Of a DNA stretch of 64,000 bases, positions 1-64,000 are shown one piece after another. The notes beneath the pieces were generated by a model, which was not told the origin of the DNA, searched no databases, and saw only the letters and a list, made by a program, of their open reading frames with translations. The number at the start of each line of letters is the position of its first letter. The stretch's first letter is position 1. The translations under genes were made by a program, and so were the position numbers. The stretch covers positions 248,001 through 312,000 of the forward strand of contig JASANG010000864.1 of the NCBI GenBank assembly GCA_030248215.1, written 5' to 3'. The DNA is from Enoplolaimus lenunculus. Lineage: Eukaryota.

Positions 1-12226: not shown

Positions 12227-12426
12227 CACTGTAAAAAATGGGGGTGTCAAATTGACTCTCTCGGAAACAGACATTTCCTGACTACACAAACTGAGTCAAA
12301 TTTGACTCCGCCAGAGTCAAATTCGATTCACTGTTGACTCTGGCGGAGTCAAATTTGACTCAGTTTGTGTAGTCAGGAAAAGCCTGTTTCCGAGAGAGTC
12401 AATTTGACTCCGCATTTTCTACAGTA
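12227..12426. mobile_element. Almost fully palindromic TA-TSD MITE (CACTGTAA...TTACAGTG family)
   Basis: Arms gtcaaattgactctctcggaaa...actacacaaactgagtcaaatttgactccgccagagtcaa and their reverse complement; other copies at 13015-13216 and 13943-14168. Confidence 0.88.
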
Positions 12427-12457
12427 TATAAGAACAGTAAATCTTTATAGCTTCTCG

Positions 12458-12636
12458 GGCCAATGTTGCTTTTAGGGGCGTAACGGTAGATTAAGCGTAT
12501 TTTTAAGCCTAAGCATAATCGTTGCAAAAATGTGTTTCTAAAGCCTAAGCCTAAGCAAAAAATGTAATCTAGAATCTAAACCTACTCTTTTATAGACCCA
12601 CCAGAAACCTGGACGCCCCTTAAAGTATCACGGGCC
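12458..12636. mobile_element. MITE with (CCTAAG)n and 8-bp TSD
   Basis: GGCC termini; perfect TSD GCTTCTCG; related copies at 1434-1856, about 51921-52052 and about 54400-54525. Confidence 0.85.
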
Positions 12637-13014
12637 GCTTCTCGTATAGGCATACTTCTATTTTACTGTTACGGAAGTTAAAAGGTGTTTCGTTTTTGTC
12701 AGTATCAGTGTTTGTAAAAGTTAGTTGCGCAGAGAAGTCTCAGCGCAATATCAAATGTCTAAACCTAAGCATAAGCCTAAACCGAGCATACGGACCAGTC
12801 AAAATCCAAATTCTACTTTATCGACGTACGCCCATAAAAGCACCATGAGCCCGTTCATAGAGGGTTTATGGAATACATCAGCGTCTTAGCTTTATAATAT
12901 TTGCTCCAGTTACACTACAGTCACGCATACCTATACCGACTATCGGATTTAGCACAAACTGTTGCAGTAAAGACTAAGTATGATTGTTTAAAACAACGCT
13001 TAAATAACAAAATA

Positions 13015-13216
13015 CACTGCACAAAATGGTGAGTCAAATTGACTCTCTCCGAAATAGGCTTTACGGGACTACACAAACTGAGTCGAATTCGACTTCGTTA
13101 GAGACAAATTCGAGAACGTTTTACTCTGGCGGCGTCGAATTTGACTCAGTTTGTGTACATCCGGAGATGGTATTTCAGAAAAAGTCAATTTGACTCACCA
13201 TTTTTTTTTTACAGTG
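13015..13216. mobile_element. Palindromic MITE copy
   Basis: Homologous to 12227-12426; foldback arms. Confidence 0.82.
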
Positions 13217-13942
13217 AAGACTAATTGATCTTTCGGAAACTGGACCTACAGAGAATACAGTTTGCTACAAAGCTTAAAAATGTAAGTATAAACTAAAAAT
13301 AAAAACTTCAGTTTAAAGCAGAGTGAGTTTTTATAACTGAGAATTAGTTGAATACATGCAGAAACGTGAATTCTGAGTTAGGTCTTTCAGAACTCAGAAT
13401 TCTGAATTGATTGAAGGCATTCAGAGTTAAATTAATCAACTCACCCGGAATTCAATCAGCTCAATGCAAGTTCATGTTTCATGTTATAATCTAAGAAATA
13501 AACCAGAAATGACTAATTCGCTTATCAATCTTGCTTGTAAGTCATTGACAACCTTTAAATGCCACTCCTGAAAATTTTTTAGCCCCCCCCAGCAAGGTGG
13601 GCTGGCTACGGGCCAGGGCGGATAGCGTCGAAAAGCTGATGCTTCAGACGTAAACAACTTTCGTACACCATGCTACAATTTTTATAAAGTGGTAATACGT
13701 TAGCAAACTTCAGCCATCTGCTGTTGTGCGACAGATTTATTTTAGTTGACACCAGCGCCTCGTAAAATGTCGGTAACGTGGGCCAATGTAAATAACAAGG
13801 GCGGAACAGTATTATAAACATATTCCGAAGCCTAAGCCTAAGCCTAAACCTAAGTGAAAGAATGAGCATATTCCTAAGCCAAAGCCTTTGCCTAAGCCAA
13901 GCAAAAAATAAGTCTAAAGCTTATGCTTACTTTATTCTAGTA

Positions 13943-14168
13943 CACTGTAAGAAACGGTGAGTCAAATTGACTCTCTCCGAAATATGCTTTTCCTGACTAC
14001 ACAAACTGAGTCAAATTTGACTGCGCCAGAGTCAAATTCGATTCACTCAATCGCTCAGTGAACAGTGAATCGAATTTGACTCTGGCGGAGTGAAATTTGA
14101 CTCAGTTTGTGCAGTCAGGAAAAGCCTATTTCCGCGAGATTCAATTTGACTCCCCATTTTTTACAGTG
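13943..14168. mobile_element. Palindromic MITE nested in a TTAGGC-type MITE (about 13780-14185)
   Basis: TA on both sides; the host resumes as ccacagaaaa after the insertion, as in uninterrupted host copies. Confidence 0.85.
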
Positions 14169-14679
14169 TACCACAGAAAAAATTTCGACGTGCAACCATT
14201 GCAAATGACAGGCATCAGAAGTCAATGCATAAAATTACGTTTGGCTTCTTGCTCGCTTTTATTCGTTCCTACTCATAGGCGACCCTTTTCGTTATGGAAT
14301 CCGTCACTATGCCAGTGCATGCGCATGCAAATATTGCAAAAAACATAACAAAACTATACTGTAACGAGCGTTCATGGAGTTATCTCAAACAAATTTACAA
14401 TACCCATACGTCATGTAGAATGAGCTGTATTTTAGATTATCAACTCCAGTGTTAACACACAGTGTTATTATTTCGTAGTTTATAGATTTTTATCTGTCCC
14501 GTTCATCGAATAAAATGAAAAAATTGTACAGCGACGGTTGACAAAGAGGGGTCAAACAAGGAAAGGTACGGGCATAAGTTATAAATGGATGGTCGGACCT
14601 TGGGCAAATTTGGTGTACTTGCTGCTGGCACTAGGTGAGAGTAGTGTTAAAAGCATTCCGATTAGGGCTCTTGGCTATA

Positions 14680-15090
14680 TTGTAGTGAACCGAATAAGAG
14701 GGGGGACTGATGTTTATTTGGCATTTCCAGAGGCTACCCCCCGTGTTATTCGGTTACGAACTGTTATATATTTTTAACCCACACTCAGCGACCCTTCGTT
14801 CCTTATAAATGTCCGGTACTGCCATAATATCAAAAGTTTGATCGACAATGCAATGTTATACTAAGGTATGTACTTTCAAAACTTATGTATGCTTTAAAAT
14901 TTCGAACTCAACTTAATTTAGGCCTGAAGTGACTTATGCACTACAATTAGGGATAATTAACATTGTTGGTCTCTTAGGGTTTAGGAACTGCATCCGTTTA
15001 TGGACTCTTATTAGGGATACGGGCTCCTATTGATTGGTACTCAAAATGGGAACCCCGCTCATATTACTTCCCTTTCGTGTCAATACAGTA
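14680..15090. mobile_element. MITE (TACTGTA.TGACCCGAATAAG family), inverted relative to the 50956 copy
   Basis: Reverse complement of 50956-51397; partial copies at about 4424-4640 and about 5810-5855. Confidence 0.75.
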
Positions 15091-17180
15091 CACTTGTTTG
15101 GAGTATCTTAGTATAATCTTCAAATTTTGGCATTAACTTTGGGTATTTAGGATTGGGCTTAAGCTGAAGGATAACACCCTAGGTTTGAATAGTTGCGCAG
15201 TAGCGCAGTGAGAATTTATGGGATGGTAGGGAGAGCGAGAAACCAACTATATTTATTAAAAGTCTAGCAACTAAAGTTTGCTTGTAAACGGGTCTATTCA
15301 CAGGCTACGTTTTTACACGATTTACAAAAAGATAAACACAAGCGAAGGTGAGCGGCAGAAATGATTGAGCGTTTTTAATGATATATGGGCCTGTGTTAAA
15401 GGGCCTGGCCACTGGGAGACAGGGACACTATGGTAAACTGGGAGACTGGGACACTGTGAGACTGAAGTGCTGGGAGACTAACCTTATGCTTAGTGACCTA
15501 ATACTATAGAATCGGGCCCGTAGCCAAGGGGGGGGGGGGCAGGAGAACTCAACCCCTGGAAAAATTTTGGTCCCCCTAGAGAATTTTCAACCTTGCTTGT
15601 AATTCATTGAAAACCCTTGAATGCTTCTCTTTAAAATTTTTAGCCAACCCTAGCAATAGAGTTGGCTACGGGCCTATATACAATTTAACGACCGAGTTCT
15701 TATACTAGAAATTTAGATTTGGAAATACGTAAAGAAGCCAGCCACGTCTTTCATTCAATCTCCAGCCCATGTAAAGATCACGGGCGGTACGTTATTCCGT
15801 AGGACGAACCAAGAGATCAGCGGCGAGATGGGTATACAGCAATAGTACCTAGAGTAGCGAATAGAAGGAAAACTAATTTCTAAAACACTTGCCGGTACAA
15901 TACACAAGGAGTACAAGAAAACTGACAAATCACTAACAGACTTAATTTTCGAGATTTGGTCGCCATGGAGATCAAACATATGTAATAATTGCTACTGGCA
16001 ACAATGACTGAACTTGACGCAATATTTTATTAGCATTTGGGCAAGCTCCGCTCTTTAGATGGTGATCAAAACAGAGCCAACGCTATGGTTTGTCTAAACT
16101 GTATTTATGTTTGCTTCCAAAAATTTTTCCCTCTGAATGAGATTAACGATACCTCAGATTTGCAGTCAAGACTTAACACGATATGCATCTTTACCTGAAT
16201 TCGCTAACTGCCTTTGAAATTGTCAGATATAGACTTGATTTATTTTCCAAAAGTCCGTCAGTGTGGTGCATATTGGCCTTGATGTGGAAACATGCCTTTA
16301 AAGTGCAATCATGACATTTTATAAAGTCAGGATTTAACAATTTTTTTATACTGAACCCAAGCCAACAGTTTTCAAAAAAAGTTTCTGATTGGAGTTGCTA
16401 ACTTATGTTCGATGTTGTCAGAAAGTAGTACCAAATCTGTGGTTTAGAAATGTTTTTGATATGCATTAGAAGTAGTGTTGTTGTTGTTGTAGTTAAATTG
16501 TACCTTTGTTATTTCGCGAAATAAACTTCCTCTCTTAAGCTATAGCCGCTATTACAGAATAGCTAGTACGCTTTTAGCTGCTGTTGGTTGGGCTGCTGTG
16601 TTTTACATGGTTTACCGACACTCGACCAACGGTTCGTTCCGCCTACAGTAATTAGTTAACTTTCTGCGACGTTCGCGAATGGTGCAAGCAAAAGTCTAAC
16701 GAGCACGTGAAATTGTTTGATCCATGTAATAATCCAGCAGTTATCCAGTAACCTGTAAAAGTGGTTTTCACTTGTTCAGACATTTCGTGAGCACATGCAT
16801 CCTCTACCACTCTTGAAAGGATTAATTGATGTTAAATTTGACTGTTGGTCACATGAGTGTAATAATACCACTTTTTCAGCTTTCTATAGCACAATACGTT
16901 TTGACTATTGGTACACATGGTATAGATGTGCATGTGCGCAGTGTATGTAATGTTAAGACACGTATTCACGTGCACATATGCACGCTTGACTCACAGGCGA
17001 GTGGTTATAGGTTCGATCTCCAGCTCGGCCATGTCTTTCAGAGAAATTTATGAAAAAAAATCAAGTATTATCGCTGTACTTTGGGGAAAGGGGCCGTCCA
17101 GTTTTTTTCAGACACTTAATTTATGTTGTATAGACATAAACAGGTGTAATTGACATAGATTTGTTGGTGCCACCACTAAT

Positions 17181-20100
17181 ATGCCAGCAGGCGACAACAG
17201 AGATATAATATATTCTGCGTATAAAAAGGTAGGCAAATTGACTATCGAAGTGCTTATTTACTCGAATTGCTGACGTAAATCTTGATGAAAACTTGAAACT
17301 CTCCATAACGGTGGTGTGAACTGATCAATAAATAGCGATTGTATCTCGAAACGTGCCGATTAATTGGCATCGGTATCTGTAATAATGAACACTTTTTGTG
17401 AGTATCGACATCGGCACAGGAAAAAATTGCCGATTGCAAAATCAGGCTTCGTTAAGCTAATTGTTTATTTGTCGCGTTAGTTTGGGCACTGTTGCGCTAA
17501 TATTTCGTGTGTTTTTCACTTGTTATTTCCATGGTGGTATCGACTGTTGTGCAATGTTAAACGTAGCTTGCAAGTGTATTTGGAAACTGCTCATTCTTAG
17601 ATTTATTACGCAACAAATTGTGGAGTTATTTTCATTTTTTCTAGGGCACGATCGTATGGCTGTCAGATGAAGAAACGGTTTGGATTGAAGGTGTTGTGGA
17701 GTCGGTCTCGCTACCTTCGAAGCGAAGCGTCAGACAGTCAGAAGTCAACATATCTGTGAAAAACACAAAAACCAAAGCGGTAGGAACTGTTAATTGCATT
17801 ATATGTATAGTTCTTAATATTACCGTTCACTCCTCAATTCGGTGAAATCCGTAGAATACTTGCAAGTTAGTAGGCAGCACAGTTAAGCTCCCAGTTGTTA
17901 TTAAATTAGGAGTCATCAGTATTGGTTTTAGCCGCCTTGTTTGTAGTGTAGTGTAGTGTAGGCACCCTCAGGTTTGCTCAAGAAGCCTTGTTACACTACT
18001 GCATTTTTATATGACGCATTTGCACGTAAATTATTCTTTCAGGTTGTTCAGGTATTGATTTCAAGTGCTAAGGATCTTCCACCATTAAAAAATCCAGATA
18101 TTTTAATTGGGGAGAATGATTTAACGTCGCTAAGCTATTTGCACGAGCCAGCAGGTAATTTTCTTACGTATTTACCCAACGTATACCACTGAACCTGATC
18201 GTGCGGAAACATGTTTTTAAAATTGATTTTGAGTATTTGACGCAGCTTAGTTTGACATTAAAAGGTATACACAGTTGTTGAATAGTTTTGAACGACCCAT
18301 CCAGCTTTGATCGAAAACGTTGCCTTCGCCGCTTGTTCAAGACAGAAGCACTTTTAAGTCAAACAATAATATATGCTGCTTGTTTTTAGTTCTACACAAT
18401 TTGAAGTATCGTTTTACAAACCAACGGTTAATTTATACTTATTGCGGTAAGTTTAACTATATACGTATGTACACGTATGTAAAGAATGCTATATATGTAA
18501 TTGTTTTTTCTTGAAGGTAAATCGTTAGAAGTGTACCATCAGTTTTTTCTAATTTGGGTTGAGTTTGCCGAACGGACTATGGTGGGAAAGTTTTGGCCAA
18601 AGTAGGAACAAGGCGATTCTTTTTCGAAGTTGGCAACGTCGTAAATGTGTGTGAGTTTAGTAACTTGTCTTATTGAATGTTTCAAATCTCGAAGGGACCG
18701 ACTGCGAATCGTGGCGTCCTGAACATATTTGTTATGAGAAAGAAATAATTTACGTTCTGCTTTGTGCGCTACATATTCAAAACAGCCTGAAATGCGAAGG
18801 ATCTTGTTTTAAACTGTGAACTGTTAATCTTTGAAGTTTGTTCAGGCATCGTATTGGTTGCAATCAACCCGTATCATGATGTTGATATGTACAGTTCAGT
18901 GTATTGTTCGTTATATCGGGGGCAAAACGTACGTGAACTCGATCCGCATATTTTTGGCGTTGCTGAAGAAGCATGTACAATATTACACAGGTCGGTTTGA
19001 GAGAGCTCTAGAATTTTCGAAGGTGAAAGTTTTATTTCAGCTATTTACGTACTTTTAAAGTGGAATATTTATTCCAACTGTTTCCTTTAAAATTGGATTC
19101 TATTCCGAGTGTTTACTTAAGAAGTGAAATTTCTGTTCTAATTATTAACTCAAAAAGCCCATACTGGACGTTATTTGGTAACATTCACCGTTGTATTTCA
19201 CGTGGACTAAACCGTTTTTGTAATAATGAATGTAGGAAGGCATATGTATGTGGGTGTGGGTAAATATACTCGTCATTTGGTGGGAGGTTTTAGAGTACCG
19301 CAGCGACTTCAGTTGCAAATGTTTGCTCGATTCAGTATATAATCTCTTTTTTGCGTTCCGAGGTGGACATTTTCTTGCATTCGACTACGAGGGCGGCCAA
19401 AAAACTGCATTGTATATATTGAATTTCTGCGCTCCAACCGGGGTGGGACATTACCCGCGGGTACCCGTGTTAAAACGCGGGTCGGGTAAAGATTTTTTCC
19501 ACGCGGGTAAAAATTCAGTTTTTATCCTCGGCAAACTGTTAAGTTTGAAGGTGGATAATCTATGCTATTGTCTGTTTTATTTCTGGTGAGGTTAAGTCCG
19601 TGCTTTATTTAGCTGGGTTTGAAATGTTGTATCTAGGAAAATTCATTGAAGCTTTGTCGCAAAATTTCATTATTTAAAATAATGGTTTGACTTCAGGCTC
19701 GGGTAAAAGGGTCGTGGGTACATCTTATTTGCACGGGTATACCCGCGGGTAAAATATTCTTGTTAGCGTGGGTAAACCGCGGGTCGTGTAAAAAAATTCA
19801 TACCCACTTCTCACTCTGACTCTAACTATATTGAAGAAACGGGGTTCTGTTTAACTGCAGCTTTTTACTTTTGCCAGACTTCAATTCAGCGTGGAAATTT
19901 ATTTCCTGTGAACCGATGTCCTGTGTTTCTTCTTACAAAAATATTGCGATTAATATTTGCTGCAATTAGCTGATTTTTTGCAAAAAGCAGACATAGTTTG
20001 TGCATTTCTCTAGAGATTTCACAGATAAATTTTGTAGCCAGAGCGATAAAAATGGCAGCCCAATGCGTAAGAATGAATAGCCTATACCCATTATCTTGTA

Positions 20101-23100
20101 AAATGTTTTGATAAATGTTTGCGCTATGCTAGAACTAAAATTTTTAATTATTGTTTTGTTGTGTGTACGGATGTGGCGATTAATCGGCATCGGTAATATG
20201 GAATCTTTTCGTGTGTATAAGCGTCGACATCTATGCTGAAAACTTGCAGATTCTTTGCCAATACTTTTCTTTTTTGCACTTTAGCTGTGAGTTGCAATGC
20301 TATCAGTTCCACTAATTTACGTATATCAGTGTGGCTCATCAGGAAACAGAAAAAATAACTGAAACGAGCCGCTCTCATAAAATTGCAACCGTTTATAGTC
20401 TTATCGCAATCGGCACCGATATCGGTTCACCACCGCCGAAATTTCAAAGAAGAATCGGTATAGGCAAAAAATTCTGCAATTAGAATTCTGATTTAATACG
20501 AATTCCGATTCCGATTACAAGATCAACCGGAATCGGAATTTTGAAATTTTAACTTTAATCCTAATTTCTGTGATATGTTGTTTAAAAATTATTTCGGTCT
20601 CAACATCCAAACACACAAAAGTACCATCTTGATTTGAAAATAATGCATATGACGTTTTTGAAAATTGCTGCCAGCCAATAGACACCCTAAATCGATATTA
20701 CATTTGTTAATACAAATTTATCAGCATAGTCAGAAAATTTGTAGTTCAGATTACGATTCCGATATAAATTTGCTGTTCCAATACCAATATAATCCAGTTC
20801 GGCTTTGCACCCCGGTACGTATGTTTTAACACTGTTTTTCATATGAGAAGATTTATGGCAATGGAAGACGAACTAGGAAGGAAACGCATACATGGATTAA
20901 AAACTTCTTTGGAGGGCAAAGTTGCCCCCTCCCTATGTGTCCACGGGATCGTTCCAAATGAATCTAAGTTTTGTGTATTACCTAAAGATTTTTTGTAAAA
21001 ATCCGATATACGTATATAATTCACCTGTATTTGTTTTGATTTAATAATTTAAGCATCTTGTATCATTTTTGTTGGGCATAACGTTTAAGGTGTGTTATTG
21101 CGAAACCGCAGTAAAATATGTGTGTTGCTTTAGCGCTTACGTATTGTTTCTAAAACGGAAGATGTCAGCTTGTATTTATTTGTCGCTTGCAAATATATAT
21201 TGTATATATACGTAGTGTTGTACAATGCAAACAAAACAATTACAAAGATGACTGAGATTTTTGTGTGTAAATCTGTAAACATTATTATAATAATACGTAT
21301 GTACCGGTGCGTTGCAGAGGCAATGTGTGTAGATAATGGCGTGGCAGGTTGGTGTGGGTAGGGACCTTTTAAACGGCAAGGTGTAAATTGGAAATAAACA
21401 GCTCACTGACACTCAGGTCTGACTGGAGTCGGAGATTGGGGTTTGATGCTGAATCGAAATATGATGGGCAAGCTGCCGAAAAAGTCGGCACTAATACTGT
21501 TAGGACTATGCATTTTGTAACTGTTTGGTGTTTTGGGATGTCTTCTTCTCATCCGGTATTTCCGGTATTTGTACAAAAAGTCCGGATTTCTGCTGTTGCA
21601 CTGTTTCACCCGCATTTACGTTTGAGCTTCGACTTACTTGTGCACTAAACAGCCTAATTCTAAGCCTATGCCTTAGCCTACGCCTAAGCTTTAGTCTAAC
21701 AACCTAGGTCTAAGCCTTAGCCTTTAGTTCGACAGGGGACTTTATAAGAGCCCAGATTGCAAGTTTTGCTTATTTCAGTATGTCATGACCGTCCGTAAAT
21801 ATTTTTCATGTTCATTTGAAAGGGCAGATATTTGGGGTTCTTTTGCTCCACTATTTTTGAACTTAAATTTCATTGTCGAAAATTTTAAAGATTATTTATC
21901 GTTCGGCCCAGTTTGAACCGCAAAAACGAAATTTTCAAAACTCACATTTTGGTGGTAACCAGAAGCGATTATGGTAAATGCAAGCGGGAACAACTTTGGA
22001 AAGTTGGGACTTTTTAGGTAAATATTGACGGGAGCTGTTCATTCGCTGTGTCCCGTTAAGGATGGGGGCTTTATCCTTTGGTCTTGTTCTCATCCGGCGA
22101 AATTAAATGGATAATCTTTCGACCGTAAAAATTTAAGTTTTTATACAGAATTCCCAGCTACTCACGCCTGATAGCTAAAGAAATACGAGTGCGCAAAAAA
22201 ACGCAAGAATGTGTGTTAAATGTGTGAAAACAGAAGTAGAATAGTACAAGAAAAGACGCGTTTCATAGTTAATTTCAGTTTGCGTTTTACTGGAATGGAT
22301 TGATTTATAGCCGGTCCGGATGTGCATTGCGGTGGGCGTTTTTTGAATGTCACTTGGTTTTTTGAAAAAAAAATCAGTGAACACCTCGTATTTCACCCAA
22401 AGAACCATGGTCCCCCACCTCTCTCTCAGTGGCGAACGCATAGGTAATAGTTAGCTAATAACTAATTTGCATATTACCTTAATTGCTTATGTGTGTTCGA
22501 GCTTCGCTCAATAAATGTAGTCCCACAACGACTGGTTATATTTTTATTTTAATATTTTTTAGTCAAAACTACAATCAAAGCATAATTGTATCTGGTGAGA
22601 GTGGAGCTGGCAAGACAGTTTCAGCAAAATATGTTATGCAGTATTTTGCTGCGGTTGGCTCAGACGCAGGCTCAAGTGTACAGAGTGATGTGGAAAATCG
22701 TGTTTTGTCCTCAAATCCACTGATGGAGGTATTCACTATGTTTATTGACATGAAATTTTGTGCAAAAATTATAAGTTGTGCACAAGAATTAAATAGATTG
22801 TGCTTTCGCACTGATTTTCGCACATAAAATATACTGATACGTATATTAGGTATCCATATACATATTGCCACTTTTGTGGGCGGAGGGTTAAAAAAGTGAA
22901 GTTAAAAACGAATTTTTGCTTCAGTGGAAAAACCAACCAGTATTACTTGTCTGTAAGACTGGAACGAGTCATCGTAAAAGTACCTCACGAATAAATTACT
23001 GGAAAATGGTTTTAGGCTTTTGGAAATGCGAAAACAATACGCAACGACAACAGCTCGCGGTTTGGTAAATTCATTCAAATCGAATTTGCAGACTTGATGC

Positions 23101-25324
23101 AGTTGACCGGTGCGAAAATGCAAACGTATTTGCTTGAAAAGTCTCGTGTTGTTTTCCAGGTGTGTAATTTTTATTTACGTTTAATTTTAATTTTTGACAC
23201 TGTCAGTTTGCGATGGTGTTGAAGATGTAATTTTTTTTGCTTTGTGTTAAGTCCACTATGCAACTAAACGTGGAGGCTATCAGACCAAGATGACGACTGA
23301 GCAAAAATTGGCATTGGTACTAAACTTGAAGTCGAAGAGAAGGATTCTAAGAATGTGGTTTAAACATACCTACCTTCCTCCATTAAAGGACATTACTAAA
23401 CTTGAAGTCGAAGAGCAGGATTCTGAGAATGTGGTTTAAACATACCTACCTTCCTCCATTAAAGGACTTCAAACCTAAAGCTATTTTCTTGAACAATAAA
23501 CTTCGTTTTGTTATAAACTATTCTGGCAAAATATTTTTATATTTTTAGGCTTCCGGTGAACGAAATTACCACATATTTTATCAGTTGTGTTCAGCGGCGA
23601 CTCGAGGTCATCGCGAATTTCAAGAATTGCACTCGCTAATATTGGGTACGTGGAATAGGTTTTCACTTTTTAATATTTTCATTTACACATTGTGTTGCAG
23701 TTCACTGAATGAAAGTTTCCGTGAAAACATGCAGCCTGTTTTATGCAAAGGTTACTGTATATAACTTTAATACTACTACTGCTAGTACTACTACTGCTAC
23801 TGCTACTACTGCTAATAATAATACCAGTCGTAGTGGGACTACATTTATTGAGCGAAGCTCGAACACACGTAAGCAATTAAGGTAATATGCAAATTAGGTA
23901 TTAGCTAACTATTCATTTATCGGTTTTGGAGGTTTGTGAACAGTTTATCCAAATTCTTCATACCCAAAGATCCTTCAGTAACCCTTAAAGTTAGTGAAAT
24001 ATTGCAAAATCCTAATTTAGGATAATCAGTTATGCTAATATGCAAATTAGTTATTAGCTAACTACTCAATTATCGTTTCTGAAGGTTTGTAGGCAATTTG
24101 TTCAGATTCCTCGCACCCAAAAACCCTTCAGCCACCCTATAATTTTTGGAATAATTTAAAAAGTCCTAATTTTGTCTTGTCAATTAAGCTAATATGCAAA
24201 TTAACTATTAGCTAACTATTCAATTATCGCTTTTGGATGTTTGTAAACTATTGATACAGGTTCCTCGCACCCAAAAACCTTCAGTAAACCGTAGTAATTA
24301 TTGAAATAATTTAAAAAGTCCTAGTTTTGTCTTGCCAATTAAGCTAATATGCAAAATAGCTATTAGCTAACTGTTCAATTATCGGTTTTGGATGTTTGTA
24401 AGCTATTTATTCAAATTCCTCTCACCTAAAAACCCTTTAGTGCTGAAATTATATTGCTTTTAACCGTAAGAATTAGCGAAATATTGTAAAAAGTCCTAAT
24501 TTAGGCTTATAAACTATGCTAATATGCAAATTATGTATTAGCTAACTGCTCAATTATCGGTTTTGGAGGTTTGTAAACAGTCTACGCAGATTTCTCGCAC
24601 CCAAAAACCCTTTAATGCTAAAATTAGATTGCTTCTAACTGTAATAATTAGTGAAATATTGTGGAAAGTCATAATTTAGGCTTAATTAATTATGCAAATT
24701 AGCCTGTAGCTAATAAACAGCTTAAAATGTTGAAACCCCAATGCGAGGTTAACAGCCCTGGATAATTGGCTTTCAAACAAAAAAAGTTTATCAAAATCGG
24801 TTCAGCCGTTCCTGAGATTCTTTTCGGACGGACAGCCGGACAGACGGACGGACGGCCGACATCCACCTTTCGACCCCCAAGTACAAAACATAAAACGCTT
24901 CGCGAAACTCCGAGCTTCGATTGAAGTTTCGTTTCGCTCAATTGAACCGATTTTGATAGTGTTAACATCGCATTGGGGTTTTAGAAATTTAAGCCGTTTA
25001 TTAGCAACAGGCTAATTTGTATGATTGGTTAAGCTTAAATTAGGACTTTTTGCATTTTTTACTAATTTAGTAATACGAGCCATCTAATTTCAGCACTAAA
25101 GGGTTTTTGGGTGCCAACAAGCAATCTAATTCCAATACTGGAGTGCGAGCAATCTAAATAAATCATTTATGAACCTCTAAAACCGATAATTAAATAGTTA
25201 GCTAATAGCTATTTTGCAAAATAGTTTAATAGGAAAGTAAGTGGGTTATGGCATGTTTAACTTGACTGATTAAAAACTGTCCGAGCTTCGCTCAATACAT
25301 GTAGTTCCACTACGACTGGTTTAG

Positions 25325-25358
<34 letters not shown>

Positions 25359-28300
25359 GTAACAACAGCAATAATAATAATAATAATGATTTGTCAAAAG
25401 TAATTTAGAATATTGTGTATACATATTCGTTCAAGCAGTTACGAAAGTGTGTATGTACTGCCCCTGCAATTTCTTGCCAAGCTATAAGTTAGTCGCATTA
25501 AGAGTTTCAGGGGGCCGGGGGCAGATTCAGTTTTTAATTTACAGTTTTTATTTTTGTGTAATTTCAGCAGACGCAAACTCATTCTTGTACACATGTCAAG
25601 GTGAAAGTATTGAAGTTGAGGGAATTGACGATTTAGCAGATTTCAGGGAAACGTGCAAAGCGTTCACTTCATTAGGTGCGTTGACTTTTCGAATTCTTCA
25701 GCACGTGTAGAGTTAAGTAGACATGGATTTTGAATTTGGTTTTATGAGGTCTGTTGCATAAACGCAATCGCGTTTAGTTATACGTATTACATGGGTAGGG
25801 AGTAACGTGTAACGAACGTGTGAGTAAAAATGTTCTGTAACGTTAGTATGATTGTCAGGATATTGTGGTTTGTTAACAATAATAAATTAGAATTGGCTTT
25901 CAGCCAGCAATCACAACACGAACCGGCACACTTGAATTTGGCAGTGATGGTTACCCTAAAACATTCAGTTTGATATAGGTTTGAAGTCTAAGCCACATTG
26001 GAAATACATGTCATATATGTTCATAACTGTTTGTGATTATTGTATATTTTTAGGATTTTTGCCAGAAGAACGTCATTTTGTGTGGAAAATTTTGGCTGGA
26101 ATTTTACATCTTGGCAACATTGGATTCGTCGCTACTGGAGATGATTCGTGTTGCTTTGATGTGTGTATTCTTAGCATATAAGTTTTGCAACTATACATGG
26201 GCGTATCGCGTATAATACGCATTGGAAGTTGGAATTAAATTAAGTTATAGTGCATAATTCAGACATAAGTTTTCGCAAATTGTATTGTATTTTAGCAGAT
26301 TTTTGATTGTTTCAGAGTTTAAAAGTGGCGGATATCAATTTTCTATCTAATTTAAAGGCGTTGCAAATCCAGTTTCTATAATTCAGTTTGTGTAAATATA
26401 ATTTCAAACCTGGTCCTTTGCTGTACTAAATTGCAGTATAATATATGACAGCGTATGTCTAATATGTTGCCGATTTGCTAACCTGGTGTTTTAGTCACAA
26501 AGTACACCATCGCTGAAGCTTGTTTGTAAATTGTGGAAAATTGATCAACGTGAACTAGAAAAATGGGTCCTCAACCGTGCTATTACAACACCATCAGGAA
26601 CGATTGTGAAACCTTTAACTGCTAGTCAAGTAAGTTCCCAGTGGTGGACCGATAATGTTATTGTATTTTAGGAAAATCAGTCCGCAAAAACGTAAGAGTG
26701 TAGCTGCCCTTAAAAATCTAGCGAAGCGCCAATGCCTTAATGTTGTTAAAATAAAATGTACCGCTCTTGAAGAATTATCTAACTGAGTATTTAACTATAT
26801 TTCAGATTGTAGTTGAGAAGGAAAAGTTAAAAAATTATTATTTAAACAAATATTTTGTAAACTCATGACCGAAGCTTAGACCAGTGCGGAAACGAAACGG
26901 CAAACTTTTTGTTTCGATTAACGTGCGCAGAATTACGCGATTTAAAAATATTGCTATTTTTGAAACTAACCGGACAAAAAAGATGTTTTAAATTTTAGGC
27001 GTTTTCGGGCCGCGACGCACTAGCGAAGCGTATTTACTCGTGTGTATTTATGTGGATTGTTGATCGTGTCAATCGGTCATTGAAATCTATTGAAACAACT
27101 GAACGATTTATCGGAGTTTTAGACATATACGGGTACGTTGAAGCTTTGGCGATCAACTACTAGTATATACGTCTGGAATTGCTCAGGCGTAGTCGCTGGT
27201 TGACAGTTTTAATACTTTCATTGGTTTGTTTTTGCGCACGAGGCCGCGGGTGCTGCAGTCGTTCAAATCTTTGCCAAAAGACGTGGCACAGAGGAAGATT
27301 CTGAAACATGTCCTGTAGTATTCTTTTTGTTTCTACAGTAATTGCGGTCTGACGTTAGTTAAATTCTGTTTATTGTGCATAATGTGGGCGCTCGTATAAA
27401 CCATGTTATGAACACGAACACTCTGTGGGTGAAAGCGATAACGTGTCTGAGACTAAAATTAGATTGTGAAAAATGTAACACCGGAATTTTTAAATCCGGT
27501 AAAAATTTACCGGAACCGGAAGGTGAAAAAATGCCGGAACCGGAATTCCGGTTGCACCCTGCATTGTACACGTACTAACAGAGGCGTAGCTACTGTCGGG
27601 ATTTCTTTTCCGAAGGTTATAACATCTTGTGAAAGATTTTTCAAGCGAATGTCGCAAGCGAGCAGAATTTTCTAGCTCTAAATCCAGAGCGTTATTTTGG
27701 ACCCTGTTAACCTTGGGCGATACGTATATTCCTTATCTTGTCTCAACAATCTAGACTGCTCACGTTTGATCAACTTGCATGCGGTTTGTGGCATATTGGT
27801 TGCAGGATTTTTCCGCATTGGGGGCTGTGTTTTTGTAACTCGGTTATGATTTTTTATTTTCCATTTTTGCTTCTGAAATTTTTGGAAGATGTAATCCAGA
27901 ATAAACCTTGTGTGGCTAATATTTGTACATTATTACATAATGCAATTTTGAGAGTGTTTACCGTCGTACTCTCCACGTAGTGGGTAGCGGATTTTTGAAT
28001 CCTTGTTGGATTTTGTTATCCGACAGGGTACTTTTGATATAAAATGGAATGCTATGCGTAGAAGGTACAGTTTGCGACACGAATATAAACTTCAGGAATG
28101 TGCACTAACCTTGGCTAAAATATGCTGGTTTTCGGCATGGGCGTAGTCAGGATTTCATAATGAAGAGATTACGTCCCGTAAAATTTTCGACGGACGGTTC
28201 GTGTGTTGAGAACTGAAACGGGGGGTTGACACCTGAATCTCGCCTGGCCACGCCCTTGGTTTGCTTTTTTAGGTTCGAAACATTCGACGTAAACAGTTTT

Positions 28301-31300
28301 GAGCAATTTTGTATCAATTATGCGAACGAAAAGCTACAGCAGCAGTTTAATCAGGTACCGAGGGTTGATTTCATTTGTTGACTATTATATGCAAATGTGA
28401 CACACGATAGTTAAGTTGAAATAAGTTGTGCGTGTGCGAGGTCTTTTTAGTCAATTTGAAGTTATTGGTTTCGTGCAGGGGTGAATAATGCACCTGTGGT
28501 ACGCCTGGATAGTGGAATACTATGTTAATATATTTGAGTAGGTCACAAATATTTTCTGGACGCATGTATATTGTTTGCCTATTGCAGATTAATTTTTCAG
28601 CAAGGATGTCATATAATTTCAGCACGTTTTCAAACTCGAACAAGAAGAGTATATGCGCGAAGATATTAAATGGTCATTCATTGATTTTTATGATAACCAG
28701 CCGTGTATTGATTTAATTGAAGCGAAACTGGGCATTCTCGATTTGTTAGACGAAGAATGCAAAGTAAGGAATTTTAACTTTTTCATTTTAAGAATTTTGT
28801 TGTTTGCTGGAACTGGCGGCATAAATGACCGTGAAACACAAACATCTGAAGTTATTCTAATCGACTTCTGACATAGATTGTGTCTATACGACACCGCCCA
28901 GATTATAACAGCGTTCTTAATGCTTGTCATATGTATGTACTTATTTGTTTTTCTGAGCTTGATTTTTGAGTGATACGGAACACGTCTGATTTTGAAAATA
29001 AGGTACTGATTGATAATATATTTGCGTGCGGTGGCCAGGGAAATAGCGTCTTAGTGTTTTTTGGCGACTTTCCGATTCTGCCTCCGCTCTTCAAAAACCT
29101 GCATCCAGCATTTCAGTCTCCCATGTATTTGCGCATCGGGCTGTAATTACAATATGCGACATAGAATCTGTTATCTTTTTGTATTTTCTCAGCTCTTCAA
29201 ATGTCTCTATTTCAGTTTCTACGCTCAACTGATCGAACATTTTTCGACAAACTAATCGAGCACTATGGCGCAGGTGACTCGGGCCCAGCGCGTCATTTTG
29301 TTCCCCCTCGTATCGCCGGGCGGTCGACATTTGTGATCGTGCATTTTGCGAGCGATGTCATTTATTCGATTGATGGTTTTTTGGATAAAAACAAAGATTT
29401 AATAAATGAATCGTTGCTTGGCGTTATTCGAGAGTCAAAGGTAAGTGGAAAGTGTTTAGACTGCGTTTGGTCTGGTAAAGGAGGTTTATCGATCAGCTGG
29501 ATTGCATAGTGAATAGTTTTGTCGGTATTATAGTTTTGGATTATTCTGTTTATCTGTCTGTAAGTTAGGAGATGCTTGCCCTGTTTACTAGTATTTGAAT
29601 TTGACGACAAACAGGTTTTTAACCGCTGGCAGAAATTTGGAGCCCTCGAGATTATATTAATCTTTATCTCAACCCTTATTCAATTGTTGATTTTATAGCA
29701 TGTAATATGTTACAAATTTGTATGCATAAGTGCATGTACGTACGTCATGTGAAATTAATATATTGAACATTAAGTTAGACGCCTTCATTTAAGGTCTGTA
29801 AATCAAGTTGTTTGGCATGAAATTAGATGACATTTAAATTTAACCAGCATTTGGGGTATCTTAAAAATGTTGTATGTGTTGCTATGTTTAACAAAGTGTT
29901 TTAGCTTGAAATGCTCAAGGAAATCATCGAGTTGTCTGAAATCGTAAAAAATTCGGATGCTTCCGGAGCTCCGACAACGGCAGCTGGACTGGCCGGTCGG
30001 GCACGTGCTCTTGCTGCTGGACGCTTAAATGCTGGATCTGCATCGTCGTCGCTGCAACAATCGAAGATTCAACAAGCGAACAAAAAATCGGTTGGGTTAA
30101 AGGTTAGCAGGAAAGGTGGAGTATAGCGAGCGGGGCGGAGGTTCGCTGTTAGCTTTTGTAATCGTAGCAATTGTTAATGCTCAAAGTGGATGATCATTCC
30201 ATCCATTATTGTTCATGTTAAGTAGATTTAATTGAAATTTAAAGCGTTCGGAGATATTGCGAAACTAGAACTACAGCATACAAGTTTTTCAAACTATTTT
30301 GTAGTTTCATTGAAATTATGTCGTGAAATCAAACTTTCAGTTCAAAGAGTCATTGCGTGCGCTTATGGATGTACTGAACGCAACAACGCCTCATTATGTT
30401 CGATGCATTAAACCAAACGATTCAAAAAGCCCTTTTTTGTTCGATGATAAACGCGCGATACAGCAATTAAGGGCGTGTGGTGTACTGGAGACAATACGTG
30501 TTTCGGCTGCTGGCTACCCTTCAAGGTAGTAGTAGCTGTTTATTTGCACCGAATTTACCGCATCACGAATATTATGCACAAAATATCATAGTCAAATAAT
30601 TGCATCACACTTTCCTTGCTCTATACATTTAATATAACTCGTTTTCTAGAGACCAGTGCAACACCGTTATAACCACCAAAAATTACCTCGAACTCTTTTA
30701 CTCACAAAATTGAGAAAGCTTTTTTCAAAGCTATAATCACACGTTTCTTAAAATATGGTATCGTCTGTAATTTTTTTGCTTTTTCCCTACCCTTAAGATA
30801 TTCTAATCGAGTTTGCCCAATTGCCCGTTGTGCAATCTGAGTAATAAGATTGAAAACGTGTACTGCCTTTATAGTTCCTTTGGAAATTCCAAACATTAGA
30901 TCGTGATGTAAAATTTCCGTTTTCCCGTCAATCTTTGTAAACATGGCGTCAAAAACTCCCACAAATCTTGGGCCCTTATACATTGTAACATTACATGTTT
31001 AATATCTTCTTTTAAAAAGTGATCATGGTCTCTACAAAACACGCATTCCGCGCTTATTCCTTTATATTTTGACTCTCTATCGGCTGTGGCTAAACCTTTA
31101 TGAACCGCCATAAAATGTATATGTCTGGAATAACCGTCCACAAACTTTGTCTTAAAAGCTGGGATTGTTACTTGAATCGTAAACTTCTCTGATACTCCAA
31201 ACTCTTTATTCCAATACAATTGCATTCTTTTACATCCGTCTTTATTTTCTTTTACCATTTTTATCTCTACTATGTCGGAAAGACTTGCTGTTTTTAAAAT

Positions 31301-34300
31301 AAATGTTTTCCTAACACACTTACTCGATACTGATCAATGCGATAGAATTAATACGATTTGCATGCCATACACAAATGTGTATACAAAAACTGGAATGCCC
31401 GGGTTTTGCAAAACCCACTGCATATTATTGATATGCGGCATTATAACCTCTAGATAGTGGTCAAAACTTTCGTGCCATCTTAACGATTCAGTAGTTCGCC
31501 ACCGGTTAATAATTGTAAAAATTCGTTGCCCTTCTATCCGAGCTTTGATATCCGGTAAATTTATGCCTCCAATCTTTTTGGGAGCCGTAGTGTTTGTTTA
31601 GAGAGTAGATTAATTTGCTTGGATACCATAAATATCGGTCCATTGCTCTCTATTCTCCTTAAAAATCACTTTCCGGCCACCAAATAAAAGTATAATGCCA
31701 CAAAATAGACAAAAAGTATGTATTAAGTAAATAAACTTTACCATACAAGGAAATTTCTAACGGTGCTTTCGAACCTTCTTAAGTTGTTATTGTTGCTTGA
31801 GGTTTCTGCAGCATCTCCTTATTCTGCTCTTTTCCAAAAAACACCCAAAAAATTTTATAGTATCTTGTATCCATTGCCTATAAACTACGGGGATTTGAAA
31901 ATTTTCAGCTGGTCCTAATAGAAGAATTTTAGATTTTTCTGGTCTTAATCAAGATCCGGAAGCCTTTATGAAACTATCACAACATCTTAAAGCTCTATCC
32001 ATACTTTCAAATTCTTTTACCGGAATTGTAGTATCATCAGCATATTTAATAATTTTCACCTCACTTTCTTTTAAAAGAATTCCCTTAATTCAGCTATCAT
32101 TTCAAATTGCATCAGCCAGAGGTTCTGTGGTTATGGTATATAGCATTGGGGATAGGGGACACCCCTGCCTTAAACCTCTAGTAATTTTCACTGGGATTGA
32201 AATTAACCCATTTATCACTGCTTGATGTTACTATACCCTCTTGATAGATACATTTCAACCACTTAATAAAGAAGTCACCTAAGCCAACATTTTGTAGACT
32301 GAAATAAAAAACCCATTCAATGTAATCAAACGCAAACGCATGATGTACACTGGTTAAAATACCTGCGTTGCCGTGGATATTACACTCCTCAATTAAACTC
32401 ATCGTACATAAAATTGCATCTCTTATATCTGGTTGCAAAACGGAGCACGTTTGATCCGGATGTACATTGGTCTTCATGTGACATCTTAACCTTCTAGCCA
32501 GTATGGATGTAAGTATTTTATAATCAACATTCATACTCTTTGTTAAATGTCCCTTATGAAAACAAGAATAGGAGCTATTTGCATTGAGAACCTCTTGTAA
32601 AATTCTGCAGTTAGTCCGTTTGAGCCGGGAGATTTATTTGTTTTTAAATCAGAAATGGCCTTTTGTATTTCAGAAACGGTGAAATCTGAGTTAAGAAAAG
32701 AGGTTTCGGTTGAACTTAACTTCCGATGTGTCTGGCTTAAAAATTGTTCGGCTAAGTTATTATCAATTTTCTCGGCCTTATAGAGGGAAGCGTAATGTTT
32801 ACAAACTTCAGCTATGATATCGTGATTCGTTGTATATATCCCCTTTTTCTGAAATTACCCTATGCATTATCTTTTCGCTAATCGACTTCGCTTTTATTTT
32901 CTTAGCAGTAATTAAAGAAATTTTATCAGAAGCCAAGTTATGAAATCTGCTCTTAACTAAAATATTAGACTTTTTCTTTCTTAATGAGGCTAATTTCAAA
33001 TTCCGTATTATCTAACTGTTGATTCATAGCTGTATTTTGTAACGTCACTTTTTGTCTCAGATGCTCCAATTTTTTTATTCAGGCTAAGCCACCTATTAAG
33101 AAGTTGTGCATTCTTTTCTATCTCTAGAAAGGGTAACACTATGCGTAAATTTGCTTTAAAGTTTTCCCATTTTTTAGTATACCATCACTGTTATCAAAAG
33201 TTTCAGAAATATTCAATTTGTCAGAAACAGTCCTATCTACCTCCTCATTTAATAAAAGATCATCACGTAATTTCTAGTACGATCGTCCCGTGAAGCGGTT
33301 TACTTCCGCCATATCAAAGCGAATGTAAAAAATATCATGGTCTGCAAAAGATATTATCTTTTTCCTGCCTGTTGTCACCCGTTTTAGCCAATCGGTCGAA
33401 ACGTAAGTTCTATCTAGCCTGACCGATGTATTATAAACCTTAGACGTGAAAGTGTAGAAATTTTTTTTCCTTTGGGTGTAAAAATCTTAACGCATCTTCA
33501 ACTAATAGGGTTTCTTTCATTGATAGGAATTGAGACAAACCATACTCTCGAAAATGATTGGTATTTGACCTATCTTTTTTGGGTTCTTCAACTATATTAA
33601 AATCCCCTACTATCACGTATTTGACATGTTTAAAATTTTTTCTGGTAATAAAGTCTTTACTTTTCATAAAAATTCCATCTAAGTGCATGGTTACCTGGGG
33701 CATATACTCAAACAATTACTACTTGATATGATTGCAATTCTAGGATTACAAGGGCGGCTCTTCCTGGAATTAATTCTTCGAAAATGTTGACTTGCACGGG
33801 GAAAATATAATTCAATAAAAGCGAGAGTCCCGCCTTTTCTCTGTGCTATACGAATGGAAAATTCTGAAATTCACCCCAAAAATCTGGTTAAAATTTGCCA
33901 CTTGGGCATCATTCTTGAAGTATGTTTCTTGCAGGGTGCAACCGGAATTACAATTTACCGGAACCGGAACCCGAATTTGAAAATTTTACCGGAACCGGAA
34001 CCGGAAAGTGAAAAATGCATTTCACCAAAAATTTCATTTTAATCTTATTTTTTGCTCTATTATTTGTGAAATAACCTTAGTCGAACATAGGTATTCATTT
34101 TATTTGTTGTATTTTGGATTTTCATCATCGACTGAAGTGAAATCCACCATCAATGGCTTATATTCGGAGTACAAGTGGCTTTCAAGAGAGATTCTTAAAA
34201 ATTAGCAAAGTTAAGAAAACGGCCAAATTATAATACCGGAATTTTTAAATCCGGTAAAAATTTACCGGAACCGGAACCGGAAGGTGAAAAAATGCCGGAA

Positions 34301-37300
34301 CCGGAATTCCGGTTGCACCCTGGTTTCTTGTATGCAAATTATTTGCATCGAAACAATCTTACTTAGTAATATTTCGTATTTCCAGTTTTGCTTCTTTAAA
34401 CCATTCGCATTGATTGTTGCCAAAGCAACCGTCATAGCACTTGTATAGAGACACAAATCATAACAATAAAATATTAACACCTAAAAAAACCGTGCGTATT
34501 TCATTTTCTTTATGCATCGCCCTTAATTTTATTAAGTTTTCTTTCTTTTCTCGTTTTCTATTCACCGATAAATCACACACACCTTGTCGTTTCTGCGGGC
34601 CCGGACTCGCCGTATGCTTGCCATAATCCGCTAACGAAGTAGCCCGTTTCCCTGCAAAATTCAAATCGCGACGACTTTTCCGACTTAAAATACCTCGTAA
34701 ATATGTGAGTAAGCATCCCATACCATTTTTCCCTGGATAATTGTTGTGGTCATTTATAATTCTGCTATCTTGAGGCCCATAGGCACAACCCCAAAAAGGT
34801 TCCTTACTTGCTTCCACAAGTAAGGAGCCACCTGTATCAGTCAATAAACTGTGCAACCTTTCATTTTGGGTGTATTTAGCATAATTTGCTGTCAATAAGA
34901 AATCCACAGCGAAATCGTTCCAGACTAAATTCTCCGCAAAGAGTAACCGTTCCCCATGTTTTTTATCTCGACAGGATCACTCATAGCTTTAAGTTCTGCC
35001 GCATCCTGTAGTAAACCCATAAAAACCACCTTGTTCACAAACAAAAATTGTTCATTACAAATATATTCAATGTTATCCTCTATAATCGGACAAACGTAGT
35101 GATTGGAAAACTCTGGGTAGCTTGTGCCCTTACTATAGAAATGCAAAGCCTTAAGGTTGAGTAGAAATCGAAAATTGTTTGTATACAGGGTTTGATGTTG
35201 GACCAAACTAGTTTGGGCCCGTAGCTTTACTTAGTATAAAGACAGGCTATTTTACGTGTATTTGCTGTTTAACAATGTGTTCTAGCTTTTGGCTGCGTAA
35301 ATTTTGCGCAGGGGACTATTGTTTTCCAACGGAAGTGGCAAGCAAGTAAAATAAGTTAATTACAGAAGATGCATGACTTATTTCAGAATTCAGCTTACCG
35401 AAATTTTTTGACACAGCGCAAATATCGACGATGATTACCGTGATATCGGAGCGAAATTTTTTATTGGCTAAAAGTTTTTACTTTAGAACAACTTACGGTA
35501 ATTTTGTTGATCGCTATTGGGTTCTGGTTCCAAAGAAACAGTTAGCAAGAAACGATCTGCGATTGACTGCGGAAAAAATTTGTGCTAAAGCACTTGAGGT
35601 ATGCAGCACAAACACTGAGATTTGGTGTAATAAAGTTTCTGAAGTTTCAAGCTTTTCCTGGCAATGTTGCAGATTTTTATTGCAATATTGCAGATTCAAA
35701 TTTTATAACTCAAATTTTAAATCTATTATTGAACTCGGTGTTTGAGCATTATTTGTTAATGGGTGAGTGTTTTGTTTTGAACGACTCTTTTAATTGTAGT
35801 TAGATACGGCGTTATCTTTATTTGGAATTTATCGTAGGAATTATAAATATAAATTTAGCAAAATGTGTTTCATTGCCTTGCACTGAAACTGAAACCTTAG
35901 TGTATAAGTTGTAGGATCGAAGTATGTACGAGTTTGGCAAAACGAAAATTTTCTTCCGAACCGGGCAGATTGCGACCCTGGAACGTATTCGAAGTGATAC
36001 ACTGCGGGATTGTGCAATTGTTATTCAAACACAAGTTCGTGGTTGGCTTGCACGTGTTAGATATGCACGCATGCGCGAAGCGTTGCTGCTTATGCAGCGT
36101 TCTATGCGAGCATATATGGTATGGAGGTGAGTTTTCCTATTTATTAGTTGGTTTTTATTTGTTGGTTAATTAATCATAGTGGTTTCAAAGTTGAGTAATT
36201 GCGATTTATATTTGCTAATGGGTTGCATAAAAGACTTAGTCAACATGATGGCAATATTTGCAACGCTAAACCACATATTGTTCGCAAAATTTCTGGATAC
36301 TGCGCAAGTTGCTTTCGTTATGATTAAGTACACAAAAACAGAAACAGTTCCCTAATTATGTGGCAGGTGTTCCGGATTTATTAATAGAAATATTGTTAAG
36401 CCAACGGATAAACTGTAGTTTTCATGGATTATTTTTAATGTGTGTATTTAGGCGGATGCATTTTGTTCGTATTCACCGTGCTGCGATTACACTACAAGCG
36501 TATTATCGAATGTTTCGAGAGCGTAAGAGATACGTTGCATTACGTGATTTTGTTGTCCAACTGCAAGCTCAATGTCGTGCACGACTGGTGCGTGATTACA
36601 TGTCGAAGGTAAGGTTGAATTTGAATGCCAGTATTGTCATGTCAAACAGTTCAGTATGTAGAATATAGGTTGCGCTATACTTGCTGTGTGAGAAATTGAA
36701 CCCGGTGATGGATGTGGGCATTTGAAAATATTTTGAATTATTAGTTTCGGTAAATTGAAAATGTAATGCGAACACAAAACTCATTGAAATATGGTATCAA
36801 ATCCTAGAGTATCTGTCCAATAAATTTTTTACAAACACCTGAATAATTGTGGAATTTCGTTTTTGCCAACCAATTCAACGCAACTCGAGACTGAGATTAT
36901 TGAAAAACGTCTGTATTAATAGATACAATATCATCGCAAAGCAATAATCATACAACGTTATTTTCGAGCGTATCTCGCTCGACAAATATTCTTGCGCAAA
37001 CGGCGTGCAGTGGTGCTGTTGCAGTCGTGTGTTCGACGGATGATCGCAAAACGCAAATTGCGAGAGCTCAAGGTATGGGTAGCTAGTGTAGCATATTTAT
37101 AGATTCGATTGCATCGTAAAATTTATTAATGGAAGGAATTCGTTGAAAGAAGAAAGTTATTGCTGAAAAGAGAATATTTGCGATTTGTCGTTTCGTTTTT
37201 TTGCCAACTTAACGAAAAATTGCTATCTTGAATTTATTTTTCTATAGACGTTAAGACCTATAACTATTTATTGTTAGGCGCTACACACAGTTGAGAATAC

Positions 37301-40300
37301 GGCTATTGGACTGATTTTATGATCAGTTCACAACATCTTTTGATAGCCAGCCGCAGATTTGTACGAGTGTTAGGGTCAACGACTGTGCAGTTTTAAATTG
37401 GCACACGTGTTAAACCACGTGGTCCTTGCTCGACTAATTTTGTCGCTGTTGATTATGTGGAACTGTGAAATAGCGGCGAATTTATTATGGAACGTTTTGT
37501 TTCAGGTTGAAGCGCGGTCAGTTGACGGCGTTCGAAAACTGAATCGGGGTTTGGAAAACAAAATTATTGCATTGCAGCAAAAATGCGACGCACTGGTAAT
37601 TGAAAGATTTTGTTTAAAACTGTTAGATTTTTTGCTTAGTTTTGAACAACATAACGAACACAGTTTGTGTTGATAAATTTAGCTGCCTGAAACATTGGAC
37701 TATTTCTGCATGCTTGTGTAGTTTGCAGTATTCTATTTTAGGCGAAAGAACGGTCTGAATACAAAACACAGGCTACTGAACTCGGATTTCAACTTGAACA
37801 GTCGAGAAGTGAATGCCGAACCATGGAGTCATCGTTGGTGCTGATGCAAACAAGCAAACATCAGCTGGAAGCTGAAATGCAGGAAGTGAGTTCAGAAATT
37901 TTAAAAGATTTTTGAGTGAAAAATAAGTTTTATTGCTGAAAATGCTAATGCGAGATTCATAATTTCGACTTAAAGATATCATGTTTTAAACTTATATTTT
38001 AAGTAATACGGAGAATCAGACCAAATCATATACTTCTATCTTTCGTTCCAGTGGGTATATGTTTATAGTAATTTTTTAAATATTCTGTTTTAAATTTTTC
38101 AAATATTCAGCTTAAGCTTCAAATATTCAGCTTAAGCTCAAGACTTTATTTATAATCTGCTATTTAAAGCTTTGCTTTCATTGTATTAGATGAAAACAAC
38201 AATCGAAATGCTTTTGATTGAAAAGAATAATTTATTGGAGAAAAATTCGAAAATCAAGAAAGTGAGTTTTGGGACAATGCTTTAAGCACATAGTGTGACA
38301 GACGCGATGTAAATTTTAGTTTTCCTTCTTACATTTATTGTATGTTTCGTAGTTATTATAAATGGTGGGCACTGGACAAAACAGATGATCCGAATATCCG
38401 GTTTCCATTACTCAGTTTTAAAATGATTGAATATATTTTCTTATTGACCTTTATTTAATTGGAATTCGCAATAACGGATCCGTATTGTGGTGTTTTGCAT
38501 GTCGGTAACGCGCCCTTTACTCCAATCAATATGACGACCTTCTATAGCTCGATAAGCGTTTGACAGCAATACATTCCAAACGCACATTTAGTTTTCAAAT
38601 TACAACAGAATTAATATTGGATTCTCAAATTCGTGACTCGGAGCAGCAATCAATCAGCTTATTTGTTCCGGTTGTAATATAAAAATACTAAAAATTACTG
38701 TAGATCTCGACGGCATCGGATCTTTCGAAACCCGTTGAAAGTCATATCTAATCTACTATTTAGATCCAGGTACTTGAAAGTATTTCATACAGATATACGG
38801 TACTGTTATTCTTTTTATATATCATTCATAGATGGAAGCAGAGCTGGAGTCATTGCGTTCTGCAAATGAAAGTTCACAACAAATAGACGAAACTGTTGCA
38901 GCATACAAAGTTGAAATTGAAAGGCGTAAGTTTTTGTGGGTTAAAATCCCTGTTTTGGGTTTAAAGTTGTGAACACGAGAATTTTATTAGCTTCAACCGC
39001 GGTGGTAGGAACTGGAATATGTAGACCAATGAACTTTATGCCCTTGCTTGCTATTGCATCTATGACTGGTATGGACAACATACAGGGTGTAAACGGAATT
39101 TCGAATTCGGTTACAATTGTGTTTCAAAACTAATATCGAGGTAAGAATTTCTCTCATTTTGTTTGTTTGGTGCCGATTCTCATTCTGAGTTCGATGTATT
39201 TTAGTTCCGTTTGGCACCCTGCCAACATATATGCATGTTGGTGATAAAATCAGCTATAGCCGTGTAATGTTTTTATTCATACGTATGTACGTTAAGTTGG
39301 GCTGTTTGAATAGCTAATATTAATAACTGGAAATAGATGCTGCAAGCAGTCATTTGCCGGCGTGGAATAATTACGTTTAGCAGCATAACGGGTATCGTAG
39401 TGGTATTTGTTTTGTTGTTTTAGTCAATGAAGAAAAGACCAATCTTGAGCTGGAACTTGAATCAAATCAAGCCAATTATCGCTATTTGTATGATGTACGT
39501 AGGCTTTATTAGTTTGGATGAAGAGCATGGTGTTGTTGTTAATTTGATTGGCGTGTTGTGCTATTATGCCATTAAATTGGTGTAAGTGTTCTTTTAAGCA
39601 AACTTTGGTCAGTGTTTGAGACCATCTGGTTTTTGTTATAAGAGAAGGGTTCGGTTGGATAAATATTTTTAGCAATGATCTTCTATTTCAAATCTACTTA
39701 ATATGTTTGAATTTTATTTTCAGGATTATCGCACAATTAATCAAGACAGTGATTCGGGTGTTGTAGAAATGAGCAAGGTATGAAATTAGGAAGGCTATAT
39801 GCAAGGTTGTTTTAGGTGCAATCTTTCCGAAACAATATTATTGTTTGATAACTATTGGCATTAGAGCTAATCTTCCAAAATTGGCAGTGTCTTATACAAA
39901 TACAATGTTGTAGAAATATCTTAAAAAAATTTGCGAAACGCTAATATGTATAGAAACGTAGCTTTTTAGTACGTTATGGTTTACAGAGTATTGCATCTGA
40001 TAGCCCGTCCAGTATACGAGAGTCGAGTTTGAGTCAAATGATTGCGTTAAGGCGTCGCATATTGGCGCTTGAACGTGAGAGAGATCGGCTTTCAGTTCGA
40101 TTGGAACGATCCATGACTGAAAAAGAACTGCTGATGCTCAGAGAACCAGAGGACATCTTCCATGCCAAGCGCCAGGTATAGCTAGCTACAATGATGGTTA
40201 CAGGAAAAGGTTAGGTCGTTCCGCAACCCCCGCACGTCGAAAAGTTTTTTGTACAGCTGAATTTAAAAGCGAAAGTGAAAAAACTTAAAAATTCATACCC

Positions 40301-43300
40301 TAGTTGGAAAAAGGTAATTGCTCGCCTAAAAGGAATCCGGATAATCAGATGTTATTTCGAAACCGCAGTGATGTTGCCAGAATCTTGTTTAAAATTTTTT
40401 GAAAACACTAAAAAATTTTATATAAGTGCGTGAAATTTCTTCCTGTGTATTAGTGGCTGACATGAAAAACACCTTGCATTTTTAGAAGACTCGTGCGGTG
40501 TGTTAATCATTCTACATACATCTAGGCTGCACAGAATGTTTTTGAGGCACACTATGAAGTTAATAATAATTTTCAGTCATAAGAGTAAAAACAATAAACT
40601 TTCTCTTGTTTCAGTCTGAAGAGCTTTCTATTGAGAATGTTAAGCTCAAGAAAGTTTTACGCAAGTTGGTCAGTCAGGCAACTGTGGATGCGGATAATTC
40701 AAAAGGTTTGTGTGCTATTTTTAAGTTTTTGTTTTTTGATCGAAAATAGTCAAAGGCTTATGTTTTAATTTTGAAAATGTTTTAGCTTGACAATATTTTG
40801 GGTTTCTACAGGTTGGTAGGATCACTAACTACCCATGCTATACACTAATGGCTGGGTCTCTGGGCAACGAGCATGGTAATGATAGTTAAATTACAAACTG
40901 TTATTAACGAACTATTCTTCTAACTCGTGATTTGAGTTGACGTTTTGAATGTTCAGAAGTTCTATTGAAACTGCAAGATGAACTTGAACGCAAACGCGAC
41001 GAAAGTGTACATTTGCATGCGCTATTAGCTCGGGTTACTGAGCAGCGCGGAATTCGAATGGACGGAGAGTTGAAAAATAACCTTAATACACTCCAATTGG
41101 CATACGCACGTCAGAATCAAACTATATTGTAAGTACATTCACGATCAAAGTATAAATTATAAGTATGTAGACAGAGTAAGTAGTGTGTTTCTGATCGGAT
41201 ACGCTTGTTACATGGATATTTGTATTTTGCTTACGTATTAGCCAGTATATTCGAATTTCTTTATAGCAAAAATCCAGTTTCTGTAGATTCTGTTTGTTAA
41301 GGTACATTAACTGTTTCGTTATATAGCAGTGTAAATATCAATCAGCAGGGTGCAACCGGAATTCCGGTTCTGGTTCCGGCATTTTTTCACCTTCCGGTTC
41401 CGATAAATTTTTACCGGATTTAAAAATTCCGGTGTTATAATTTGGCCGTTTTTTTAGCTTTGCTAATTTTTAAGATTTTTTTTTGAAAGCCACTTGTACT
41501 TCTATTGTTTTTGAATTGCTTGTTCATGCAGTGATTGTTGTGGACAAAAGCATTTTACTGGAAATGTATATATAAATCTTGACAATCATCGAATAAAGGC
41601 CATTGATGGTGGATTTCACTTCAGTTGATGATTAAAATCTAAAATACAACAAATAAAATAAATGCCTATGTTCGACTAAGGTTATTTCACAAATAACAGA
41701 GCAAAAAATATGATTAAAATTAAATTTTTGGTTAAATGCATTTTTCACTTTCCGGTTCCGGTAAAATTTTCAAATTCCGGCTTCGGTTCCGGTAAATTGT
41801 AATTCCGGTTGCACCCTGTCAATTAGTTGATGCCGCGTTTGGTTTTAATCATTGGGAAATATAGGAAATTCTACTGGATTATTTACTAATAGGTAGCGGA
41901 AAGAAATTTGTTTCCGTTGTTGATAGATTGTCTATCATTGAAACAATATAATTTCATTGTGTTCTATTTTAGCACTTTGTTGCAACAAATTGAAGATCGT
42001 GATATGAAAGTAATTGATCTCGAGCATACACTGTCTGGGAAAACTTCAGCGAAAAAGAATGAGTTCCAGGTGTGTTTAATGCTGTTATGATTTGCTTAGT
42101 TTAGTAGCTAAAATCAAGAGTTTATTAGGTAAGTGTGTGACACTTACGCGATTGAGCAGCTAATTTTGTGTAGCGTCATGGACTTTTTTGACGGGTTTCA
42201 AGGCATATTTCAATACTAAATCGAGTATACACATTGCAACAGTCTTTTGCACAAAACAGCAAAAGCTGCAACAATACCCCCTCTTAGATTAGGGAGGGGG
42301 TTTGCCATATGGGGTCCGCGTGATTTTGCAAACTGCAACACGTGAGAATAGAAATTGTCGCACTCATATGCTTAGTAAAATGAGTTGAATATGACGTGTT
42401 GTTTCCTTCTGTTAGAGTTGGTCTAGTTCGATGTACGCAAAGTAGTTGTGGAGGATTCATAAATGAAACCACGCTGCAGTCGGATATTAGGGGCGCTACA
42501 GCAGTTTCTATATGTGAAGTGAAGTGTGCAGTGGCGTGTTTGGTAGGTTATCGAGGAGTACTTTAACATGTCATATTAACAAATTAGCGACTTTTTGATG
42601 ACAGCGTGTGTCCAGATCTAGTTGAAAGCTTTGTTGCGTTACAGGTTTCTGGTAGTCAAGCACCTGATTGGGAAACCATGGATCCGTCAATGAAGAGTGA
42701 AGTAGAACGAATTCTACTAGAGAACGTGGTAGGCAGACTCCGAGTGCAGATTTTGTTTTATTGAATGTTTTTATTTTGAATTATGCTCGCAGTAGTGAAG
42801 GTTACAGTGATTGGCGTCATAGGCCCATGTGTGAACTGATGAGGCAAAGCTGATTTCCATATTATAGGATCTTCGAAGTAAACTTGACCGCCGTGCTCGC
42901 CAGGTAAAGAAACTACGGCAGCACGTAAGCGTAGATCGCATCAAATCGATGGCGCCGTATGATTGCAATGGTACGTTTAACTTTGTGAATTACGTATTGT
43001 TGGTATTGCAGACTAAGACAGTGATAGCGAGACGTTCTGCCTGCAGTAGCGTCAAATTTAATCCGGCAACCTCGTTATGGAGCATATTTCATGTTTTTAT
43101 GTGCAACAAAGTAAGCGTACGCATACTATATTTGGACGAAATAAACTCGAGCTTTCAAATTTGTTGTTACCTTTACCTTTGTGTACCGTTATTTGGTTTC
43201 ACTTATATAAAATATGGTTAATATGAGGAAACGGGGAGTATCGTCACTCTTCTCTGCATAAGTTGCTAACCCTGCTTCATCAAACATGTGAATTGAAACA

Positions 43301-46300
43301 AAAAGTATTAAACGATTTATTATTTGAGCAGAGCTTCTTGAACACGCTCCTGTCACTCCGTCAAAACCGGAATTTATTCAATCGTTGCTGACGCAGAAAA
43401 ATGTTGAATATTTGGGGCTGATGGAATGTGATAAACCGAACGTTCCGCGGCTAATGGATATACTAGTTCGAGGTAAGGGAGCTATAATTATTGATTTTTA
43501 TTGTCTGGATATACTTGCCTTCGCTGCACTAGGGCGGTGCCGCAAGTAAACTTATTTACAAATTGGTTTGCGGTTCCGCGTTGCAATTAGCTTATGAGAC
43601 CGCGTGGTACCAGACGGTGGTGATTGGTTTTAAAATGTTAATAAGTATTGCGTCATCTTTAGTACATAAACTCCGGTTGCCGTTCACTTAGATAGATAAG
43701 TTGATTGCGCAACGGAAGGTATATTATTATAAATGGGAAAAATTGTAATCTTAAATATAGGGATGTGCCGATTAATCGGCATCGGTGATAATCGGCACTT
43801 TTCGTGAGTATCGGCACCGGCACTGCAAAAAATTGCCGATTCTTTGCCGATATTTTTGCACATAACAATCAGTGGAATAACAGTGAAAGTATTTAGGCGC
43901 AAATTAATTTTGTTAGATGCATTAATTAGTTATTTTCTATTGTTTGGTTTAGATCTGAAACCGTCTGTTGCGCGCAGTTTCGATCCGTTATGTTTACCTG
44001 CGTATATCTTTTTCATGGTGATGCGGTACTGTGATCATGTACATGACGAACAACGTTTGCTTGATATTTACTATAAAGGTCTTATGGCACTACAGAGTTC
44101 GGCAAAGGTACACATGGTAGTCTCGATTATGTTCAGTTTTTACTGAACACATCTTGTGACTTGGAATTTTTTGAATCGGTGTTAACTTTGAGTGCCTTGT
44201 GTTTTAATGTGATATGTGTTACTGCCAATTTTAGCTTAAGGGAGCGTTATTGACAAATCCGGCTCTTGTACATTTCCACCCACATTTAAAGTTAAGCCTT
44301 AGGCATAAGACTATGCCCAAGTTTATGCGCTTACGAAAAGGTTTAGGTAAAGAGTTAGGCGTAAGCGTGAATAGTGTTTTCCTAATCCTAAGCATGTCTT
44401 GCAAGCCTAAGCCAGTGGTTGGGGAAAATGTTAAGCTTGTCGTTTGGGGGAAGTGCACAAAAGCCACATATATCCCGCATCGCTCCCGAATGTTCGCGCT
44501 GGCAACATTCGCAAACGTTTTATTTTATAATGCCAGGTTAAACAAAAGTTGTTGGCCAGGCGCTGAACTTGGTGTACAGCTACTTGAAGGATAGTGACGG
44601 GAATACCATTGTGTATTCATCGATAATTTACGTCTTATTGTTAACCAAACAACGTACTTCAGTTGTTTACTGAAATCTGAAATGCCTTAAACAGTGAACC
44701 TTTGTTTTCTCATTTTTCATTCTGCTCTGTTTTAGAAACATGAAAACGACCTTGATGCATGCGCAATGTATATGGCAATTGCAATTAAATGGCTGCAGCT
44801 ACTGAGGCAGTATAGTTCTGAAAAAGTAAATACTGTATAGTGTATTCATGTGACAGAATTTTTTTTGTAACGAAAGGTGTGGGAACAAAATAATGTTGAA
44901 TTGGAAATGATCGTTCATACAAAGTTCGAGTACGTCAGGTACAAAAGTTTTAGTATATTTGTGATCTTGGGAGTGCCAAGTTTTTCTCGTTAATGTATAA
45001 CTTGTTTGTCACAATAACGTACATTTTTATATTTCAACATTGACATTCCAGAATTCACGGCTATGATGTGGGTAATGAACGGCAGTATATAACAATCAAG
45101 CAACCTACCAAAGCAATTATTAACATAGGTTTTGGGTCAGCCTTGATCCTCTGCGTTTACTTGTATGTCCTTATTGTGTTCTGGTTTGGTTGGTATTTAG
45201 GGAACAAAATCATTTAGAACGTACTGCGTGGATCCCTCATAATAATTGTTCGTCTTGTTTATTTTATCCAGGAATTTCGAAAACAGAACACAGCTAAGCA
45301 AAACGAACACCTTCTTGTCAATTTCTCAGTGTCAGATTTGATTGAAGATTTAACAACGTATATTAACACAGCGTATCGTACATTCCTTACAACGGTTGAT
45401 AGAAATATTCAACGTCTAATAGGTACGTATGGTTTAGAGACGCACTGCAAGAATAGAAATGGACGGAGAAAAAATGTTAGTAGGAGATGGGAGGGAATTT
45501 TAAGGCAGTTACTGACATGAAAATAACAAATGATTAGCTATTGTGTAGGGTGAGGGCGAAACCACTTTACTCGTTTTTGAATTATATAAAAATCATGCTA
45601 AAACATCACTTGTTAGTTGGGACGTTAAGCTACGAGCGAAATGACGATTATGTATTGGAATTGTGGCGTTTTGTATTTGTAGCTCAATTAGTGCGATATT
45701 TCAGTAGACGGTACATTAATATGAAATTATTTTTGACGTTCGCAGTGACGTTTTAATCGGGCCCTTAGCCAGGGGGGTTCGACCTCGGTTATAAGTCATG
45801 TGAAATGTTTAAATGCCCTTTCTGAAAATGTTTTAGCCCCGCTAGCATATTGAGCTAGCTACCTGCGAGACTTTAGTAATTTGCGTATACTCACGCTCAA
45901 CATCAACAGTGCTTTTCTTGAGAAACATTGCCTACAGATTCAACTGCCAGTGGCCGTAGAGCGTCTGTCACTTCTGAAAAATGTAGAAAAAATTTGTGGA
46001 AAATGTGAAAATTGCATAAAAATTGCAATAATTTCATTCTTATTTGAAAGGCATTATCAGATACGTATGGGACCTTTAACGAATCTTAACCGCACGCTCG
46101 ACGCATACTAATCGAAATGAAAATTTGTGAAATTTAGAGAAGAGAAACGTTATTTTATTGTTAAATTGTGTAGCAGAAGTCGTCGGTTTGTTTCATTTTT
46201 CGGGCATATGGCTCGCTCGCTAGTACTCAATTAATGTGTTTGATGGAGGAACGACAACGTTCGTTCACACGGCGGCTGCGCCCCGTTTACCACGTGCTCG

Positions 46301-49300
46301 CCTTTATTTTGATTAGTAAGGTGATTCCATCATCCGTACGGGGCCGTCCGTCAACGTGCGGTATCGTACGCCAAATAATTCATAACGAAACCGTGTAGCA
46401 ACGGACGGCATGGTACGGATGACGCGCGGTGACTGACGGCGCCGTACGGGTGACGGACGGTGACCGACGGCGCCGCACCACAAGTATAGCGCAACACTTA
46501 CTTCGCCGCCACTATGTTCAGAACAACAAACAAAACACAATAACATAGTATTTATTGTACAGTGTGCATTCTCTGTGTAAGAATGAACCTTGTGAAGCTT
46601 ATATTTTATGTGATACGCTGACTTTGTGTGTTAAGTTGTGGGAAGAATAACACTGGTGAAGGTTTTGTCCAAACAGCGATATATAAATCGAACGATACTG
46701 CTTTGATTAAACTTACCTGGCTGGGGGTTTGCTGTGATCATGAAGGCAGCGGCCCCAGGGCGAGGCCTGGCCATTGCACTGCGGTTAGGCTGAACCCTGT
46801 GTCATCCCCTAATCGGGGCTTGTCAACAGCTTAATTTCTTAGTCCGGGATAGCGTTCGCGCTTCCCTTTTCATCAGCTAAAAGTTTTAATGAAATATGCG
46901 ACTTTATTTTGAGACAAGCTCGTTTACATATGTAAACGCTAAACATGGCATAAAACTGGAGAGAACACGTTGGAACAAAATTATTTTTGAACTTTGTATC
47001 AACAAACATCATATTGACTATTTGTCTACCACACGCATACAAATCAGTTTAACACAGCCCAAAATACGTATATCGGGATTATTACATTTTGCTTGCCTTG
47101 TACCCTAATACTCATTAGTTTAAAGTTCGTCGAAGATATTCAACTTTAACTTTCCAAACAGGAAATATTAGCAGCGAACATATTTGACACCCTTTGAAAA
47201 AGTGTAGTATTTACTACCAGAACCGGCAGCGTTTGAACAAGAAGCATATTTCAGAGGAAGTAGAAACCGGAACAGAAAATTTTTATATTTTCGTTGGAGC
47301 AGGAACCAAAACAGGAATTGTATTAAATATATTGCAGCACCAAATTACTGCTAACTGACTATAATGGAAAACAAACTGTTCCGGATTTCTTTACAAGAAT
47401 CTGAATGCCGGTTTCACCTTGTCTGAATCAATGTTTCGTCCCCTAAACAGGCTTGTCAACAGCTTAATTTCTAGCTTCTTAGAAAATTATTTTGTTTTGA
47501 AATTTCCATTTAGTTCCTGCTATCCTGGAGCATGAAGAAATCCGTGGGCCCGGTACAAAACCTGCTCCTGCGCGCCGTTTCAGTTTGTTTTCAACGGCAG
47601 TTGAACCTCAGCAGCCTGTTCATGCGTTGGCGTCACTATTAGAACATGTATGTTGTTGAAATTTTTCATGATGAAGTTATATGCAACTTCTTTTAAGTGT
47701 AGATATTACTTATAATCCATCCGCGCTGTGCTGGATATGAATGTTGGTGTATATTTAACCAGGAATAAGGTTTAGACGCTAGTGTTAAATTTAGTTTATT
47801 TGGTACAGCGTATAATATTGTTGTTTTTGTTAAAAGATGTCTAAATGAAGGATTTCGGAATTGAAAGTTACAACGTCTACGTTATTTTTATAAATAGTCC
47901 GTAGCATTTTTAGTTTGTAACATCTGTACGAATACTACGAACAGATTGAAAAATTTGTTAACACTATCTATATTAATAGTGGTTTAAAATAGCCCTACCA
48001 AGGTCAATTGAATATCAAAAATACCTGAGCCGGAGCCCCGTATGTTATAATTGTGGTTTTTTCAGTTGTCTTAGTATTAACTGGTCTTCGTGAATATTTA
48101 TTTGTATCATTTCATTCAAACAAAATTCACTGTGAAACGTTGCTTTTTTGGCCTTAGAAATAGTCGAATTATGGTTTACTTTTTAACAAGAAATATACAG
48201 CAATGTAGAGTACCGGAGCCGGATGTCGATTGTTTGCCGGAGCCTGAGTTGAATATCCGGTTCTGCTCTGAGCCGTACTAAAAGTGATGATGATGATGAT
48301 AATAATATGTGTGTCATCAAAATGAGGATTAAGCTTTCGACGATTGGATTTTCACTATAGCTCACTCATTTGCATCACGTAGTCACAACGAACGGAATGG
48401 ACTGGCCAATCACGGAACAGATATTTGGTCAAGTACTGGACTGGATTTCAATACATCCAATCAATAACATTGTCGTTCGGAAGGATTTTTGCAACTGGTC
48501 AAAAGGAATGGAAATCAAGTATGCTTGAGATTGAAGGAGCATATCTGTTCGCTAAGTTTCTGAAATTACTTAAATTTTTTATTTCCAAGACAGTAATTAT
48601 TAGTTTTGAAACGGGCGAGTCTGATGTGTATAGATGTGTTTTGTGAAAATGTTGCAAGCAAATACGTTTTTTTCAGAAGACACTGTAGTGGGGAACTGTG
48701 GCGGCAGTTATAAATACCATTCGATGGAGTAGTAACTAATGGCACTGGTTGGATTAAAATTGTTAACCCGGAGTGTAACAAGCATTTTGAACATAGGTGA
48801 CTACGTTCTATAGAAATTTCGAACTTAAGAGTTTCTTGTGTCACCGATTGTAATGGTTCCCTATGGGCGTAAATTTCAAAGGGGATGAGTTGTTGAACCC
48901 AGCTGTCCCCCAGCGACAAACACCCATGTATGAATCATGTTCAGATTCAACGTAAACGCTGTAGAAGAATGGTGTCGTGAGCACAATTTCGGCAAACCGG
49001 TACTGGAGCACATTCAACCGTTACGCGAAGTGTCAAATTTACTCATTGTCAACAAAATCAAAGACTCTGAAGTAACAATACAGGGTATTTGTGAAACGGC
49101 GTCGCATTTGAAAACTAGTCAGGTGAGATGACAACATGTCATTGGTGTTGTGTGGTACAATAATTAGTGTTTAGACAATTTTATGCAAATATTGTACTGA
49201 TATTTTGTTTTAATCCTCTAATCTAATTGCCATATTATAGTGTTAGCGATGGCATTTATCGGAACGGGACTAATATAGAATATTTTGTACGCTTAAGTGT

Positions 49301-50309
49301 TATAATTCAAGCGGTTTTGGGCATGGAATGGCAAGGTCTTTGCACATTTGGTATACTTAAAAGTGCAAGTAAACTACGGAAAACTTGCATATTTTTGGCT
49401 CTGTTTGGTTCTTAGTTTTGTTAATTCGGGAGTCAGCATTTAAGCACCTTTCGCAATAACCTATTGTTTTCGGTTGTGCGAAAAGCAAAAGTGTCGGGCC
49501 TTGCGGTGCGTGTAGGTCGAGCTTCGTTCAAGAAGTGTGGTACCACTCTCTACGACTGCTATATTTGAGTTTTATGTTTTTCAGATCATCAAAATTCTCG
49601 CAATGTATTCGGGTGAAATGGCTGAAGAACGCATTTCGCCTCAGCTGATACGCAAAGTTGAATATCGGTTAAAAATGATGCGAAATGAAACTGACACACC
49701 GGGCGAGTCACCGTTGAGCAAGGCTGAGATCACTCCGTTGACAATTCCGTTCGTTGCAACTCAAGTAAGTCAAGCTGTCGTTGCTTTGATTTAGTTCAAC
49801 CACCGTTTAAATTGTCCTGAGCCGAGTTTGTCACGATCCAGTTGTTTTTTGAGATCTACCTTGAGGTTGCTTTTATTATGGCAAACGGGGGAAGTTTACT
49901 GTTTCGCAAGTAGTCCATTTGGAAAGTACATTTTTTGTGAGTTGCAAGCAAAGACACTGTGTGTTCTTGGTGATGGTTTTGGCCAGGTTTGATATAAATT
50001 ATTTTTAAAAATTATGCCGTATTAATGTAAAACCATTTGTTTTACGAACTAGAAAATTCACTGTTAAATAAATCACTATGTCAAAGTCTGATTATTAAAC
50101 CATCTAACGAGTGTTCTGTGTAGTGCAAGTTAATGTTGTTAGGAAAACTTACTGAAGCGAACACAATATTGTAGGCAATCAATGCAAAAACATTTAGACA
50201 GCCAAGGCAGTGTGCTTTGTGACTGGCAACTTTATTACTCTTTTAGGCAGCACTCGAAGGGATCGAAATTCCGGAAAATATGAACTTGAGGTTCTTAAAA
50301 AAGCTTTGA
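17181..50309 (+). CDS. MYO5: Unconventional myosin class V heavy chain (motor, 6 IQ, coiled coil, DIL/globular tail), 42 exons, about 1786 aa
   Basis: Exons read from GT/AG sites with consistent phase (sum 5361 nt): 17181-17228, 17645-17779, 18043-18154, 18390-18446, 18846-18990, 22563-22728, 23016-23159, 23549-23645, 25568-25675, 26054-26160, 26495-26629, 26999-27132, 28273-28354, 28623-28763, 29216-29440, 29905-30102, 30341-30525, 35487-35598, 35915-36126, 36452-36608, 36923-37072, 37506-37595, 37742-37885, 38190-38261, 38832-38925, 39424-39494, 39724-39777, 39987-40175, 40615-40705, 40957-41128, 41973-42069, 42645-42728, 42868-42970, 43332-43472, 43953-44107, 44736-44825, 45272-45422, 47514-47647, 48361-48518, 48945-49122, 49585-49764, 50247-50309. 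Motifs: [26 protein letters not shown] (myosin V N-terminus), P-loop GESGAGKT, switch [10 protein letters not shown], switch [46 protein letters not shown], six IQ motifs, VEARSV...[12 protein letters not shown], and DIL-type [23 protein letters not shown]. Tail exon edges are less certain than motor exon edges. Confidence 0.95.
19438..19820. mobile_element. Non-autonomous DNA transposon-like element with CGCGGGTA subterminal repeats
   Basis: Clustered acccgcgggta/cgggtaaa motifs at both ends; a similar motif-rich element lies at about 8759-9531. Confidence 0.5.
23318..23467. repeat. 76-bp tandem duplication in a myosin intron
   Basis: tactaaacttgaagtcgaagag.aggattct.agaatgtggtttaaacatacctaccttcctccattaaaggac occurs twice. 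Confidence 0.9.
23824..25320. mobile_element. 1.5-kb foldback element with an internal ~150-bp tandem array, embedded in (TAA/TAC)n
   Basis: 39-bp terminal inverted repeats (accagtcgtagtgggactacatttattgagcgaagctcg and its reverse complement); about 5 tandem units of taatatgcaaattag.tattagctaacta.tcaattatcgg...; inner inverted arms (about 24695-24805 vs 24940-25020); (CGGA/CAGA)n at 24825-24860; a solo end at about 22440-22536. Confidence 0.8.
27478..27561. mobile_element. Right-end fragment of the CAGGGTGCAACCGG hAT-like MITE
   Basis: Near-identical to the right end of 33932-34322. Confidence 0.75.
30621..34435 (-). pseudogene. LINE ORF2 (APE endonuclease, reverse transcriptase, CCHC finger), disrupted
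   Basis: ATG at 34435. ORF-track fragments 34262-34480, 33440-33715, 32808-32999, 32178-32534, 30896-31258 and 30702-30983 are colinear pieces of one L1/Tx1 ORF2. A likely final stop is TAG at 30623-30621. Confidence 0.88.
33932..34322. mobile_element. hAT-like MITE inserted in the LINE endonuclease domain
   Basis: TIRs CAGGGTGCAACCGGAATT / AATTCCGGTTGCACCCTG; perfect 8-bp TSD GTTTCTTG (33924-33931, 34323-34330); subterminal (CCGGAA)n. Confidence 0.92.
34458..35206 (-). pseudogene. NADAR (YbiA/DUF1768) domain forming the C-terminal part of LINE ORF1, with one frameshift near 34950
   Basis: Joined translation: [38 protein letters not shown]...[68 protein letters not shown]...[18 protein letters not shown]. 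This follows the NADAR pattern FY..SNF..EQ/EH....K...P...K..GR....W......KF.QN..L...LL.TG...LVEAS....WG.G...G.N.LG.LL..LR in order and spacing. Confidence 0.88.
41346..41818. mobile_element. hAT-like MITE, same family as 33932-34322, opposite orientation
   Basis: Same TIRs; TSD TCAATCAG/TCAATTAG (7 of 8 match); reverse complement of the 33932 copy plus an internal segment. Confidence 0.9.
43758..43872. mobile_element. Left-end fragment of the TAGGGATGTGCCGAT MITE family
   Basis: Homologous to 58298-58689, about 20170-20480 and about 17352-17435. Confidence 0.65.
46709..46866 (+). ncRNA. U1: U1 spliceosomal snRNA (gene or recent pseudogene) in myosin intron 37
   Basis: 5' AAACTTACCTGG (5' splice-site pairing sequence); stem-loop I loop GATCATGAAG (U1-70K site); stem-loop II loop ATTGCAC (U1A site); stem-loop III tgtcatcccc...ggggcttgtca; Sm-like AATTTCTTAG; terminal stem-loop ggga.agcg-ttcg-cgct.tccc; length about 158 nt. 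Confidence 0.92.
47436..47470 (+). pseudogene. Short U1 3' fragment (stem-loop III and Sm site)
   Basis: tcgtcccctaaacaggcttgtcaacagcttaatttct aligns to U1 tcatcccctaatcggggcttgtcaacagcttaatttct, with a 23-nt exact match. Confidence 0.7.
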
Positions 50310-50818
50310 AAGTGTCTTTATTATCAATAGCTAGTACATTATTTTATACTTTTTCACTTAACCTGTGATAACTTGGTGCCTTTTACATTGTTATGCTTAG
50401 TGTATTTATTGGAGCTTGCAAAGTGATTTTGCTCAATATGGTGTGGTGCTTATGTTACAAATATAACTTGTTTAGGCAATTTTGGAATCGCAGCGAATTG
50501 TGTTGTGTATCTTTTTTCAATAGTTACGAAATTTATATTGTTGATAGGAAGCTAAATATTTGCATTTGCTGTACAATTCTTAATTAGTTTGCTCGAAAGC
50601 AAGTTATGATATCCGTTGCTTGTAACTATGTGAGCTTTATGATTTGCCTAGTCCTAACTCGTAATGGCTGTATTACGTGTTAAGTTAACTGGTTTCTTTT
50701 ATACATTTTACAGTATGTTTGATCTTAATAATTGTTGATAATGATTCTTACTGATCACATATGTAATTAGTTAAATATTTAACAAATAGTCAGTTTTCAA
50801 AGCATTTTGAAAAAACAA

Positions 50819-50824
50819 AATAAA
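50819..50824 (+). promoter_or_regulatory. Candidate polyadenylation signal for myosin V
   Basis: AATAAA about 510 nt after the stop codon, at the end of an AT-rich 3' UTR-like tract; unverified. Confidence 0.35.
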
Positions 50825-50955
50825 ATGGACAGAATTATAGCATGACAGAAGTTCGCTCTTTTGGTTACTTTAGTGTAGTGCCAAAGGGGGATTGATATTT
50901 ATTTATTTTGCCTTTCCAGAGAGTAGTTTCTTCCCTGTTATTGGTTACAGACTGT

Positions 50956-51397
50956 TACTGTATTGACCCGAATAAGCGGGGGGTAATAAGAGGGGTTCCC
51001 ATTTGAGTCCCGATCAATTATAGTCCGTATCCCTAATAAGAGTCCGTAAGCGGATAGAGTCCTTAAACCTTAATTAGAGTCCGTAAATGTCAATTATCTC
51101 GAATTCTAGCGCATATATGACTCCAGCTCCAAATAATTTGACCTCGAAACTTTAAAGCGTACTTAAGTTTTGAAAGTACATTCCAACGTATAACCTTGCA
51201 TTATCGCTTAAGCTATTGACACAACGCAAACAAACATTTAATTCAATGGTAGTTGCATTACCGGATATATCAGTAACGAAGGGCGGCGGAGAGTGGGTTA
51301 AAAATAAATAACAGTCCGTAACCGAATAACAAGGGGGGTACCCTCTGGAGAGGCCAAATAAATATCAGTCCCCCCTCTTATTCGGGTCAAAACAGTA
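50956..51397. mobile_element. MITE with TIRs
   Basis: tactgtattgacccgaataagcgggggg ... ccccctcttattcgggtcaaaacagta; inverted copy at 14680-15090. Confidence 0.85.
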
Positions 51398-52124
51398 TTT
51401 ACTTTTTATTTCACATCCGCCTCATGCTCGTGTATTATTTATGCGGGAGATTCCGGCAAATTCGGTGGTATACTTTTTCATCGGAGTAGGCTAGATAGCC
51501 TCCCATATTCCGGGGAGGGTGGCTGCTCCGGCTCTGCACAGTTTTACTTGGACCGAAGCATTTTTGTTCTTTGTCATGCCGGTTAATCTATGTGGATTTA
51601 ATAAAGTTTATGCTTGTTGTTTGAGTGTCTGTTACATATCTGAGCAGTCTAGGCCATTCTGCTTTGGTCTCTTATGGTAATGCACTAAAGGTCTCTAATA
51701 AGAACTCAAATGCGGTTACGGTAGGGTGTAACCGGATCTGCGTTTCCGGCAAAAATCGGTGTCTGTTTCCGCTATAGAAATAACGGGAATTCTGTTGTTT
51801 TTACGTTCAGCATTATAGTTATAAATAACGTATATATATATATCGCAATTTTTGTTGCAGATATGATGGAATTAATCGAAATGGAACAGTTACGGAATTT
51901 ATCCACAATCTTAAAGAATCGGCCAATGTTACTTTTAGGGCGGTAACAGTTGGTTAAGCGTATTACTAAGCCTTAGCCAGAAATATCTGGAATGTAAGCG
52001 TACTCTTTTACAGACAAACCACAAATCGGGACGGCCCTAAAAGTAACGGGCCAAAATTTCGATGCATCAGTCATTTTTTCTTTAAAATTTTATAAAGTAC
52101 GGTGTATCTTTGCACGCCTCATGC

Positions 52125-52684
52125 GGGGTTCACGTTATAACTGGGGCAGCGGGGAACGTATTCTGTCCCTATTAAACTAACTGGTAACATTTTGTCTGCT
52201 TATCGATCACTATCAAATTCAAAAATTTGAATTGTGTGCTATCCTGATGGGGCATCTACTGTTCGTACTGCAGTATCGTGTCATATTCGAAATACAGCCT
52301 TTCAGTATCATATGATATGTTTGAAAATGCCTTCGAAGTTGTGATATTAGATTGCTTGTCCTGAATGTTGTATGATACTAAAGTTTGAAATTTGAATTAT
52401 ATACTTGTACTTTTAATATATTTTAAGAAAACTGTCGCCAGAAACAGAAACGTACAAGCTAATTCAGCGTTCGAAATCATTCAATGCAACATGAATAGAA
52501 CCTTTTTGCTTTTTTATTTCTGAGTACAAATTAAGTTGTCCTGCATAGTATCATATGATATTTAATAAATTTTTGAAATATCATGTGATATACCCGCTAT
52601 TTAGGTCGCAAAACTTTATATTGTCGTCGAATCAACTTGAGACAAAAGGTGTTCCGGGCTGCCCTGCTTATAACATGAACCCTG
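52125..52684. mobile_element. MITE with ~30-bp TIRs
   Basis: ggggttcacgttataactggggcagcggggaac / gttccgggctgccctgcttataacatgaaccctg; internal tatcatatgata-type motifs. Confidence 0.7.
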
Positions 52685-53786
52685 CATCAATTGTATTGGC
52701 AGGAAAATAAAAACATTATTGAAACTTTTATACTTCAATATCCTATTTTGATCACTATCCGTTTCCGTTATTTTTACTATCCGTTTACACCTTGGGTTAC
52801 GCTTACCTTAGCTATCCGTTTACGTTATTTCGATTATACTCGTTTCAGTTATATCTGCTATCCGTTTGCATCTTGAAGATGTTATTTGTTTAACTAAGCG
52901 AAACTACGAAGAATATCGCTAGCCAAATTACCGAAATTTCTGGCAAATACTCCAGCGAACCCAAGGTTGATTTTCGTCCGCAGCTGGAAGCCGTCCGTCA
53001 ATTACACCTTGTTCTTCAACCAGACACGGTCTGTGAAGTAGTGCAAACTTGTGAACCAGCAACGTGGTATCAAACGTTTTATCACGACAGCAGTCTTAAT
53101 ATCCTGATACAGTTGCATATTTAATTCAATTCTCATAAATCACACTACTTAATGTTTGGTTTTGAATTGTGACCATTGGCCAGTGCTGTATCATGGGTGT
53201 GCGTGTGGTTAATTATAGCTGCTATAATAGCTGGAATACCATGTGAGTACTCGATTAAAAACGTAGTGGTTTGACCCATTTATTGGCCTACTCATTTACT
53301 TCTTGAGATAATGCGCCATCTTTAGAATATTGGCCGGCCTACTGAAAGAATGATAGTTGGGGCTGGGGGCTTCGAGACTTCGAAACTGAGTCTTTGGTTT
53401 AGGCTTGGGATTTGCCTTATATTTAGCCTTAGCCAGTGTATGTCCAAAAACGATCGAATTTTAAGATTGTTACACACTCGAGCTTCTCATGGTCTTTCAT
53501 GTTCATTTCACTACAGAAATTGCTTTTTGAACAATTCTATTTTTTAAGGTCCCTCAAAATAATTTTTTGTCAAGAGTTGTTGAGTCGAATGGCGGTGTTA
53601 AATGTTACGTAGTCAAACGTCTTGTTAACGAGTTATGGTTGAATAACTGATTTGGCGCCTTCCCAGAGTGGTTTGAAGAGGTCGTAAGAAGTTCAAATAC
53701 GCCAGAATTTTCAAAATTTGACTATTTTTGAGCAAACGCCGACTGGCAAGCACATTAACGCAAAATAGCTAATTTTGCTTCCATTT

Positions 53787-54001
53787 GTAAATAGTGTGTT
53801 TTACAACGCAGACCAGAAAAAATTTCGTTGCCGAATTTGGTGTCTTCAAGCTTGGTATGATGGGAATATCCTCTCAGTAATGAAGTTTAATGTTGAAGTA
53901 AATAATGTGTTTTACAACGGAAAACATTCCGTTACCACATTTGGTGTCTTCAAGCTTGGTATGATGGGAATATCCTCTCAGTAATGAAGTTTAATGTTGA
54001 A
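53787..54001. repeat. ~110-bp tandem duplication
   Basis: gtaaata.tgtgttttacaacg...atttggtgtcttcaagcttggtatgatgggaatatcctctcagtaatgaagtttaatgttgaa occurs twice. Confidence 0.85.
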
Positions 54002-57000
54002 ACAATTTGTGATACAATAAAATTTTGTTTACCATTTCAGTTTGTTTACTGCGTTCGTATGTTTATAAAATGTTCACAGTTGATTGCGAACTTATTGGCT
54101 GTGGTTCGGTTTGAACGATTGCTGTTTTGTTTATGACGAAGACTTAAATATTTAATTCTTGAAGGCTGATTTTGGCCAAAATTGAACTCGTAAAATTTTC
54201 ATCTTTTCTCATCGGCTATTTTGTAATTATGGAATAAATAAGTGTAATATAACGTTTTGAAGCGAATGTGTCGAAGGTTCAGACAGAGTGGCTTAATGGG
54301 GGCTTGTTGTGAAACAAACCACGAGTTGTAGACGATACTAAATATGTATGTATTTAGCTTTTTGTGTAGGGTTTCTCTCGGTGGTTTGGAATTTTTCAGA
54401 GGGCCGTCCCGGTTTCTGGTCGGTCTGTAAAAGTGCAGGCTTACATTCTAGACTACATTTTTTGCTTAGACTTAGGCTTAGGAATACGCTTAATCTACTG
54501 TTACGGCCGCAAAAGTAACGTTGACCGATTTTGGTATAATTCAGCGTTTGAATTAGATTAAGCTTGTGCGGGAAAATATACAGCACTGGAGCAACAGGTT
54601 GGTGTAATGTTATGAGTTAGATATGGACATGAAGTTGCACGCTTTAGGCAGAGGTGGATTCAAAAATTTTTAACGGGGAGGGGCGGACTCGCAAATGTTA
54701 TGAAATGCAAAAATTGTAAGGTAGGAAGGAACCTTACCATTTTATCACAAAAAATCTGCGGGGAAAATGTGTTTTTACAAAAAAGTTTCTGAGGGGAAAA
54801 ATTGTAAGGTAGGACCTTACCATTTAAACACAAAAAAATTTCTGGCGGGAGGCGTACGCCCCCCCCCCTCTCCGCAGCTCTCTGAATCTGATGGTGGCAT
54901 TAGGTTCAGAAAATAACAATTGTTTAGTAATGTATAAAATGATCAGAATTTGATGCAGGGGATCCGTATCTATCCCGGTACTTTCCGCTTGGGTATGGCC
55001 TGCCTTATGATATGCACATAAATTTTGATTTGATTGCACATATTTTTATCGTTCGGCCAACATTTATCTCAAAACATTTTCACAGAACTTCGTGACAGCT
55101 TCGGTGCCGAGTTATCATCAGTTGTTTTAGCATACAACCGAAGGTTGATCTTTATTTTATAAATTCTGCACGCCACTTATTTAGCTCTGAACGGAGCTGT
55201 GTTTATTCTGGTACTAGGCGGAGACATTTTGTTAAATTTCTAGGAGGAGTCCAGATTCCGTACCTCCGCCCTGGTACTCTCTAAAAACTTAAACTTAAAT
55301 TATAGCTTAACTGAACTTGAATATTAGTTTAAGTAAAACTCAAATAGCTAGACGGACTTACTAAAGTAGCATTTTAAGTTTTACTTAAACTAACATATTT
55401 TTAAGCTCAACACGAGTTTAAGTAAACTTATTTTGGGTTAAAGAAACAAAATTATCGCAGAAATTATGTGTATCTAAGAGTTCATTAAGCTTAGCTTAAA
55501 CTAAAAATACTTAAAATACATTTTAAAAAATTTCGCGTTCAGCGCTACTGCAATGTTAACTGCATTGCAAATTTAACCGTTTACCTACAAGGTCTAAAGA
55601 TCAAACCGCTCCTCCGGACCGTTGAGAACTTTACTTTGTATTGAGTTGAGATTCAATTCAAATAGACTGAGCACCTTCGAGCTCGCTACGCTCTCGAGGT
55701 TTCATTATCCTTCCTACCATTGGTTTTTGCCTCCACGTTTCTTAGACATGGTTTTTTAGATGTTTCGAAAATTGACGCTCAAAAACTTTAAATTTGTATT
55801 GAGATTCAATATTATTGCGTTTGACCTCTCGCTCGCTTTGCTTGCAATATCTTTCTGTATGGTCAAAAATTAGTCTATAGCAACCGTCGTTAAATTTACA
55901 GAAATTTATATTTTGCCGGATTTTGAGCTATATTAATAAGATTTTGACATCATCAGGGGGTCTCGTTTGCTGGGTTTCGGGACCTCAGGTACTCCAGCGG
56001 CGGCCCTGATTTGATTAAAATTTTAGTTAGCTGCCACTTGTGATTTATTCGCTTATTTTAGTTTTTAAGATATAATTGAAAAAGTTCAACTTTTATTTGA
56101 TAATATCGTACCACAAGGCAATTGCAACGCTATAAAATGTGAAATTTTCAACTCTGGTTTCATAATACGATATCGTGCATTATTGGTCAATATTATTTAT
56201 ATAACCATTTGTTTCATTTGTCACTCATACGCATTAAGACTGCCCTGTCAGAAACCTATGGGGTTATTGCCTGAAACACCGCTTTATATCGTCAGAGTCG
56301 TGTACAGGGGGATAATATGGGATAACTTCCATCAATCCCCAAATTACTGGAGAGACGAGAATAAGTTGTTCTACCAGTTTTCAAAATAACCTGCTGGATG
56401 CCAGAGTAGAGTCGAAAAATTTGTTCGTTTGCTCACAATAATACTACTTGTATATATGAGGTACCATCCTACTGAAAAGGAATTTTGGCTACGCCCCCCC
56501 CCCTGGCAGGGGCCGCTAAATAATTTTTGCAGCTTAACTCTCGTCGTTTAAGCTTTCACCGCGATGACGTTTTTGTATAAGAAGCCAGAGTTTTTGCGTT
56601 TATCGGTATGTGTGCAACGGGGGTATCGGATGAAACATTAAATCTGTGTATTTCAACCATTTTGTGGTTCTTATTGGCATTTTGTCAGTCAAACCAATCT
56701 TTTGCAGTTTGTGATGGAATGTTTTTTTAACTTAAGATTGAACATTGGCGATGTCTTTGCACAACGGCAGTGTCAGCTCAGGAGCAGACATGGTGAACAT
56801 CATATTTTTTGTGTCAATTTTAAATCCTAAAATCAGACTGCAACTGGAGTTCCGGTTCCGGCATTTTTCACCTTTCGGTTCGGGATATTTTTTCTTCGAT
56901 TTCGGTTGTGGTTCCGGTAAATTGTAAGTCCTGTTGCAACCTGCCTAAAATGTCTTGTTCTTCCAGCATTTTTTGTCAATTTCGGTTCAGGTTCCGGTAA

Positions 57001-57426
57001 AGTATATTTCCGGTTGCACCTTGCCGAAAATGCATTGTTCTGGAATTGTATTCAAGCTATTCATATCGCGTATTAACTTTTTTATCATGTCAACATGAAA
57101 GCGTAATGCCAAAATGCTAAGTTTACAAGCGGTCAAGTATCCGAAATAGAATTTGTTTGCTTGTTGCGGTGCAAAAAATCAGTGGAAGTGACGCGGATCA
57201 AAATAATACTGAGTCCCTTTGCTTTTGGTATATTTTACAGCCAGAAGGCATACTTATAATACGTATGTGTACTTAATATTTTTACTTTAAATGTTTTCGA
57301 TCGTTCTAAATACTTCATATCTCAAAGTTCAACTGATCTAAAATCAGTGATTAAGTCTTAACGGATGCTTTATTTCGTAATTTTAATCGCCGTCGATTCA
57401 GTTCACCAAGCGTCTCCATATCTGAT

Positions 57427-57632
57427 CCATGTAAAGACCAGGGTCGGAACGTTTTTCAGCATGACTGCAGTATTGTCAGCGAAAGCTTTTGACTATTTTC
57501 TTGCTTAGGCTTAGGTATAAGCTCATTCTTACGTTTAGGGTTTAGGCTTAGGTATAAGCTTATTCTTAAGTTTAGGGTTAAGCTAGGGTTTAGGAGTACG
57601 CTTATACTGCTGTTATAGCCCTGTTTTGCATA
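57427..57632. mobile_element. TTAGGC-type MITE, degenerate copy
   Basis: ccatgtaaagaccagggtcggaacgttttt...ttaggcttagg...gccctgttttgcat; same layout as 2113-2295. Confidence 0.7.
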
Positions 57633-58297
57633 GCGTTTATTCCTAATGCTTCTAGGACTCGTCACAACATTTTTCGCTAAAATAAATTTTCCACCCCCGT
57701 TATATCTTTTCATATTTGATTCGGCACAAGCTATTGTAACTGGGGGGTGGTAAGTGCTTTGATATAATAGCATTAGATCGAGGTCTTTAATGGTTGCGGT
57801 GCCACTTTGTACCAGCAATTGCAGCAGTGCTTAACGTATATATACGTTATGTAAAGTATCATTCAAATAATGTGAAGCATAAATATTTACGTTAGCAAAC
57901 ACCAGATTTTTAAAATTTTTTGCTTATTTTTTGGTTTTAAAATTGGTGACAACAATTTAAACGTCTGGCTTAATCATACGGCATTGACTGATTCAATGGT
58001 GTTCCCTACACCATGATTGATCTATGTGAACACTGGCGGATCCAAGGGATTTTGTATTTAAGGTTTAGCACTAAAATGGCGTTAAACTTCTGGCTCGTTT
58101 GGCTCTAGAGAGGTTTTCTCCATTATTATATCTTGCGCAACCCCCTTTGCTAGAAGTTTCTGAACCTACCGCTGTATGTGAAGTATGATTTTTAGCTTGT
58201 AAATAGCAGCATATTTTAGAATTCAGGCGACGGTGTGAACCGTAACGGTTTATGATTAGTTGTGCCAAATTGGGTTTCGAATACAATGTGTTTTAAG

Positions 58298-58689
58298 TAG
58301 GGACGTGCCGATTTATCGGCATCGGTAATAATCGTCGTTTTTCGTAAGTATCGGTATCGGCACTGCAAAAAAATTGCCATTCTTTGCCGATACTTTTTGC
58401 ACATAACAGTCAGTTGGAATGCTATCAGTTTCATTTCTGGGTGCATATGTGTCTGGTCAGGAAAACTGTTATCTATTTTGCGTTTGTGTTTGAAAGAGTT
58501 AATTGAAATGAATCGTTCTTATAAAACTTTAATCGTTTATGATGTTTAGGGTTTAAGTCTTCATATAATGATGTAATGTAGTATCCTATCTGTCTACTAA
58601 GCATGGTGTACTAAACTTTGAATTGGCATCGACAAAATGTCTAAATAAGAATCGGTATCGGGAAAAATTTTGGTATCGGTACATCTCTC
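58298..58689. mobile_element. hAT-like MITE (TAGGGACGTGCCGAT termini)
   Basis: TIRs tagggacgtgccgat / atcggtacatctctc; near-perfect 8-bp TSD GTTTTAAG/ATTTTAAG; ATCGG subterminal repeats. Confidence 0.75.
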
Positions 58690-59152
58690 ATTTTAAGTAG
58701 TTCGCATACTTAACGTGTCGAATACAAAGTGGTATCTACGAAAGAAGGAAAGGGAATTAGCGGAGGGTCTGGTAACCCACTTACATAAGTTTTCATATCG
58801 GGTACATTTTTTTATCTGAAACCACTGGGTGTGATAATGGGATCACCGCCTCCCTACTGGCCGAAAACTCTTTGGACAGTTTACCAGAATTAAATGTTGA
58901 AAAGTTTCTTGCCTTTGTAGAAATCTTCTCACCGCGTGTGCTAACGGTACATATTTACTTCTTAGCCAGGGTTTTAACAGTAACAGGAAGTGCGTTTCAC
59001 GGAAAGCAACAGCAGGAATTAATTTGTCAATGGAACCGGGATTGGAATAGGAATTGTAGATATTTTGCACCACCGAATTACTTCTAATTGGCTGTAACGG
59101 AAAATAAAATATGATGTTCATCGATAGCTGTACGTTTTCGTTAGCAATTCCA

Positions 59153-59317
59153 GGTCAATGTATAGAACAGGGCCGGAATAGTAGTAGAAGCATATTCCTA
59201 AGCCTAAGCTTAAGAATGAGATTATACCTAAGCCTAAGCAAAAAAATAGTCTAAAGCTTAAGCTTAGTGTATTGCATTCCCGCCGGATAACTTCCGGCCC
59301 TGTTCTATACATGGGCC
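59153..59317. mobile_element. TTAGGC-type MITE with 8-bp TSD
   Basis: TIRs ggtcaatgtatagaacagggccggaa / ttccggccctgttctatacatgggcc; TSD CAATTCCA/CAATTCCG. Confidence 0.85.
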
Positions 59318-60122
59318 CAATTCCGGTAGAACCCTGCCACGCACACACTAGTGTTAATTTGAAAGAAGGCAAAAGTTTCCTCATACTACTGTTCAGTTTC
59401 CTAAGCCTAAAACTTCAGCTCATTGTAATAATCCAGTCACTATGTGTGCAGGGAGGACTCTTTGTTGGCCAAGTCAAGTAAACAACCAGGTGTCGTACTC
59501 ACAATTCCTGGTCGCAGTACTGTATTTATGGTTCCCATCTCATACAGATTACATATAGCATCCACTGGTCACTATTCAATATTAGTATTTGTATTGTAAC
59601 TGGCGGTTGAATTTCAAATATCAGTTGAATATTAAAATTTAAATGATATATTTCAATACTGCAGCAACAGCTGTATTACGTTTCCAATCGCTGTCATTGT
59701 GCAATTGAACACAGTGCAATCCTTTGTACAAATGTCAACGTAGTTGCCTAAATGTCTATCAGTATTTTTATAGAAATTAGGGTTGAAATTTATTAGTAGT
59801 CTAGTGATTGATTTAGCCGAGACAAATATAGTAGCATTTCGGTATTAAAGTGGGTCATTGCTTCAAAGTTTTGTGATATAACTCACTTGCAGGGAATGAC
59901 GACCGGATATTCGGGCCCGGGGTAATATCCGACAAAAAACCGACATATATGTGCACGGTAATGGTATGTAAAGCATAGATTGTCATACGTGTGCACATAT
60001 ACTGGAATCAGAGCAGGTGTTAAGATAGTGACCCCCGTATAAACAGGTCCGAGGGCCCCCCAAATAAATGTTTCACAGATCTATAACTTCTTTGTCGGCG
60101 AAAAAAATTTAGTTTGCACAGC

Positions 60123-60545
60123 CAGGGTGCAACCGGAATTAAAATTTACCGAAACCGCAATCCTGAATTTGAAAAAATTACTGGAAACGGAACCGGAAGA
60201 TGAAAAAGTCATGCCACCAAAAATTAATTTTAGTTTTCTTTTTTGCAATATTATGTATTCGTGAAATAATACTAGTTGAAGATAGGTATTCACTTTATCA
60301 TTTTAGATTTTCATAATCCACGGAAGCGCAATCTACGTTCGATGGTTTATTTTTGGCGATTATCAAAGTTTATATACTATAATACGTATACGAATTAAGT
60401 TACTTAATTTTTTATCGTCATTTTTTTGCTAAAATATCATAGTTTCCGCGGATCAAAATTTAACACCGGAATTTTTAATTCCGCTAAAAGTTTACCGGAA
60501 CCGGAAGGTCAAAAATTGATGAACCGGAATTCCGGTTCCATCCTA
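60123..60545. mobile_element. hAT-like MITE, older copy of the CAGGGTGCAACCGG family
   Basis: Starts cagggtgcaaccggaatt and ends gaaccggaattccggttccatccta; colinear with 33932-34322. Further degenerate pieces at about 56835-57022. Confidence 0.8.
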
Positions 60546-63500
60546 CCAACAGCTTCCATCACCATTGCTTTTAGCAATTGGGCTAGTTTGTCACCGGTAA
60601 AACTGAGCAACCCAACTGTATTTTTGATATCTTGCATATAAACGCTTATAAGTAATTTAACGGGATCAATTAAAGTTCCTCTATAAATCTAAAGGGGGCA
60701 TTAATTGATACCATAACGGGGAAAAAGCGTTAACTTAATATAGTATACTTGACTGTTCTTTCAGATATTACTTAACTTTGTACTAAAGCGCTCTGTATCT
60801 ATTTATTGTCTAATACTAAAATATAAAATTCTACAATTATTGTGGTTTTGCTTGTTTACTGCTAATTTTTCGGAGAGTTTGTTGATTGTTTGTAGGCAAC
60901 GCCGAACCGTGCCACGTTTACACTGATGGACGATTTGGCTTTGTTCAGCCTAATGAATGGAGGTAAGTAAACAAAAGTGTTTGCTTTTGGGTCCACCAGA
61001 TTTTTAAGTTTTAAAGTTTAACTCATTGCAATTCGGGGTCGCATTTATACGCAGTACGCACTTATTTTAGTTAAACGCGTTGAAGTCGGTGACCGTATTC
61101 TCAAATGTGTATAGCGCTAATAACACCAGCTATCGATAGCTTTTGAAACTGACCAACTTTATGCAACTTTAGATATCAAAATTGCCACAGAAGTAGTATA
61201 AGTCAAACGCGAAAAAATGGGCTGACGTTTGAGCCTAACCATTCACTGGTCCGAATACTACAAGACCTATTATCAACTGGTGATTGGTGCTCTACATACG
61301 TTTGAGAATACGGACTCAGATATCAATTACCGTTTTCGTATAACGGTATCGATTAAAGTGTTCCGGTTCAAAGAAAAATTTAATAGTTTTTAAAGAATAG
61401 AGGGCGTCCAGGTTTAAGGGTGCATCAGATTAGAACAAGTCTATTTTTTTCTGAAAGACTTTGTATTATAAAGTAAAATAAAATTTTGACCCCTACAACA
61501 ACATTTTAGAAACTTATTCTATAATGCGATTAAAAGTTCTTTATTGTGTGTCTAGAGAGACATTTTGGTGCTGTTAAGGTATATTCCCATCTTTCCATCC
61601 CTTACACCCCTGCTTATCTGCCGGCTGCATAACAAAGCTGACTGCGTCAGACCCGTATTTAAACTCCATCCACAGCTCTGTTGACAATAAAAATATTTAA
61701 CCGAGATACATAGCTTATTTACATGACGTGCATTATTCTATTTTCAAAAATCAATTACACGTTACTTAAACTCACTCAATGATATTAAAGGGTTTTTTTT
61801 CTCAAATTTCTGACAGTTTCATGTTGAGGCAACATTTTTTCCCTACGAAAAACTTGACGGTCTGTGTTCAGAAAAAAGTGTGCTACATACGCCGCTTGAG
61901 ATAACTTCAGCACACACTTCTTACCATTTGAACCGTGGCCCGGAAGTCGAACTTGGTCTATTCTAACGGCGGTCATATGTTTTGAAAATGAATGGGGCTC
62001 GCTTAGGGCGTCGCGGTTGTAACACTTAGTTGGCTTTAGCTGAAGTTTGATGATTGAAATTAATGGTGCAGTAGCTAAGTTTAAGAAGACTTAGGGAAGG
62101 CGTCGAGGTTCCGCTGGAATTGTGGCAAAAATTCATTTCCGGATCGTGTTCCTGTTACGGTATACAAGGACGCAAGAGGACGAATATTTACGGTTATGCG
62201 GCGAATTGTGTGAACTATGAAATTTGTTGCGTCAGAGGTGGAAAAATATTAAATATTGAATCGATTTTGCAACCTCGAATAATTGTCACTTATTCGACTA
62301 GGAAACACAATGTGAAATTCAGATGAATCATTTGTATCGCATAAGTTTTAGCACTGTACGTGGGGACGGTGATGGCGCACGTATCTCTTCCGTTACTGAA
62401 CAACTGATTCCATACCTTGGGATTAGTCTACCTACCTGCCCAGATTTTGCTGGTTTTGCTGAATTGTAATCGAAATAGACAATCAGAACTAGAAATTCTG
62501 TAATTGTTCGGATATTTTGCATTGGCAAACATAATATTGATTTAGGATGTCTGTTGGCTGGCAAAATTTTTCAAAAACGTCGCATGAACAAATTTGCGAT
62601 GATTTCTCGTTCTTAAAGCTAAACAACAATCAATTATTGATAAGTTAACTCAACCACAGCAATTTAATAGATAAATGATAGAGAATTTTTATGCAACGTA
62701 TCCCAACAAGTAGGATTACGACTAAAATTTGAAAATTCTGATTCCGATTGATTGCGCAATCGAAATCGGTATCGGAACTCGTTTAGAATCGGAATTCTAA
62801 ACGGAATAGGAATATGCTGGTATTTTTAACAATTAATAAGGCTTCTTAAACACCGAATGTTTTCATAAGTTTGACGATCTGGCAAAGGAAAATAAAGCTT
62901 TTCTTCGCCTTCAAGCCCAAGTGCAATAATACGTACGTAAATATATCTCGCGAAAACCACATATCTGAGCCGAACAAAATATTTTTGGTTTATTATAATT
63001 AAAAGCAATTTTATAACCAATTTTTGTATCAAAAACAAGCGTTTTTGTAATTTAATGCTTTGCAAACATGTGGAACTCCCGGAAATGTGTCTAAGTAAAG
63101 AAAAACGAACGCTAGCGTATTTTCTTGTTTAATGCGGTCATTTTTCGTTTTCGGCACAAAAACAGAAATTTGATCCGATTAGTTGTTGTATATTTCAATT
63201 TAAAAATTTAATTTTATAAGTTTCGTATTTTTAGGCATGAACAGTGCTGGCGGAAGCACCTCCAAAGCCTACCCCCATTTAGAGGGGGCGACCCTGGAGT
63301 GCCCCCATCTTGGCAAACTTAAAATCTGTTTCCGGGGATGGGCAGAGCTGTGCAACGTTTTATTGTAGGCCCGTCGGACCTGTTTGATGGCCAGACTATA
63401 ATAACGTCGGCCATGTGTACGGACTTATCATGCGTAAATGAAGGAACGGTTGTTAAAAATGTAAGAAATAATAGCTGGTATTCATCTCTCGTCCCGATGT

Positions 63501-64000
63501 TTTGGGTCACGAACTACTACGCGTCAGAAGCGGTCGCTAAAATGAATCATCGAGCGACCTCGTCTAAGCAATTTATGGTATTTCTTGGTTTCAAAAATCC
63601 GCTGAAGATATTTGTTGGTTTCAAAAATACTCTCCTGTCTCTATTTCGGTGTTTTGTTCGGTGACTTAACTTCAATATTAAAAACATTTTTGGAAATTGT
63701 TATTTAATCAAAATTGAATATGTAAAATTTGTAAAATTAACATAAAAGTTTTCAACAAAACTATTAACTTCTCGTTCGCGAACTATGCTATTAAAAGCGT
63801 TTTTCTACCGCAACCACTCAAAAGACATTTGACCCGGATATCAGAAGTAGAGAAGTCAGGTAAATTTAAATGAAAATTGTTTTCTTTGAGCCGTCTACGA
63901 AAGCTATTCGTTGGAGTTATAAGTCTCAAATGTTACTCTGTGGCTCGATTAATATTTTACAGGTAACTGTTAATTTGTCTAAAAGCATTTTAGTTGTTTT

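What the first reader, a model, noticed from the sequence alone, without database searches (positions are those of the whole stretch)
30621..35230. L1/Tx1-type retrotransposon whose ORF1 carries a NADAR (ADP-ribose/N-glycosidase family) domain
Seen: on the minus strand a NADAR/YbiA-like domain, split by one frameshift near 34950, ends at 34458. The ATG of an APE-RT-CCHC ORF2 follows 22 nt later at 34435. The NADAR region has no introns, whereas the host genes here are intron-dense, and it shows the same kind of decay as ORF2, so it appears to be part of the element. Established: characterised NADAR proteins include E. coli YbiA (an N-glycosidase for damaged riboflavin intermediates) and the antitoxins that remove ADP-ribose from guanine in DNA in DarT1-NADAR systems; L1-clade ORF1 proteins are normally coiled-coil/RRM/zinc-knuckle RNA chaperones. 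Inference: this family may have captured an enzyme that reverses host ADP-ribosylation of its RNA, cDNA or target DNA, analogous to viral macrodomains, which would point to a host-transposon conflict fought through nucleic-acid ADP-ribosylation. The conserved Glu (LVEAS) is present, while the usual Asp before WG reads KEPFWG. I am not aware of this architecture being characterised, but could not search for it.
Basis: partly seen in the sequence, partly recalled or inferred. Interest (0 to 1): 0.9.

Follow-up and report, generated by a model that had tools for sequence, protein, structure and literature searches.

The report
Dead LINE copy with NADAR ORF1
This is a broken, front-truncated copy of a jumping gene (a LINE retrotransposon) inside an intron of a myosin gene; the remaining end of its first gene is a NADAR domain, which likely stripped ADP-ribose from RNA or DNA bases, and the same pairing was already mentioned in print for oyster elements, untested.

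Summary
NADAR passes Pfam's cut-off. The element (30528-35152, minus strand) lies in a myosin intron between two copies of a 5-bp repeat. A second, 82%-identical copy stops matching at 35153 and continues upstream, so this copy is 5'-truncated at the NADAR start and 35158-35230 is host intron. The domain groups (SH-aLRT 99) with 13 relatives, 8 carrying an RRM/zinc-knuckle N-terminus: NADAR is added to an ordinary ORF1, not a replacement. Differences between the copies favour third codon positions (22 of 36). The catalytic Glu is kept in 13 of 13 relatives; KEPFWG is private to this copy. NADAR in ORF1 of oyster Tx1 LINEs was noted in 2025 (PMC12477816), and this scan found it on other DNA (19 findings, at least 5 genomes). 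No second copy was shown joined to ORF2. Function is untested; published NADARs remove guanine-N2 ADP-ribose, not the PARP15-made mark. Both copies share the frameshift, unexplained.

The parts
30314..30525 (+). Host myosin motor-domain exon (start approximate) ending at the insertion site
   Evidence: Myosin_head E 4e-23; joins in phase with the exon from 35486
30523..30527 (+). Left copy of the candidate 5-bp target-site duplication; spans the exon end and the splice donor
   Evidence: chance of such a match under a generous window 0.068
30528..30544 (-). 3' end of the element: polyadenylation-signal-like hexamer followed by a short three-base repeat tail
   Evidence: sequence; role inferred
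30621..34435 (-). ORF2 (APE, RT, C-terminal zinc-binding region), dead: 19 stop codons in the six profile-matched pieces and several frame changes
   Evidence: closest intact protein P0158 (1170 aa), itself closest to human L1 ORF2p in the PDB
33924..34330 (.). MITE 33932-34322 with 18-nt terminal inverted repeats and an 8-bp duplication, inserted later into the endonuclease region
   Evidence: a 471-nt paralogous contig runs on into ORF2-like sequence without it (loose end read by hand)
34458..34685 (-). Basic C-terminal tail of ORF1 with a KR...SP...KR pattern like that of the relatives
   Evidence: 34582-34619 also matches the second copy
34686..35140 (-). NADAR (YbiA-type) domain, complete in length, in two frames
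34953..34964 (-). Frame change within NADAR, at a run of A and G; the second copy has the same offset
35153..35157 (+). Right copy of the candidate target-site duplication = 5' truncation point
   Evidence: similarity to the second copy ends at 35153
35158..35485 (+).
   Evidence: next myosin exon from 35486

Best explanation
This is a dead, 5'-truncated L1-group LINE insertion whose remaining ORF1 piece is a NADAR domain; in the active family ORF1 was likely an RRM / zinc-knuckle RNA-coating protein ending in NADAR, which would have removed ADP-ribose from bases of the element's own RNA or cDNA. Shown: the domain, its place inside a repeat-bounded insertion, a second copy, a clade of intact RRM-CCHC-NADAR proteins, kept catalytic residues. 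Inferred: the missing N-terminus of this family, enzyme activity, the substrate (guanine-N2, perhaps cytidine, ADP-ribose) and its source (a pierisin/CARP-like host or microbial transferase). Odds: about 0.92 that NADAR is a real ORF1 module, about 0.5 that it is an active base-ADP-ribose hydrolase working for the RNP, about 0.3 that it counters a dedicated host defence.
For: Pfam and PDB matches. Insertion limits agree with the end of similarity to a second copy. 14-row clade, SH-aLRT 99, in a 159-row tree; 97 in a 42-row subset. 8 of the 13 relatives match an RRM-CCHC profile (6 are its seeds); Pfam finds zinc knuckles in P0006 and P0022; the P0006 model matches 8BAU and YbiA (E 5e-8, 2e-7) with weak RRM hits. 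Positions equivalent to 8BAU E43, K50, W89, E125, D130, W133 are kept in 12, 13 (K or R), 13, 13, 13 and 12 of 13 relatives; these residues bind ADP-ribose or catalyse in PMC11543638. Third-position bias between the two copies, 22 of 36 listed differences, p 6e-4. NADARs reverse guanine base ADP-ribosylation on DNA and RNA; a sponge NADAR is active; clams have a guanine-N2 transferase; NADAR and Macro are largely mutually exclusive in animal RNA viruses.
Against: No relative was seen in its DNA context, so their being LINE ORF1s rests on domain layout; 0 of 112 fetched loci hold an RT or RRM-CCHC match. The second copy's 4-kb contig was not shown to carry ORF2. The R79 position (phosphate binding in 8BAU) is Glu in this copy and in 8 of 13 relatives, against Arg/Lys in 125 of 147 other rows, so the pocket differs. 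NADAR does not remove PARP15-made guanine-N1 or phosphate-end marks. In human L1, PARP1/2 promote retrotransposition. No host transferase was identified. Both local copies are broken.
Confidence: 0.5

Rival explanations
1. NADAR is a kept ORF1 module that acts in RNA or nucleotide clean-up (RNA-end repair by-products, soluble ADP-ribose derivatives, damaged nucleotides) and not against a host defence.
For: Proposed in PMC12477816 and for RNA-repair-linked NADARs in PMC9503650; PMC11543638 says the natural targets of orphan NADARs may differ from ADP-ribosylated guanine; altered R79 position.
Against: [quoted passage not shown]
Confidence: 0.25
2. The domain is an ADP-ribose reader that helps the RNP find PARP-marked nicks or chromatin; hydrolysis is secondary.
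For: PARP1/2 promote human L1 retrotransposition; earlier scan notes report families that lost the catalytic residue yet kept the domain (unchecked).
Against: This clade keeps the catalytic Glu in 13 of 13 relatives and changes a phosphate-binding Arg instead.
Confidence: 0.15
3. Chance adjacency or a one-off template switch onto a host NADAR mRNA.
For: No ORF1 N-terminus in the window; no second copy shown joined to ORF2; the 5-bp repeat alone has a 7% chance level.
Against: The domain groups with RRM-CCHC-NADAR proteins and not with stand-alone NADARs; it has their basic tail; no introns; a second copy under codon-level constraint; same layout in oyster Tx1.
Confidence: 0.06
4. The frame change shared by both copies is a programmed -1 frameshift that sets how many ORF1 molecules carry a whole NADAR.
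For: No net indel between the copies over 34854-35153 although the third-position bias switches frame; this copy has a slippery-type heptamer there (motif recalled).
Against: The second copy has a substitution that spoils the heptamer; no stable structure downstream (z -0.85, 0.0, -0.91); intact relatives have NADAR in one frame; homopolymer runs lose bases easily, so two independent losses are plausible.
Confidence: 0.05

Closest known systems
ORF1 of Tx1 LINE families of Crassostrea gigas with YbiA-family NADAR (Repbase; one paragraph and Fig. S2 of PMC12477816)
   Same: NADAR in ORF1 upstream of an L1-group APE-RT ORF2; YbiA-type Glu
   Different: This is a dead, truncated copy in another genome; kinship with the oyster families could not be tested (Repbase not held, figure not readable)
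Ectocarpus Gypsy lineage IV with NADAR at the start of Pol (PMC12477816)
   Same: Retrotransposon-borne YbiA-type NADAR
   Different: LTR element, domain on Pol, best hits bacterial
Phytophthora NADAR (PDB 8BAU), E. coli YbiA (2B3W), DarT1-associated NADARs (PMC11543638)
   Same: Fold (relative P0006) and E43, K50, W89, E125, W133 positions
   Different: Fused to an RNA-binding ORF1; R79 position mostly Glu, R93 position Ala in the clade; D130 is Glu in this copy only; no linked toxin
NADAR domains in polyproteins of invertebrate positive-strand RNA viruses (PMC9503650)
   Same: Selfish RNA replicon carrying NADAR; proposed counter to host ADP-ribosylation
   Different: Proposal untested there too; here on a retrotransposon coat protein
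Type I LINE ORF1 (RRM followed by CCHC knuckle; PMC4120745)
   Same: Layout of the N-terminal half of the relatives
   Different: Extra linker, NADAR and basic tail; the N-terminal half is missing from this copy

Membership tests
NADAR (PF08719) | Score above Pfam gathering cut-off | tested here: met
   53.7 bits against 35.1 for the C-half alone
NADAR (PF08719) | YbiA-like fold | tested here: met
   Shown for the intact relative P0006 (Foldseek E 5e-8 to 8BAU, 2e-7 to 2B3W), not for the broken window protein
NADAR, YbiA subfamily | Glu at the 8BAU E125 position | tested here: met
   Window and 13 of 13 relatives (definition)
NADAR ADP-ribosyl hydrolases | Full set of ADP-ribose contacts of 8BAU (E43, K50, R79, D86, W89, R93, E125, D130, W133) | tested here: inconclusive
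   E43, K50, W89, E125, W133 kept; D130 is Glu in this copy; R79, D86, R93 not kept, but D86 and R93 vary widely in other NADARs too
NADAR ADP-ribosyl hydrolases | Hydrolysis of base-linked ADP-ribose | not testable with these tools
   needs an assay
L1-group non-LTR retrotransposon | ORF2 with APE, RT and C-terminal zinc-binding region | tested here: met
   nearest intact protein P0158 matches human L1 ORF2p at E 1e-73, R2 at 2e-14
L1-group non-LTR retrotransposon | 5' truncation, target-site duplication, 3' tail | tested here: met
   the duplication is only 5 bp (chance level 0.068)
Tx1 clade | RT phylogeny groups with named Tx1 elements | not testable with these tools
   None of the 120 listed RT relatives carries a Tx1 name; Repbase not held
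Tx1 clade | Target-sequence preference (common, not universal; PMC4494074) | not tested
   Only one insertion site is known
Type I ORF1 (RRM + CCHC) | RRM upstream of a CCHC knuckle | tested here: inconclusive
   Absent from the window by truncation; present in 8 of 13 clade relatives
Oyster NADAR-bearing Tx1 families | Sequence kinship of NADAR and RT | not testable with these tools
   The supplement's alignment is a picture; only its legend was read

The most novel reading that the evidence does not exclude
Invertebrate LINEs of several ORF1 types (RRM-CCHC, Transposase_22, PHD/esterase; all seen among the 150 best hits) carry an active NADAR that erases guanine-N2 or cytidine ADP-ribose placed on their RNA or cDNA by a pierisin/CARP-like host transferase: an undescribed chemical anti-transposon defence and its counter-defence.
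Probability: 0.3. Interest if true: 0.8.

Novelty: new member of a known kind. Interest (0 to 1): 0.32.

Why it matters
The roles of animal NADARs are unknown (PMC11125620). A NADAR fixed on the RNA-coating protein of LINEs, with catalytic residues kept across a divergent clade, points to base ADP-ribosylation as something retrotransposon RNA or cDNA meets in invertebrates, and gives a direct test: assay an intact ORF1 NADAR and look for the transferase. This copy adds little by itself: it is dead, truncated, and the pairing has been noted in print. Intact relatives such as P0006 are better material.

Tried and rejected
No whole genome is held, so copy number and full-length copies could not be surveyed. 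Word-indexed protein searches gave nothing for the C-half (0 of 42 candidates) and only P0006 for the clade profile (1 of 7991). The protein atlas gave no result. Scans for DNA context: viral contigs 0 confirmed loci; metagenome contigs best 80 of 259; none of these 112 loci matched seven window or relative pieces for RT flank, APE, zinc region or RRM-CCHC at E 0.01 (the RT-core query in that call was in the wrong frame and counts for nothing). No RNA holder listed. Programmed frameshift: no downstream structure. Systematic homopolymer error as cause of the shared frame change: unlikely, A/T runs of 5-6 lie in myosin exons that stay in frame and run contigs match the window letter for letter. 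The idea that ORF1 naturally stops near 34560 was dropped: the second copy stays in the same frame there. Several independent captures of NADAR by LINE ORF1s: not shown; one clade is not rejected (p-AU 0.135, 42-row subset; the 159-row test did not finish). The loose end of run X3 at 34941 looked like an allele at the frameshift but is adapter-like (label recalled). Targeting of a splice-site or spliced-leader motif: one site only, no paper found for it. Literature: searches found one paper linking NADAR/YbiA to retrotransposons (PMC12477816) and none with a functional test; subscription journals and Repbase Reports are not covered. Supplement files 1, 2 and 6 of that paper and its Fig. S2 picture could not be read.
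Full report
1. What is there. On the minus strand, 34461-34976 matches Pfam NADAR positions 82-162 at 53.7 bits (cut-off 35.1) and 34928-35230 matches positions 2-75 in another frame (E 4.8e-4). The domain spans about 35140-34686, followed by a basic tail to the stop at 34458 and an ATG at 34435. A profile of 35 intact ORF2 relatives maps APE, RT and the C-terminal region from 34429 to about 30720 in several frames; the six main pieces hold 19 stop codons. A MITE (33932-34322, 18-nt inverted ends, 8-bp duplication) splits the endonuclease. The host gene is a myosin on the plus strand (motor and IQ exons; myosin V-like by my recall). The host is an animal by inference (homeobox gene, Tctex-1, myosin); it was not identified.

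2. Limits of the insertion. The myosin exon ends at 30525 and joins in phase with an exon starting at 35486. The same five bases lie at 30523-30527, across the exon end and donor, and at 35153-35157. On the element's strand a polyadenylation-like hexamer and a short repeat tail precede the left copy. A 5-bp match alone is weak (0.068 by chance in a generous window), but an independent marker agrees: a 4029-nt contig in the sequencing runs matches 34854-35153 at 82% and 34582-34619, stops matching at 35153, and its next 30 bases read without a stop in the NADAR frame (read by hand). The three runs are at most two samples of one study and two may be the source of the window. A contig of the other sample bridges 35153 without differences, so the insertion is not private to one sample.

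3. Is NADAR part of ORF1? HMMER against 1.84 billion representatives gave 645 hits; the best 150 were kept. Pfam on the 58 of at least 240 aa shows NADAR with a zinc knuckle (P0006, P0022), with Transposase_22 (P0051) and with PHD plus GDSL esterase (P0147). In a tree of 159 NADAR domains (129 from these proteins and the window, 30 from every third distinct locus; fragments and two duplicates left out) the window falls in a 14-row group with SH-aLRT 99, nearest P0006 (41% identity) and P0125. Eight of the 13 relatives match an RRM-CCHC profile, six of them by construction; the other five are fragments. They share a KR...SP...K tail. An AlphaFold model of P0006 has a confident N-terminal domain with weak RRM matches, a disordered linker and a NADAR fold. 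RRM followed by CCHC is the type I LINE ORF1 layout (PMC4120745, passages). Limits: none of these proteins was seen in its DNA context (contigs of 1.1-8.1 kb), scans of viral and metagenome contigs returned only NADARs without LINE neighbours, and the second copy's contig was not shown to carry ORF2. A separate 471-nt contig matches the ORF2 start and lacks the MITE.

4. Selection and residues. Of 36 listed differences between the two copies (12 rows were not shown), 22 fall on third codon positions when each half is read in its own frame (p 6e-4; C-half 11 of 15, N-half 11 of 21, p 0.056). By hand count 17-18 of 36 are synonymous. The second copy is also dead (a stop at the W89 position). Mapped on 8BAU (residues from PMC11543638, passages), the window keeps E43, K50, W89, E125 and W133. 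The 13 relatives keep E125, D130 and W89 without exception. R79 is Glu in the window and 8 of 13 relatives, but Arg or Lys in 125 of 147 other rows: a clade-specific change in the phosphate pocket.

5. An unexplained detail. The two copies have no net indel over 34854-35153, yet the third-position bias switches frame near 34953-34964, so both carry the same offset. Independent loss in a homopolymer run is my best reading. A programmed frameshift is unlikely: no downstream structure, the slippery-type motif is spoiled in the second copy, and relatives have NADAR in one frame.

6. Mechanism. Most likely the active element made an RRM-CCHC ORF1 that coated its RNA and carried NADAR at its end, placing an N-glycoside hydrolase on the RNA and nascent cDNA (inference). 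NADARs reverse guanine ADP-ribosylation on DNA (PMC11543638, passages) and RNA, and are inactive on phosphate ends (PMC11833690, abstract); some, including a sponge enzyme, also clean cytidine (PMC12945103, abstract and section 2.5). They do not remove the guanine-N1 mark made by PARP15 (bioRxiv 10.64898/2026.03.31.715305, passages), and PARP1/2 help human L1 (PMC10760644, passages). A defence would therefore need a guanine-N2 transferase such as clam CARP-1 (PMC11209040, passages); none could be sought in this host. Rivals are RNA or nucleotide clean-up and ADP-ribose reading.

7. Prior art. PMC12477816 (passages; supplement legend) reports YbiA-family NADAR in Pol of Ectocarpus Gypsy elements and in ORF1 of several Crassostrea gigas Tx1 families, function unclear. 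It was the only such paper in five searches. PMC9503650 (passages) describes NADAR in invertebrate RNA viruses. PMC11125620 (abstract and passages) and PMC4494074 (passages) gave background. This scan has 19 earlier findings with these words in at least 5 genomes, none from this genome or by sequence likeness. ORF2 is L1-group; placement in Tx1 proper was not testable.

8. Verdict. A real NADAR-bearing ORF1 remnant in a dead LINE copy: new member of a kind noted once in print, with a worthwhile but untested functional question. Interest 0.32.

Noticed in passing
window 33932-34322; also 41346-41818, 60123-60544, 27470-27561, 56839-57023: A MITE family (18-nt inverted ends, 8-bp duplication, hAT-like by recall) with at least four more copies or fragments in the window and very high summed contig depth in the runs.
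   Followed up: partly
window 30523-30527 and 35153-35157: The insertion duplicated the myosin exon end and splice donor, so the exon now uses a donor whose downstream bases come from the element's tail.
   Followed up: partly
window 34953-34964: The frame offset in NADAR is shared with an 82%-identical second copy.
   Followed up: partly
proteins P0051, P0060, P0070, P0101, P0046, P0147, P0148: NADAR also ends ORF1-like proteins of other layouts (coiled coil plus Transposase_22; PHD plus GDSL esterase). One origin for all ORF1 NADARs is not rejected.
   Followed up: partly
window 34941, run X3: A contig ends here in an adapter-like loose end (label recalled) with higher depth over 34941-35978; probably a library artefact.
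   Followed up: no
window 10245-10541 (-) and 225-3699 (+): Tctex-1 family gene and a homeobox gene upstream of the myosin gene.
   Followed up: no
window 30869-31402: Summed contig depth is several-fold higher over this part of ORF2's 3' end than over the rest of the element; short 3' fragments elsewhere are a possible cause.
   Followed up: no
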